64,000 nt of DNA from an uncultured Gemmatimonadales bacterium (GTDB taxonomy: Bacteria > Gemmatimonadota > Gemmatimonadetes > Gemmatimonadales > GWC2-71-9): NCBI GenBank assembly GCA_963842945.1, contig CAWJIM010000018.1, forward strand, positions 32,001 through 96,000. The letters run 5' to 3'. A program made the translations under genes and the position numbers. Positions 1-64,000 of this stretch are shown here, one piece after another (positions within the stretch are counted from its first letter, which is position 1; every line of letters starts with the position of its first letter). The notes beneath the pieces are model-generated. The model was given only the letters and a program-made list of their open reading frames with translations. It did no database searches and was not told the DNA's origin.

Positions 1-850
1 CCCTGACCCCGCCCGCAACCACGCCCGCCTAGTCATGTGCGAGGTGCTGCTGCCCGACGGGACGCCGCATCCGTCGAACAGCCGCGCCGCGATCGCCGAC
101 GACCCCGACGCCTGGTTCGGCTTCGAGCAGGAGTACTTTCTGTACAAGGACGGCGCGCCCCTCGGGTTCCCGAAGGAGGGCTTCCCCGCCCCGCAGGGCG
201 AGTACTACACGGGCGTCGGCTTCAAGAACGTCGGCGACGTCGCGCGGCAGATCGTGGACGAGCACATCGACCTCTGCGTCGAGGCCGGCATCGCGATCGA
301 GGGCGTGAACGCAGAGGTCGCGAAGGGCCAATGGGAGTTCCAGATTTTCGGCAAAGGCGCCCGGCACGCGGCCGACGAGCTCTGGATCGCGCGCTACCTG
401 ATGCTCCGCCTCTGCGAGCGCTTCGGCGTCGACGTCAACTTCCATCCGAAGCCGCTCGGTGCGGACGTCGACTGGAACGGCTCGGGGTTGCACACCAACT
501 TCTCGACGAAGCACATGCGCGAGATCGGCGGCGAGGAATACTTCACGGCGCTGATGAGCGCGTTCTCGGAGGCGCGAGACGAGCACATCGCGTGCTATGG
601 GCCTGAGAACCACCTGCGCCTGACCGGCCTCCACGAGACAGCAGCGATCGACGAGTTCACGCACGGCGTCGCCGACCGCGGCGCGTCAGTCCGCATCCCG
701 CACAGCTTCGTCAACGACGGCCATCGCGGCTATCTCGAGGATCGGCGGCCGAATTCGATGGCCGACCCGTACCGCATCACCGGCCGCATCGTGCAGACGA
801 TTCGGTCGGTTGCAGCGCACGCGCTGATCGAGGATGCGTTCGCCGCGTAG
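1..850 (+). CDS. glnII: Glutamine synthetase type II (GSII), 5' end outside window
   Basis: WFGFEQEY, QGEYYTGVG, NAEVAKGQWEFQIFG, DWNGSGLHTNFST, RLTGLHET, GYLEDRRP motifs typical of GSII. Confidence 0.9.
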   Translation, partial: PDPARNHARLVMCEVLLPDGTPHPSNSRAAIADDPDAWFGFEQEYFLYKDGAPLGFPKEGFPAPQGEYYTGVGFKNVGDVARQIVDEHIDLCVEAGIAIEGVNAEVAKGQWEFQIFGKGARHAADELWIARYLMLRLCERFGVDVNFHPKPLGADVDWNGSGLHTNFSTKHMREIGGEEYFTALMSAFSEARDEHIACYGPENHLRLTGLHETAAIDEFTHGVADRGASVRIPHSFVNDGHRGYLEDRRPNSMADPYRITGRIVQTIRSVAAHALIEDAFAA

Positions 851-1335
851 TGCTCGAGGTGCGCGAGCTTCGGGGAGACGACTGGCCTGCCGTGCGAGAG
901 ATCTTCGAGCAGGGGATCGCAGGCAAGAACGCCACGTTCGAGACCGAGGCTCCCTCCTGGCACGTATGGAACCGCTCGCAGCTCGACGGCCACCGCTACG
1001 TGGCCGTCGAGGGCGGGCGAGTAGTCGGCTGGGTCGCGGCGCACCCGGTCTCGTCACGACCTTGCTACGCGGGCGTCGTCGAGCACAGCGTCTACGTCCA
1101 CGACGACTGGCAGGGGAAGGGAACCGGCCGCGCGCTCCTCGAGCGGCTCTTCGAGAGCACCGAGGCGGCCGGGATCTGGACGATCCAGACGGGGATCTTC
1201 CCGGAGAACGAGGCCAGCCTCGCGCTGCACGTGAAGTGCGGGTTCCGCGTCGTCGGGACGCAGGAACGGCTCGGACAGCTCGACGGCGTCTGGCGTGACG
1301 TCGTCGTCCTCGAACGACGGAGCAAGGAGATCTGA
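850..1335 (+). CDS. GNAT N-acetyltransferase, phosphinothricin/arsinothricin (Pat/YncA/ArsN1)-like
   Basis: NATFETEAP, VEHSVYV, QGKGTG, IFPENEASLALH..GF, WRDVVVLERRS; GTG start overlaps the glnII stop. Confidence 0.85.
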   Translation: MLEVRELRGDDWPAVREIFEQGIAGKNATFETEAPSWHVWNRSQLDGHRYVAVEGGRVVGWVAAHPVSSRPCYAGVVEHSVYVHDDWQGKGTGRALLERLFESTEAAGIWTIQTGIFPENEASLALHVKCGFRVVGTQERLGQLDGVWRDVVVLERRSKEI

Positions 1336-1336
1336 C

Positions 1337-1687
1337 ATGACCAAGGTGGAGGCAGTGGTCACCCGCGAGCGAGTCGAGATCGTGATCGATGCGGTCGAGA
1401 CCGAGACCGGGCATGTGGGCGTGACGGTGGTCGAGGCGATCGGCCACGGGCGCCAGAGGGGGGTCACGCATGAGTATCGCGGCCGCGTCTTCGAATCGCG
1501 CTTCCTCCCGAAGGCCCTCCTGACGTTCATCGTCGAGGACTCCCTCGCGACGGCCGTGGTCGCCGCGGTCACCGATGCGGCCCGCTCCGGACACGAGTCC
1601 GGTGACGGCATCGTCTGGACGACGCGCATCGAGAACGTGATGCACAACCGCACCGGCCTCTCGCTGGGCGAGGTGGAGGTCGCATGA
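1337..1687 (+). CDS. glnK: P-II nitrogen regulatory protein (divergent)
   Basis: GHGRQRG, YRG..FLPK, GDG motifs; AAGGAG RBS before ATG 1337; directly upstream of amtB. Confidence 0.9.
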   Translation: MTKVEAVVTRERVEIVIDAVETETGHVGVTVVEAIGHGRQRGVTHEYRGRVFESRFLPKALLTFIVEDSLATAVVAAVTDAARSGHESGDGIVWTTRIENVMHNRTGLSLGEVEVA

Positions 1688-3084
1688 GGAACGCCGACCT
1701 CCTCATCGCCGTCAACACGGTCTGGGTCGTGCTCGCGGCGGTGCTCGTGATGTTCATGCAGGCCGGGTTCGCGTTCCTCGAGGCGGGCCTGACGCGCATG
1801 AAGAACGCCGCGCACATCGCGGGCAAGAACGTCCTCATCTTCGGCGTCTGCTCGATCGTCTACTGGGCAGTCGGGTTCGGGCTCGCCTTCGGCGACGGCA
1901 ACTCGGTGATCGGAACGAGCGGCTTCTTCCCGTCGACGGACGAGCTCCTGTCGATCGGTGCTGCCCCGTTCAGCTTCTTCACCACGATCCCCGCTGCAGC
2001 GGGCTACCTGTTCGAGGTCGTGTTCGCCGGTGTCGCCCTCGCAATCGTCTGGGGCGCGATGGCCGAGCGGGCGAAGCTGTGGGTCTACATCGTCTTCGGC
2101 GCCTTCTTCACCGTCCTCTACTCGGTGGTCTCGCACTGGGTCTGGCACGCGGGCGGATGGCTCTTCTCGATCGGCATGCAGGACTTCGCAGGGTCGACGG
2201 TCGTCCACTACCAGGGCGCGCTGGCTGCACTGGCCGGCGCGCTCTTGCTCGGGCCTCGCATCGGCAAGTTCGGCCGCGACGGACGCGCGAACCCGATCCC
2301 CGGCCACAACATGCCGTACGCCGTCCTCGGGACGCTCATCCTCTGGTTCGGCTGGTTCGGGTTCAACCCCGGCTCGACGCTGGGCGTCGTCACGGGCGAG
2401 AACATCGGCTACTTCGGCTACGTGGCCCTGATCACGAACGTCGCGGCAGCCGCGGGAGCGCTCGGCGGGATCGGCGTGGCCTGGCTTGTCCTGCGCAAGC
2501 CGGACGTCTCGATGATGCTGAACGGCGTCATCGCGGCGCTGGTCGCCATCACGGCAGCCTCAGGCTTCGTTGCGCCGTGGGCGGGGGTCGTGATCGGCGC
2601 CGTCGCCGGCGCGATCGCAGTCGTGGGCGTCCTCGGGGTCGAGCGGCTTGGGATCGACGACCCGATCGGCGCAGTCGCCGTCCACGGGATGGCCGGAGTG
2701 TGGGGAACGCTCGCCACCGGCCTCTTCGCGGTGCCCTCGCTCGCGTCCAATCTCGCGACCGGGACGGGCGGGCTCGTCTACACCGGGAGCTTCCACCAGC
2801 TCGGCGTGCAGGCGGTCGGGCTCGTCGCTGTCGGAGCTTTCACCTTCACGGCTTGCTTCGGCTGCCTTTGGGCGTTGAAGGCGCTTTGGGGGATCCGGGT
2901 CGAGGAGCACGTCGAGACCGCGGGCCTGGACGTCGCCGAGCACGGAATGTGGGGCTACCCCGAGTTCTACATCCCGGTCCCGGGTGGTTATGGAACCGAG
3001 TCGCACTCACACTTGATCGGCCGGCAGCACAAGCACGAGACCGAAGCGGAGCTCACGCCCGAGCCCGCGAAGGAAGCCGCCTAG
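1684..3084 (+). CDS. amtB: Ammonium transporter
   Basis: FMQAGFAFLEAG, DFAGSTVVH, PGHN, WFGFNPGS, DDPIGAVAVHG. Confidence 0.95.
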   Translation: MRNADLLIAVNTVWVVLAAVLVMFMQAGFAFLEAGLTRMKNAAHIAGKNVLIFGVCSIVYWAVGFGLAFGDGNSVIGTSGFFPSTDELLSIGAAPFSFFTTIPAAAGYLFEVVFAGVALAIVWGAMAERAKLWVYIVFGAFFTVLYSVVSHWVWHAGGWLFSIGMQDFAGSTVVHYQGALAALAGALLLGPRIGKFGRDGRANPIPGHNMPYAVLGTLILWFGWFGFNPGSTLGVVTGENIGYFGYVALITNVAAAAGALGGIGVAWLVLRKPDVSMMLNGVIAALVAITAASGFVAPWAGVVIGAVAGAIAVVGVLGVERLGIDDPIGAVAVHGMAGVWGTLATGLFAVPSLASNLATGTGGLVYTGSFHQLGVQAVGLVAVGAFTFTACFGCLWALKALWGIRVEEHVETAGLDVAEHGMWGYPEFYIPVPGGYGTESHSHLIGRQHKHETEAELTPEPAKEAA

Positions 3085-3934
3085 GTCGCTCCTTCGAAGG
3101 AGCGAAGCGCATCTGCTCCCGCGGCCAGCCAGCGGCGCGCCCGGTTCACGTTCGGGCCATCCGGCGCGAGAGCGACGGTGTCGGATTGCAGCTCGGTCAG
3201 GACGAGCAGCGCGCGCCGCGGGTCTGGCTCCGAGAGAGCGCTCCTCGATTCGCCCCGCAAGCCGGTCGGGCTTCACGGCGAGCGGCGCTACACGGGCCGC
3301 CAGGCGCTTGTGCGTCGGCTGCCAGACCCGGTTCAGCGCATAGACGATCTGGAGGACTCGCGACGCGTCGTCGACCATCCGCTCCAGGCGTGAGAGCCGC
3401 TCGCCGGGACGAGCGATGGTGAGCAGTCCCTCCGGAGCGAAACCGCCCCAGGTCAGAGCAGCGTCCTCGATCTGCGCCCTGGCAAGCTCCTCCGGATAGT
3501 CGCCGAGCCGGGCTTGCCACCGCGACAACGAGCCGGAGGTCCGCAGCGGCAAGCCGTTGGCGATCGCGTCGGCCGCGGACGACGGGCCGCCGAGGAGGAT
3601 CGCGTCGACGGTCGGACTCCGCGTGCTCGCGCGACCACCAGACGAGCTCGAGAGGCACGCCCTCACGCCGGCCGGAAACACGCTGGGTCGGCCCGCCCTG
3701 CTCGCCCCAGGTATCGAGCTCTTCGAGCCCCGCAGCGGCCGAGCGTGGTCGAAGCAAGCAGCGAGCTCGAGTGGCTCCGGCGTGACGATCAGCATCTCGA
3801 TGTCGGAGATCTCGTCGGCGACGCCGCGCGAAACGCTGCCGGTGAGCACGACCTCCTCCGCCACCTCGCGCGGAAGCGCATCCGCGACGCGCTGGGCGAG
3901 ATCCTGCAGCTCTTCGGCTCGGCTCCGTCGCCAC
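3081..3934 (-). CDS. Nucleotidyltransferase-domain protein (several frameshifts)
   Basis: LTGSVSRGVADEISDIEM pol-beta-type motif; coding sense switches between ORFs 3197..3934 and 3007..4248. Confidence 0.6.
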
Positions 3935-3958
3935 GACGGAAGTCTTCCGGACCCGAAG

Positions 3959-4312
3959 CTAGTCCTGCCGAGGATCGAGTTGATCGGCGAGCTCTCCGGC
4001 CTCGCCGAGCTTCTCGACGAGCTCGTACCGCGCACCTTCGCCATCGGTCTCGACCACGCGCTCCACGTCCGAGTAGACGTGGCCCGGCCTGACCAGGAAG
4101 TGCGTCGACGTGTCACGGATGTGCTCGTACTCCTCGAGCGTGAGTGAAATGCTCTCGGTGCACCCCGTATCCGCGCACTCGCAAGAGAACACGTGAAAGG
4201 TCGAGGTCTCGTCGCGTGACACGGCCTCGATCTTCTCGTTGACCTCACGGAAGAGGCTCTGATTCCGAGCCGCGCGCTCGTGCCGGTCTTGAGCTGTCCG
4301 TTGCACCCTCAC
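3959..4312 (-). CDS. Conserved hypothetical protein, possibly metal-binding
   Basis: RNQSLFREVNE, CECADTGC, PGH motifs; GAGG RBS. Confidence 0.7.
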   Translation of the reverse strand: MRVQRTAQDRHERAARNQSLFREVNEKIEAVSRDETSTFHVFSCECADTGCTESISLTLEEYEHIRDTSTHFLVRPGHVYSDVERVVETDGEGARYELVEKLGEAGELADQLDPRQD

Positions 4313-4446
4313 GTCCTCGCTAGCACGTCGATGATTTGGCTAAACGAGGAGGAGGCCGCAGCTCGTCTGCCGTCGATGGTAACACCACTCCGGTTTGGCA
4401 TCTATCCCCGAGAAGGACTGGTCAGCGGCCTGAGAGGGGGGCGCGA

Positions 4447-5218
4447 CTACAGCTTCTTGAACGTGACGCTCACCCGGCGGGTGACGTCGTCGGTGCAGCT
4501 CGTGTCGCCTCCGCACTCGGGGTACGACGTGACCTTGTGGCTCGTGCCGGTGACGATCAGCGTCCTGCGGCGCGCCACGGTCGCGATGCTGGGCATCTTC
4601 ATGAGGAGCTCACCGAGGCGGGTTCCGCCAGCGAGCCGCTCGGTGAAGAGCTCGCTCTGGCCGAGATGGCACTCACCTTGCCGAGAGGCGAACTGGAAGC
4701 CGGCCACGTCTGCTTGGAGAAAGCGGCGGTTGTAACCCGAGATGCGGCTCACGGCGCGGCGCGGGATCGCGAACGTGCCGCAGCCGGCCTTACCGATCGG
4801 CTCGCAGTCGCCGCTGTCGGGCTCCGGAGGGTTCTGCGTCGTGTTGTCGACGAGCGTGATCGTGCCCTTGGCCGGCTGCCACCCGATGTCGCGGATGCCC
4901 CCTCCGCCCGGGACCGGGAATACCGACGACCCAGCTTCCCGGCTTCCCGGGGATGTTGCCGGCGGCCCACGGGTGATAGATCAGCTTCACGAGCTTCGTC
5001 TTCACGAACTGGAACTTGAGCGTCATGGTCCCCCCGCCGGTGACATGGCAAGGCTCGGAATCGGTGACCGTCCACCGATCGACGAGCTCCCCGCTCACCA
5101 CCGTCAGGCGATGGCTGTAGCCCCGGCCCTCGGTGGCAGCGTCGGAGGAAGGCAGGACGCTGGCCGCGCCCGCGATGCTCAAAAGCAGTAGAGCAATCGC
5201 AATGCGGACGCGGACCAT
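4447..5218 (-). CDS. Secreted hypothetical protein (frameshifted)
   Basis: Signal peptide MVRVRIAIALLLLSIAGAA; continues in the frame ending ..VSVTFKKL. Confidence 0.55.
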
Positions 5219-5254
5219 GTCGACCAGCCTCGCACAAAGACCCGGCGGCTGCGT

Positions 5255-5965
5255 TTACGCGATGGCAAATGTCACTGTCACGCTCGCCTGGACGTCCTGC
5301 GTCCCAGGCTCGATCGGCGCGGCCTTGTCGAGGACGGCCCGCTCTGCTCCGCCTGCGTAGTAGGGCTCCGGGCCGCCGCTGAAGCCTTCCGTGATCGCCG
5401 TCACCGAGCCGAGCCGTACCCCGGCCGCGCCTGCGAGCGCTTCGGCCTTCTTGCGCGCATCGGCGACCGCGTCGCGGAGCGCCTTCGCCTGGAGCTTGTC
5501 CTGATTCGAGCGCGTCAGCGAGGGGCCGTAGACCTCGTTCGCCCCGGCGTTCGACGCTGCGTCGAGCACCGCCCCGGCTCTGGACAGGTTGTCGATCTTG
5601 ACCGAGACCGAGTTCCTGGCCATGTAGCCCTCGATCCGGCCCTCGTCCGCGTAGGAAGGTGACACCGAGACGTCCTGCGTCTTGATGTCGCCGCGGTCGA
5701 CACCGGCCGATTTCAGAGCTGCGATCACCCTGTTCATCTGGTCCGAGTTGGAGGCAAGCGCCTCGCGGGCCGTCGAGCCCTCGCTCTGGACTCCAACCGT
5801 GAACGTGGCCTCGTTCGGCACGGAGGTGACGGTCCCGACGCCGGTGACTGTGATGCCGCCTGCCGGCTTCGAGGCGCCACCGGCTGTCTCTGGACGGCCA
5901 ACGCCGGCGAGAGCGACGACCGCGGCGCCGACCGCGACGAGGACTGCAATTCGGATCAGTTTCAT
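5255..5965 (-). CDS. SIMPL (DUF541) domain protein
   Basis: ITVTGVG..P, ALRDAVADARKKAEALA, IEPGTQDVQASVTVTF; AGGAG RBS. Confidence 0.9.
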   Translation of the reverse strand: MKLIRIAVLVAVGAAVVALAGVGRPETAGGASKPAGGITVTGVGTVTSVPNEATFTVGVQSEGSTAREALASNSDQMNRVIAALKSAGVDRGDIKTQDVSVSPSYADEGRIEGYMARNSVSVKIDNLSRAGAVLDAASNAGANEVYGPSLTRSNQDKLQAKALRDAVADARKKAEALAGAAGVRLGSVTAITEGFSGGPEPYYAGGAERAVLDKAAPIEPGTQDVQASVTVTFAIA

Positions 5966-6031
5966 GATCTTGCTCCTTTGAAGGGTTCGACTAGATACGG
6001 CGCCGCGTCGGCTTCCCGTCACAATCGCGGC

Positions 6032-6754
6032 GTGCGCTACCAATTCGTCGACTGCCGCTGGCAGCTCGGAAGCCCCGACCGCGGGCGGGAGCTCTACCTC
6101 GCCGACCACATCCCCGGTGCCTCGTTCCTGGACGTCGACCAGGACCTGTCGGCTGCCCCCGGCGAGCGTGGGCGACACCCACTTCCAGACTCCGACGACT
6201 TCGCCGCCGCCGCCTCGCGAGCCGGGATCGGGGAGGGGGTCTTCGTCGTCGCCTACGGGCCGCTGGGCGGCGGGGAGCGCCTCTGGTGGCTGCTCCGGCA
6301 CTTCGGTCACGAGGATGTAGCCGTCCTCCGTGGCGGCATCGAGGCCTGGCGCGGGCCACTGCGCAAGGGCGAGGAAGAGGTCGAGCCCGCGCGATTCGAG
6401 CCGCGTCTGCGCGAGGGCGACACGATCGAGGCCGCAGAGCTCGCCGAGCGGCTCGAGGATCCGGCGCTGCTCGTCCTCGACGCCCGTGTCCCGGAGCGCT
6501 TCCGCGGCGAGCCCAACCCGATCGACAAGGTGCCGGGCCGGATCCCCGGTGCGCGGAATCTGCCCTTCACGTCCGAAGATGCGATCCCAGACGAGGTCCT
6601 CGCCGCGGAGGAGATCGCCGTCTACTGCGGGTCGGGCGTCACCGCCTGCGTGCCGTTGTTTGCGCTCGCCGAGGCCGGCCGCCCCGACGCAAAGCTCTAC
6701 CCGGGCTCGTGGAGCGAGTGGGAGGGCCTAGGTTTGCCCGTCGAGCGCGGGTAG
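6032..6754 (+). CDS. Sulfurtransferase (tandem rhodanese, SseA-like)
   Basis: HIPGA, GRHPLP, VYCGSGVTAC, LYPGSWSEW. Confidence 0.9.
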   Translation: MRYQFVDCRWQLGSPDRGRELYLADHIPGASFLDVDQDLSAAPGERGRHPLPDSDDFAAAASRAGIGEGVFVVAYGPLGGGERLWWLLRHFGHEDVAVLRGGIEAWRGPLRKGEEEVEPARFEPRLREGDTIEAAELAERLEDPALLVLDARVPERFRGEPNPIDKVPGRIPGARNLPFTSEDAIPDEVLAAEEIAVYCGSGVTACVPLFALAEAGRPDAKLYPGSWSEWEGLGLPVERG

Positions 6755-7240
6755 GTAGGGGCGCCAGCCGTGTGGGATCTTTGGAGCCGCCAGGCGGATG
6801 AAGAGAACGGGCTGCGGTGGGCGCGGCTGGTGGACGAGCGTCATCGCAGCCTCTTCGAGCGACCGGTTTCCCTTGCGTAAGTTGCACGGCGAGCACGAGG
6901 TGACGACGTTCTCCCAGACCGAGTCGCCGCCGCGGCTGCGAGGGACGACGTGGTCGAGCGTGAGCCGACCGCTCGTGGTGCCGCAGTAGACGCAGCGCCA
7001 GCCGTCGCGGGCGAAGAGCGCCCGGCGGGAGATCTTGCGCTGGACGGCGCGCGGCACCCGCACGTACTGGACAAGCCTGATCACGTGCGGCCAGGGGTAG
7101 GTGTCGCTCGCCGAGCGGAGCGGCTGGTTGAGCTCCTCGAGCACCTCCGCCTTGCCCTTGAAGACGAGCACGTGGGCCCGCCTCACCGACGTGACGTTCA
7201 GGGGCTCGTAGCTCGCGTTGAGCACCAGGACCTGCGTCAT
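6728..7240 (-). CDS. HNH endonuclease (McrA-like)
   Basis: VLVLNASYEPL, RDGWRCVYCG, TLDHVVPRSRGG..W.NVVTSC..CN..K. Confidence 0.92.
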   Translation of the reverse strand: MTQVLVLNASYEPLNVTSVRRAHVLVFKGKAEVLEELNQPLRSASDTYPWPHVIRLVQYVRVPRAVQRKISRRALFARDGWRCVYCGTTSGRLTLDHVVPRSRGGDSVWENVVTSCSPCNLRKGNRSLEEAAMTLVHQPRPPQPVLFIRLAAPKIPHGWRPYLPALDGQT

Positions 7241-7301
7241 GACACAAAAAATGTAGCGACTCGCGCGCAAATCACGGCATCGCTTCTAGGATTTCCCCTC
7301 G

Positions 7302-7778
7302 ATGGACCTCTCTGCGGCTGCCTGGATTGCCGTCGGCGCGGCCTGCGTGGCCGGGGCGGCGCTTGCGGTGTCCGTCTATCTCGCCCTCCAGATCCGGCGA
7401 GTTCGCGCGGCCCAGCTCGTCCTGCTCGGCGGAGGCAAGGCCGACCTCGTCGACTTCGCGGTCTCGCTGCAGGCCCGCATCGACGACCTGCATCGAGCCG
7501 TGGACGAGGTCGCGGCCGCTCTCGCCCGGGTCGATCGGCGAGTCGACGGGTCGGTCACGAACACCTCGCTCGTCCGCTACGACGCGTACGAGGGTGCAGG
7601 CGGGCACCAGTCGGCCTCGATCGCACTGCTCGACGCCGGCCGCTCCGGAATCGTCGTCAGCGCGATCCAGGGACGCGACTACGCGAGGATCTACGTGAAG
7701 GAGCTCGATCGCGGACAGCCGAACGTCGGGCTCTCGCCCGAGGAGCAGGAGGCTGTCGAAAAGGCGATGGCGGGCTAG
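7302..7778 (+). CDS. DUF4446-like membrane-anchored protein
   Basis: N-terminal TM helix; VRYDAY..GGHQSASIALLD..SGIVVS, ARIYVK, LSPEE. Confidence 0.75.
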   Translation: MDLSAAAWIAVGAACVAGAALAVSVYLALQIRRVRAAQLVLLGGGKADLVDFAVSLQARIDDLHRAVDEVAAALARVDRRVDGSVTNTSLVRYDAYEGAGGHQSASIALLDAGRSGIVVSAIQGRDYARIYVKELDRGQPNVGLSPEEQEAVEKAMAG

Positions 7779-8902
7779 ACGCCTAGCCGACCGAGAACTG
7801 CACCGGATAGCTGGCGGTGTTGTTGTCGACGCTCTGCTCCTGGGGCACGGGGTCGACCTCGATCGGTCAGCGACGTCCGCTGGTCGAAGCGCGGCAACGT
7901 GATGTCCCGGAACTCGACGGTCGTCTCGTCGCCGGAGTTGAGCAGCGCGATCGTCGCCTGCTTGGTGATCGGCTGAGTCTGCTGGATCGTGAGCCTCACC
8001 TTGAGGCCGACTTCCTGCGCGCAACCGGAGTTCTCGACCAGGACGGCGAACCCGAGATCAGTCGATGCCTGAATGGTGTTCGTCTCGTCCGCCGAGAGCT
8101 CCCGGCCGGATGGAAGCACCTTCGTCGAAACGATGCCCGTGCCCCGTGGAGTGCACGTCGGACTGCCGGTTTCCGTACCGTGAATCCGCTGCCAGACCGC
8201 CTTCATCGAGGCTGTCGTCGCGATGTCGGCGTTCGGGAGGAAGGTCGAATCCGGCACGTTGACGCCCGTGATGCTGAGGTTCTGGAGCTCTTTGATCGTC
8301 GGATCCTTGAACAGGTCCTCCCAGATGACGTCGCTCGCCACGAAGCGATTCATCTGCTGCCCGAGCAGCGGCCCGGCCTGATTTGCGTTCGTCGAGGCGG
8401 CCGTGCTCTTGAAGGCGTCGGTCATCCCTTTCAGGCCCTCGAAGCGGAGGTCGAACGAGTCGAGCATGTGCGCGTGCTGAGCTCGCAGCCGGCCGGGCGG
8501 TTCGAGCCCTCGCGCCTGGGTTGCGATCTGGTTCTGCTGATCCGCGAGCCCCGAGAGCTCGTTCTCGACATCCGATTCCTTGGTGCCACGCGTCGTGAGA
8601 AGCGTGTTGAACTGCCTGCCAAGCTGCTCGGAGCGCGTCGCGTAGCCGGAGACGTCCTGGACGTAGTCCCGGTAGGCGTCCTTGCGCTGGTCCTCGCGAC
8701 AGCCGTTCACCCAGAGGATGAGCAGGAGCACGATCAGGATGGCGAAGCTGATCAGGCCGACGAGGCGCAGAAGCGGCGTGAGCCCGGTTGGTGGCCGGAC
8801 GGGAGGGCGAGGCCCTCGGCGACGCGGCCGTTCTTCGGCTGATTCTCGGGTGTCCGACTCCTCGAAGAAGTCGAACTCGATGTCGCTCTCGCGGTCGCTC
8901 AT
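7775..8902 (-). CDS. Membrane-anchored hypothetical protein with C-terminal Ig/CARDB-like domain (frameshift near 3' end)
   Basis: Acidic N-terminus, one TM helix, helical middle, beta-rich end. Confidence 0.65.
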   Translation of the reverse strand: MSDRESDIEFDFFEESDTRESAEERPRRRGPRPPVRPPTGLTPLLRLVGLISFAILIVLLLILWVNGCREDQRKDAYRDYVQDVSGYATRSEQLGRQFNTLLTTRGTKESDVENELSGLADQQNQIATQARGLEPPGRLRAQHAHMLDSFDLRFEGLKGMTDAFKSTAASTNANQAGPLLGQQMNRFVASDVIWEDLFKDPTIKELQNLSITGVNVPDSTFLPNADIATTASMKAVWQRIHGTETGSPTCTPRGTGIVSTKVLPSGRELSADETNTIQASTDLGFAVLVENSGCAQEVGLKVRLTIQQTQPITKQATIALLNSGDETTVEFRDITLPRFDQRTSLTDRGRPRAPGAERRQQHRQLSGAVLGRLGV

Positions 8903-8994
8903 CAGGAGTCGGCAGGGCTAGGAGCCGGGTCACCTTATCGCGTTCCCCGGCTAGTGCAGGAGTTTTGGCGGCGGACGCCAAATCGGAGCGGCGA

Positions 8995-10743
8995 ATGTCG
9001 AGCGCCGTCGAACCCATGGACCCGAGCGGCCTCGTCCTGGGCCGTTACCGCCCCCTGCGGCCCCTCGGGAGCGGCGGCTCGGGCACCGTCTGGCTCGCGC
9101 GCGACGAGACCTCCGGCCTCGAGGTCGCCCTCAAGATCATCGCCAAGGAGGGAAGGGCAGCCCCGCGCGCGGAGCGGGAGGCCGAGGCTGCGACCCGTCT
9201 GCGCCATCCCCACTGCCTTCGCGCGTACGGCCTCGAATCGGACGACAAGCATCTGTACATCCCGTACGAGTACGTGCCGGGATCGACTCTCCGTCAGGCC
9301 CTGCGCACGGGCGAGCTCGGGGACGACGGCGCCGTCGAGGCGGCCGCCCAGATCCTCGAGGGCCTTGCCTTTGCCCACGCGCGCGGGATCGTCCACCGTG
9401 ACGTCAAGCCCTCGAACGTGCTCGTCACCGACGAGGAGCACGTCTCGGTACGGCTGTTCGACTTCGGCCTCGCCCAGCTCGCCGATGCGGAGACGCTCAC
9501 CGCCGTCGGCGACGTCCCGGGAACGCTCGCCTACATCTCTCCCGAGCGTCTGCTGGGCGAGCAGGCGGGGCCGCCGGCCGACATCTGGGCCGTGGGCGTC
9601 CTGCTGTGGGAGGCGCTTTCGGGGCATCACCCGTTCTGGCGCGCATCACCGCTCGAGACCGGAGAGGTGATCAAGGCCGGGGCTCCTTCGATCGGAGAGG
9701 CGCGGCCCGACCTTCCCGAGCCCCTCATCGCCGCCGTCGACGCCGCGCTATCGGTCGATCCGGCTCTGAGACCCTCCGCGGCGCGACTCTCGAAGACGTT
9801 GCGGGCCGCCTGGCTGGAACGGATGCCAAGCCGTGCTCGGCCGAAGACGAACGTCAAGATCGATCCGAGGCGCTTGCTCGCGCGGAGCGCCGCTCCCGCC
9901 TTGGCAGCGCTCTCGGCGGGCTGGGTGGCCGCCGCGCTTCCCTTCTATCCGGCCAGATGGCCGCTCCTGCTCGCCGCGGTCGCCGCAGCGCTCACGGCCT
10001 GGCGCGCGAGGCTCGGGCTTGCGTTCACGCTGGCGGTGCCTCTGTTTCCGCTCGGCAACGTGTCGCTCGGGCTCGCTTCGGCCTTCGCGGGGCTGGCAAT
10101 CGTGTGGCTCGCGCTGATGTGGGGCGACGCGCGGCGCGGGCTCCTCTTCGGGTCCGGGATCGTTCTCGGCGCACTCGGCCTGCTGGGGCTGATTCCACTT
10201 CTGGTGATGCACGTTGCGAGCACGGTGCGGCGCATGGCGCTCGCGCTCGTCACGGTGCTCCTGGCGGGCGCCGTCGCCGGCATCCACGGGTCGGCGATCC
10301 CGTTCGGCGGCAAGGAAGCGGCTGCTCTCGGCGTCGCCGGCAGCGAGCATCCGGTCGCGGTTCTCGAAGCGGTCTGGCAGTGGCTCCTGCAGAACCCGGC
10401 TCTGGGTGTGGAAGCGCTGATCCTCGCCGCGGCTGCCGGGGCGCTCCCCCATGTGACACGAAGAGCCGACCTCTCGATCGCGACCTTCGCGGCCCTGTTG
10501 CTGGGAGCAACCCTGCTCGCGGCCCCGCGCGCCGGAGCAGTGGCGCTCGTCTTCACGGGCTGGCTCACGTATCTCGCTCTCACCGTCCAGTCGCGGCGGC
10601 TCCCCGAGCGAGCCGTCGCGCCGCGCCGTCTCGGCGCATATCTGACACAGACAGGCGCGCTCTTCCTCGATAGGCTCAAAGCGGCGGGTGGTCAGCGGTG
10701 GCCCCGCGTACAAGGGCGATTCAGGCAGGCAGGCGCTCGGTAA
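8995..10743 (+). CDS. Hanks-type Ser/Thr kinase with polytopic membrane C-terminus
   Basis: LGSGGSGTV, VALK, HRDVKPSN, DFG, GTLAYISPE, followed by many hydrophobic segments. Confidence 0.9.
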   Translation: MSSAVEPMDPSGLVLGRYRPLRPLGSGGSGTVWLARDETSGLEVALKIIAKEGRAAPRAEREAEAATRLRHPHCLRAYGLESDDKHLYIPYEYVPGSTLRQALRTGELGDDGAVEAAAQILEGLAFAHARGIVHRDVKPSNVLVTDEEHVSVRLFDFGLAQLADAETLTAVGDVPGTLAYISPERLLGEQAGPPADIWAVGVLLWEALSGHHPFWRASPLETGEVIKAGAPSIGEARPDLPEPLIAAVDAALSVDPALRPSAARLSKTLRAAWLERMPSRARPKTNVKIDPRRLLARSAAPALAALSAGWVAAALPFYPARWPLLLAAVAAALTAWRARLGLAFTLAVPLFPLGNVSLGLASAFAGLAIVWLALMWGDARRGLLFGSGIVLGALGLLGLIPLLVMHVASTVRRMALALVTVLLAGAVAGIHGSAIPFGGKEAAALGVAGSEHPVAVLEAVWQWLLQNPALGVEALILAAAAGALPHVTRRADLSIATFAALLLGATLLAAPRAGAVALVFTGWLTYLALTVQSRRLPERAVAPRRLGAYLTQTGALFLDRLKAAGGQRWPRVQGRFRQAGAR

Positions 10744-10769
10744 ACTCGCCGGCGGGGTAGGACCCGCCC

Positions 10770-11540
10770 GTGACCGTGCTTCGAAACATCGAGCAGAAGA
10801 TCGAGGCGCTTTTCGAGGGCGTCTTCGGCCGCGCGTTCCGTACCAACGTCCAGCCCGTCGAGCTGGCGCGGAAGCTCGCGAAGGAGATGGACGACCACCG
10901 CATGGTCTCGGTCTCGCGCGTGTATGCGCCCAACGAGTACTCGGTCTACCTCTCCCCCGGCGACCGCGAGCAGTTCGACAGCTACGAGGAATCGCTCCTG
11001 AGCGAGCTGCAGGAGTACCTCGCCGAGCACGCGCGCCGCGAGTCGTACGTCCTTCTCAGCTCGCCGAAGGTGCTCCTGAACACCGACTCCGACCTCGAGG
11101 TCGGCGAGTTCGGGATCGCGACGCGCATGGTGCAGCCCGAGCCCGGCCAGGGGCCTTCCGAGCCCTTGCCGGAGGCTCCTCCCGGCGCAACGATGGTCTA
11201 CAAGCCCCAGGGCCCACCGACCGAGGCGGCCACCCCCGGCGAGCTGGGCGTCGTCCCGGAGGTCGTCACGCTCGACGAAAACGGGACCAAGCACGAGATC
11301 GACAAGGTCAGCGTCGTCATCGGCCGCTCGAAGGAGTGCGACATCCGCCTCGCCGACCCCAACGTCTCCAGACGGCACGCCGAGCTGCGGCAAGAGGGAA
11401 CCGCATACTGGATCCTCGATCTCGGCTCGACGAACGGGCTGACGGTCAACGGTCGCCGCCAGCAGCGGGCGAAGCTCGAGAATCGGGACCGGATCACCAT
11501 CGGATCGACCGACCTGGTCTTTCACAGAACGGGCTCATGA
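10770..11540 (+). CDS. fhaA: FhaA (DUF3662 + FHA)
   Basis: VQPVELARKL..EMD, APNEY; FHA motifs IGRS, VSRRHA, DLGSTNG. Confidence 0.92.
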   Translation: MTVLRNIEQKIEALFEGVFGRAFRTNVQPVELARKLAKEMDDHRMVSVSRVYAPNEYSVYLSPGDREQFDSYEESLLSELQEYLAEHARRESYVLLSSPKVLLNTDSDLEVGEFGIATRMVQPEPGQGPSEPLPEAPPGATMVYKPQGPPTEAATPGELGVVPEVVTLDENGTKHEIDKVSVVIGRSKECDIRLADPNVSRRHAELRQEGTAYWILDLGSTNGLTVNGRRQQRAKLENRDRITIGSTDLVFHRTGS

Positions 11541-12025
11541 TCGCGGCCTCAGTCGACGTCGAGGGCGCGCTCCTCATCCTCAAGGCCTGCTTCCTCTTCC
11601 TTCTCTATGTCTTCATCTGGCGCATAGTTCGTACCGCCAGCCGTGATCTCCGCCTCCCACAAGAGAGCTTCGTGCTCGGCCCACAGCAAGCCGCAGCCGT
11701 CGGCCTGCAGCCCGAGCCCCAGGTGAACATGGGCCGCCTCGTCGTCCTGAAGAGCACCGCCATCGACGAGAACACCGAGTTCGTGCTCGACTCGGCCGGC
11801 ATCTCGATCGGACGGGGTGGGCCGAACGAGGTCCGGCTCGACGGCGACGACTTCGCATCCGTGCAGCACGCACGCGTGGAGCCGCGGCGCGACGGCGTGT
11901 GGATCGAGGACGTCGGCTCGACGAACGGCACATACGTCAACGGCGTGCGGCTCTCTCGGGCGCGCAAGCTCACGGCCGGCGACCTCGTCCGCGTCGGCGA
12001 GACCGACCTGAGGTTCGAGACATGA
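11537..12025 (+). CDS. fhaB: FhaB/FipA (TM + FHA)
   Basis: ATGA overlap with fhaA; FLFLLYVFIW TM helix; IGR, AS..HAR, GSTNGT. Confidence 0.88.
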   Translation: MIAASVDVEGALLILKACFLFLLYVFIWRIVRTASRDLRLPQESFVLGPQQAAAVGLQPEPQVNMGRLVVLKSTAIDENTEFVLDSAGISIGRGGPNEVRLDGDDFASVQHARVEPRRDGVWIEDVGSTNGTYVNGVRLSRARKLTAGDLVRVGETDLRFET

Positions 12026-13032
12026 GCGTGTTCCTCGGCCGAAGCACGGGCCTCTCCCACCCGGGACGCAAGCGGCGCCGCAACGAGGACGCCTGGGTCT
12101 GCCAGCCGCCACTCTTTGCAGTGGCTGACGGCATGGGCGGCGCCCGCGGCGGCGAGATCGCGTCCCGCCTGGCCGCGACCGCACTTGGCGAGAGCGTCGA
12201 CGGAAGCGGCGAGGAGAGGGTGGTCGCGCTCATCCAGAAGGCGAACCAGCACGTCTATGAGCGTGCCCGTGACGATGCAGAGGCCTCCGGGATGGGCACG
12301 ACGATCACCGTCGCGCTCGTCGAGGACGGCGTCGTCGCGATCGGTCACGTGGGCGACTCGCGCGGTTATCTGATCCGCGACCGAAAGGTCGAGCAGCTGA
12401 CCGAGGACCACTCGCTCGTCGCCGAGCTCGTCCGCAGCGGGCGGCTCTCGCCGGAGGAAGCCGATACGCACCCGCAACGGTCGGTCATCACCCGCGCCCT
12501 CGGCACCGATCCCGACGTCGACGTCGACTCCTTCTCGATCGAGGCGAAGGCGGGCGACGTCTTTCTCATCTGCTCGGACGGGCTGACCTCGATGGTCGGA
12601 GACGACACGATCCTCGGCATCGTCGAGCAGAGCCGGGACAACTTCGACGCGATCGCGAAGGAGCTCATCGGAGCGGCGAACGAGAGCGGAGGCGAGGACA
12701 ACATCACCGTCGTCTTCTTCGAGATGACCGACAAGGCGCCCGAGCCCGTGGCCGAGACGAAGACCATGCCGGCAGTCCAGCCGCCCTCCGCCACGGATGC
12801 AGACGAGGACACACTCTCCGGCCTCGAGGGCGTGCCGACCGTGCAGACGATGGTCGTCCCGCCCGACCAGGTGCACTCGGTCGCAGTGGACGGAACGCCA
12901 CCAGCGGCGCCGCCCGTCCCCGAGGAGCCGAAGGAGCGGTTCAGCGTCCGGGCCGCTCGTCTCATCGTCGCGCTCGCGGTCGTCGCCGCCATGGCTCTCC
13001 TCGTGTACTGGCTTCTCGGCCAGAGCAGATGA
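12022..13032 (+). CDS. pstP: PP2C-type Ser/Thr phosphatase
   Basis: RNED, VADGMGG, HVGDSR, CSDGL, GGEDNIT; C-terminal TM helix. Confidence 0.93.
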   Translation: MSVFLGRSTGLSHPGRKRRRNEDAWVCQPPLFAVADGMGGARGGEIASRLAATALGESVDGSGEERVVALIQKANQHVYERARDDAEASGMGTTITVALVEDGVVAIGHVGDSRGYLIRDRKVEQLTEDHSLVAELVRSGRLSPEEADTHPQRSVITRALGTDPDVDVDSFSIEAKAGDVFLICSDGLTSMVGDDTILGIVEQSRDNFDAIAKELIGAANESGGEDNITVVFFEMTDKAPEPVAETKTMPAVQPPSATDADEDTLSGLEGVPTVQTMVVPPDQVHSVAVDGTPPAAPPVPEEPKERFSVRAARLIVALAVVAAMALLVYWLLGQSR

Positions 13033-14312
13033 GCTACCGGAACCGCGAGCTCGTCAACCTCGTCGTCGTCGCAGTCATCACCGGCCTCGGCTTCGCGAGC
13101 GTCTACATCGCGCGCCAGGACATCGTGTCGACCGGGTCGCTCTCCTACGCGCTTTTCTTCTTCGCGATCTTCCTCGTCGCGCACGTAATCGCCCGCGTAG
13201 CCGTGCCGCAGGCAGACCCGTACCTGCTGCCGATGGCTGCGCTCCTGGCGGCGATCGGCGTGACGGAGATCTACCGGCTCGACCCTGACAACGCTTTCCG
13301 GCAGGGCCTCTGGATCGTCGTCGGGGTCGCCGCGTTCGCAGCGACTCTGCTCCTCCTCCGCCACGACTACCGACGCCTCGAGAGCTACAAGTATCTCTTC
13401 GGCCTGACCGCCGTCGCTCTGCTCTTCCTGCCGGCTCTCCCGCTGATCGGCGAGCAGATCAACGGAGCCCGGCTCTGGGTGCGCTTCGGGGGGATCCAGT
13501 TTCAGCCGGGCGAGCTGGCCAAGATCATGTTGATCGTCTTTCTCGCCGGTTACCTGCGCGAGAAGCGCGAGGTGCTCGCCCAGGGGCGCCTGAAGGACTT
13601 CGGCCCGCTCATGGCGATCTGGGGCGCGGCCATGCTCGTGATCGTCCAGACGAACGACCTCGGGAGCGCGCTTCTCTACTACGGGATCTTCCTCGCGATG
13701 CTGTACGTGGCCACTGCGAAGGCCTGGTTCGCGGCCGCAGGCCTCGTCCTGTTCATCGGCGGCTCTTCGCTGCTCTACCAGGTCGTCCCCAGGGTCGAGG
13801 AGCGGGTCTCGATCTGGCTCGACCCCTGGGAGCAGAGTCACGCGGCCGGATACCAGATCGTCCAGTCGCTCTTCTCGATCGGGAACGGGGGCTTCGCAGG
13901 CAAGGGTCTCGGAAAGGGCGTGTTCGCAACGACCAACGGCCGTGACCTGATTCCCCAGCTCAACACCGATTTCATCTACTCGGCGCTCGCGCAAGAGCTC
14001 GGGCTGATCGGATCGGCGGCGCTCGTCCTCGTCTACATGCTGATCTGCCTGCGCGGCTTCCGGATCGCGCTCCTCGCGCAGGACGGCTTCTCCAAGCTGC
14101 TCGCCGTCGGACTGACGTTCGGTTTCGCGCTCCAGACGTTCATCATCGTCGGCGGCGTGCTCCGCCTGATCCCGCTGACCGGGATCACGCTTCCCTTTGT
14201 GAGCTACGGCGGGTCGAGCGTCGTCGCGAACTTCATCCTGCTCGCAGGCCTCCTCCTCATCTCCCATCGAGCGAACTCGTTGAGCCAGATCTCGATGGAG
14301 GGCCGGCCGTGA
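13029..14312 (+). CDS. rodA: SEDS family RodA/FtsW
   Basis: FQPGELAK, DLGSAL, TDFIYS, IPLTGITLPFVSYGGSS. Confidence 0.93.
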   Translation: MSYRNRELVNLVVVAVITGLGFASVYIARQDIVSTGSLSYALFFFAIFLVAHVIARVAVPQADPYLLPMAALLAAIGVTEIYRLDPDNAFRQGLWIVVGVAAFAATLLLLRHDYRRLESYKYLFGLTAVALLFLPALPLIGEQINGARLWVRFGGIQFQPGELAKIMLIVFLAGYLREKREVLAQGRLKDFGPLMAIWGAAMLVIVQTNDLGSALLYYGIFLAMLYVATAKAWFAAAGLVLFIGGSSLLYQVVPRVEERVSIWLDPWEQSHAAGYQIVQSLFSIGNGGFAGKGLGKGVFATTNGRDLIPQLNTDFIYSALAQELGLIGSAALVLVYMLICLRGFRIALLAQDGFSKLLAVGLTFGFALQTFIIVGGVLRLIPLTGITLPFVSYGGSSVVANFILLAGLLLISHRANSLSQISMEGRP

Positions 14313-15778
14313 ACCGGCAGATCACGCGGATGGCCGTAGTCGGCCTCATCCTGCTCGCGGCGCTCGTCGTCGGCACGACCTACTGGCAGGCCTGGGCCGC
14401 GAGCGGGCTCGCCGACCGGCAGGACAACTCGATCCAGCTCGTCGCCGAGTTCTCGGTGAAGCGCGGAAAGATCTTCGCCGCCGACGGGCGGACCGTGCTC
14501 GCGGACAACGTGAGGCGCAAGGTCGCCGGGCAGACGCTTTTCTTCAGGAAGTACCCGCAGCGCGGGCTCGCGGCGCACATCGTCGGCTACTCGACGCAGG
14601 TTCGCTCCCGGGCGGGCCTCGAAGCCTCGCAGAACGACTTCCTGACGGGCTCGAACACGAACCTGAACACCGTGCTCGACACGACTTTCGACAAGCTCAA
14701 AGGCGCAACGATCAAGGGGAACGACCTCCACCTCACGCTGCGGCCGGAGGCACAGCGAGTCGCTCTGAACGCGCTCGGCGGCAAGTGCGGCGCCGCGGTC
14801 GCAATCGAGCCGCGAACCGGCCGCGTGCTCGTGAGCGTGTCGAGCCCGACTTACGACCCGAACCTGATCGAAGGCAAGTACGACCTCGCCTCGAGATCGA
14901 AGTTCGGCTGCCCACCCCTCCAGAACCGCGCGACCGCAGGCCTCTACACGCCTGGCTCGACGTTCAAGACTGTCACTGCCGCCGCGGCGCTCGACTCCGG
15001 CGAGTTCACGCCGAGCTCGACGTTCAACGACCCCGGCTACTGCATCGAGTACGGAGCGCACGTGAACAACTACGACACCTCGTCCCCGTTCGGCAACGTC
15101 ACGCTCGCAACGGCGATGCAGAACTCGATCAACTCGGTCTTTTGCAACATCGGCCAGGCACTCGGCGGGCTGCGCATCGTCAAGCAGATGAAGGACTTCG
15201 GCTTCTACTCGGTACCGCCGCTCGAGACCCCGGTCAACGAGCGGTCGGTCAGCGGTCTCTACAACAGCAAGAGAAAGCTCGTCGACCCGAAGGAAGAGAG
15301 CCAGATCGATCCCGGGCGGCTCGCGTTCGGCCAGGGCCCCGAAACGGGCGAGCCGCAAACAACGCCGCTGCAGATGGCGATGGTCGCGGCTGCGATCGCG
15401 AACGGCGGCCTAGTCATGCGGCCATACGTCGTCGAGAGGATCACCGCTCCGGACGGGACGGAGGTCACGAAGACGAAGCCCGACATCCTCGGTCGAGCCG
15501 TGAGCGCCAAGACTGCGGCCGAGGTCACCGCGATGATGGAATCGGTCGTCAGCGGCGGAACCGGCACCGCGGCGCAGATTCCGGGCATCTCGGTCGCAGG
15601 CAAGACCGGAACGGCCGAGGGCGGTGTCGCCGGCCGCAACACGACCTCGTTCGTCGCCTTCGCGCCGGCCGACAACCCGAGAGTGGCCGTCGCGGTCTTC
15701 CTCGAGCGCCAGAGCGGCACCGGCGGGACGACAGCGGCCCCGATCGCCAAGGCGATCATGGAGGCGCTGATCCGGTGA
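14309..15778 (+). CDS. pbpA: Class B penicillin-binding protein
   Basis: STFK, SIN, KTG motifs; position between rodA and pknB. Confidence 0.92.
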   Translation: MNRQITRMAVVGLILLAALVVGTTYWQAWAASGLADRQDNSIQLVAEFSVKRGKIFAADGRTVLADNVRRKVAGQTLFFRKYPQRGLAAHIVGYSTQVRSRAGLEASQNDFLTGSNTNLNTVLDTTFDKLKGATIKGNDLHLTLRPEAQRVALNALGGKCGAAVAIEPRTGRVLVSVSSPTYDPNLIEGKYDLASRSKFGCPPLQNRATAGLYTPGSTFKTVTAAAALDSGEFTPSSTFNDPGYCIEYGAHVNNYDTSSPFGNVTLATAMQNSINSVFCNIGQALGGLRIVKQMKDFGFYSVPPLETPVNERSVSGLYNSKRKLVDPKEESQIDPGRLAFGQGPETGEPQTTPLQMAMVAAAIANGGLVMRPYVVERITAPDGTEVTKTKPDILGRAVSAKTAAEVTAMMESVVSGGTGTAAQIPGISVAGKTGTAEGGVAGRNTTSFVAFAPADNPRVAVAVFLERQSGTGGTTAAPIAKAIMEALIR

Positions 15779-15802
15779 GCGCGAACGTACCCTGATTAGG
15801 AC

Positions 15803-16895
15803 ATGGCCTACGTCGACACCCTGATCAACACGCTCTTCGACGGGCGCTACCGGATCGTCCGGAAGCTCGGCTCGGGCGGGATGGCGGACGTCTACCTGGC
15901 CGAGGACGAGGAGCTCGGGCGCCGGGTCGCGGTCAAGATCCTGAACGACCGGCATGCGAACGACGAGTCGTTCGTCGAGCGCTTCCGCAGGGAGGCCAAG
16001 AACGCCGCGGGCCTCTCGCACCCGAACATCGTGTCGATCTACGACCGCGGCGAGGCCGAGGGCACGTACTACATCGCGATGGAGTACCTCGACGGGCGGA
16101 GCCTGAAGGAGCTCGTCGTCGCCCGGGGGCCGCTGCCGACCGGCGATGCGATCCAGTTCACCCGCCAGGTGCTCGGCGCACTTCGCTTCGCCCATCGCAA
16201 GGGCGTCGTCCACCGCGACATCAAGCCGCACAACGTCATGGCCGACGCGGACGGGCGCCTGAAGGTGACCGACTTCGGCATCGCGCGGGCGGGCGTGAGC
16301 CAGATGACCGAGGCGGGCTCGATCATCGGGACGGCGCAGTACCTCTCGCCCGAGCAGGCCCGGGGCGCCGCGGTCGATCAGCGCTCGGACCTGTACTCCG
16401 TCGGGATCCTGCTCTACGAGATGCTGACCGGGACCGTGCCCTTCACGGGCGACTCGCCGGTCGAGATCGCGATGAAGCACCTGTCCGACACGCCGCGGCC
16501 GCCATCGCTCCAGCGCCCCGAGATCCCGCCCGACCTCGACATGGTCGTACTCCGCGCGCTGGCGAAGAACCCCGACGACCGCTTCCAGACCGCCGAGGAG
16601 ATGGACGCAGAGCTCGACCGGGTCGCTCAGGGCGTCGGCGTGACGGCCGAGACGGCGGATGCGGCCACTGCGGTCCTCTCGGGCACGGCGCTTTCGAACG
16701 CCCCGACTGCGGTCGTGCCCCCGCGCCGCCCGCCAGCGGCAGCGCGCCCCTCGTATCGCTACGCCGACCCTCCGGCCCGCCGGCGACCCATCTGGCCGTG
16801 GCTGCTCGCATTGCTCCTCGTCGTGCTCGCCGGCGTCGCCGGCGTCTACGCGTACGGGCAGATCCAGGATTCGCTCGGCAGCTCGGCGACCACGT
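15803..16895 (+). CDS. pknB: PknB/Stk1 kinase, truncated after the TM helix (no PASTA repeats)
   Basis: Complete kinase domain (HRDIKPHN, KVTDFGIAR, GTAQYLSPEQA) and TM helix; ORF then runs into unrelated antisense DNA to 17038. Confidence 0.9.
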
Positions 16896-16897
16896 CG

Positions 16898-16953
16898 GGC
16901 TCGTACGCGGCTTTGTCTCGCACCGTGATGTCTACCACCACATATGCCGGCAT
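16898..16953 (-). pseudogene. 5' fragment of a DUF1330-family gene
   Basis: MPAYVVVDITVRDKAAYE then abrupt loss of similarity; GAGG RBS; follows DUF2214 gene on same strand. Confidence 0.7.
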
Positions 16954-16982
16954 CGAAGCCTCGGTAATTCGGGGAAGCGGGG

Positions 16983-17438
16983 TCAGGGCCGGGGAGCACC
17001 GATGCCGCGCGCCATGGCCGTTGCTGCGAATACCATGAGGACCACAAGAGCGACCTGAACGTTGCTGATGGTGGCCAGAGTGCCCGCGCCAGCAGTATCC
17101 ACCGGCCGGCCGGCTGCCGCTGCCCGGCGCCACCGCATCAGGGCCATCATGGGCCGGAGCTCAAGGGCGAGGATCAGGAGCAGCAGTCCCATCTTGGTGA
17201 GAAAGACGTGGTTCTGGAGATAGTAGCTGGTGCTCTTTTCCAATCCCCCAAGGAGCCGCCATACCCCGGTGCTGATCCAGAGGGCCGCTGCCCCGCCCCA
17301 CCACGCATCGGCCAAGAAGACGCTCCTCAGGCCTCCGGCGTCGAGCTCGCGACGCAACCCTCGCCCCCGAGCCCACACCGCCCCCAGCCCAATGCCCAGC
17401 GCCAGCAGGTGAAGTGAGGCCAGCACCCAGCGCAGCAT
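16983..17438 (-). CDS. DUF2214 family membrane protein
   Basis: LHLLALGIG, AD.WWG.AA.LWI.TG..R, EK..YY, F.TKM, A.AMARG. Confidence 0.85.
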   Translation of the reverse strand: MLRWVLASLHLLALGIGLGAVWARGRGLRRELDAGGLRSVFLADAWWGGAAALWISTGVWRLLGGLEKSTSYYLQNHVFLTKMGLLLLILALELRPMMALMRWRRAAAAGRPVDTAGAGTLATISNVQVALVVLMVFAATAMARGIGAPRP

Positions 17439-17873
17439 CACGGACAGACGCTCCATATAGGTGAGCGAACCCGGGCCTTCGGTGAACCCGATCCTGGTGT
17501 AGAGCTCGGCGGCATCCCGGGTCAGCAACGCCACCCGGCGCAGACCCCGAAGATCCGGGTGGGCCAGCATGCACTCCGACAGCCACCGGCCCAGGCCGCG
17601 TCCGCGGTAACTGGCCAAGATTACCACGTCGGTCCAGTAGGCGTAGGTAGCCAGGTCCGAAACGGCTCGTCCGAAGCCCGCCAGGATCGGCCCATCCAGA
17701 AGGGCAAAGCAGACGGAGTTCTGGATGGCCCGCGCCAGGACCTCACGCTTCATCTCGCGGGCCCAGAAGGTCGTTCTGAGCAGTTCCAGGGCGGAATCGG
17801 GATCGATGCGCCGACGGTCAGTGGTGATGACCAGCCCGTCGCGCCGGTATTCCACGGGGGCGTCAGCCAGCAT
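17439..17873 (-). CDS. GNAT N-acetyltransferase
   Basis: AIQNSVCF, GFGRAVSD.AT.AY..DV, RGRGLG, L.TRDA..LY..GF; reads in frame into the DUF2214 gene. Confidence 0.85.
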
Positions 17874-17898
17874 GGGGGAACCGGCTCCGATGGCTACC

Positions 17899-18345
17899 TC
17901 AGGCCCGGTGATCCGATACCGGAGCGGCGCCCCGCCAGCGGCGCCAGAGCAGGAGCAGCATGGCCAGCAGGTTGGCCCCGGCAAGGCCGGCGCCGATCAG
18001 GATCATTCCTCGGGCCACGGCTCGAAGCAGGCCCAGCTCGCGGACATCCATCACGCCGAGGAGGACTCTGGCGGTGAGAAACGCGGCCGCTCCGGAGAAC
18101 AGGAGGAGTTGCAGCAGAAGCAGCGGGCGGTACCCCATGCCCGCGTAGAGCCAATAGAGGGCCAGGGCCACCAGCATCCAGGCCAGCAATCCGGTTCGAG
18201 TTCCATGCCCCAGCGGAAGCTCACGCAGCAGAGGTACCACCAGGAGAGCGAGTGCCACCAGCATCAGGAGCAGCCTCCAGCTGGCCCGCCATAGCTCTCG
18301 GGGTGACGCGTCTTCCGCGGTATGCAGATTCGGCTCCTGATCCAC
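17899..18345 (-). CDS. Hypothetical membrane protein
   Basis: About 4 hydrophobic segments; GAGG RBS. Confidence 0.65.
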   Translation of the reverse strand: MDQEPNLHTAEDASPRELWRASWRLLLMLVALALLVVPLLRELPLGHGTRTGLLAWMLVALALYWLYAGMGYRPLLLLQLLLFSGAAAFLTARVLLGVMDVRELGLLRAVARGMILIGAGLAGANLLAMLLLLWRRWRGAAPVSDHRA

Positions 18346-18444
18346 TATGCCTCGCTGGTCATGGCAGGTTCATTTTACGCTTCAAGAGTCACCAGGGGAA
18401 CGGGCGGCTAAGGCTGGACCGATCGTCTGGCGATACTTTAACCG

Positions 18445-20315
18445 ATGACCTCACCCCGTCCTGAGCCCGGAACAGCCCGCGAACGGATCCGCACCGTGAT
18501 CGTGGACGATCACGATCAGGTTGGGCTGCTGGTCGCCCGGCGCATCGCCGATCTTATTCAGGCCCGGCACCGGGCGGGAGCCCGCGCGGTGCTCGGTCTG
18601 GCCACCGGATCTACCCCTGTAGGAGTCTACCGCGAGCTCATTCGGATGCACCAGCAGGAAGGCTTGAGCTTTGCGGACGTGGTCACCTTCAATCTGGACG
18701 AGTACTACCCCATGGACCCGGGCAGCATCCATTCCTATCACCGGTTCATGTGGGAAAATCTTTTCGCTCACCTGGATATTCTGCCCCACAACGTTCACCT
18801 GCCCCGGGGGGACGTCCCGCGGGATGCGGTGGAAGATGAGTGCCGTTGCTACGAAGAGAAGATCCGGGCGGCCGGCGGAATCGATCTGCAGATTCTGGGA
18901 ATTGGGCGGACCGGTCACATCGGCTTCAATGAGCCCGGCTCCGGCGCGGAGAGCCGCACTCGGCTGGTGACCCTGGACCTGATAACCCGGAAAGACACGG
19001 CAGCCGATTTCTTCGGAGAGGAGAACGTACCTCGAGAAGCCCTGACCATGGGAGTGGAGACCATCTTCGAGGCACGAGAGATCCTGATTCTCGCCACTGG
19101 TGAGCACAAGTCCGCCATCGTGCGCCGGGCGGTCGAGGGAGAAGTGGACCACGAGGTGGCCGCGACTTTCCTCCAGAACCACGGCAATACCACCTGCTAC
19201 CTCGATCGCGCGGCGGCGGCGGAGCTCACCCGGGTGGCGACACCCTGGCTACTGGGGCCGGTTGAGTGGACGCCGGCGGGGGTGGTCCGGGCCGTCGTCT
19301 GGCTTTCGCATCAGACCGGAAAGGCCATCCTGAAGCTGACGCAGCGGGATTACGCCGAGCACCATCTGTCTTCCCTGGTGGCTCGCTACGGCACGCCCGG
19401 CTCTTTGAATGGTGAGGTATTCAACGCCCTCGGGGCCAAGATCCGGGGACGCTCCAAGCTGCCCCGCCACAGCCGCATCATCTGTTTCTCCCCCCATCCC
19501 GACGACGACGTGATCTCCATGGGAGGCATTCTCCACAAGCTCGCCGTCAACGGGAACCAGCTGACAGTGGCCTACATGACCAGTGGCAATCTGGCGGTGT
19601 TCGACCACGACGTTCGGCGCCATCTGGACTTCATCCGGCGGCTGGCCGGTGAGCGCCACCTGCCCGACGCCGCCGCGCTGGAGCTGGAGCGCCGGATCAC
19701 CGAGTTTCTGGCCCGCAAGCGGCCGGGCGATGTGGACATTCCCGAGGTGCAGGACGCCAAGCGCCTGATTCGAGAGTCCGAGGCCGTGGCCGGCATCCGC
19801 ACGCTTGGGCTGGAGGATCATGCAGCCCGATTCCTGGATCTGCCCTTCTATCAGACCGGCAAGGTGAAGAAGGATCCGATCGGACCGGAGGACATCACCA
19901 TCGTGCGGAACCTCCTGGAGGAGATTCGGCCCGAGCTGGTCTTCGTGGCGGGAGATCTCTCCGATCCTCACGGAACCCACCGGCTCTGCAAAGAGGCGGT
20001 CGAGCGCGCGCTGGAGCTCTATGTCCAGGGCGGCGGCAAACGGCCCGATGTGTGGCTCTATCGGGGAGCCTGGCAGGAGTGGTCGGTCACCGAAGCAACC
20101 TGGCTGGTCCCGCTGTCTCAGGAAGAGCTGCGGCTCAAGATCCAGGCAATCTTCAAGCATCAATCACAGAAGGACACTGCCCCGTTTCCCGGACCGGATG
20201 AGCGGGAGTTCTGGCAGACGGGTCGAAGCCCGCAATAAGAACACTGCCGCGGAGCTCGACCGGCTGGGCTCTGGCCGAATATTTCGCCATGGAGGCCTAT
20301 GTAGTCGCCCCGTGA
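18445..20315 (+). CDS. nagB: Glucosamine-6-phosphate deaminase fused to PIG-L-type deacetylase domain (3' frameshifts)
   Basis: LGLATGSTP, FNLDEY, GHIGFNEPG; PHPDDD, DPHGTH, H.SQ; C-terminus ..AMEAYVVAP* in another frame. Confidence 0.92.
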
Positions 20316-20380
20316 CCGACCTCACCTCGAGCGTTGCTGCCAATGACTAGGGTAAATCAGGTCAAATCATCGAGGGTTAG

Positions 20381-21013
20381 GTGTCGCGTCACGTTCCATC
20401 GCTGCTGCTCCTGCTGCTCCTCTCAACTCCGCTGAGCGGGGTTGCCTCCCAGTCCACCTCAGCCCGACCAGTCGTAACCATCACCCCCACCGCCGGCCCC
20501 TTCGACTTCGGCGACTATTTCACCGGACCGGTCGGAGTGACCTTTTCCAATCAGGGTGCCCCAGGATACGGCGGAGAGCTTTCGGTTCGGGTCTGGAAAG
20601 GCGTGAGCGTGCTCGGCTCCGTGCTGCACGCGAGCTCGAACTGGAGCTTCGACGACATTCCCCTGCTGGGAAGGGTAACCGTCGAGGGAGCAAGCCTCTG
20701 GTTCTATGACCTCGGAGTGAGGGGCCAGGCCCGGCTGGCCAGCTCGAGTCCGCTCTCCGCCTTTGCTCAGCTGGGCGCCGGTGCCATCCACTATTCGGTA
20801 GACAATCCGCTGTTCTCCGGCAGTGCCTTCAACGTCACCTTTTCGGGGGGAGTGGGCCTGATCGCCAACCTGGGCGAGCGATTCACCCTCCAAGGCCTGG
20901 TGAAGGACTACTACGCATCATTCCGGAGTGTGGATGACGCCGCGGCATATGGAGTTGAAGGCCAGCGGGCGCACACGCTGGCCCTGCTCTTCGGACTGGG
21001 CATTGGGTTGTGA
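20381..21013 (+). CDS. Outer-membrane beta-barrel-like protein
   Basis: Signal peptide, alternating beta pattern, hydrophobic terminal strand. Confidence 0.65.
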   Translation: MSRHVPSLLLLLLLSTPLSGVASQSTSARPVVTITPTAGPFDFGDYFTGPVGVTFSNQGAPGYGGELSVRVWKGVSVLGSVLHASSNWSFDDIPLLGRVTVEGASLWFYDLGVRGQARLASSSPLSAFAQLGAGAIHYSVDNPLFSGSAFNVTFSGGVGLIANLGERFTLQGLVKDYYASFRSVDDAAAYGVEGQRAHTLALLFGLGIGL

Positions 21014-21025
21014 CCCAGCTCGGCG

Positions 21026-21346
21026 TCAGGCAGTGTCGAGCACACGGTAGACCACCCAGTGTTGAGACCCCGGAACCACGAACGGCGCCAGCGCATCCGA
21101 GTGACTTCGGAACTGGGGTGCCGCCATACCCGCCAGGGCGAGCTCGAAATCGGCCAGTGACTCGAACCAGTACTCGTCGACTACGTGCGATGCGGACGGA
21201 CCAATCATTCCAGCCAGGAGCCGGGTGCCTTTTGCCCGCTTGAACTCCGAGCTGGCGAACTTCTCCTTACCCCACGCCCGCATCACTCGAACCGCATCCG
21301 CCTGCTTGCCGTAGAGAATGTCGAGATGCCACTGACACACGAACAT
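21026..21346 (-). CDS. Hypothetical protein, dimeric alpha/beta-barrel (NIPSNAP-like)
   Basis: GGAG RBS; FESLADFE..L, VVPGS.HW.VYR. Confidence 0.6.
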   Translation of the reverse strand: MFVCQWHLDILYGKQADAVRVMRAWGKEKFASSEFKRAKGTRLLAGMIGPSASHVVDEYWFESLADFELALAGMAAPQFRSHSDALAPFVVPGSQHWVVYRVLDTA

Positions 21347-21359
21347 TGATCTGCTCCGA

Positions 21360-21891
21360 CTAAGGAAGGTTTCGACCGACTAGGTCCACGGGAGCAACTC
21401 TCAGCTGCCGTTCGATGAGCTGCACCGCTTCGTCCGGTGTGGCAGCATTGAGCAACCGGCCGCCGCGCATTCCGCCGAAAAGCTCTCGGGCAGCAGAATC
21501 GGCCCCCAGCAGAATCACCGGCTTCTCCGCCTTCAGCGCCAGCGCCACCTCGGAAGCCGTGCCCGGCCCCTCGACTCCACACGCGATGACGACGTCGCTG
21601 GTCAACACGTTGATCATGTTCCGGGCCTCACCCATCCCCGTGAAGACGGCAATGTCTACATCGGGACCGGTTCACTCCGCCGGCGCTCGGGAGGATACCG
21701 AGCGTCAAACTGCCCGCCACCTCCTTCGCCCCGGCAGACGCGGCGGCCATGACGCCTTCCGGCCGTCCTCCGGTGAGCACAATCCAACCGCGCTGAGCCA
21801 GGAGTGTGCCCAGCTCGCGCGCGAAGGCGAGGTTCTGGATGCTCGCCTCACCGGCACCCATAACGCCGATCACCGGCCGGCGGGGCGGCAC
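21360..21891 (-). CDS. LOG/TIGR00725-like Rossmann-fold protein (frameshifted near 21670)
   Basis: VIGVMG, LTGG..GVM.AA..GA; TGMGEARN.INVLTSD, GT.SEVALA. Confidence 0.8.
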
Positions 21892-21945
21892 TAGCTCATT
21901 CCGGCGGACATGCCTCGGTCCCCGATCATCGAGTGAGATGTGAGC

Positions 21946-22170
21946 CTACGGCCGTCTCGGCCGTAGCAGATGCCAGAGCAGCGCCGCCAACCCAATACTG
22001 AGCAACGCCGCGGTCGTGTTGACCAGGAAAAACGTCCGATAGGCGTCAGCGCCGGAAGCATCGCGGCCCACCCAGCTGTGCCATTCCTGCCAGGCGCGAA
22101 CCGCTCCCACGATGCTGTTTCCGGCCAGTATCCCGCCGATCAAGACCAAGCCATAACGTAGCGCCTTCAC
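21946..22170 (-). CDS. Small 2-TM hypothetical protein
   Basis: GAGGAAGAG RBS, two hydrophobic helices. Confidence 0.55.
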   Translation of the reverse strand: MKALRYGLVLIGGILAGNSIVGAVRAWQEWHSWVGRDASGADAYRTFFLVNTTAALLSIGLAALLWHLLRPRRP

Positions 22171-22194
22171 CTCTTCCTCCGAGGGCCTTGAATC

Positions 22195-22223
22195 TTGACA
22201 AGGCTACCCCATGGGGGTATCTT
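22195..22223 (+). promoter_or_regulatory. Sigma70 promoter with CsoR/RcnR-type operator in the spacer
   Basis: TTGACA-17bp-TATCTT; TACCCCATGGGGGTA palindrome at 22205-22219. Confidence 0.55.
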
Positions 22224-22525
22224 CTCCCCGTCGCGAGCCCATCCCCTGGGGAAGAGAGATGGCGCTACCCGGGCGTCCATTCCATCGCGAACCGTGCCGT
22301 AACTGGCTCGGCGAACACAACTTAAAACCTTGACCGTCCGGCTGGTTGTCAGGCCGGAAATTCCCTGCCGCCGACCATCGTGGTCAGCCTGCTGCTGTCA
22401 CGGCCCTGCCGCCAAATGACCGCAGCGCGCTTCCAGTGCGTGTGGGGTGTCACGACCCTCCCTCCGGGAGAGAAAGTGTGCGCATGGGCATGAACTCTCA
22501 CCAGGTACATTGGGGCAGATGGCCC

Positions 22526-23557
22526 ATGCTCCGGACCGTGATGTCTGGAGCATTCCTCGCCTTCGTGGTTGCCTGTAGCGGCAACGAAGGTCTCAGTCCT
22601 ACGGTGGAGGCTCCGTCTACCACTCCCCCTCCCGTCGACAGCGCCTCTACGCCGGTCGACAGCAGCACCACCGCTCCAACCGATTCGCTCACGCCTCCCG
22701 ACACAACCGGTTTCAGCGGAGCCGTTGGGGCAATCGATAACCGTTCCAGTCTCCCGGGAATCGTCTTTGCCTCCGGCGAGATGGACAACCAATACCTGAA
22801 TACCGTCCACACCGGCTCGAAGCGAGGCGGCGGTCTCACTCCGCAAAATATTATCCAGCTGCTGAACGAGGCCCGGGCCCGCGGTGGCCGCATCGTTGTC
22901 AAGCTCTGTATGGGTCGTGACAGCTACGTCAAGAACCCGGATGGGACCTTCAGCCTCACCAAGTGGAAGGAGCTGGTCGGCCGGTTCAGAAGCGTGAATC
23001 TCACGCCTTATATCAATGACGGGACCATCGTCGGGCACTTCCTGATCGACGAGCCCCACCGCACCGCCAAGTGGGGTGGCAAGATCATTCCTCAGGCCAC
23101 GGTCGAGGCCATGGCCCAGTACAGCAAGCAGCTCTGGCCCACCATGACCACCTTCGTCCATACCCAGATGGACTGGCTCGCCGGCACACCGGTGACCTAC
23201 CGGTATCTGGATGCCGGCTGGGCACAGTACATGGCTGGTAAGGGAGATATCAATAACTGGGCGGCGGGTGAGATCACCCGCGCCAAGAGCAAGGGCCTCG
23301 GGCTGTTGCTCGGGTTGAATGTGATTGCCGGCAGCACCGCGAGCGGCGGGTTGAGGGGCTACTACCCTGGTTACTATGCGATGAACGCTACCCAGCTCAA
23401 GAGCTGGGGGACCGCCCTCCTCAACCAGAGCTATGCCTGCGCCTTCTTCATGTGGCAGTTCAACTCGGCCTACTACGGCCGCTCGGATATCAAGGCTTCG
23501 ATGTCCGCGTTATCCGCCATGGCCAAGGCCCACCCCAAGACCTCGTGCCAGCAGTAG
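22526..23557 (+). CDS. Lipoprotein with Pro/Thr/Ser linker and putative glycoside-hydrolase-like domain
   Basis: Lipobox VVAC; PTS-rich linker; LIDEP motif; aromatic-rich; start codon uncertain. Confidence 0.7.
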   Translation: MLRTVMSGAFLAFVVACSGNEGLSPTVEAPSTTPPPVDSASTPVDSSTTAPTDSLTPPDTTGFSGAVGAIDNRSSLPGIVFASGEMDNQYLNTVHTGSKRGGGLTPQNIIQLLNEARARGGRIVVKLCMGRDSYVKNPDGTFSLTKWKELVGRFRSVNLTPYINDGTIVGHFLIDEPHRTAKWGGKIIPQATVEAMAQYSKQLWPTMTTFVHTQMDWLAGTPVTYRYLDAGWAQYMAGKGDINNWAAGEITRAKSKGLGLLLGLNVIAGSTASGGLRGYYPGYYAMNATQLKSWGTALLNQSYACAFFMWQFNSAYYGRSDIKASMSALSAMAKAHPKTSCQQ

Positions 23558-23575
23558 GCTGATGTCTCCAGCCAG

Positions 23576-23612
23576 CGAGAGGCCGGTCCACTCGGGCCGG
23601 CCTCTCGGTTTC
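23576..23612. terminator. Hairpin terminator between convergent genes
   Basis: CGAGAGGCCGG..CCGGCCTCTCG stem. Confidence 0.65.
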
Positions 23613-23622
23613 GGGCGAAGAT

Positions 23623-23856
23623 TCAGACGTGGTCGACCGCAGCCGGGACTCCACTCTCCCGCGCGCAGTGAGCACAACAGAAGAACGTCCCCTCCGCTTC
23701 GATCCCGTGTCCCACGATCTTGCATCCACAGTGCTCGCAGACGGGCGCCAGTTTGTGGATGGCGCACTCAAAGCTGTCGAACGTATGGGTCTGGCCGGCC
23801 GTGACCACCTGGAACGACATATGGTAATCGTTGCCGCACACCTCACATCGAGCCAT
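23623..23856 (-). CDS. Cys/His-rich metallothionein-like protein (77 aa)
   Basis: CEVCGN, FDSFECAIH, CEHCGC, FCCAHCA; CAGGAGG RBS. Confidence 0.8.
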   Translation of the reverse strand: MARCEVCGNDYHMSFQVVTAGQTHTFDSFECAIHKLAPVCEHCGCKIVGHGIEAEGTFFCCAHCARESGVPAAVDHV

Positions 23857-23939
23857 TGAACCCTCCTGGTCCGAGCCGCACGATACGGCCACCCCGAAGA
23901 GTGGCCCGTCGGCTCCGGAAATTCCAGCGGGGCAATCGC

Positions 23940-24254
23940 TCAGGGCTCGTTGTTTCGGCGGGCCTCCATCAGCTGGGCCAGATTTGATGGCCTGGTGCCC
24001 AGCAGGGCGCCGGTGGGGCTGACGTAAATTGCGGCCCCATTCGGCCCGAACTCGCGCGCTTGAGGATAGGAGATGATCCAGCCCCGCGGCTGCCCTCGCA
24101 GCACCGAGATGCCCTTGTACGCAAAGCGGCTGGCCGGCGGGCCGAGGCCCTGGGGATTGGGACCCATCACTTTGCCGGCGGTAAAACGCGCGCCGGCAAA
24201 GGAGGCACCCAGCAGAGCGGCGGCAATGACCAGCAGAAGGAAGAGTGCCCGCAT
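23940..24254 (-). CDS. Hypothetical exported protein
   Basis: Signal/TM N-terminus; GGGAG RBS. Confidence 0.6.
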   Translation of the reverse strand: MRALFLLLVIAAALLGASFAGARFTAGKVMGPNPQGLGPPASRFAYKGISVLRGQPRGWIISYPQAREFGPNGAAIYVSPTGALLGTRPSNLAQLMEARRNNEP

Positions 24255-24274
24255 GGGCTCCCGTCAGAAGAGGT

Positions 24275-24427
24275 TCAACCGCGCCGTTTGAAGAACTGCA
24301 CGGCCCGCTCGTGCTTCTCGGCTGCGGCGCGAGTCTTGAACGTGCCCAGATTTCGCCGCTTTCCCGTCCGGGGATCCTTTTTCCTGGAGTACAGCCGGTA
24401 CTCCCCACTGGACAGCTTTCGAATCAT
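24275..24427 (-). CDS. Small basic 50-aa protein (not in ORF track)
   Basis: MIRKLSSGEYRLYSRKKDPRTGKRRNLGTFKTRAAAEKHERAVQFFKRRG; ATGA overlap with upstream VOC gene. Confidence 0.75.
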   Translation of the reverse strand: MIRKLSSGEYRLYSRKKDPRTGKRRNLGTFKTRAAAEKHERAVQFFKRRG

Positions 24428-24795
24428 CCTGCTGCCTCCTTCAGCTGCTTCCACATTCCCAGAACCCGTCCGTCCGGGTCCTCGAACAAGGAGAGCTGGC
24501 CCACCCCGGGCACGTCCACCTTATCCACCAGGATCTTTCCCCCTGCCCGCCGGATCTTGTCGCCGAAACGATCCAGGTCATCCACGTCGATGTAGAGCGC
24601 AAGCTTGGCGGGCCAGGGGCCGGATTTCGGCTTCATGATGCCTCCGCCGATCCCGCCGGGACCACCGGGCTCCACCAGCTGGTAGTCGAGCGCAGGGATC
24701 GGGCGGATGTTCCAGCCGAATACCGCACGGTAGAACTCCGCGGTTCCGGCGGGATCCTCCGACCAGAACTCCCAGTGGACCACAGGCTGTCCCAT
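24424..24795 (-). CDS. VOC/glyoxalase family protein
   Basis: PVVHWEF, FY..VFGW, YIDVDDLD, F.DPDG. Confidence 0.9.
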   Translation of the reverse strand: MGQPVVHWEFWSEDPAGTAEFYRAVFGWNIRPIPALDYQLVEPGGPGGIGGGIMKPKSGPWPAKLALYIDVDDLDRFGDKIRRAGGKILVDKVDVPGVGQLSLFEDPDGRVLGMWKQLKEAAG

Positions 24796-24806
24796 GCCTC
24801 ACGCCC

Positions 24807-25145
24807 TCACTTGATTACCACGGCGGTTCCGCTGGCGCTCACCATGAGCATCCCGCCGCCGGAGCCCATCGTGATGGTCTCATAATCCAGATCCACCCCG
24901 ACCACCGCGTTTCCTCCCAGCCGGGCTGCCTCTTCCTGCATCTCGTCCAGGGCAATGGTCTTGGCCTTGCGCAGCTCCTCTTCGTACGCGGCCGAACGCC
25001 CGCCTACGATGTCTCGGATGCCGGCGAACAGGTCACGGAAGATGTTGGCCCCCAGGATGGCTTCGCCACTGACGAGGCCGAGATATTGAGAGATGGCCCG
25101 GCCCTCGAGGCTGGGCGTGGTGACGACGAGCATGTGACTCCTCAT
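24807..25145 (-). CDS. YbjQ/UPF0145 family protein
   Basis: [32 protein letters not shown]. Confidence 0.92.
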
Positions 25146-25196
25146 TGCTTCGGTTGACCTGTACCGGAGAGCCGCCCTCGGGGTTCCTTGCCCAAC

Positions 25197-25781
25197 CTAG
25201 CAAACAGATCTCCTACAAGCCACGCCGCATGACCGACTCGGCGCCTGGGCCCTCACGAACTCAGCGGCATCTTTCGCCAGCATCCAGCCTGCCCCGATAG
25301 CAATCAGGTAGAGCAGCACGCCGGCCAGATAAACAACGCCTCCGATCAGCTGGTCCTGCTTCAGCAGTCCCCAGTTGCCCAGCAACCAGGCCCAGTCGTG
25401 CTCCCCACCGCCCACCAGCGGTAATGCCTGCAGGCGAGCGTCTCGGATATACACCGAAATATTCCAGCAATTCTGGCCCAGCCACCAGAGCGGAACCGTG
25501 GCCCCGTGCACGTCACCCTGCCGCCAGAGCGCCCCGGCGAACACCGACGGCACGATGAGCTGCATCAGTGTCCCACCCATCACACCCAGGGTCTCGCCGC
25601 CGGCTGCGAAGACCAGATGTCCGGTCTCGTGAATAGCCAGGTCGAGACTATCCAGCCAGCGAAACGCCTCCGGAGACCGGAGGCAGATCCAGCCGTACAC
25701 CGCAAGGACCAGCGTCAAACCCAGCCGCCAGTGGAACACCGGGGCCGAGGCCTCATCGTGCGGCGGGATAGGCCGGCTCAC
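25197..25781 (-). CDS. Membrane protein with HExxH (peptidase M50B-like)
   Basis: IHETGH, GGT..QL..P, YI.DA, HDW. Confidence 0.7.
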   Translation of the reverse strand: MSRPIPPHDEASAPVFHWRLGLTLVLAVYGWICLRSPEAFRWLDSLDLAIHETGHLVFAAGGETLGVMGGTLMQLIVPSVFAGALWRQGDVHGATVPLWWLGQNCWNISVYIRDARLQALPLVGGGEHDWAWLLGNWGLLKQDQLIGGVVYLAGVLLYLIAIGAGWMLAKDAAEFVRAQAPSRSCGVACRRSVC

Positions 25782-26167
25782 ACCAGGGTGGCGCCGGCCT
25801 GGGCTAACAACTCCCGCAACACCGACCGGTGGCAGCTCCGCTCGTCCTCACAGAAGCAGCCCATCGAAAGATTGACGTCGGCGCTGAGAGCGGCCAGAAG
25901 CTCGAGTATACGCGATGCGGGCGCCTGCGACATTTCAGACCGATATCGCCGGGCAAAGGTTTCCCACCGGCGGCCGGTCAGCGGCTGGGAGCGCGCCCAC
26001 TTGAGCAGTGCAGCACTGGGTGCCAGCTCCGGCAGCCACACGTCGTAGTAGTTCAACCGGGAATAATCGGCCTTGGCTACGCCGCGGGGAGGACGCCGCA
26101 CCGTACCCAGCCTGATGCCTTCCTCCGGGGCACGCGGGGATCCGAGCTGGACGATGCGAATGCCCAT
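25778..26167 (-). CDS. DUF488 family protein
   Basis: [26 protein letters not shown]. Confidence 0.85.
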
Positions 26168-26179
26168 GGTTGAATACGG

Positions 26180-27590
26180 CTAGAACCGGCTGACATCGAA
26201 GAAGACCAGCCGCCAGTCGGGAGAGTAATAGAGACTCGCTATCACCCTCGTTTCGGGTCCCTTCCCTATCGCATAACAGGCGCGCGCAACCGGCGAGGAA
26301 AGCCAGCTGATATTTCGGCCACTGACATTGTCGCAGCCCAGCGATTGCCAGCCCTCTATCGGTCCCAGCTCCTCGCTGAGCTCGCGCCGGGACGACGGAG
26401 ACAGAAATTGCTGCAGTCCGGGTGTAGTCACAGCTGTGTCGGCCGCCTTGGCCACCCGGGCCAGCACCTGCTCGTCTCGAATGGGAGGTCTCGGATCCGG
26501 TAGCGGCGCGCTCAGCCGGTGAGGCGGAGTGAGTGCCGGCTCGAAGAGCCCAGCGATTCCTTCCGCGAGAGCGCTCGGCTGTGCCTGCGCCAGATTGGCC
26601 AGCGCAATCACGGTCAGGCCGTACTCCGGGTACCGATAGATCGCGGTCTTGAAACCCTGCCAGGAACCGGTGTGACCAATCCGCGGATGCCCCCGCTGCG
26701 GCGTGAGGTCCCAGCCGAATCCGTAGGGATACCGGCCGCCGCTGTTCAGTCGAACCCGAGACCAGGCGAGCTGCAGCGCCGTCGAGTCCGGGACCCGAAG
26801 GTGATCCAGCGAGTGCGCCCATTCCACCAGGTCGTTGATGCTCAGGTACAAGCGAGCCGTCGGCCGTCGTGTTGAGGGAGGGCGCCACCCAGTCCTGGTT
26901 CTTGAGCTCGCCCTTGACCAGCTGGTATCCGGCGCTGCGGTTGGGCACGATGTCCGCCTCGGAGATGATCCGGGTGGTGCGCATCTCGAGGGGACCGAAG
27001 ATCAGTTGCTGCAGAACGTCGCCGTAAAACCGGCCGGTCACCCGATGAATCAGGACCCCCAGGAGGAGATATCCCGTGTTGCTGTAGGACCAGCGATCAC
27101 CCGGCGGGAAATCCAGGGGCTTCGAAGCCGCGAACTTCACCAGCTGGTCTTCGGTGTAATCCTTTCGGTAGTCGAACGTGGAATCGGTGTACTCGGCCAT
27201 GCCCGAGGTGTGGGTCAACAGATGCCGCACGGTGATGTCCTTCCATGCGGCGCCTCCCTCCGAAAGCCATTTGCTGATCTTGTCGTCCAGGCTCAGGCGC
27301 CCCTGCTCTGCCAGCATCACGACCGCGGCAGCCGTAAACTGCTTACCCAGAGAGCCTGACTGGTACAGTGTGCTCTCGCTGGCCGCTACCTGAAGCTCCA
27401 CATTTGCCAGGCCGTACCCGCGCCGGAGCAGAACACTGTCGTTCCGCACGACGGCGATGGAGACGCCGGGGATGTGCTGCCGGCTCATCTCGGTCGTGAC
27501 GTACCGATCGACAGCGCTGAGAGCAGATTGCTGTCCCGCGACGGAGCCCCATGGCACCAGCAACAGGGCAACGACGAATGGTCGAGTCAA
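26180..27590 (-). CDS. Serine hydrolase, class C beta-lactamase-like (frameshift near 26850)
   Basis: SLGK, LLTHTSG, YSNTGY, GHTGSW. Confidence 0.88.
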
Positions 27591-27594
27591 CGGC

Positions 27595-28113
27595 TCAGGC
27601 CACTCCTGCGGCGGCGGTCCGAGACCGGCGCGCGTATGACATGGGAGACTTGCCCAGCTGCCGGCGGATGAACCCAATCTGGCCCAGATGATAGGAGTCA
27701 TGCTGGACCAGGAACGCTACCATGCCCAGCCGGGTGGTGTCTTCCGCCAGAAACCGTTGCGCCGTTGGCTCCGCCAGCTCGGTAGTAGTCAACCGGTCGA
27801 GTACCGATTGCAGATGAGCGCTCACTCCCGCCCACGCCCAGCGGATCTCCTCCAGGCTGGGCCATTCGGTGATGTCGTCCATGCTCCGCACATCGGCGAG
27901 GTAGTGGGCAATGGGATTGACCAGGGTGTGTCCCAGACGTGCGACCAGGAAATGCCTCGAGTCCGTGAGGTGCTCAGCCAGAAAGGTGATGCTGTTTCCT
28001 CCGGCTTCGAGTCTCCGTTGCGCTTCGCTGTCGGAGAGTCCTTCGAGGCAGTTCAGCAGCAGATCCGTGTTGAGATCATATAGTGCGGCGAGTGGCCTGA
28101 CTTGTGGCTCCAT
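27595..28113 (-). CDS. DinB family protein
   Basis: [21 protein letters not shown]. Confidence 0.88.
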
Positions 28114-28189
28114 GGCGCCTCCTCGTGCAGCGGGCCGTTCGGCGTAAAATACACGCCCTTGTCCCGGTCCAGCGACGGGTCCGACAACT

Positions 28190-28297
28190 GCTCACCACGG
28201 AGGCACGGAATGCACGGAGGTAGCACGGACTCCTGGTTCAGCGTAGGAGTCGTTTGATCCCAAAGGGCAAGATCTCGACATTGAAATATCAAACAAC
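28190..28297 (+). repeat. Left arm of inverted repeat around GxxExxY gene (4x CACGG in outer 53 bp)
   Basis: 28190-28242 matches revcomp of 28651-28703 at 46/53 with no gaps; gapped similarity continues inward. Confidence 0.88.
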
Positions 28298-28600
28298 AGT
28301 CCCGAGGACACTGTCCCGCAGGCGCATGTCGGTCATCAGCTGGGACGAATGGATAGGCAGGAGGTTTCTCGACCGATTTGATTTCGACGATTACGGCGTT
28401 CTCCACCAGCATATCGATGATATAGCCCTTCGGCAGGGTGGACACCCTTGTATTCTATGGGTTGCATCACCTGGCTCTCGTCGAGATTCCCCTTAGGTCC
28501 ATCTCTCGGCAAAGACACGTCTCATAGCTCGATTCCAGAAGGCCCGGCCCCAGATGCCGGTGACACTACATGCGCCTGCCCGAATGTCTTTGGAGTTGTT
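28238..28600 (-). CDS. GxxExxY (PD-(D/E)xK-type) protein, heavily frameshifted
   Basis: Pieced frames: [64 protein letters not shown]. Confidence 0.85.
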
Positions 28601-28703
28601 GGATTTCGATGCTCGCAGATCTTCCTGCTTTGGAAATGAAACGACTCTTAGCTGAACCAGCAATCCGTGCTCCTTCCGTGTCTTCCGTGTCTCCGTGGTG
28701 AGC
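28595..28703 (-). repeat. Right arm of inverted repeat; extra partial copy at 28713-28727
   Basis: revcomp GCTCACCACGGAGACACGGAAGACACGGAAGGAGCACGGATTGCTGGTTCAGC. Confidence 0.88.
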
Positions 28704-28805
28704 TTTGTTAGTGTGCTTCCGTGGTGAACAACTTTGTTTACCTTAAGCCCGTGCCCAATCCTATCGAGGAACACCAAGGAGCTGGTGGGCAGTCGGAGGA
28801 CCGGG

Positions 28806-29302
28806 ATGTTTCGTAGGAGCCAGGCTGCCGACATTCTAACCGGGGGCGTGGTCGCCGGGACGCTCGACATCACCTACGCCTGCGTCTTCTGGGCGCTCAA
28901 GGCCGGCGTTCCCCCGCGGCGCATCTTTCAGTCGGTCGCTGCCGGACTGTTGGGGCCAGCCAGTTTCGAAGGCGGAGCGGCGACCGCCGCGCTGGGGCTG
29001 GTGCTCCACTTCTTCATCGCAACCACGATGTCGCTGGTGTACTACATCGCCGCCGGGCGCTTCCCGGTGCTCGTGCGCCGGGCTTTTCTGTGCGGCGCGA
29101 TCTACGGTCTTCTGCTCTACGCGGTGATGAACTACGTGGTGGTCCCGCTCTCCCGAGCCTCGCCCGGGCCCCGGGATCCGCTCTGGATCGGGCTCTCGTC
29201 CTGGTCCATATGTTCCTGATCGGGGTGCCGATTGCGCTGATCGCTCGGTCGGGCCGTAGCGCTGTCCGGACTAGCCGATCTGGTTCGAGGGTTCCAAGTT
29301 GA
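28806..29302 (+). CDS. 4-TM membrane protein (frameshifted near 3' end)
   Basis: AGTLDI..A, FQSVA.GLLG, GL.LHF, MNYVVVPLS, HM..IG.PI. Confidence 0.75.
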
Positions 29303-29423
29303 TGAAGCCATCCTCTGCGGAAGGCCTAGGCGATTATCCCGGCCTTGAAGGCCAGGTGGCCCGCACCGAGCAGCACGATCTCCGACACCTCATGGTCCAG
29401 CGACAGGACCTGGCAGGAGCCCC

Positions 29424-30840
29424 GTGACCTCTCTCGGCACCAGCTTCCTGGAGCAGGTGAACCAGGCCTTCAATCACGCGGCCACGTTCACCCACCACGA
29501 CCCCACCCTGCTCGCCAACATCCGCGAGTGCAAGAACCTCTTCTACACCAGCTTTCCCATCAAGCGCGACGACGGCCGGATCGAGGTGATGCACGCCTGG
29601 CGGGCGGAGCACAGCCACCACAAGCTCCCGACCAAGGGTGGGATCCGTTACGCCGACAACGTCGATGCCGACGAGGTGCAGGCGCTCGCCGCGCTGATGA
29701 CCTACAAGTGCGCTCTGGTGGACGTGCCCTTCGGCGGGGCCAAGGGCGGGATCCGGCTCAACCCCAAGAAGTACTCGGTGGACGAGCTGGAGCGGATCAC
29801 CCGACGCTACGTCTTCGAGCTGGTGCGGAAGAACTTCATGGGCCCGGGGCTCGATGTCCCCGCCCCGGATGTGGGCACCAGCTCCCGGGAAATGGCCTGG
29901 ATCGCCGACACCTACACCCAGCTCCGCCCCGGCGAGCTGGACGCGATGGGCTGCGTCACCGCCAAGCCGGTGAGCGCCGGCGGGATCCGGGGCCGCACCG
30001 AGGCCACCGGCCGCGGGGTCTTCTTTGGCACCCGCGAGTTGGTGAGCGTCGCCGAAGACATGAAGGCGCTGGGGCTCAGCCCCGGCATCGAGGGCAAGCG
30101 GGTGGTGGTGCAGGGACTGGGCAACGTCGGCTACTTCGCCGCCAAGTTCTTCCAGCAGGCAGGAGCAGTCCTGGTGGGACTGGCCGAGTCGGAAGGCGCG
30201 ATCGCCAACCCCAAGGGACTCGATTTGGAGAAGGTGATGGCCCACCGCCTGGAGCGGAAAAAGCTCACCGATTTTCCCGGCGCCACCAACCTCGCCCGGA
30301 GAGAGGATGCGCTGGAGCTGGACTGTGACATCCTTATTCCCGCAGCCCTCGAGCGGCAGATCACGGCGGAGAACGCCGGCCGGGTCAAGGCGAAGATTGT
30401 GGTCGAAGCGGCCAACGGTCCCACCACTCCAGAAGCGGACAAAATTCTGGATCAGCGGAACGTCATGGTCATCCCCGATGCCTACATCAACTCCGGCGGG
30501 GTCACCGTCTCCTACTTCGAGTGGGTGAAGAACCTGGGCCATGTCCGCTTCGGCCGGATGCAGAAGCGCTACGAGCAGGCCTCCTACGGCCGGCTGCTGC
30601 AGGCAACGGAGCAGCTGACCGGCAAGCACTTCACCCCGGAGCAGGTAGCGCTGGTGACCCACGGGGCGAGCGAGGAGGATCTGGTCAATTCGGGGCTGGA
30701 AGAAACGATGATCGGCGCCTATCACCCGATCCGCGAGGTGTGGAAGCAGGAACCCGAAAGAAAACCTCCGGATCGCGGCGATGATCGTGGCGATCGACAA
30801 GGTGGCGATGAGTTACGAGCAGCTCGGGATATTTCCCTAG
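29424..30840 (+). CDS. gdhA: Glu/Leu/Phe/Val dehydrogenase (glutamate dehydrogenase); frameshift near C-terminus
   Basis: KGGIRY, VPFGGAKGG, DVPAPD, QGLGNVG, EAANGP, GGVTVSYFEW. Confidence 0.92.
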
Positions 30841-30844
30841 GCGA

Positions 30845-31327
30845 ATGAAGTGCTACCTCGCAATCGTCTTCGCTTTCGGTAGCGGTTTCGCCTTTCCGGT
30901 CGCTGCGCAATGGCAGGCTCAGGTCTCGCCCGGGACTCGGGTGCAGTTGCGGTTGCCGGAGGCGCAGTATCAGGCCGGCCCGAAGGGACAGTTCATTCGC
31001 GGTCGCGTCACCCACCTTGCGGGGGACACGCTTTACCTCGCCGTGACCGACAGCCTGGGTCCCCTCGCCATTCCTCGCACCTTCATCCAGAAGCTCGAGA
31101 TCAGCCGGGGCGTTCCCTCCCGCGGCATCAGCGCCCTGCAGCGAGGCTTGATGGGTGCAGTGCTGGGAGCGGCGACCTTCTATGTCGTGACAAAGCTTGA
31201 CTCCGACGGGCAGGACGACTCCGGAGACGCCGCTCTCATTGGAGGCGCCATCGGTCTGGGGCTGGGAGGCCTGACCGGTGCGCTCTGGCCCCGCGAGCGG
31301 TGGAAGCGAGTGCGTCCTGCGTTCTAG
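30845..31327 (+). CDS. Hypothetical exported protein with glycine-zipper C-terminus
   Basis: Signal peptide; GA.LG/GG.IG.G.G motifs; ERW terminus. Confidence 0.7.
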   Translation: MKCYLAIVFAFGSGFAFPVAAQWQAQVSPGTRVQLRLPEAQYQAGPKGQFIRGRVTHLAGDTLYLAVTDSLGPLAIPRTFIQKLEISRGVPSRGISALQRGLMGAVLGAATFYVVTKLDSDGQDDSGDAALIGGAIGLGLGGLTGALWPRERWKRVRPAF

Positions 31328-31331
31328 GACA

Positions 31332-31374
31332 CTCACCACGGAAGCACGGAAGGCACGGAGGTAGCACGGACTCC
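31332..31374 (+). repeat. Solo copy of the CACGG repeat
   Basis: 41/43 identical to 28191-28233; starts 5 bp after a stop codon. Confidence 0.9.
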
Positions 31375-31502
31375 CTCGCGAAAGACGGTTACCGGTTGAC
31401 CGCTGCCACCCGGTAGGATCCCGTTCCCCCTATAAAATTGGTCGACTAGTGGATCACGAGGCCCCATGGCATCTTGGAGCATCGACCATCTCCGAGGATA
31501 CC

Positions 31503-32057
31503 ATGCTCCGCTTCGCCAGCGCTCTCCTTCTCACTCTGCTCCTCACCACGCGAATCTCGGCCCAGGGTCCGGGCACCAAGTTCGCGGGTCTCATCGGCGG
31601 AGCAACCCTGAGTGACATCTCCAACCTGCCTGGAGTCGGGGACGACCGCTGGGGCGGGACCGCCGGCATCTTTGGCGGAGTCAACGCGGGGCCGACCGCC
31701 GTGACCCTGGAGGCCAACTGGATCCAGAAGGGCGGCGGCGACACCAAGCTGAGCTATATCGAGTTTCCCCTCACCATAGGCGCCATCTTGGCGCCGGAAG
31801 GGAAAACCTACCGGGCGCGGGTCTACTCCGGGGTCAGCTTCGGCTTCAAGGTCGATTGCAACTGTGAGAACGCCAAGGGCAGCGAGTGGGGCTGGCCGCT
31901 GGGCCTTCAGATCGCCAAAGTGACCAATACCGGGAAGTTCTTCGGCTTCGACGTCAAGTACACCTGGCCCCTATCTGACGCGTTCGAGTTCGCCGAGGCT
32001 CACAACCGGGTGTGGAGCTTCCGGCTCATGTTCGGCAAGGCAGTCGGGCCGTCGTAG
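31503..32057 (+). CDS. Outer-membrane beta-barrel (PorT-like) protein
   Basis: Signal peptide; E..W.QKG, L.YIEFP; terminal beta strand. Confidence 0.7.
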   Translation: MLRFASALLLTLLLTTRISAQGPGTKFAGLIGGATLSDISNLPGVGDDRWGGTAGIFGGVNAGPTAVTLEANWIQKGGGDTKLSYIEFPLTIGAILAPEGKTYRARVYSGVSFGFKVDCNCENAKGSEWGWPLGLQIAKVTNTGKFFGFDVKYTWPLSDAFEFAEAHNRVWSFRLMFGKAVGPS

Positions 32058-32121
32058 GAAGCGGTCTCAGCGGGGCGTTCACGGAGGATTCACAGTATCA
32101 TGACCCGCCGGAGGCGCACCG

Positions 32122-32391
32122 ATGGATGAGGATTTGGCCGGCCTCACCCGCGAACAGCTGGTGGAGGAGGTCCGCAGGCTTCGCCAGGGCATTCGCGAGC
32201 ACCGCGACAGCACCGGTCAGCAGCTCTGCTGGCATCATCCCGGCCTATGGGGACTCCTTCCCGAGCAGCAGGACCCGCTTCCCACCGTGCCCGATTGGCC
32301 TCAGTTCCTCCGGGGCTGCATTCGCTATCGCCAGTCTCTCGACGAGCAACTTCCCCAGGCTCCCCGTTCCGCGGAGGAGTACGACCGATAG
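32122..32391 (+). CDS. Conserved hypothetical protein
   Basis: GGAGG RBS; IREHRDS.G..LCWHHP.LW.LLPE, P.WPQFLRGC..YR.SLD. Confidence 0.75.
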   Translation: MDEDLAGLTREQLVEEVRRLRQGIREHRDSTGQQLCWHHPGLWGLLPEQQDPLPTVPDWPQFLRGCIRYRQSLDEQLPQAPRSAEEYDR

Positions 32392-32738
32392 CCTCGATTC
32401 GACGCTCTGCCCTGCTATTCGCGCTCACCGCGGCGTGTGCCGGAGGAAGCCAGGGGACTGCCACGCCCGACAGCGAGCAGACCCGCGCGAGAATCGAGAA
32501 CCGTGCGTCGCTGGATATGGACATCTATGTTCGGCGCAATGATGGCAGGAGCAACCGCCTGGGGTTTGCCACGGGGGGTGAAATCACCTACTTCGCGCTG
32601 CCGCCCACCCTGACGGCGGGAGCCGCCTGGGTGCGCTTCGAAGCCAAGCCGGTCCGCGACTCGGGACAACCGGTGGTCAGCGAGATATTCCCGGTGAAGA
32701 TGGGGGAGGAGATCAGCTGGTCGATTCCACCCCAGTAA
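32385..32738 (+). CDS. Putative lipoprotein (start uncertain)
   Basis: RRSALLFALTAAC lipobox; beta-rich body. Confidence 0.55.
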   Translation, partial: PIASIRRSALLFALTAACAGGSQGTATPDSEQTRARIENRASLDMDIYVRRNDGRSNRLGFATGGEITYFALPPTLTAGAAWVRFEAKPVRDSGQPVVSEIFPVKMGEEISWSIPPQ

Positions 32739-32747
32739 GTGGGCTCG

Positions 32748-32972
32748 CTACCAGGCCGCCCGGTCGGGTGACCGTTCACCGGCGCGGCCGATCCGGCTCC
32801 AGATCCACTCCGCCAGCACGGTCAGCGCAATCAGGGTGAACAGGGGTGGCCCCAGAAGCGAGGCCAGCAGGCCCTCCTCCCAGTCCCGGGCCCATCCCTT
32901 CCGGGCCACCACCGAAAGAACCAGCCCGAACGCCAGATACGCTATCGCAAGCCCGACCGAGTTTGCCAACAT
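32748..32972 (-). CDS. Small 2-TM hypothetical protein
   Basis: Two hydrophobic helices. Confidence 0.5.
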   Translation of the reverse strand: MLANSVGLAIAYLAFGLVLSVVARKGWARDWEEGLLASLLGPPLFTLIALTVLAEWIWSRIGRAGERSPDRAAW

Positions 32973-33079
32973 GACCAGAGCCACCGCTAAGAGGTGGCTC
33001 TATATGGCGCGAGGCGGTCAAGTGGAAATCAAGGCCGTGGCTTCTCGCCGGCGCATCGAAGAAGCCGGGGGGGGATGAC

Positions 33080-33195
33080 GGGCTTGGCGTCGCCGACGAT
33101 GACCATCGTCTTGCCCTTGATGGCGCGGATCCGATTTTCGGGCCAATTGTTGGGCGCTGCATCTAGAGCCTTGAGTTCTTCGACCAGGGTCGCGA
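33080..33195 (-). pseudogene. Internal fragment resembling an alpha/beta hydrolase
   Basis: LVEELKALDAAPNNWPENRIRAIKGKTMVIVGDA, with no start and no full domain. Confidence 0.45.
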
Positions 33196-33241
33196 ATGAC
33201 CAGCGCGACGACGGTCGCGCTGGCCATCTCCGCGGCGGGTT

Positions 33242-33745
33242 TCAGCTGCGGCTGGCTCCTGCCGGCACCGCTTCGCCTTTCACGGCCGCCTCGATCGTGG
33301 CGACGTCGATCTTCTTCATCGTCATCATCGCGTCGAACGCGCGCTTGGCGACGTCGCCGCCTCGGGCCATCGCCTCGGTCAGGACGCGCGGCGTGATCTG
33401 CCACGACAGGCCCCATTTGTCCTTGCACCAGCCGCACTCGCTTTCCGCGCCGCCGTTGCCGACGATCGCGTTCCAGTAGCGGTCGGTCTCGGCCTGGTCG
33501 TCGGTCGCGATCTGGAACGAGAACGCCTCGCTGTGCTTGAACGCGGGCCCGCCGTTGAGGCCGATGCAGGGGATGCCGCACACGGTGAACTCGACGGTCA
33601 GCACGTCGCCCTCCTTGCCGCGAGGAAAGTCGCCCGGCGCGCGGTGCACCGCGCCGACCGCGCTGTCGGGGAAGGTCTCGGCGTAGAAGCGCGCCGCTTC
33701 CTCGGCGTCCTCGTCGTACCACAGGCAGATCGTGTTCTTGTTCAT
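33242..33745 (-). CDS. VOC family PhnB / 3-demethylubiquinone-9 methyltransferase-like protein
   Basis: CLWY..AEEAA.FY, LNGGP.F, CGWCKDKWGLSWQI.P, MKKID. Confidence 0.92.
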   Translation of the reverse strand: MNKNTICLWYDEDAEEAARFYAETFPDSAVGAVHRAPGDFPRGKEGDVLTVEFTVCGIPCIGLNGGPAFKHSEAFSFQIATDDQAETDRYWNAIVGNGGAESECGWCKDKWGLSWQITPRVLTEAMARGGDVAKRAFDAMMTMKKIDVATIEAAVKGEAVPAGASRS

Positions 33746-34013
33746 CGTGCCCTCCTGTTGGCGAAGCTCTTACTAGGTCTCTCGAATGCGTTCCTGAGCA
33801 ATCCTAGTTTTGTCAGGAGGCTATCGTCAACCGCCGAAAGCGGTCTACGATATGTGGAACTGCATAAGCCGTGGGCCACGATTGGGCTAACGCGGAGACT
33901 GCGGTAGACGCTGGGATGGGCATGATGGTGCTGGATCTAAGGTGGACCAAAGGATAGTTGACGCTGTGGGTACCGCGCCATAAGGTAGCCGCACACTCTG
34001 TAACCTCTGCCAC

Positions 34014-34065
34014 GAAAAGAGCACACCCAGCGAAAGCCGGGCCCGCAAAACCACGGGTCCTAGCC
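34014..34065 (+). promoter_or_regulatory. Degenerate c-di-GMP-I (GEMM) riboswitch-like sequence
   Basis: AAAGAGCACACCCAGC-GAAA-GCCGGGCCCGCAAAACCACGGGTCC resembles the GGCAAAC..GAAA..GACGCAAA.CCACGGGTC core; 3' strand seems missing. Confidence 0.45.
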
Positions 34066-34126
34066 TTCCCCGCGACGCTCTGATCAACGCAACGAAGGAT
34101 TCTGACCCTCACGCTTGGAGGTCTCG

Positions 34127-34544
34127 ATGCGTGACCCTTTACCTCCTGCCCACTACTATCAGTTTTATATCAGCGGCCTGATCACTAATCTGGGGGGGGA
34201 CGCGTATGAGCAGCTCGTCGTCACCCGACCCGATGGGTCCAACAAAGTGCTGCAACGAGGAGTGGACATATACGTCGTGGCTTGGGAGGTTGCGGGATTC
34301 CCGTGCGATCTCCTCGGGGCGCCCCACTTCACCGGTACAGCCAAGGCTGGTGTCCACGGACAGTGTCAGCGGCGGCGCTGACGCCACCGGTTTCAGGCTA
34401 ATCGGCATGGTTACCGACGAGGACGGCCAGCGGTACCATCTCGTGGTGGATTTCCTCGGCAGCGTGGCGCCCGGTAGCACGCTCGAGGACTTCATCTTGG
34501 AGAATCGCGCGGCCAAGATCCAACTGACACCAATCGGACACTGA
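34127..34544 (+). CDS. Hypothetical protein (frameshifted or remnant)
   Basis: GGAGG RBS; two overlapping ORFs joined near 34350. Confidence 0.5.
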
Positions 34545-34695
34545 GCGTCTGTGGGGTTGCTTGTTCCAGGCGCGGCGCTCTAGACAAAGAGGCAGCAAAA
34601 GAAAAAGGCGCACTAGGCCAATGACTTAGCCAGTCCGCTATCGCCTTTTGCGACTCTCCGGGTACGTTACGGTCACCCTTGGACAGGTACGCGTC

Positions 34696-35019
34696 ATGGA
34701 CCCACAGCTCAGCGGCTTCGCTCTCGGGTTGCTCTTTGGAGCGGCTAAGATCGGCGCAATCGGCACCATCGGCTTCGCGATCGCGTGGTGGCGTACTCGC
34801 CGCAAGCTCCAGCGCCTCGAACGGGCTTTACCTGATCCGGGAGTCCTGAAGGAGCACCTCGCAAACCTTGAGCAGAACTCCGACTATATCGGGGCGAAAC
34901 TGGCAGAACTCGGGGAGACCCAGACCCGGCTGCTACAGCAGCTCGGCTCGCCACCCCGTCTTACCGAGCCCTCACGGCGCGAAGGCGAGGACACACGTCC
35001 TCCGATCACGCCGCATTGA
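34696..35019 (+). CDS. Hypothetical TM + coiled-coil protein
   Basis: N-terminal TM helix, heptad region; followed by attC-like site. Confidence 0.65.
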   Translation: MDPQLSGFALGLLFGAAKIGAIGTIGFAIAWWRTRRKLQRLERALPDPGVLKEHLANLEQNSDYIGAKLAELGETQTRLLQQLGSPPRLTEPSRREGEDTRPPITPH

Positions 35020-35029
35020 CGCCACTGTA

Positions 35030-35069
35030 GCCTAACCAGCGCATGCAGCCGATGCGCGATCCGTTAGGG
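35030..35069 (+). other. Collapsed integron attC-like site
   Basis: GCCTAAC-CA-GCGCAT-GCAGCCG-ATGCGC-GATCC-GTTAGGG. Confidence 0.55.
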
Positions 35070-35282
35070 ACCAGGTATCCAGAGCACTTCTACGGCCGGC
35101 CATTTGGTTTATCCGCACCACCCCGCCCGCCCTTTCCGGGTTTTATCATGAGACGTTAAGCAGCGGAATCCAACTGCCGATCATTTCCAAAGGCGGGCTC
35201 CCAGTCGCAACATCCTTCGAGGCAGCCCTGGGGCATTGCGGCCCTGATTGTTGCACACTCTGCTTGCACCTATGGAGGATTT

Positions 35283-35705
35283 GTGATGCACAAGGTCGTC
35301 GCCCACTATATCGGCGGAAAGGTGGTCAAAGGCATCAGCCACGACATCAATGCGCAGAAGCCTTTCTGCCACATCCGAACGGCAGAGCAGGAGTCGATCT
35401 CCGTAAAACTCAGCGACTTGAAGGCGCTGTTCTTCGTGAAGGATCTTGCCGGCGATTCCAAACGCGACGAGGCGCAGATGCTCGAAGCGCACGACCTACG
35501 TGCTCGGGGAGCGCACCCGATCGAAGTTGAATTTGGTGACGGGGAACGCGTGATGGGACTGACCGCAGGATACCCGCCCCAAGGTGCGTTCTTTTTTGTG
35601 CTGCCGGTCGATGCCCGGAGCAACAACCTCCGAATCCTGGTGAACAAGGCAGCAGTCAAACGCATGGCGAATCAGCCCCTGGCACGGGCACCACGATCAG
35701 CCTGA
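35283..35705 (+). CDS. DUF6982-like protein
   Basis: KVVAHY..G..KG, LKALFFVKD..G, V.F.DGE...G, FF..P.D..SNN.RI. Confidence 0.7.
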   Translation: MMHKVVAHYIGGKVVKGISHDINAQKPFCHIRTAEQESISVKLSDLKALFFVKDLAGDSKRDEAQMLEAHDLRARGAHPIEVEFGDGERVMGLTAGYPPQGAFFFVLPVDARSNNLRILVNKAAVKRMANQPLARAPRSA

Positions 35706-35745
35706 CTCCTAGCTTCGCCCTTAATAATCGTCTATTGCTGACGGG

Positions 35746-36033
35746 ATGATTTGGAAGCCGACTGACGATGCGGACCGCAGCGTCCGCGAGTGGATGAAGG
35801 CCAGAGGCTGGGAGGTCACCCGCACCAACTATGACTCCGACCGAAAGGTTTACGCCTGGCGGCATGATATCCCGGGCGGCAAATCCCCGACACTCCGGAT
35901 TTCTCAGCAGCTCCTCGAGGACTATCCAGCCTTCATCGTGGTGCACCACCTCGACGAGCTCAAGGTGGCTCGAGCGATCCAGACCCAGCCTGAGATGCGG
36001 CTAGTGAAGAAGTCCGTCAATGCGATGGGATGA
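35746..36033 (+). CDS. Hypothetical protein
   Basis: 95-aa ORF with protein-like composition. Confidence 0.55.
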   Translation: MIWKPTDDADRSVREWMKARGWEVTRTNYDSDRKVYAWRHDIPGGKSPTLRISQQLLEDYPAFIVVHHLDELKVARAIQTQPEMRLVKKSVNAMG

Positions 36034-36059
36034 GCTCAGCTAGCTTGTTGCAGTGTAAG

Positions 36060-36115
36060 TGCCCGGGGCGGGACTCGAACCCGCACGGCCTTTCAGCCAA
36101 GGGATTTTAAGTCCC
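36060..36115 (-). repeat. att site: duplicated 3' 56 bp of tRNA-Leu
   Basis: TGCCCGGGGCGGGACTCGAACC...GGGATTTTAAGTCCC identical to 43583-43638. Confidence 0.97.
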
Positions 36116-36713
36116 ACTAAGAGCCTGGAGTACTACACCACAAACAGCATCACGGCGCATCTGGCAACGACTTAGCCGGTGCGCCGTTGCTGTTGATGTA
36201 CTTTGGTGCGCCATGCGTCGGGGGACAGCTCGGGGGACAGTTCGACCGCGACAACACCACGTATTCGAGAGACTCCTAGAAGCCCGCAGGCCGACGAGCA
36301 AGGTGCCGCGGACCCAGAGACTCAGCGCGAACGCAGCACACCGAGCTAATCCGTCGCCATGGTACCCGGGGCTTTGGCGGCACCCGGGTTTCCCCTGTCC
36401 GGCCCTTTTTTGAAAGGATGGATAGGTCAGAGATAGGGAGTGGTGCCCTTACGGGCAAGCAAGACCTTTGTGCAGGGTGGGACTCGGACCGCCACTACCT
36501 CATCAATCGCAACGGCTACCGATTCGTTGGGCTTGTCGATGCCTAAGCCTTACCCCGGGCAGCAAATGTGATAACCTGCACGGTTTCAGAGAGACAGATG
36601 TGCAGCCTGCACGTACAGAAGCCCCAAAATGTGCAGGATGTTCAGATCAAGTTGGCACAAAAGTTCGCACATTAGCGCTGGGTGTTTGTCATAACTCTTA
36701 GGCTGGATGGTAA

Positions 36714-39394
36714 CTACATCTTCGGGTTGACCAACCTCTCGAAGCGCGGGTTGCCGCGGAGAGGCGCGAAGTTCGGATCGATCTTCAGCCAGCCCGGGGT
36801 GAGATAGTACGGAACCTTAAGCAGTGGCTCGAGGTGGTCTAATGCCTGCTCGTGCTCGCCCACCAGGATGTAGATGCGCACGAGCTGGTGCTGCCGGTAC
36901 GGGCCGTAGAGCGCGTCCTTCTCCATCGGATATAGCGAGAGCCCGAGTCGTCCCTCACGGATCGCCTCACTCTTCCTGCCGAGGTAGGCGAGGGAAAGGC
37001 CGTGGACCAGGAGGCGGTCCGGGTTTCCGGGGGTGATCCGAAGCTGCTCCTCGACGTCGATGCGGGCTGAATCGGCGTAGATTCGAGCGCGCGCGGAGTC
37101 GCCGCGATGCCACCAGGTCTGAGCCAGGACGATGCCCCAGACGCTCCGATCATCATCGAACGCGTTGGGTCGCAGGCGCAGCAATAGCTGCTGCTGGTCC
37201 TCGTTCAGAACCCAGTAGAGGTCGTAGTAAGTAGCGAAGAACGCCGCGAGGGCGGCCTGATCTCACCTCCTTGGGGGCCGAGGCTATCACGGACCGTGCC
37301 GCAGGAAGGTCGCCTTCGGCGAGGGCGATCTTTGCCTTGTATTCAATGAGGTCGATGTTATCAGGCGCCAGTGCGAGTGCCCGATCCGCGGCGGCGCGCG
37401 CCTCCGGGAGGCGGCGTAGGTGAAGGAGGACCTGCATAACGTTACGCGGCGGATCGATAGAGCGGGGATCGAATCGCTCAGCTTGTCGGAAGTGGGCCTG
37501 CGCCGAGTCCCACTGGCCGAGGCTCTGCTCGAAATACCCCGCCGCGTTGAGCAGGTCTGCATCGCGCGGCGCCAGCCGCCTTCCGCGTTCGAACTCTGCG
37601 AGTGCGTGTCGGTGATCCCTTACTACCATCTGGTAGTAAAACCCAAGAGCCAAGTGGGTATCCGGACGGCTGGGACCCAAGCGCTGTGCTTGCTCGGCGG
37701 CGTACTGCGCCTTCTGGGCCGCCGCCTGAGTCGGGGTGCTGTTGGTGTAGAGAAACGTGTGCGCGATCGAGAGCTGTACCCAGGCTTGGGCGAACCCGGG
37801 GTCGAGCGACACCGCTTGCTCGTAATAGGCCGCCGCGCGGCGCAGCATTGACGGGTCACTGGAGAACAGCGTCGGCCAAATCTCCCGACCCCTCAGGTAC
37901 GCGTCGTAAGCCTCAGTGTTCGCCGTTGGCTTCTCGGCCAGCTGCCGCCGTGCGCTGTCGCCCAGGGCCAGCCCCAGTTCCTCAGCGACTCTACTGCCGA
38001 TATCGGCGTACATCTGGAACACGTCGGTGAGCGACGCCTCGAACGGCTGCTGCCATTTGATGATCGGCGATGGTCCGCCACTGACCTCCACCAGCTCCGG
38101 GGCCACATGCACTTGGCTAGCTCCCCCGGGCGCCTTACTCCAGCGCACGGTGGCGGTCAGCAGGTAGCGGACGCCCAATTCCTTGGCAATCTGCTGTGGT
38201 TGCCTCGTCGTCTTCTTATACGGCGTGGAGCTTCCGCGAGCGATGACCTGAATCCCCGGCAGCGTGGAGAGCCTGCTCCGCACTTCGTCGGTAACTCCGT
38301 CGGCGAAGTACCTCGCCCTCCGCCGCGCCTAGGTTCTCGAACGGCAACACGGCAAGGAGTCTGGTCTGCTCCTCGCTCCTTGGTGGACGCCACCATGCGA
38401 ATAGCAGCGTGAAAGCGATCAGGATGGTAAGTGCCAGCGTGGCGGCTGATGCGATGACCATCCGCCGTCGCCTGTGGCCCGCCGAAAAGGCAGAACGGGC
38501 ACCAGCCTCCATCTCCGGTGCCGGGAAGATTGGGCTGACCGGAGCGAGCTTGGCCCCCAGCAGAAGCGCGCGGCCCATTTCCGCTGCCGTGGCGAAACGA
38601 TCGGCTGCTAATGGCGCCAGCGCCTGGGTTACTGCACCCTGCACCGCTTCTGGAACTGCCGGACGCACCCGCCGAACCTTTGGGACGGGGTCGCTGAAAC
38701 GCTTGGCGATGATCGCCTGCGCCGTCGGCCCGGTGAACGGCGGCTCGCCCGCCAGCATCTCGTACAGCACGCAGCCCAGGCTGTAGATGTCGCTCGCGGC
38801 CGTCGAGCTCGCTCCGCCGCTGGCCTGCTCCGGGCTCATGTAGGCCGGCGGTGCCGACGCCATCCCGGTCTCGGTCAGCTGCGCGCCACCCGCCTGGCCC
38901 AGCGGCGCGGGCGATCCCGAAGTCGGCCACCAGCGCGTGCCCGCCGCAGAGCAGGATGTTCTCCGGCTTGATGTCGCGATGGACCACGCCCTGGCCGTGG
39001 GCGTAGTCCAGCGCCTCGGCCACTTCGCGCGCGATCCGCAGCGCCTCGTCGACCGGGAGCTGCGGTCTCGCGCTCGAGCCGGTCCCGCAGCGACTCGCCC
39101 TCGACGTAGGGCATGACGTAGTAGAGGAGGCCGTCGGCCTCGCCCGAGTCGTGCAGCGGCAGGATGTGGGGATGCTGCAGCTCGGCCGCGATCTCGATCT
39201 CGCGGAGGAACGCTCGGCGCCGAGCGTGGCCGCGAGCTCGGCTGCAGCACCTTGAGGGCGACCTGGCGGTCGTGCTTCAGGTCGTGCGCGAGGTAGACCG
39301 TGGCCATGCCGCCCCGGCCGAGCTCGCGCTCGATGCGGTAGCGGTCGGCCAGGGCGGTAATAAGGCGGGGGAGGAGCTCTGCTCAGGGGGTCAT
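36714..39394 (-). CDS. Ser/Thr kinase - TM - TolB-N-like - TPR protein (multiple frameshifts)
   Basis: [73 protein letters not shown]. Confidence 0.9.
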
Positions 39395-39488
39395 CCAGCT
39401 AGTGCGAGAAGGTAGAAACATAACTGCTGGCGTTTTTCACGGGCTTTTCACGCACCCATGTCAGCGGCTCGACGGGCTGGAGGGCTGA

Positions 39489-39869
39489 TGAACCCCGAAA
39501 ACCCCGGTAAAAACCCCGGACGGACCATCCCCATGCGAGTTCAGCCGCATGGTGGAGCCCTAAACAGTGGCGGTCGCTATCCCGGCTCTGGCCGGCCGCC
39601 TTCGGTGGTGCGGCAGCGCTGTCGTGGAAGCTTTCTCGAGCGGGTGGCCACCCTGGAAACGATTGCGGACGCAGAGGAGGTGCCAGTGCGAGATCGGATC
39701 CGAGCGATAGATGTTCTGGGCAAGTATGGCCTCACCGCCAGGCCGAGTAGACGTGGAAGAGGTGCGGACCATGCTCAGCCGGACCGTCGCCAAGATCGAG
39801 GAGGTGTGCGATCCGCAGAGCCTGCCGGAGCTGCTGCTGAAGGCGATTGAACCGATCTGGGACGACTGA
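39489..39869 (+). CDS. Phage-type small protein, terminase-small-subunit/DUF5681-like (frameshifted)
   Basis: GG..PGSGRPPS, L..IAD, RDRIRAIDVLGKYG; continues VEEVRTML..IEPIW in another frame. Confidence 0.45.
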
Positions 39870-39912
39870 GGCTCAAGGGCGTATGAACCAGAATAGTGGT
39901 ATTGGAGGCTGT

Positions 39913-40898
39913 ATGAACTGGGCCGTCTTCGTGGGTTCCCTCTGGCTCGCGATTGTCCTGGAGGCCTGCTCAGATCCTCATCCCGAGGCGGGGGTCCTTC
40001 GAGTAAAGATCATCAGCCTCACGGACGTTCCGGGTACGTGGCGGGAGCGGGAGGCGTGCGTCTCTTCTACCGCCTCGATGGGGATGGTCCGGATACGGTC
40101 ATGGTGCTCCACGGCGGCCCCGGATTCAATCTGGAAGGGCTCCGGCCGATCTCGGTCAGCTCGCCCAAAAGCACACGCTCCTCTATTTCGACCAGCGGGG
40201 GAGCGGCCACTCCGAGATGCCCGACACGCTCCGACTCACCGCCGCGCTCATGGTCGAGGACCTGGAGGCACTCCGGCGGGCCTTCCACCTGGACCTCCTC
40301 ACGCTGCTCGGCCATTCCTGGGCGGCGGGCTCGCGGTGCTCTACGCGGCCCGCTATCCCGACCAGGTCCGAAAGCTGATCCTCGTCGGCCCTATGGCACC
40401 GCGGAAGCATCCCTACACCGACCAGTTCCTCGCCAACATGACGGCGCGCCAAGACAGCGCCGAGAAGGCGCGCATGGCACTCTTGGACACCATGTGGGTG
40501 GCCGCCCCAGGCGAGACCTCACTTTGTCGCGAGGGAATGCGGCTATTCCTGCGCAGCGTCGCCGCCACACCCGAGGCCGCGGGTCGCATCAAAGGAGAGA
40601 TGCTTCGGACCCGGAAAACCGCCGGTCGATAGAGGTGCTGCAGCGCCGGGGGGTGCCTCGATCGCTGCCAACGGAGACCCTGACGGCCCCTACGACTGGC
40701 GGCCTCTCGCCCGGCGGTTTCGGCTCCCACTCTGGTGGTACACGGGGATCAGGACCCGATGCCGCTGACCGGCGAGCGAGGAGTGGGTGCGGCGCTTCCC
40801 CACGCGCGGCTCGTGGTGATCCGCGGCGCCGGCCATTACCCCCACGCCGAGCAACCAGACCAGTTCTTTCCTGCCGTCGAGGACTTCCTCACTCGATG
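39913..40898 (+). CDS. Alpha/beta hydrolase, proline iminopeptidase-like (multiple frameshifts)
   Basis: VLHGGPG, FDQRG, LLGHSWGG, HGDQD, AGHYPHAEQP across frames. Confidence 0.85.
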
Positions 40899-41062
40899 AG
40901 GAACCACAGGCAAGGAGCAGCTTAGGAGAGGACACCCCCCGAGAGAGGGGGAGGGGGGGCCCCCGGGTGTGGCCGTACCCTCAAGCAATCGCGCAGAAAT
41001 TTTGCAAAAATTTTTCGCAGGATCGAGATATTCGTGAATGAATATCTATCGGAGAAGTCGCA

Positions 41063-41330
41063 AGTGAACGCAGCGGGACTCCGGGAACTCCATGCGGCCT
41101 CGCTGCCTACTGCCACTCCGGTTCCAGTGCCGCGAGAATGGCTGCTGGAGCTGTTGACGAACGGGTCTCCCCAATTGCAAACCAGCCGAGCGGATCTCAC
41201 CGCCGAGGAGGTGGCTCCGCTTCTCGGGCACTACGGTGCGGTGGGTATACAGCCATGCCGACCAGCTCGGCGGTAAGCGGTTTCGAAGCGCTGCCTCCGG
41301 TTCCCAGAGTCAGCTATCCGTCGCCGCATT
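41063..41330 (+). CDS. Excisionase-like HTH protein (one frameshift near 41228)
   Basis: Removing one G gives DLTAEEVAPLLGTTVRWVYSHADQLGGKR, a MerR/HTH_17-type pattern. Confidence 0.6.
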
Positions 41331-41416
41331 GAGCGGCGATAAGAGACCTTTGCCAACATCCCGCTCGGTTTTGGCCCTGCTAGGAAGCGCCATCAGTCCC
41401 CCCTATAGAAGCCACG

Positions 41417-41861
41417 CTAGCACCTATGCATTATCATGACACCGTCTGTGGGCTGTTCGTCGCTCCCGTGGCCCACACCTTGATCTCGGCCATAGTAGGT
41501 GCCGTCGGGCAGGCCTGTGCCATCTACCCACACCTTCATGGTGGACGGCGCGGTCCCATACCTGGGCGATCTCTTGATCCAGGTCGCACTCTTGGTGGAT
41601 GTCCAGTTGAGGGTCCCACCCCCAGTGTTGCTGATGGATAAGGACTGCCCGAGCGGCATCAGCACGCGACGAGTGCTGGCGGGAACGAGTAGGGTAGCAG
41701 AGTCGGAGGCGCCGCCGGCTGAGCAGCGATAGTGGGGGCCGCCGCCGTCAGGCTCTGGGAGGCTGTGGCGGGGCGGTGGGCGTATCTGAGGAACAAGCTG
41801 CCAACACCACAGTGCTGGCGACCGCGAGCGCAGCGTGACCGAAGTACCGACCTTTGGACAT
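41417..41861 (-). CDS. Lipoprotein with BACON/Ig-like domain (frameshifted)
   Basis: VLAAC lipobox; QSLSISNTGGGTLNWT...W, GL..GTY.G. Confidence 0.65.
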
Positions 41862-42162
41862 ATAGGGCCTTCCGTGCCAGGGGATGCCGGAGCGAGTTCC
41901 AGGCGTGGCACGAGGCCCGAAAGGCGACATTCTGACGTTCACTAGCTACATCATACTTGTAGAACGGGAAAACTGCGTGAAAAGGATCAAGGCACCTGTC
42001 TTGGTGCGTGCCGATGAGGCTACTAGGCGGTGATGAAGTAGCGGAGAAGATGAAAATGAGAGAGGGCTTTGTTCGAGCTACAGCCGTTAGACACCCGCAA
42101 CTGCTCATTTACTTATGTGCTCATGTGTTTATCCTTGGGTATCGACTTAACCCGAGGCGAGT

Positions 42163-42390
42163 ATGGGCACAAGGCAGAAGGGCAGAAAATCCCAATCACA
42201 AAGCGGGCGCTTGTCCAACGCATCAATCGTCATCTCCGAAAGCAAAATGAGGCATTGCGGGGGAAGCGGGGGGAGAATACGGGCGAGTATTACCTTGTGG
42301 ATACAAACCGGAATGCCTAATCGAGGAGAGCGTAGCGATAGAGAAGCTAGGGCGAGAGCTAGGCGTCCTCGATCCCTATGAACGGCGGAG
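42163..42390 (+). CDS. Small phage-type hypothetical protein (frameshifted)
   Basis: ITKRALVQRINRHL..GEYYLVD..RN..EKLGRELGVL across frames. Confidence 0.45.
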
Positions 42391-42399
42391 GACCGAGAT

Positions 42400-43569
42400 A
42401 AGACGAGCGAACCAGCATCAGAGCGGCGGGAGTTCGGGACCCTGCGGCTGCGTGGCCGCATCTGGTGGCTACGCTACGTGTCGATGGCCGCGGAGCACGA
42501 GGAGAGTTCTCACTCGACCAGCCGCCGGGAGGCCGAGAAGCTCCTTGCCCGTCGCCAAGCGGAGTCGCGGTGGGCAGCTCACTGCTCCAGACCAAAGCGG
42601 GTCACGTTTAGCGATCTGGCCCAGATGATCCGCGACGACTACAGGGTCCGAGGCCGGCGCTCCACCGTGACGCTGGAGGGGAGTCTCGCCAATCTGGAAG
42701 GCGTTCTTCGGTGCCTGCCGGGCGCTCGCCATCACCAGTGACCGCATTACCACCTATGAGCGGGAGCGACTCGACGCTGGAGCCGCACGGGCGACGGTCA
42801 ACAAAGAATTGGCCGCACTCCGTCGGGCCTTCAACCTCGCCGTGAAAGCACGTCGGCTCCCCGTCTCGGCCAAACCCGTCCATCTCAACCCCCGACCCAC
42901 ACAACGCCCGGTCGGGATTCTTTGAGGAGTCTGACTTTCGCGCTGTGGTTGGCAGAATTGCCCGAAGCCCTTCGGCCTGCTCTTGAGTTCGCCTACTTCA
43001 CCGGCTGGCGGGTGCAGGACGAAGTGATGGCCCTGACATGGGCACAAGTCGATTTTGCGGCCGGGACCGTGCGGCTGGAGCCAAACACGACCAAGAGTGG
43101 CAAGGGGCGGACGTTCCCCTTCTCTGCTCTGCCCGAGCTGGCGGCACTCCTGGAGCGGCAGCGGGCGCATACCGACACTGTAGAACGGCGAGAGGGCGCG
43201 GTGATCCCCGACGTATTCCACCGGAACGGCCGGCCGATCAAGAGCTATCACGGCGCATGGTGGGCAGCGTGCAAGCGGGCAGCAGTGGAGAAGCGTGGCG
43301 GGTTAGAGATTGTGGTCCGTCCTCGGGTAGTGGGTCGGACGCCTCACGACTTCCGGCGCACCGCGGCCCGCAATCTCATTCGGGCTGGCGTCCCTCAACA
43401 CGTCGTGATGCAGCTCTGCGGCTGGAAAACGGACGCGATGTTTAGCCGTTACGCGATCGTTGACGAGCGGGACCTGCAGAGTGCGGTAGAAATGCTGGCT
43501 AAGGGGACAACCGGGGGACAATCGAGGGAAAAGGCTTTGAGTGCTGTCCGGAAGAGCAATGCTAAGTGA
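42400..43569 (+). CDS. Tyrosine recombinase/integrase (frameshifted; start approximate)
   Basis: RGRIWW.RY arm-binding-like start; ATVNKELAALRRAFN; catalytic TGWR, HDFRR, GWKT, SRY. Confidence 0.93.
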
Positions 43570-43582
43570 TTGTCGTGTAACA

Positions 43583-43666
43583 TGCCCGGGGCGGGACTCG
43601 AACCCGCACGGCCTTTCAGCCAAGGGATTTTAAGTCCCTTGCGTCTACCGATTTCGCCACCCGGGC
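43583..43666 (-). tRNA. tRNA-Leu (anticodon TAA), CCA not encoded
   Basis: GCCCGGGTGGCGAAATCGGTAGACGCAAGGGACTTAAAATCCCTT..long variable arm..GCGGGTTCGAGTCCCGCCCCGGGCA. Confidence 0.97.
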
Positions 43667-43690
43667 CTGGGGATGACGAAATATACCGTT

Positions 43691-44878
43691 TCAGCCCGGG
43701 ATCGCTTCCCGCCGCACGCCGGCCGACGCGCGCGTGCTCCAGGTCTCGGGCCACCGGCCAAACCGCGACTGAAAATCCCCCGCGATATCCGCCACGATTC
43801 TCCGCTCCTCCTCGGCCGGCGCCAGGACTACCACCGCACCGCCCCAGCCGGCGCCGGTCAGCCGCGCCCCATACGCCCCGTGCGCGACCGCAGAGTCCAC
43901 GATCAGGTCGGCTTCGGGGATGGTGGACTCGTAGTCATCCCGAAGTGACGCGTGGCCCTCCACCAGCAATCGGCCCAGGCCAACCAGATCGCGCGCCGCC
44001 AGCGCACGGGCCGCCGCCCGGGTGCGAGCCGTCTCGGTGACGACATGGCGCACCCGGGGCACCAGCGGAGGCGGCAGCCGCCGCTCCACCTGCGGCAGGT
44101 CCGCGGGCATGAGCTGCGCCAGATACTCGAGTCCAGGTCTCCAGTCGCGGCAAAAGGCCAACGCCTCCTCGCACTCCTTCCGCCGCTGGTTGAGCGAGCC
44201 GCCGGTGAGCCGGTGCGACAAGCCGGTCTCGACGATCCACAGCCGTCCCGGAAACGGCACCCGCTGAGTGGTCATTGTCGCAGTCTCGAACAGAAGGGCG
44301 GAACCTCGCTCACCCTGCGCCGCTATTGTCTGATCCATCCGGCCGCAGCGGACGCCCACCTGGAAATTCTCCGCCCGGAACGCCACCTCGGCCAGTTGGG
44401 CTGGAGTGAGTCGCTTGCCGGCCAGCAGACTCAGCGCCTTGGCGGCGGACACGGTCAACGCCGCGGAGGACGAAAGGCCAGCGCCGATGGGTAAGGTCGT
44501 CGCAATGGAGAGCTCCGCGCCCGGCGGTGCCACGCGCAGCTCCCGAAGCTCTCGGACCACGCCCACGATGTAATCGGTCCACATCTCGCGGGTGGGTGCG
44601 GCGATCTCGACCTGCTGCACCGATTCATCGGTGTCTGATGTCAACATCCATCCATCGGCCACCCGCGCCGCTATTGCGGTCCGGCGTTCGATCGCTACCG
44701 GCAGCACCGGTCCACCGTTGTAATCGGTGTGCTCGCCGATCAGGTTGACTCGTCCCGGAGCCGACGCGACGATGCTGGGCCGGGTGGAAAAGCGGGAGGT
44801 AAACAGCGAACTTGCCAGCCTTGCCGACGACACAGGACTCACGCTGGACGGCTTTTCTCGGGAGGGACTTTGGGGCAT
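43691..44878 (-). CDS. galK: Galactokinase (start may be slightly internal)
   Basis: APGRVNLIGEHTDYN, GAGLSSSAA, CGRMDQ, GARLTGAGWGG. Confidence 0.95.
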   Translation of the reverse strand: MPQSPSREKPSSVSPVSSARLASSLFTSRFSTRPSIVASAPGRVNLIGEHTDYNGGPVLPVAIERRTAIAARVADGWMLTSDTDESVQQVEIAAPTREMWTDYIVGVVRELRELRVAPPGAELSIATTLPIGAGLSSSAALTVSAAKALSLLAGKRLTPAQLAEVAFRAENFQVGVRCGRMDQTIAAQGERGSALLFETATMTTQRVPFPGRLWIVETGLSHRLTGGSLNQRRKECEEALAFCRDWRPGLEYLAQLMPADLPQVERRLPPPLVPRVRHVVTETARTRAAARALAARDLVGLGRLLVEGHASLRDDYESTIPEADLIVDSAVAHGAYGARLTGAGWGGAVVVLAPAEEERRIVADIAGDFQSRFGRWPETWSTRASAGVRREAIPG

Positions 44879-44881
44879 TGC

Positions 44882-46411
44882 GTGCGACGCCTCGGAATAG
44901 TGGCTTGCCTGGTACTGCCCTGTCGGGCCGTCGCCCAGCTGCCTCCACTCGGTGTCCCCGGGGGTGTGGTCCGACTGGAGCTGGACGGGAGATTCACGAC
45001 CTTCGATCGCCGTTTTTTCAACGGCCAGCGGGAGGGCTACGGAGCCGACCTCTCCAGCCCGGCGCTCGGCAGCGACCGCATCCCGCTGCTGGCGGATGCG
45101 GATGCACGAGTTGGCCGCATCATCGGCAATGCAGGCTATCGGATCAATCTAGGGGGGCTGACCACCGACGCGCAGGCCAGTGCCGGGACCGGCTTCATCG
45201 GCCTGAGCCTCGGGCTCACCAGTCACATCGCCATTTTCGGCCGCGTGCCGCTGGTGCAAACCAAAGTCCAAAGCTCCAGGCTGCTGGACCCGGCCACGGC
45301 CGATGCCGGAATCAGCCCTTCGATTGACCAGCAGTTTCCCTTCTTCAGCCAGATGGATGCGTCGCTGTCCACCCTCAGCGCCAGGATCTCGGCCGGCGAT
45401 TATGACGCCAATCCCTCCCAGAAAGCGTTAGCCCAGAGCACCCTGGCCGATGCCACCGCACTGCGCGATGATCTCTTCGGTCTGCTGGGCGACCCCACCA
45501 CCGCGGCTCCTGCACTCCCCACGAGCGCGAGCGCAGCGGGTGCCGCAATCGATTCGCGAGTCGTCGCACTCCAGACCACTCTCTCGTCCGATCTCGGGGT
45601 AACCGGATTCACGCTCACTCCGGCACTCCCCGCCAGCGCCATCACCGAGCCCGAACTGACCGGCCTGCTGACCGATCCCACGGGGCCGATAGCCCTGCGG
45701 CTCAACGACGCGACCCAGACCTTTCGCGGCGATGCGGAGGTCGGCACCTCGTTCACGCTGGTGGATCACTGGGACCGTGGGGCTGATCGGGGTGGGTTCC
45801 GCGCTGCCCTCTCGGGACTGGTTCGGCTGCCGACCGGCCTACGGGAAAGCCCGGACCGGCCTCTCGATCTCGGCACGGGTCAGGGTCAGACGGATATCCA
45901 GGTGGATCTGGTCACCGATCTGGGAACGGGCGCGTTCGGAGCGCGTCTCACCGGCAGCTACGTGCGGCAACAGGGTTCAGACATCCTCGTCCGGGTCGCC
46001 AGCCCCAGCCAGCCATTCGCCGGTCGCGACCGGCTGGCCATCGTTCGCCGCGATCCGGGGGACATCGTCGCCCTGGGCGTACATCCCTTCTACCGGCTGG
46101 CTCGCACCTTCGCCCTCACGGCTGGCCTGGACCATTGGACCCACGGCACGGACGTGGTGTCCTATGCCCATCCCGAGCTGCCGGTTCCCGGAGTGGACGC
46201 GAGTCTATACGCCGAGGAAAGCAAAGCGAATGCAACGATGCTGACGGCGGGAGTGACCTACGCCAATCCAGGTGGGCTTCGTCCGGGAGGAAACGGCCTG
46301 CCGGTGGACGCCACCTTGACCTACGAGCGGGTGCTCCGGGCCGGCGGCGGCCGAGTGCCGGACACGCACGCCATCCGGACGACTCTCAACGTGTACTTCG
46401 GTCTTTGGTAG
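44882..46411 (+). CDS. Hypothetical exported/outer-membrane protein
   Basis: Signal peptide, beta-barrel-like C-terminus ending YFGLW. Confidence 0.65.
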   Translation: MRRLGIVACLVLPCRAVAQLPPLGVPGGVVRLELDGRFTTFDRRFFNGQREGYGADLSSPALGSDRIPLLADADARVGRIIGNAGYRINLGGLTTDAQASAGTGFIGLSLGLTSHIAIFGRVPLVQTKVQSSRLLDPATADAGISPSIDQQFPFFSQMDASLSTLSARISAGDYDANPSQKALAQSTLADATALRDDLFGLLGDPTTAAPALPTSASAAGAAIDSRVVALQTTLSSDLGVTGFTLTPALPASAITEPELTGLLTDPTGPIALRLNDATQTFRGDAEVGTSFTLVDHWDRGADRGGFRAALSGLVRLPTGLRESPDRPLDLGTGQGQTDIQVDLVTDLGTGAFGARLTGSYVRQQGSDILVRVASPSQPFAGRDRLAIVRRDPGDIVALGVHPFYRLARTFALTAGLDHWTHGTDVVSYAHPELPVPGVDASLYAEESKANATMLTAGVTYANPGGLRPGGNGLPVDATLTYERVLRAGGGRVPDTHAIRTTLNVYFGLW

Positions 46412-48068
46412 CTCGCTCGCTTCGCAGCATGGCCTGGGCATGACGGCGCGCGGCGTCGCCCTCCGCGTCGCCCAGCATCCGGGCAATCTCGTTGATCCGA
46501 TCCTCCCCGTGCAGAACCTGCACGTCGCTGGTGGCAATGCCCCGGCGAGCCTCCTTTGAGACCACCAGATGGTTGTCGGCCCGAGCCGCGATCTGGGGAA
46601 GATGGGTGATCACCAGCACCTGATGGCGTTCCGCGACATCAGCCAGCGCCCCCCCCACCTGCACTCCCACTTCCCCGCCGATTCCCTGATCCACCTCGTC
46701 GAACACCAGCGTTGCGATGGCATCGTGCTTCACCAGCACCACCTTGAGCGCGAGCATGAGGCGGGACAGCTCGCCACCCGAGGCTACCCGGGCGAGGGGC
46801 TTGGCCTCGAGTCCCACGTTGAGCTGGACCATGAGCTGGACGGCCTCTTGCCCGTGAGGTCCCGGCTCCGCGGAGGGGACGAGCACCACCGTGAGCTTTC
46901 CACCAGGGAGACCGAGCTGGGGAAGCAACCGGTTTACCCCGCGCACCAGACGGTCTGCCGCCGCCTGTCTTTTCGCGCTGAGCTGCCGGCATGCCTCCTC
47001 CAGCGTCCGCTCGGCGGCCATACGTCGGGCACCCAACCCGCGCAGGTCGGTGTCAGCGGTATCCAGCAGATCGAGCTCGGCGGCGGACTCCTCCCGGGTG
47101 GCCAGTACGGCCTCGAGCGAGGCTCCATATTTTCCGGTGAGGCGAAACAGAAGGTCGCGGCGTCGCTCCACCGCGGCGAGCCGGTCGGGATCTTCCTGAA
47201 CCGCCGCCGCGTAGTCGGTCGCGAGCCGGCTGAGCTCCGACAGATTGGCGTACGCTCCATCCAGCAGCTCTCGCCATTCGGCAGTGGCGGGGTCGACCCT
47301 CTCCAACGAGGTGAGCGCCCGATTGGCCAGGCCGAGAACGCCGAGGGCGTTTCCTTCGTCGCCTTCCAGCGCGTCGACCATGCGCTGGGCCTGCTCCACC
47401 AGGGCGCGGGCCTGAGTCAGCCGGCGGGCCTCGACCTGAAGCGCCTCATCCTCCCCGGGCTTGATCCCGGCACCGTCGATCTCATCCACCACGTGCCTCA
47501 GATAATCGGCGCGGCGGCGGACTTCATCCCGGCGGGCGGTCAGGGAGGACTCCTCGTCCTTGAGGGTGGAGACCAGCTTATACGTCTCGGCGACCGCGAT
47601 TCGTTCCGCCTCCGCGTGCGCGAACGCGTCGAGAATATTCCGCTGGGCCTCTGGATGCAGCAGAGACTGGGTTTCGTGCTGGCCATGGAGATCCACCAGC
47701 AGTCCGCCCAGCTCACCCAATACCGCTGCGGTGGTGGGGCTGCCATTGACCCAGGCTCGCGATCTTCCCTCGGTGGAGACCTCGCGCCGTACTACCACCC
47801 TGCCGTCTTCCACGTCCAATCCCAGATCTTCGATTCTTCGACGGGTATCTGATTCGATTTCCTCGAATGCTCCTTCCACCACGGCTTTGGCCGCGGTGGG
47901 CCGGACGCTGCCCGCAGCGGCACGCTCGCCCAGCAGAAGTGCCAGGGCATCGACCAACATGGATTTGCCGGCGCCGGTTTCCCCGGTCAGCACGTTGAGA
48001 CCGGGACCAAGGTGCAGGCTTACATCGGCGATGGTGGCGAGATCTCGTACTCGAAGCTCGGTGAGCAT
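46386..48068 (-). CDS. recN: DNA repair protein RecN
   Basis: TGETGAGKS, HGQHE, ASGGELSR, FDEVD, ITHLPQIA. Confidence 0.97.
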   Translation of the reverse strand: MLTELRVRDLATIADVSLHLGPGLNVLTGETGAGKSMLVDALALLLGERAAAGSVRPTAAKAVVEGAFEEIESDTRRRIEDLGLDVEDGRVVVRREVSTEGRSRAWVNGSPTTAAVLGELGGLLVDLHGQHETQSLLHPEAQRNILDAFAHAEAERIAVAETYKLVSTLKDEESSLTARRDEVRRRADYLRHVVDEIDGAGIKPGEDEALQVEARRLTQARALVEQAQRMVDALEGDEGNALGVLGLANRALTSLERVDPATAEWRELLDGAYANLSELSRLATDYAAAVQEDPDRLAAVERRRDLLFRLTGKYGASLEAVLATREESAAELDLLDTADTDLRGLGARRMAAERTLEEACRQLSAKRQAAADRLVRGVNRLLPQLGLPGGKLTVVLVPSAEPGPHGQEAVQLMVQLNVGLEAKPLARVASGGELSRLMLALKVVLVKHDAIATLVFDEVDQGIGGEVGVQVGGALADVAERHQVLVITHLPQIAARADNHLVVSKEARRGIATSDVQVLHGEDRINEIARMLGDAEGDAARRHAQAMLRSERATKDRSTR

Positions 48069-48076
48069 AGTGCGAC

Positions 48077-48946
48077 TCAGTCCTTCGTCTCCCTCCCGGA
48101 CAGGTCACCCCAATGCAGCTTATGCCGCATCCGGCTGAAGAAGCCTTCGTCTCCCAGCCGGATGAGACAGACTCGGTGATCGGCGCGGCACACCTCTACC
48201 GATTCACCGGGGGCCAGGGTGGTGCCGGTCTGTCCGTCGAACGAAACGAGCAGGTCGTCTGACCAGCCGGCAATCGGCTCAATCACGATGCGATAGGTGG
48301 CCGGCACCACCAGCGGCCGTACCGCCAGCGTGTGAGCGGCGATGGGCGTAACCAGCATCGCCTCCACGCCCGGTACCACAATCGGGCCGCCTGCACTCAG
48401 GCTGTAGGCGGTCGAGCCGGTTGGCGTGGCGACAATGAGGCCATCGGCACTATACGGTCCGACGTTCTCGCCCTGGATGTAGACGTTCACCCGGATGACC
48501 CGGGCCACGCCTCCCTTGTGCACCGCGACGTCGTTCACGGCCATCTGGGTCGAGCGGGTCTCGTTCTCCCCATCCCGGATGCCGGCCCGGAGTGCCTGGC
48601 GGCGCTCGATCAGGTAGCGCCCCGTCACCAGCGCATCGAGAGCAGGATCCAGAGTTTCCGGCGTAACCGAGGTGAGGAAACCCACCCGGCCCAGATTGAC
48701 TCCCAAGATGGGGATCTCCTGAGCATCGAGCAGACGCGCCCCGCGGAGCAAGGTCCCGTCTCCGCCGAAGGTGATCAGCGCATCGAGCCGGACGGAATCA
48801 AAGACGGGGACGTCGCGGCCCCAGAAAGGCGCCAGCCGTGATTCGCTGTAGAGGGAGATCCCCCGGGAGGGAGCGGCAAGAGTCAGTTGCTCCAGCATTC
48901 CTTTGAGGTCCCCGTACCGCGGGTTCCCCACGACCCCGACCTTCAT
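48077..48946 (-). CDS. nadK: NAD kinase
   Basis: GGDGT, NLGRVGFL, DGLIVATPTGSTAYSLSAGGP. Confidence 0.96.
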   Translation of the reverse strand: MKVGVVGNPRYGDLKGMLEQLTLAAPSRGISLYSESRLAPFWGRDVPVFDSVRLDALITFGGDGTLLRGARLLDAQEIPILGVNLGRVGFLTSVTPETLDPALDALVTGRYLIERRQALRAGIRDGENETRSTQMAVNDVAVHKGGVARVIRVNVYIQGENVGPYSADGLIVATPTGSTAYSLSAGGPIVVPGVEAMLVTPIAAHTLAVRPLVVPATYRIVIEPIAGWSDDLLVSFDGQTGTTLAPGESVEVCRADHRVCLIRLGDEGFFSRMRHKLHWGDLSGRETKD

Positions 48947-50839
48947 CGGGCCTCGAGACTTTCCTCGTGCTGCAGCGCGGTGATCCGCCGGGCAATGCCC
49001 GCTGGCGTCAGCCCGTAGGTGTCGAGCTGCTCTGCCCGCGGCGCCTGCTCGATGAGGCGGTCCGGCACTCCCAGGGCCACTACCCTCACCTCGGGATGCG
49101 TCGTCTGCAGAGTCTCTGCCAGATATGCCCCGAATCCGTTGACGATGGTGCCTTCCTCCACGGTCACCAGCACCCGGTGGTGCTGGGCCAGCGATTCGAG
49201 CATGGCCGTATCCATCGGCTTCAGGAAACGGCAGTTCACCACGGCGCAGTCGAGCCCGTCAGGCGCCAGAAGCTCGGCCGCTTCCAGCGCCGGCATCACC
49301 ATGGTGCCGGTGGCCAGGATGGCGACGTCTTTGCCGCGCCGCAACTGTTCCCAGGTTCCGTAGGGCACATCCGGGATCTCCGAGATCGGACTGAGCTCGG
49401 CCGGAGCCTTGTCGCGCGGGTAGCGGGTGCTGAAGGGGCCATGGTGCTGCAGCGCAGTGCGGAGCAGCCCGATCAACTCGTCGCCATCCTTGGGTGCGGT
49501 GACCGTCATTCCCGGCACGGCCAGCAGGTACGCGATGTCGTACAGACCCATGTGGGTCTGCCCATCTTCGCCGACCAGTCCCGCCCGGTCCATGCAGAAG
49601 ATGACCGGCAGCTGCTGCACCGCAACGTCGTGAATGACGTTGTCGTAGGCCCGTTGCAGGAAGGTGCTGTAGATGGCGCAGACCGGCCGAATGCCCTGCG
49701 TGGCCAGGCCGGCGGCGAACGTTACGGCGTGCCCTTCGGCAATGCCGACATCGAAGAACCGCTCCGGGTACTTCTCCTGAAACATCGCCGGTGCCGGTGC
49801 CGGAGGGCATGGCCGCGGTGATGGCGACCATCTCCGGGTGCTCGACGGCCAGCGCCGTGAGACCGGTCCCGAGGACCTGGGTCCAGGTAGGTGGACCACT
49901 CGCCTTCTTTCGTGCCTCCCCGGTGACCGGATCGTACGCCGCCAGGCCGTGCCACTTCTCCTGGTTGGACTCGGCAAAGGAGAAGCCCTTCCCCTTCTGG
50001 GTGATGACGTGAACCACACGGGGACCCTCCATGCCACGCACGAACTTCAGGGTATCGCACAGCTTGGACAGATCGTGGCCGTCGATCGGTCCGAAGTACC
50101 GGAAGCCCAGCTCCTCGAACAGCATGCCGGGGGAGAACAGGTTCTTCACGCTCTCTTCGACATTGCGGGCAAAATCCACCAGACCTTCTCCGAACACTCC
50201 GCCTAGGGCAAAGGTCAGTCCCTTGATCCGCTCGCGCAGCTTGTTGGTACGCGGGTCGGCCACGATCCGTCCCAGCATCTTGCTGATGGCGCCGACGTTG
50301 GGGGAGATGGACATCCCATTGTCGTTGACGATGAGGATGATGTCCCGCTCGGAGTGCCCCGCGTTGTTCATGCCCTCGTACGACAGGCCGCAGGTCAGCG
50401 CGCCATCGCCCACGATGGCCACCACCTTGTGCTGCTCACCCTTGAGGTCGCGCGCCGTGGCTATGCCGAGCGCGGCCGACATGGCAGTGCCCGCGTGACC
50501 GGCACCAAACTGATCGTGCTGGCTCTCGCTTCGCTTCAGAAAGCCGGAAATCCCGTCCCGCTGGCGCAGGCTGGTAAACTGGTCGTTGCGTCCGGTCAGA
50601 AGCTTCCAGGCATAGGCCTGATGCCCGACATCCCAGACAATCTTGTCGACCGGAGACTCGAACTCATAGAGCAGCGCGATGGTGAGCTCGACCACCCCCA
50701 GGCTTGCGCCGATGTGACCGCCGGTGATCGAACAGCCCTCGATGAGGCGGTCGCGAATCTCCTGCGCGAGCTGGGGCAGCTGGTCGCGCTTGAGACGCTT
50801 CAGGTCTAGGGGAGACTTGATTGCGGAGAGCAAGGACAT
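48943..50839 (-). CDS. dxs: 1-deoxy-D-xylulose-5-phosphate synthase (frameshift near 49790)
   Basis: DVGHQAY, GDGALT..NDN, FDVGIAE, IYSTFLQRAYD, DRAG. Confidence 0.96.
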
Positions 50840-50860
50840 TCGCGAGTGAACCGGTTTCAA

Positions 50861-50948
50861 TCATCCCGAGCGCAGCGAGGGATCCCCAGCCTGGTGCGCT
50901 TGCGACCAGCGGGCAAGATCCCTCGTTCGCTGCGCTCCCTCGGGATGA
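50861..50948. repeat. REP-like palindrome
   Basis: TCATCCCGAGCGCAGCGAGGGATC ... GATCCCTCG(TT)CGCTGCGCTC(CCTC)GGGATGA. Confidence 0.8.
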
Positions 50949-50978
50949 GGAATGGGAACGACAGCGGCTTAACTCTTC

Positions 50979-51900
50979 TTAGGATGTCCTGTTTACAATA
51001 TATCCCGCCAGGGCTCCCAGCGCGTCCGACGGGATGCCGGCACGGTCGAGGTGAGCCACTGCCCGGTGAGCCAGCTGTTGGGCCTCCGTCCGCGCCCCCT
51101 CGATCCCGAGCAGGGCTACATAAGTGGACTTGGAGAGCTCGACATCGCGCCCCGCGGGCTTCCCCAGTTCCTCACTGGTGCCGGTGGCGTCGAGCACGTC
51201 GTCCGCAATCTGAAAGGCGAGCCCGATATCTTCGCCGTATGCCGTGAGTGCTTCGAGCTGGGCTGGGGGAGCCTGGGCGGACATCCCGCCCAACCTGCAG
51301 GCCGCGCGGATCAGCGCCCCCGTCTTGCCCCGGTGTACCTCCATGAGCTCCTGCAGCGATAGGCTTCTTCCCTCAGCCTCGAGGTCGAGCCACTGGCCTC
51401 CGACCATGCCGGAGATGCCACCAGCCTCGAAGAGCTCCACCGCCATGTTCCCCAGCGCCGAAGCTGGGAAGCCCGAGATCGCGCACAGCGACCGACAGGA
51501 GCCACCCGGCAACGGGGACCAGCAGGAATCCGACCCGGGTTGCGGTCGGCACGTCAAAAGCCCGATGCGCCGTGGGACGCCCCCGGCGCAGGTCATCATT
51601 GTCCATGCAGGGGAGATCGTCGTGCACCAGGGAGTAGGCGTGAACCGTTTCAACGGCTGCCGCCACCCCGGCAATACCGGATGAGCTGCCGCCGAGGGAA
51701 CGGTACGCGCCGAGCAGGAGCGCGGCCCGAACCCGTTTTCCTGGAGTTCGCAGCGCATACGCCAGCGCCTGTCCGTTGCGTCCTTCCAATTCGGACTGGA
51801 GATGCTCGGACCAATCGCTGAGCAGGGTGTCGATGGACTCCCTGGCCTCGAGCAGCAGATCGGTTGCCGCTGCTGCCGTACCGAAACCCGCCTCACTCAT
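50979..51900 (-). CDS. ispA: Polyprenyl (farnesyl) diphosphate synthase (frameshifted)
   Basis: GKRVR, HDDLPCMDNDDLRRG, GQ..D, KTGAL, FQIADDVLD. Confidence 0.95.
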
Positions 51901-52138
51901 CCAGGTCGGTGAGTCTGATGTCGCCGCCGGCCTCCTCCAGCACCGCCTGGACCTTGAGCTCGGCGGCCGCCAGCCGCTCCCGGGCCGACCGGAGCCGGGC
52001 GACCCCTTCCTCGAACAGCGTCAGGGCAGCGTCCAGGTCCACATCGTCAGCTTCCAGCCGGCGGACGATCTCCTCGAGCCGGGCCAGCTCGTCCGCCAGC
52101 GGTGCGCCAGTGGATCCACCATTTCCGGTTTTGGCCAT
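51893..52138 (-). CDS. xseB: Exodeoxyribonuclease VII small subunit
   Basis: LEEIV..LE...L..AL..FEEG. Confidence 0.93.
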   Translation of the reverse strand: MAKTGNGGSTGAPLADELARLEEIVRRLEADDVDLDAALTLFEEGVARLRSARERLAAAELKVQAVLEEAGGDIRLTDLDE

Positions 52139-52141
52139 GGT

Positions 52142-53293
52142 CTACTCCACCCGGGCGCGGACGGCGCCGTCTGCTACCCGCAACTGGAAGGGGAGATTCG
52201 GGACGAAGTCGGCTTTCTGCTTGAGCACTCGTCCATCCTCTCCCCGCGCCACTGCGTAGCCACGTCCCAGCACTCGCAGCGGACTCAGCGCATCCAACTG
52301 CACCGCGAGTCGCTCCGTCTGACTCCGCCGTCTCTGGAGTCCCACCTCGATGGCGGCCTGCAGACGGTCGCCGGTACGCGCGAGCCGGGCCGAGGCCAGC
52401 CTGGTCCGAGCGGTAAGCCCGGCAGCGAGTCGGCCGGAGAGATCGTCCACCAATCGCAGCACGTCCCGCCGATCGGGGACAGCCAGCTCCGCGGCGGCGG
52501 ACGGCGTGGCAGCTCGCACATCGGCAACCAGGTCGGTGAGTGAAATGTCCACTTCGTGGCCCACCGCCGAGATGGTGGGCACGCGTACATCGGCCAGCGC
52601 GCGGCACACTGGTTCGCTGTTGAAGGCCGCGAGATCCTCCCTCGCACCGCCGCCGCGCCCCAGGATGCAGAGATCAACCCGGCGCAAGCGATTCACCTGA
52701 CGAAGGGCACGCACCAGCTCTTCGACCGCGCCTTCACCCTGGACTCTGGCGCCGAGCACCAGCAGCCGGACACCGGGCCAGCGCTTGCGGGTGACGGTGA
52801 CAATGTCGTGCACCGCCGCCCCATCGCGGCTGGTCACCAGGGCTATCAGGGAGGGATAGGTCGGGAGCCTGCGCTTGCGAGCGGGGTCGAACAGTCCATC
52901 CTGGTGCAGGAGGGCTCTGACTCGCTCGAGCTCCTGCTGCTGCCGCCCGAGAGCGGAGGTGGGCAGCATCCGGGAAACGACCAGCTGGAATTCGCCCTTC
53001 TCCTCGTACAGCGCGGGCTTGCCCAGCACATACACCTCGGTGCCGTCCGCGGGAGGCTTTCCGGCCCGCATGGTATTCAGCCGAAACATGCAGCAGCGCA
53101 CCTGGCTGCCCGCATCGCGCAGGGTGAAATACCAGTGTCCGCTGGAGTAGGCCTTGCATTGCACCACTTCACCCCGAACCCAGAGCTGGATGCCGTGCTT
53201 CTCGATCAATCGCTTGACCGAAGCACTCAGCTGGGAGACGGACCAGACCTGATCGGTTGCAGCGGGGGACCCCAGGCTCAACGGCAGAGTCAT
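52142..53293 (-). CDS. xseA: Exodeoxyribonuclease VII large subunit
   Basis: SGHWYFTL, RGGG..EDL..FN, SAVGHE.D, RAATPSAAAE. Confidence 0.96.
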   Translation of the reverse strand: MTLPLSLGSPAATDQVWSVSQLSASVKRLIEKHGIQLWVRGEVVQCKAYSSGHWYFTLRDAGSQVRCCMFRLNTMRAGKPPADGTEVYVLGKPALYEEKGEFQLVVSRMLPTSALGRQQQELERVRALLHQDGLFDPARKRRLPTYPSLIALVTSRDGAAVHDIVTVTRKRWPGVRLLVLGARVQGEGAVEELVRALRQVNRLRRVDLCILGRGGGAREDLAAFNSEPVCRALADVRVPTISAVGHEVDISLTDLVADVRAATPSAAAELAVPDRRDVLRLVDDLSGRLAAGLTARTRLASARLARTGDRLQAAIEVGLQRRRSQTERLAVQLDALSPLRVLGRGYAVARGEDGRVLKQKADFVPNLPFQLRVADGAVRARVE

Positions 53294-53302
53294 ACGGGAA
53301 GA

Positions 53303-54190
53303 CTAATCCAGTGCCGCCTGCTGCATGGCTTGCAGCGTGTTCTGCAGCAGCATGGCGATGGTCATGGGGCCGACGCCGCCGGGCACGGGAGTGATTGCGG
53401 AAGCGACCTGCGACACCGGGCCGTACGCCACATCTCCCACCAGCCGGTACCCTCGGGGCTTGGATGAGTCGTCCACCCGGTTGATGCCCACATCGATCAC
53501 CACCGCGCCGGGCCGAACCATATCAGCGGTGACGAACTCAGCCTTTCCGATGGCTGCGATCAGGATGTCGGCGGTCCGGGTGACCGCCGGAAGATCGCGG
53601 GTCTTCGAATGGCACACCGTCACCGTGGCATCGCCCCCGGGTCCCTGCTGGATCAGGAGGTTGGCCATCGGCCGGCCCACGATGTTCGAGCGTCCGACGA
53701 TCACCGCATTGGCGCCCCGTGTCTCGATCCCGGAGCGGATCAGCATCTGCTGCACTCCGTATGGAGTCGCGGGACGGAATGCGGTCCGGTCGCCGACCAC
53801 CAGCTTGCCTACGTTGACCGGGTGGAACCCGTCCACGTCTTTGGTCGGGTCGATCCGCCGGAGCACCCGCTCCGAGTTGATGTGCTTGGGAAGCGGTAGC
53901 TGGACCAGGATGCCATGGATCTGCTGGTCGGCATTGAGCCGGTCCACCGTCTCCAGCAGCTCCGCTTCGCTGGTGGTGGCGGGGAGCCGCAGGGTGATGG
54001 AATGCATGCCCGCTTCCTCGCAGGCTTTTCCCTTGGAGCGGACGTACACCGCGCTGGCGGGATCTTCTCCTACCAGCACGGCGGCCAGGCCCGGCTTGCG
54101 CCCCTGGGCCGAGAGTTTGCCCACCTGAGCCGCCACTTCGGCGCGGATGGCCTGCGCGATGGCGGTTCCGTCGAGAACTCTGGCCGTCAT
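53303..54190 (-). CDS. folD: Methylene-THF dehydrogenase/cyclohydrolase
   Basis: [32 protein letters not shown]. Confidence 0.97.
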
Positions 54191-55767
54191 CGGGCGAAAT
54201 CGACCGCGCGGGTCTCGCGAATGACCACGACCTTGATCTGACCCGGATACTGCAATTCGCTCTCGATCTTCCGGGCGATCGATTCCGACAGCGTGGCCGC
54301 GGCGCCATCGTCGATCCGGTCCGGTGTCACCACCACCCGGATCTCGCGGCCGGCCTGAATGACGTTGCTCTTTTCCACCCCGGCAAAGCCATTGGCGATT
54401 TCTTCCAGCCGGGTCAGACGCTTCACGTAGGTCTCGAACGCCTCGCGGCGTGCCCCGGGGCGGGAGCCGCTGATCGCGTCGGCCGCCTGCACCAGGACCG
54501 ATTCGGCTGACTCGTGCGGCACGTCGTCGTGGTGCGCCTGAATGCAATTGATCACCGCCGCGCTCTCCCCATATTTGCGCGCCACCTCCACCCCCAGTTC
54601 CACGTGCGTGCCCTCGGTGTCATGGGTCAGCACCTTGCCGATGTCGTGCAGGAGACCGCCCCGCTTGGCCAGGCCTATGTCCAGGTGCAGCTCGGCCGCC
54701 ATCATTCCGGCCAGCCAGGCTACCTCTTTCGAGTGATCGAGGATGTTCTGACCGTACGACGTGCGGTAGCGCATACGGCCGATCAGCTTGATCAGCTCGG
54801 CGTGAAGCCCGTGAACGCCGGTGTCGTATGCCGCCTGCTCACCCAGCTCCACCAGCTGCCCGTCCAGCTCGCGCTGGACCTTGAGTACGATCTCCTCGAT
54901 GCGTCCCGGGTGAATCCTGCCATCGGTGATCAGCGCCTCGAGCGAGCGCCGGGCCACTTCCCGCCGGATGGGGTCGAAGCAGGAGATGATCACGGTGTCG
55001 GGTGTGTCATCGATGATCACATCAACGCCGGTGGCGGTTTCGAACGCTCGAATGTTGCGGCCTTCTCTCCCGATGATCCGGCCTTTCATCTCATCACTGG
55101 GGAGCGCCACGGCGGCAACCGTGCTTTCAGCGGTGTGCTCGGCGCCGAGTCGCTGGATGGCGATGGAGATGATTCGGCGGGCATCCCGGTCGGCGGTCCG
55201 GCGAGCCTGCTCCTTGATCTCCCGGACGAGCGCGGCCGCCTGGCCCCGCGCTTCATCTTCTAAGCGTTGAAGAATTTCCCTCTTAGCCTCCTCCGCGGTG
55301 AGTCCGGCGATACGTTCGAGCTTGGCGCGCTGCTCCTGGGCCAGCCGGTCCGCCTCGCCCTCGCGGTTGCGGAGCGCCTGCTCCCGCTGGGTGAGGGCTT
55401 CCTCCCGGTGTCCGGCGTTGCGCTCGCGGGCTTCGATTTCCTCCAGCTTGCGTTCCTGAACCCGGGAGCGCTCCTCGACCCGCCGTTCCAGCCTTTCCCA
55501 TTCCTCCCGGCGGCGTAGGATCTCACGGTCGAGATCCTCCCGCAGCTTGAGGGTTTCCATCTTGGCGCTGAGGAGCAGGTCGGACTTGGTGGATTCGGCG
55601 TCTCGCTGGCCTTCGGTGCGCAACCGGTCGGCTTCGGCCCGGGCGAGCGCCAGAATGCTGCTGCTGCTGCGCCGCTGACTGCGGGTGTAGAGCAGAATGA
55701 ACACCAGGGCAGCGGCCAATCCGGCCGCCACCCCCGCGAGCAGTGGCAGGAGCAGCGATTGGAGCAT
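54187..55767 (-). CDS. rny: Ribonuclease Y
   Basis: TM + coiled coil; [24 protein letters not shown]. Confidence 0.97.
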
Positions 55768-55776
55768 CGATTGGCC

Positions 55777-56085
55777 TCAGGATGCCGCGCGATTACCGCG
55801 TTTGGCCGGCGGCAGCAGTCGAGCCAGATCGTCGGCCATGGCCGAGATCCGGTCGGCTATTTCGCGGTCGCCCCGTCGCGCCTGAAACAGCTCGTCGGTG
55901 ATGGCGAGTCCGGCGAGAATGGCTGCCTTGTGAGACTCCACCATGGGAAGACTGTCGCGAACGCGTTTCAGGGCTGCGTCGAGATAGGCGGCCACTTCAC
56001 GGGTGTAGTCGGGAGGCACTTCGGATCGGACGGTATACTCCTCGCCTCCGATGAAGACTCGGACTGCGTTCTTAGTCGTGCTCAC
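55777..56085 (-). CDS. zapA: Cell division protein ZapA
   Basis: V.IGGEEY.VR, VAAYLD, AILA.L.I.DEL; synteny with rny. Confidence 0.88.
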   Translation of the reverse strand: MSTTKNAVRVFIGGEEYTVRSEVPPDYTREVAAYLDAALKRVRDSLPMVESHKAAILAGLAITDELFQARRGDREIADRISAMADDLARLLPPAKRGNRAAS

Positions 56086-56393
56086 GCGGCTGTGCCTCCG
56101 CCATGCTGTTCGAGAAACGAGACCCGGCCGGTCAACGCCTGAAGCCGGTCCTTGGCGGCATCGATCCGGAGTCTGAGCGCCTGATTCTCCGTCTCCAGTT
56201 CGATGACCCGCTGGCGTGCCTGGGTGAGCTCGGGCCCGGCAAGCACGCCGCCGTTCGCGCGGGCCTGCTGCATTTCGCCTTCCGCCTTCAGTGTTCGCCT
56301 GCGCCAGCCGGCCAACTCCTCGGCCAGGTTCCGGACCACCTGTTCGAGGTCGCTCAACGCATTCTGGTCCGGGCGTTCGTAATAGTAAGACAC
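56082..56393 (-). CDS. Coiled-coil protein, ZapB-like
   Basis: Heptad-rich; between pheT and zapA. Confidence 0.7.
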   Translation of the reverse strand: MSYYYERPDQNALSDLEQVVRNLAEELAGWRRRTLKAEGEMQQARANGGVLAGPELTQARQRVIELETENQALRLRIDAAKDRLQALTGRVSFLEQHGGGTAA

Positions 56394-56395
56394 GC

Positions 56396-58791
56396 TCAGT
56401 CTCCGCTGCCTGCCGCACCAGCATCGCGGCGCTGGATGCCGAGCTCCCCGGCCAGGCCGGCGAGCATACGCTTTTCGACTGCATCAACCTCTGCGTCACG
56501 CAGGGTCCTGTCCGGCGCCCGGAAGGTCAGCCGAAACGCGACGCTGCGAGTGCCGGCCGGGAGCTCGGGACCACGATAGTCGCTCTGGACAGTAACAGAC
56601 TCGAGCAACCCACTGCCCTCGCGCCGAAGGAGCTCCTGCACCTGCTGTGCGGTGATGGACTCTGGCAGAAGCAGGGCCAGCACCCGCTCTGACGACGGAG
56701 TCACGGGCAGGGCAGTAAATCGGATGGGCGATCGCGGAGTCGGATCGAGCAGCAGCTCGAACCCAAAGAGCGGGTCGGCCCAGGGCGGCGCGTCGGCCTC
56801 CAGAAGCCCAGCCTGTCCTACGATATGCCCCCGAGAATCCCGTGCGATCCAGCCGGACCCTTCAACCTGCACCGCGCCTCCGGGAACCGCCAGACCGACC
56901 GCGAACTCGAATTGTCCCTTGAGATCCCACAGATCGATCCGTTCCTCCCCCGAGCCGGACCAGTGTGCCGGCGCCCGCCGGCCGGTCAGCACTCCCGCCA
57001 CGTGTCGTTCCTCTCGGGGCCGCTCCCCTGCCGGTCCGGCTCGAAACACGTTGCCGATCTCGAAGAGACGCACGTCGGGCACGTGCTTAGCCCAGTTGCC
57101 TTCCACCAGCCGCACCAGCCCGGGAAGAAGGCGCCGCCGCAGGTAGCCCTCTGTGCTCGAGAGCGGATTGGCCAGGCGCACGCTCTCTGGCCCGTCCGCC
57201 GGCGCCGTCGGCAGGGGCAGCACCTCCAATAGCCCTTGCCGGGTGAGGCCGGCGCGCACTGTCGGACGCGACCTGCTCAATGGCGGCGTCGGCCAGATGG
57301 CTGGGACGAAATGCGCGAAGGTCGGACGGAAAGTTCTGATACCCGTGGAGCCGAGCTACCTCTTCGATCAGATCGATCTCACGGCTCAGGTCCGGACGCC
57401 AGCTCGGCGCTTCGACCGCGATCCTGTCGTCTTCCGGCTTGGGCACCAGAGTGGCGCCGATGGCGACCAGATAGCTCTCCACCGCGTGCCAGGGCAGGTC
57501 TACCCCGAGCAGGTGAGACACGCGAGAAGGACGGAGGAAGATGCGGGATGGGTTGCCGGGGCCCGGGCCGAGATCGAGCGGCGCCTCGGCCAGCTTGCCG
57601 CCTGCGGTTGCCGCAATGATCTCCACACAGCGGCGAAGCGCTTCGGCCCCACCCCAGCGGTCGATGCCGCGCTCGAACCGGTAACTGGCCTCGGTGGACA
57701 GGCCAAGGGCGCGCCGAGTCCGCCGAATTCCGGCGGGGGTGAAGTAGGCGCACTCGAGGAATACGTCCTCGGTCTCAGCGCTCACCTCCGTGTTGGCGCC
57801 ACCCATCACGCCGGCGACGCCGATCGGTCCAGCCTCATCGGCGATAATCGTCATGCTCGAGTCGAGCGTCCGGGAGACGCCGTCCAGCGTGGTGAGCGTC
57901 TCACCGGACTGGGCTCGACGGGCGATCACGGCCGGCCCGCGAAGCTTCCTCACGTCGTAGGCATGCATCGGCTGATTCAGCTCGAGCAGGACGTAGTTGG
58001 TTGCGTCGACCACATTGTTGATGGCGCGAACGCCAACCGCCTCGAGTCGCCGGGCCAGCCAGTGGGGCGACGGCGCGATCCTGACTCCGCGGATGACCGC
58101 ACCCAGCAGCCTGGGACACCCCTCGATGTCCTCGGTGCCGGCCTGCACTCCGCCGACCACACCCCTGTTCCCCACCCGCCGGACCTGAGGAACATCGATG
58201 GCGGGCTGGGTTGGCAAGGCAGGGAGACGGAACGGGCATCCCGAACGACGCGGCCAGCTCACGCGCGATTCCCTTGTGCCCCAGGAGGTCGGGCCGGTTG
58301 GGACCGATGTCGAGCACCAATCGGTGATCCGCCAGCGGCACGGCCTCGAGCAGCGGGGTTCCGGGAGCGGCGTCGGTCTGCAGCTCCCAGAGACCGTCGC
58401 CATCCTGTCCCAGTCCGAGCTCCCGGGCGGAGCACAGCATTCCCTGCGAGGTCTGCCCTCTCAGCTTTCGCTCCTCGATCCGAAGCCCGCCGGGGAGCGT
58501 CGCCCCGACGGGGGCAAACGGGTACTTCCGTCCCGCCGTGACGTTGGGCGCGCCGCAGACCACGTGCAGCCGCTCGGCGTTACCCCCGTTCACCACGCAG
58601 ACGCGCAGCCGGTCTGCATTCGGGTGAGGCTGCACCTCCTCCACCTCGGCCACGAGCACATCGCTCAGGTCGCCGTGCAGCGGCTCCGCCGCATCGACCG
58701 GCGCGCCCAGCATGGTGAGCCGCTCGGTGAGGTCGCGCACCTCCAACGGTCGGCGGAGGAAATCCTCCAGCCAGCGACGGGAGACGTTCAT
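56396..58791 (-). CDS. pheT: Phenylalanine-tRNA ligase beta subunit (two frameshifts)
   Basis: [47 protein letters not shown]. Confidence 0.96.
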
Positions 58792-59886
58792 CCGCTACTG
58801 TGCTCCCCTGCCCCGTTGCCCGCTCCCCCCGCCACGAACTGCCCGAGGAACCGCATGTCCCCGTCGTACAACAGGCGAATGTCTGGTATGCCGTAGCGGA
58901 GCATGGCGATCCGGTGCGGACCCATGCCAAAGGCCCAGCCGGTGTAGCGCTCGGAATCGACACCCGTATGCTCGAACACCACGGGATGAACCATTCCGCA
59001 GCCCAGGATCTCCATCCATCCGGTGCCCTTGCACGCCGGGCAGCCGCTCCCATGGCAGAGCTGACACTCCACGTCCATCTCGGCGGAGGGCTCGGTGAAA
59101 GGGAAGAAGGATGGCCGGAACCGCACCTTGGTAGTTGGGGTGAAGAACCGGTGGGCGAAGTGCACCAGCGTGGCCTTGAGATCGACGAAGGAGATTCCCT
59201 CGTCCACGGCCAGGCCTTCAATCTGAGAGAAGGCCGGCGCATGCGATGGGTCGAAGGGATCATTCCGGTAGACCAGGCCCGGGATCACGACTCTGACCGG
59301 TGGCGGCGATTCGAGCAAGGTTCGGATCTGCACCGGCGAGGTGTGGGTGCGGAGCAGGAGCCGCCCGCCTTGCTCCCCCGGGATCGGAGGGGCATCGACG
59401 TACAACGTGTCGTGCATGTCCATCGCGGGGTGATCCGGGGGAAAGTTCAGCGCGATGAAGTTGTACCAGTCGGTTTCCACTTCGGGGCCGACCGCAACGG
59501 TAAAGCCGATCCCACGGAAGATCTGTACGATTTCGTCGATCACTCGGGTGACGGGATGCTCCGCGCCCACCCACCGGTGCCGGGCCGGCATGGTCAGATC
59601 CAGGCCGGCTTGCTCCTGCTGCCGATGTTCCGCCTCGAGCGCTTCGCTCCTCCGAGCAAAGGCTTCCTCGAACTGCGCCTTCAGCCGATTGACGGCGGCG
59701 CCGTACGACTTGCGCTCTTCAGCCGGCTTGGAGGGCACCGACCGAAGCGCCGCCGTGAGCTCGCCGTGCTTCCGCCCCAGCACGGCCACGATCTCCGCCG
59801 CCAAGCGCGTCGGGAGCGAGGCCGGGCACGGCCGCGAGCCGGGGCAGCAAGCCATCGAGTTCGGGATAACCGGTCGGATCAGACAT
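58788..59886 (-). CDS. pheS: Phenylalanine-tRNA ligase alpha subunit (frameshift near 5' end)
   Basis: LLRTHTSPVQIR, FRPSFFPFTEPS, GWAFGMG. Confidence 0.96.
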
Positions 59887-59973
59887 CGGGATCACGGGTC
59901 GATACGTCAATTACGTACATGGGGCCGCCCGCCCATCGCGAACGGCCCCACAGGGCACCAGGGGCACGTGCGG

Positions 59974-60333
59974 CTACTGGCGATCGGCGCCCTTCGCCAT
60001 CTCGGCGATGCGGGCAAAGGCCTCCAGATCGTGGACTGCGAGATCGGCGAGGACCTTGCGGTTGATGTCCACGCCGGCCTTCCGCAGCCCCGCCATAAAT
60101 CGGCTGTAGCTCATTCCCTGACCCCTGGCCGCCGCATTGATGCGGGTGATCCAGAGGGCGCGGAACTCGCCCTTCTTTTTCCGCCGGTCCCGATAAGCGT
60201 ACCGCATGGCGCGCTCGGCGGTTTCCTTGGCGGATTTGTAGAGCTTGCTCCGGCCGCCGCGAGCGCCTTTGGCGGCCTCCATGATCTTCTTTTTTCTGGC
60301 GTGATGGGCCACGCCGTTCTTGACCCGGGGCAT
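59974..60333 (-). CDS. rplT: 50S ribosomal protein L20
   Basis: [30 protein letters not shown]. Confidence 0.98.
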
Positions 60334-60345
60334 CGGAGTGTGTCC

Positions 60346-60540
60346 TTAGGCCTGAAGGAGACGGCTGACGCGCGGGAAATCGGCGCTACTGACGAGGTCG
60401 CCCTTCTTCAGCCGGTTTTTCCGCTTGCGCGTCTTCTTGGTCAGGATGTGACTGTGGTTCGCGTGCCAGCGCTTGAGCTTGCCACTCCCGGTGGTCTTGA
60501 AGCGCTTCATTGCGGCTCGCTTGGTCTTCTGCTTTGGCAT
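60346..60540 (-). CDS. rpmI: 50S ribosomal protein L35
   Basis: [26 protein letters not shown]. Confidence 0.97.
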
Positions 60541-60654
60541 TTTATTCCTCGTCACTGGGCAGATCCGGGTCACCCCATACCGCCGCTGTATCTACCGCCT
60601 TACCGCACCAGCTCATCGAGGGCCGGGCTCTATCCCAGCCCATGAGGGCTGGGC

Positions 60655-61176
60655 TCACTTCGGCGCCAGCACCATCGTCATGTTGCGGCCTTCGAGCTTG
60701 GCGTCGGACTCGATCTTTCCCACGTCGGCCAGGCTCGCAGCCACCCGATCGAGCACCGCCTTCCCCAGTTCCAGATGCGCCATCTGCCGCCCCCGGAACA
60801 TCATCGTCACCTTGACCTTGTTTCCATCGCCCAGGAACTCGCGCGCATGACGGGTCTTGAAGTCGAAATCATGATCGTCGATGCCTGGCCGGTACTTCAC
60901 TTCCTTGAGCTGAATGACGTGCTGCTTCTTCTTTGCTGCCCGCGCCGCCTTGGCCTCCTCGAACTTGAACTTCCCGTAGTCCATGATCTTGACCACCGGG
61001 GGGCGGGCGGTGGGCGCCACCTCCACAAGATCCAGTCCGCGTTCCATTGCCGCCGCCAAGGCCTCTTCGATCGGCAGCACGCCGAGTTGTTCGCCAGCAG
61101 CGGTGATCACCCGCACCGGGCTGATCCGGATCATCCGGTTGACGCGGATTCGCTTTTCACGATCGTTTGTGGCCAG
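60655..61176 (-). CDS. infC: Translation initiation factor IF-3 (probable CTG start)
   Basis: LDLVEVAP...PPV.KIMDYGK, KVKVT..FRGR; GGAGG 6 nt before in-frame CTG. Confidence 0.95.
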   Translation of the reverse strand: MATNDREKRIRVNRMIRISPVRVITAAGEQLGVLPIEEALAAAMERGLDLVEVAPTARPPVVKIMDYGKFKFEEAKAARAAKKKQHVIQLKEVKYRPGIDDHDFDFKTRHAREFLGDGNKVKVTMMFRGRQMAHLELGKAVLDRVAASLADVGKIESDAKLEGRNMTMVLAPK

Positions 61177-61193
61177 TGCATGCCTCCAGGCAA

Positions 61194-61341
61194 TAAAAGA
61201 AAAAGAGCACCCGGCAATGACCGGGTGCCCACGACCGAAGCACGGTGGCAGTGCCACCTGAACGCCTCGAAGCCAGGACCCGGCTGCGCTGCGGCATCGG
61301 GCCGGCAGGCTCAGGGTGGAGGAGCCTGAGCTCCTCACTTA
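61194..61341 (-). promoter_or_regulatory. Structured infC leader with terminator-like hairpin (L20-leader-like)
   Basis: GAGGAGC-TCAG-GCTCCTC hairpin; GGGCACCCGG-TCATTG-CCGGGTGCTC followed by TTTTTCTTTT just before the RBS. Confidence 0.6.
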
Positions 61342-61353
61342 CAGGCCGGGAAC

Positions 61354-62295
61354 CTAGCGGGCAAGCGGAGGAGTGTCAACCGAAAGCTGGGGCACAGGTT
61401 CGGGCGCGGCAGTGATCTCCCGCAGCTCGATTCCCTTCCCCTCGCGCACTGGCCGGGCCATGGCCACCCGGGGATCGTGCTCGAAGATCATCCGCCAACC
61501 GCCTGCCACCGCGTCGGCCAGAAAAGCGCGCTTGCTTTCCAGCGTGCGAAGCGGCTCGAGGTCGTATCCCATGATCCAGGGAAGCGGCAGATGGGCCGTG
61601 GTAGGGAATAAATCGCCGACGAAGACTCCCGTCTCGCCGCCGCTCTCGATCAACAGCACCTGGTGATAGGGCACGTGCCCGGGAGTCACTCGGGCTCGGA
61701 TCCCGGGAAGAATTTCGCCGTCACCGTCCAGCAGCCGCCAGCGATCGGCTGCCGCGACTGGGTCGAAGTTATGGGGCAGGTAGCTGGCCCGGGTACGCTC
61801 GTTGGTATGCCGGGCAAACTCGAGCTCGCCCCGCTGCACGACATAGGTCGCGTTGGGGAACGTCATCCGGATGTGACGACGGGGATCGTTCTCCAGATCG
61901 GGATCCATGGTGGTGTTGCCCCCCGCGTGGTCGAAGTGCAGATGGGTGTTGATCACCCACTTCACCTCCCGGGGAAGGAAGCCGGCAGAGGCCAGCGCAT
62001 CCTCCAGCTGGGTGGCGCCCTCCAGTCCCTGATTCTCCACGCCGTAGATGTCCAGGAACCTGGCGTCCTCCTTGTTACCCAGGGCGGTGTCGATCAGAAC
62101 CAGACCATCGGGATGCTCCACCAGCACACAGCGCATGGCCAGGGGAATGCGGTTGCGGTCATCGGGCTCGATCCGGGTCTTCCAGAGAGTGCGCGGCACG
62201 ACGCCGAACATTGCTCCACCATCCAGCCGCTGCCGGCCGCCTTCGAGCGTATGACAGCGGAGCCGTCCTATGGTGAACGACCTCTGCAGAGTCAA
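61354..62295 (-). CDS. MBL-fold metallo-hydrolase (YtnP-like)
   Basis: LDGGAMFGVVP, THLHFDHAGG, GH, MGYD, FEHD. Confidence 0.92.
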   Translation of the reverse strand: MTLQRSFTIGRLRCHTLEGGRQRLDGGAMFGVVPRTLWKTRIEPDDRNRIPLAMRCVLVEHPDGLVLIDTALGNKEDARFLDIYGVENQGLEGATQLEDALASAGFLPREVKWVINTHLHFDHAGGNTTMDPDLENDPRRHIRMTFPNATYVVQRGELEFARHTNERTRASYLPHNFDPVAAADRWRLLDGDGEILPGIRARVTPGHVPYHQVLLIESGGETGVFVGDLFPTTAHLPLPWIMGYDLEPLRTLESKRAFLADAVAGGWRMIFEHDPRVAMARPVREGKGIELREITAAPEPVPQLSVDTPPLAR

Positions 62296-63167
62296 TGCAG
62301 CTCCTCCTGGCAGGAATCCTCGCGGGGAGGCGTAGGCATGGCGCTCCGGCGACGGCGGCGGCGGCGCGAGCGGCGGGACTCGATCGAGGCGAGGTCGTGC
62401 AGCGTGCGCGCACCCTCTTCCCGGGCGAGCATCAGCAATCGCGCCAACAGCTCGGCGGTAACCAGGGCGTCGCCCGCGGCCCGATGCCGGGCGTTGTTGC
62501 GGAAGCCGAAGAATCGGCAAAGGTTGTCCAGCCCGCAGGAACGCACCCCCTTTACCAGGCGGCGCGCGAGCCGGACGGTACAGAGTCGGGTTCCTCCCAG
62601 GGTGAGATCCTGGGACCGCCGCAGCTCTGCGCTGACGAAGTTCCAGTCGAAGCGGGCATTGTGGGCGACGAAGATCCTCCCCGACAGCACCGCCAGAATT
62701 CGCTCAGCCAGCTCGGCAAAGCGAGGCGCGTGACGCACCATCTCGTCGGTGATGTTGGTGATGGCGCAGACGGCACGGGGTATCGGGCGCTCCGGGTTGA
62801 CCAGCGACTCGAACACGATCTCCCGCCGGCTCCCATGGACTACCGCCACCGCGATCTCGGTGATCCGGTCGCCGAACCCCGCTCGCGCGCCGGTCGTCTC
62901 CACGTCCACTACCGCAAAGGCGCAATCATCCAGGAGCGGAGATCCATGGGCCTCGGGCACCAGGGACCAGCGCCCGTCCTCCAGCAGCCGCACCCTCGGG
63001 TCCGCGCCCAGCAGGGCGAAGGCAAGCCGGTCACAGATGGCCCCCGGGGCGTTGAACAGTCCGAGGATGTCGCGGCAGAGCGCAGCGGGAGCGCGCGGCC
63101 CGCCATGCAGCTGGAGCAAGACCCGCTCGAGCAGTGTGCTGTCCGGATAGGCGGAGGTGCCGATCAC
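62292..63167 (-). CDS. DEDDh 3'-5' exonuclease (DnaQ/PolC-like)
   Basis: VDVETTG, AHNARFD, HRAAGDA. Confidence 0.92.
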   Translation of the reverse strand: MIGTSAYPDSTLLERVLLQLHGGPRAPAALCRDILGLFNAPGAICDRLAFALLGADPRVRLLEDGRWSLVPEAHGSPLLDDCAFAVVDVETTGARAGFGDRITEIAVAVVHGSRREIVFESLVNPERPIPRAVCAITNITDEMVRHAPRFAELAERILAVLSGRIFVAHNARFDWNFVSAELRRSQDLTLGGTRLCTVRLARRLVKGVRSCGLDNLCRFFGFRNNARHRAAGDALVTAELLARLLMLAREEGARTLHDLASIESRRSRRRRRRRSAMPTPPREDSCQEELH

Positions 63168-64000
63168 ACCGGCTCCCGGCGGAGCGGAAGCGACATGCAG
63201 CGGGGGCCGCCGCCCCCGCGGGCCAGCTCGCTGCCCTCGACGGTGATCACCGTGCGGTGCTTGGCATCGGTCCAGTCGTCGAACGCGAGAAAAGTCGCCG
63301 CGGGCAGCACCCGGAATCCCGCTGCCATCAGGGCGCACAAGGTCTGCTCGTTGCGCCGGTAGCTCACCAGGGTACCCGGCCGGACCGCCAGGAAATTGCA
63401 CGCCGAGCTCCACTGTTCCCGCTCCTGATTGATCCGCCGCTCGCCGCCGGCAAACACCGGCTGGAGCGGGAGGCCGACCTGGCGCAGGGCGGCGAAGAAG
63501 TCGGGCTCTTCCGTCACACCGTCGGTGCCTTTGCGCCGGTGAATGACCGGCAGCCGCTCGGGTCCCACAAAGAACGGCGGATACACCACGCACAGCTCCT
63601 GGTCGACCTGGCTGAAGATCATGTCGAGGTGAATGGCGGTGGGGGCCTTCGGCATGACCACCACCAGCACGTCGGTGACCTGGCCCCGCTCGAAGACGGT
63701 GTCGCACAGGGTGTCCAGCGCCGCGGGCGAGGTGCGCTCGCTGAAGCCCACGACCAGAAGGTCGGGACGGAGATAGTGCACGTCGCCCCCTTCCAGAGTG
63801 TAGTTGCTTCGCCGCTCTTCCGATCCGTCGTACAGCAGTCCGGAGTTGGCCAGTTCGGGATGAAACCGGAACAGCGCCTTGATCAACAGCTCCTCGGTCC
63901 AGCGCACGCCGTATCGCATCGAGCCGACCACCACGTGGTCGCCGATCACCATGCCGATGTCGCGGGGGAAAAACAGGTTGGGCAGCGGTGGAAACGCAAA
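63164..64000 (-). CDS. arcA: Arginine deiminase (5' end outside window)
   Basis: PLPNLFFPRD, LEGGD, HLD, EQW...N, SELARGGGGPRCMS.PL.R. Confidence 0.92.
   Translation of the reverse strand, partial: FAFPPLPNLFFPRDIGMVIGDHVVVGSMRYGVRWTEELLIKALFRFHPELANSGLLYDGSEERRSNYTLEGGDVHYLRPDLLVVGFSERTSPAALDTLCDTVFERGQVTDVLVVVMPKAPTAIHLDMIFSQVDQELCVVYPPFFVGPERLPVIHRRKGTDGVTEEPDFFAALRQVGLPLQPVFAGGERRINQEREQWSSACNFLAVRPGTLVSYRRNEQTLCALMAAGFRVLPAATFLAFDDWTDAKHRTVITVEGSELARGGGGPRCMSLPLRREPV

Follow-up and report, generated by a model that had tools for sequence, protein, structure and literature searches.

We describe a putative partnership between a small nuclease-family enzyme and the DNA repeats that flank its gene. 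In the window, the whole 64,000-nucleotide stretch of Gemmatimonadales DNA that was analysed, a GxxExxY gene that is broken as assembled lies between inverted arms made of short tandem words. Since such arms recur with and without genes in many bacteria and follow the gene's lineage, we propose that the enzyme likely recognizes and cuts its own arms and spreads them, with host repair copying, deleting or flipping them; we assign this reading a probability of roughly 0.58. The window element is best explained as one copy, placed recently and broken in the assembly, of an element that is widespread. If the reading is correct, it would give a concrete substrate to a large, phylum-spanning family of unknown function, provide a built-in specificity contrast between AG-word and AT-word clades, explain a repeat family that exceeds 100 arms in certain genomes, and mean that nuclease-plus-repeat partnerships have arisen independently on a third protein fold. 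A sequence- or structure-specific nuclease of ~120 residues could also serve as a tool. The window copy, damaged or mis-assembled, is a poor experimental specimen; its contribution lies in orientation flips and in an arm-bounded rearrangement. The features of the locus are as follows.

27595..28113, minus strand: DinB-family neighbour gene, host context
28178..31437: block made up of the element, a DUF1440-like gene, a Glu/Leu/Phe/Val dehydrogenase gene, a glycine-zipper gene and the solo arm
28185..28242, plus strand: left arm, with a clade-typical outer end and four CACGG units; its ungapped 53-nt part is 28190-28242
28238..28565, minus strand: GxxExxY (TIGR04256/PF13366) coding remnant, with a stop at 28238-28240, frameshifted, start unrecognizable
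28243..28329: 3' end of the gene, which prolongs the inverted repeat, with gaps, by pairing with 28568-28650
28568..28650: copy of the gene's 3' end in reverse, rich in gaps; in homologues the leader and first codons lie at this place
28651..28703, minus strand: right arm, with four CACGG units
28713..28730, minus strand: extra half arm, outside the right arm
31332..31374, plus strand: solo arm, oriented like the left arm and 95% identical to it over 43 nt; it stands at the far junction of the rearranged block

An earlier note, made from the sequence of this DNA, had described a 514-bp unit bounded by 53-bp inward-facing repeats with four CACGG units each, and both its size and its repeats are borne out: 28190-28242 and 28651-28703 pair at 46 of 53 bases (87% complementary) without gaps, and the CACGG units of the left arm are spaced 8, 9 and 11 nt apart. 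Folding of 28180-28735 gives z = -10.5 against 100 shuffles. The same note put the inverted repeats at ~110 bp. At this locus the repeat does extend beyond 53 bp, reaching ~140 bp at 78% with many gaps, but the length does not hold as a trait of the family, whose arms measure about 30-45 bp. The half arm at 28713-28730 and the solo arm at 31332-31374 come on top of what the note describes. The hexamer ACAACT is present on both sides at the positions given, yet it is not a target duplication, because its left copy belongs to the usual outer end of the arm, overlapping the AACTGC found ahead of the arm in further copies of the window gene's clade; the left arm's outer end is common to L071, L073, L077, L193 and L194. 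A promoter scan found none.

The strongest evidence that arms and gene belong together comes from the family as a whole. We collected 223 loci, dropped 13 partial genes and 29 with short flanks, and kept 150 after redundancy removal (<90% identity). Flanking inverted repeats scoring at least 15 surround 110 of these 150 genes, compared with 4 of 492 shifted control windows; the other 40 genes score below 15. The arms consist of tandem CRCRRA(G/T/A) words, mostly 8-11 nt apart, and a Bacteroides record has the same layout. The words also sort with the protein: on a quick tree of 120 columns, all 42 AT genes fall on one side of a branch with SH-aLRT 97, opposite all the AG (64) and AA (5) genes (111 labelled genes; 39 of the 150 carry no label), a sorting that is partly built in, because the arms are linked to the gene and the sample comes largely from two clade-specific queries. 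Thus both the flank enrichment and the co-variation of repeat with protein that the earlier note had named as checks are found. Both word clades occur in the genus, and the genome of the window (G000) holds arms of both kinds, with 15 AG/AA-type and 3 AT-type arms by a strict-pattern count.

Across the phylum, arms concentrate where the gene is. The gene is found in 55 of 151 genomes, mostly with one to two matches and at most 11. At least five strict arms occur in 26 of the 55 gene-bearing and 3 of the 96 gene-free genomes, and at least ten in 20 and 2, respectively; these counts include kin and are not independent. In total, gene-bearing genomes carry 976 strict arms and gene-free genomes 40. 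Twelve of the 55 gene-bearing genomes have none, and three genomes in which the gene was undetected are armed all the same (G190 with 14 arms, G185 with 10 and G068 with 5). Five genomes (G238, G210, G025, G104 and G178) carry 76-165 strict AG-type arms each.

The named protein matches that rank highest for this DNA come from Gemmatimonadales assemblies. Within G000, no CACGG-type gene other than the window gene was found. Contig C24 holds an intact sister gene with CACAGAG arms, the left of which encodes the N-terminus; this copy scores 141.6 bits against TIGR04256 (cut-off 35) and 139 bits against Pfam PF13366 (cut-off 22). A partial GxxExxY gene on C19 belongs to another clade. G000 also has CACGG arm pairs that enclose no gene; there are four, measuring 153-204 bp, and over 40-45 nt their best-matching arms share 87-95% identity with the window arms. 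The interiors of two of the four are clearly self-complementary beyond the arms, and a search for interiors derived from the gene or its leader found none, with best scores of 25-27, near background.

A reading at the level of RNA, or of a passive hairpin, would have the arms pair in the transcript, for expression control or processing like that of an intervening sequence, and would leave their spread, flipping and loss to host recombination. It is in keeping with the closing of the whole gene into one stem by its arms, with the C24 left arm being read as N-terminus, with outer ends that are fuzzy (complementarity fades over several bases) and with genomes that are armed without the gene. It leaves unexplained, however, both the concentration of arms in gene-bearing genomes and why the word follows the protein clade, and an Rfam scan of 27900-31700 gave no meaningful match; we consider it quite unlikely. 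The window element lies between protein genes and has no Rfam match, unlike the ORF-bearing rRNA intervening sequences, which sit within an rRNA gene and are cut out of the RNA.

The protein itself points to a nuclease. Among 105 sequences, V28, G35, E38, Y41, D78, E87, K89 and R130 are invariant and H98, Q101 and Y105 nearly so (Q101 and Y105 at least 90% conserved), and none of the invariant or near-invariant columns is a cysteine. The E..D..ExK pattern and QxxxY-like helix make up what we take to be a Cas4/RecB-type motif. A structure model (pLDDT 92.6) finds its best fold match in Cas4 SSO0001 (PDB 4ic1; Foldseek E 6.9e-4; Z 7.8, rmsd 3.3, 98 residues), although this Z is tied with those of other PD-(D/E)xK folds, and a fold match below Z 8 may reflect only a common arrangement. 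The fold matches listed are all PD-(D/E)xK, with the Holliday-junction resolvase Hjc (Z 5-6) under the others. Both the model and the invariant E38, D78, E87 and K89 agree with the earlier assignment to PD-(D/E)xK, and on this basis we regard the protein as a Cas4/RecB-like PD-(D/E)xK core and a predicted nuclease. The PADLOC Cas4 model matches 15 of the 105 members weakly, a PDB sequence search returned one insignificant match (E 0.79), and a dimer prediction scored 0.00. Cas4 has a four-cysteine Fe-S cluster. The GxxExxY protein, unlike Cas4, has ~120 residues and no invariant Fe-S cysteines, and the neighbours scanned at the window locus are not cas genes; CRISPRone has called a GxxExxY gene cas4, according to the accessible text of bioRxiv 10.1101/2021.01.26.428298.

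We propose that the GxxExxY protein would act on the arms as a metal-dependent nuclease, probably recognizing them when single-stranded or when extruded as a hairpin or cruciform. Breaks at the arms would be repaired by recombination or template switching, and this repair would give rise to gene-less hairpins, deletions, inversions and neighbouring rearrangements without target duplication. If the enzyme acts in trans, each protein clade would keep its own repeat word, and in G000 the window gene would be the partner of the four gene-less CACGG pairs and of the solo arm at 31332. Even without a GxxExxY enzyme, inverted repeats can be flipped or deleted by host recombination.

Comparison with relatives bears on how the window copy came to its place. 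The genus was represented by 103 genomes, and in five relatives among them the dinB side has a match of 85-89%. Three sequences (G087, G011 and G105:C25) diverge from the window at 28177 and rejoin it at 31438-31465, passing from dinB to a beta-barrel gene with neither arm nor GxxExxY gene; G105:C10 and G081 have other DNA at the dinB site, and the G050 contig ends before it. The element is thus in none of the relatives whose dinB site was visible, which is the absence from sister genomes that the earlier note had said to look for. In the window, the DUF1440-like, dehydrogenase and glycine-zipper genes precede the barrel gene, and an arm marks each junction, the two being direct copies, whereas in relatives the glycine-zipper gene (78% identical) comes after the barrel gene and in G118 the dehydrogenase gene directly follows it. 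Because gene order differs in this way, the 3.2-kb block has been rearranged in the window, and we infer that the arms caused the rearrangement.

One gene-less copy (G000:C19:237k) offers a cleaner comparison: it is absent from G087 as an exact 195-bp piece, the ends of which are asymmetric and show no duplication. This single clean empty allele could be a loss, because G011 has related arms at the same site; G081, G050 and G105:C33 have an AT-word hairpin in the same gap. G000 and G011 are filled at a second site, where four other genomes lack full arms. At the L004 site (L171, L172, L175 and L173), G000 has a CACGG hairpin, G011 a doubled one, three other genomes an AT-word hairpin and G087 nothing, and this intergenic gap is an apparent hotspot for both repeat clades.

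Such presence and absence between sister genomes, together with inward-facing terminal repeats and shorter gene-less derivatives, is also what a classical insertion sequence or MITE would give, with terminal inverted repeats and a target duplication, moved by the GxxExxY protein or by another transposase such as a Y1 enzyme. Against this, flanking direct repeats occur at 11 of 70 elements, no excess over shuffled sets (mean 8.4, maximum 15), and the empty allele shows no duplication, which together rule out a target duplication; moreover, the only Y1 transposase gene in G000 has no such arms within 1.5 kb. The classical reading is already largely refuted, and we regard it as very improbable.

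Evidence that the enzyme's gene moves or turns comes from orthologous sites. Between the same flanks, the gene is flipped in L072, L073, L074 and L032 relative to L071 (=L306) and L309, with an outer junction common to L071 and L073, and a second orthologous flip between the same flanks separates L193 and L194 from L077. At the site of L010, L012, L015, L295 and L303, a more distant GxxExxY gene (L304) lies in the opposite orientation, which is either a third flip or an independent insertion. The window's protein clade occupies several different neighbourhoods. Movement must be slow, since many copies are syntenic: 132 loci fall into 66 neighbourhood clusters, some with more than 10 members. 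For this reason the description of the unit as a minimal selfish element is only partly supported, since many copies occupy long-shared orthologous sites and the activity of the enzyme is a prediction. Viral contigs and GenBank phages contain no GxxExxY homologue, and a plasmid collection yielded 8 records, all typed non-mobilizable.

At one shared site, the gene differs between G000 and G087 at 32 of 52 four-fold sites and neighbouring ORFs at 3-29%, a tentative sign of gene replacement that was not repeated at another site and that draws on an ORF list including shadow frames. At the C24 site, L001 and L162 have GxxExxY genes 75% identical in amino acids between host ORFs that are mostly 88-99% identical, hinting that the gene may have been replaced in place there. 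At G000:C19:426884-427223 only a decayed single arm is present; in G105, G081 and G054 this site has a gene from the same clade as the window gene.

The protein is under purifying selection: pN is 0.06-0.29 and pS 0.46-0.80, with pN far lower in 17 of 17 pairs. Strong purifying selection, long residence at orthologous sites and a low gene number (one to two matches in most gene-bearing genomes) beside as many as 165 arms would all suit a domesticated host tool, in which arm cutting tunes recombination or DNA uptake nearby and repeat spread is a side effect; SsnA in Neisseria transformation, as the accessible text of PMC11893778 presents it, would be the precedent. The patchy presence of the gene (55 of 151 genomes, with up to 11 matches), its broken copies in several relatives and the scatter of one clade over several different neighbourhoods make such domestication unlikely in our judgement.

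The claim that the 514-bp unit holds a GxxExxY gene stands for the motifs and falls for the reading frame. The GLLESSY motif and the second motif (D..E.K) match TIGR04256 and PF13366, and they lie in different frames. With stops read through, the locus scores 59.3 bits against the curated cut-off of 35; one fragment reaches 30.8 bits and another lies at the Pfam cut-off of 22. An intact frame of ~130 amino acids is absent as assembled, and the gene as assembled is unable to make protein. In a frameshift-aware alignment, the same six frameshifts appear against each of five intact homologues, with no in-frame stops. Differences by codon position are distributed 26/6/60, like those of intact pairs (25/9/52); because of this pattern and the lack of stops, consensus error fits better than decay, and judging by sequence the six frameshifts are rather more likely to be such errors than marks of decay. 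Much of the damage to frame and start is probably an assembly error. The G105 copy also has six frameshifts and the G081 orthologue is intact; of five other broken copies, four have a single frameshift and the fifth an in-frame stop. Single-base indels also occur in host genes of the window (a beta-lactamase-family hydrolase, the DUF1440-like gene and the dehydrogenase gene; 25935-27591, 29197 and 30784), and public contigs have an extra base at 29197 and 30784, which points to assembly error there.

The inner part of the inverted repeat is peculiar to this copy. Beyond ~45 bp the repeat scores 66 here and 10-18 in 10 homologous elements, none of which shows the ~140-bp extension. The 5' inner segment scores 66 against the reversed 3' end of the gene and 18 against a homologue's 5' end, so that 28568-28650 may be a real snap-back or an assembly artefact such as a misread hairpin. 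We simulated a mixed-orientation consensus (10 noisy reads with 0-50% of them flipped, a majority consensus from MAFFT, and three repeats for each of two homologous elements), a simple model other than real assemblers; its scores reach at most 24 against the observed 66 and so lend no support to such an origin of the 140-bp repeat. None of four public sequencing runs covers the element's core (28264-28551), where the frameshifts would have to be checked.

This uncovered core, the indels in neighbouring genes and the gap-rich inner repeat would all be expected if the entire feature were a fold-back or misjoin of the assembly, and nanopore errors at inverted duplicates are documented, as far as the accessible text of PMC7229812 goes. 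Yet the 40-50-bp arms match those around intact homologues located at other sites, as well as those of gene-less copies in the rest of the genome, and an artefact can cover the inner extension and the frameshifts at most; as an account of the feature it has very little probability.

Among known systems, the nearest precedent for a nuclease that cuts its own flanking repeats is SsnA with NTS, of the Ssn nucleases with NTS/SRM repeats (Chenal et al. 2025, PMC11893778). In the accessible text of that paper, the nuclease Ssn is encoded by a small gene that stands alone and has its own repeats next to it, on both sides in 42% of homologues; these repeats are dispersed genome-wide in homologue-specific variants, and the authors liken the architecture to an insertion sequence. 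GxxExxY genes resemble this arrangement, with cognate repeats on both sides at the 110 genes counted above. They differ in that Ssn is a GIY-YIG enzyme (cd10448) and GxxExxY a PD-(D/E)xK protein with a match to Pfam PF13366 only; that NTS is itself a ~30-bp hairpin, whereas the GxxExxY arm is a non-palindromic 7-base tandem that pairs only with the opposite arm; and that cutting of single-stranded DNA is demonstrated for Ssn (PMC11893778) and a hypothesis for GxxExxY.

The likeness to REPIN/RAYT systems, REPtrons and TIRtrons (PMC3116915, PMC6006769 and PMC3733652, as far as their accessible text goes) lies in intergenic inverted doublets that form long hairpins, a repeat flavour for each type of enzyme, an excision footprint that is asymmetric and many gene-less copies per gene. 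However, RAYT and TIRYT are Y1 HuH enzymes and GxxExxY is PF13366, the Y1 gene of G000 being without arms; REPs are palindromes with a GTAG/GTGG foot, in contrast to tandem CRCRRA(G/T/A) words; and REPtrons are reportedly immobile as a unit, while one GxxExxY clade is found in several neighbourhoods and in both orientations. A class of short tandem repeats beside HuH genes does not appear in the accessible text of PMC6006769. The analogy of nuclease and cognate repeats to RAYT/REP drawn in the earlier note gains from enrichment, co-variation and sister-genome absence, and loses its target duplication, its 110-bp arms and its intact gene. Compared with a classical insertion sequence or MITE, GxxExxY elements share terminal inverted repeats, gene-less derivatives and presence/absence polymorphism between close genomes, and differ in having no target duplication, fuzzy outer ends and a non-DDE enzyme.

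By analogy, our best reading is that the system would work like Ssn/NTS or RAYT/REPIN and, by enzyme fold and repeat type, belong to neither. The protein is a member of PF13366 (PDDEXK_3) and TIGR04256 (GxxExxY); PMC3424549 lists PF13366 as of unknown function with multiple transfers and, in its accessible text, does not mention flanking repeats. The literature covered for the family names and the repeat words, largely open-access main texts, does not link the family to repeats, and GxxExxY with its cognate repeats is a real and apparently unpublished variant of the nuclease-plus-cognate-repeat theme. A bolder version, which we hold tentatively and think doubtful, would make GxxExxY the third independent class of repeat-breeding enzyme after HuH RAYTs and GIY-YIG Ssn: Cas4-like, word-specific nucleases of ~120 residues that cut paired heptad arms. 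They would shift, invert and replace their own gene and leave no target duplication; in many phyla they would populate single genomes with up to about a hundred gene-less arms, and they would reorder neighbouring host genes, the 3.2-kb block between two direct arms being an example.

The loci L002 (G000:C12:5163-5369) and L003 (G000:C6:6393-6593) represent the same host locus twice, with flanks 96-98% identical and a related but diverged gene-less element in each; the bin may contain two strains. A palindromic motif (AACAGCACACC and its complement) recurs in the interior of gene-less elements, both AG-type and AT-type (G000:C20:2877-3150, L004 and L002) and may be a separate nested repeat family. 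Another palindromic repeat, with GTCACCCTGA-type ends, is present in G000 (C19:638900-638970), and in G105 a repeat of this GTCACCCTGA type (L185) fills the gap where G000 has a CACGG element.
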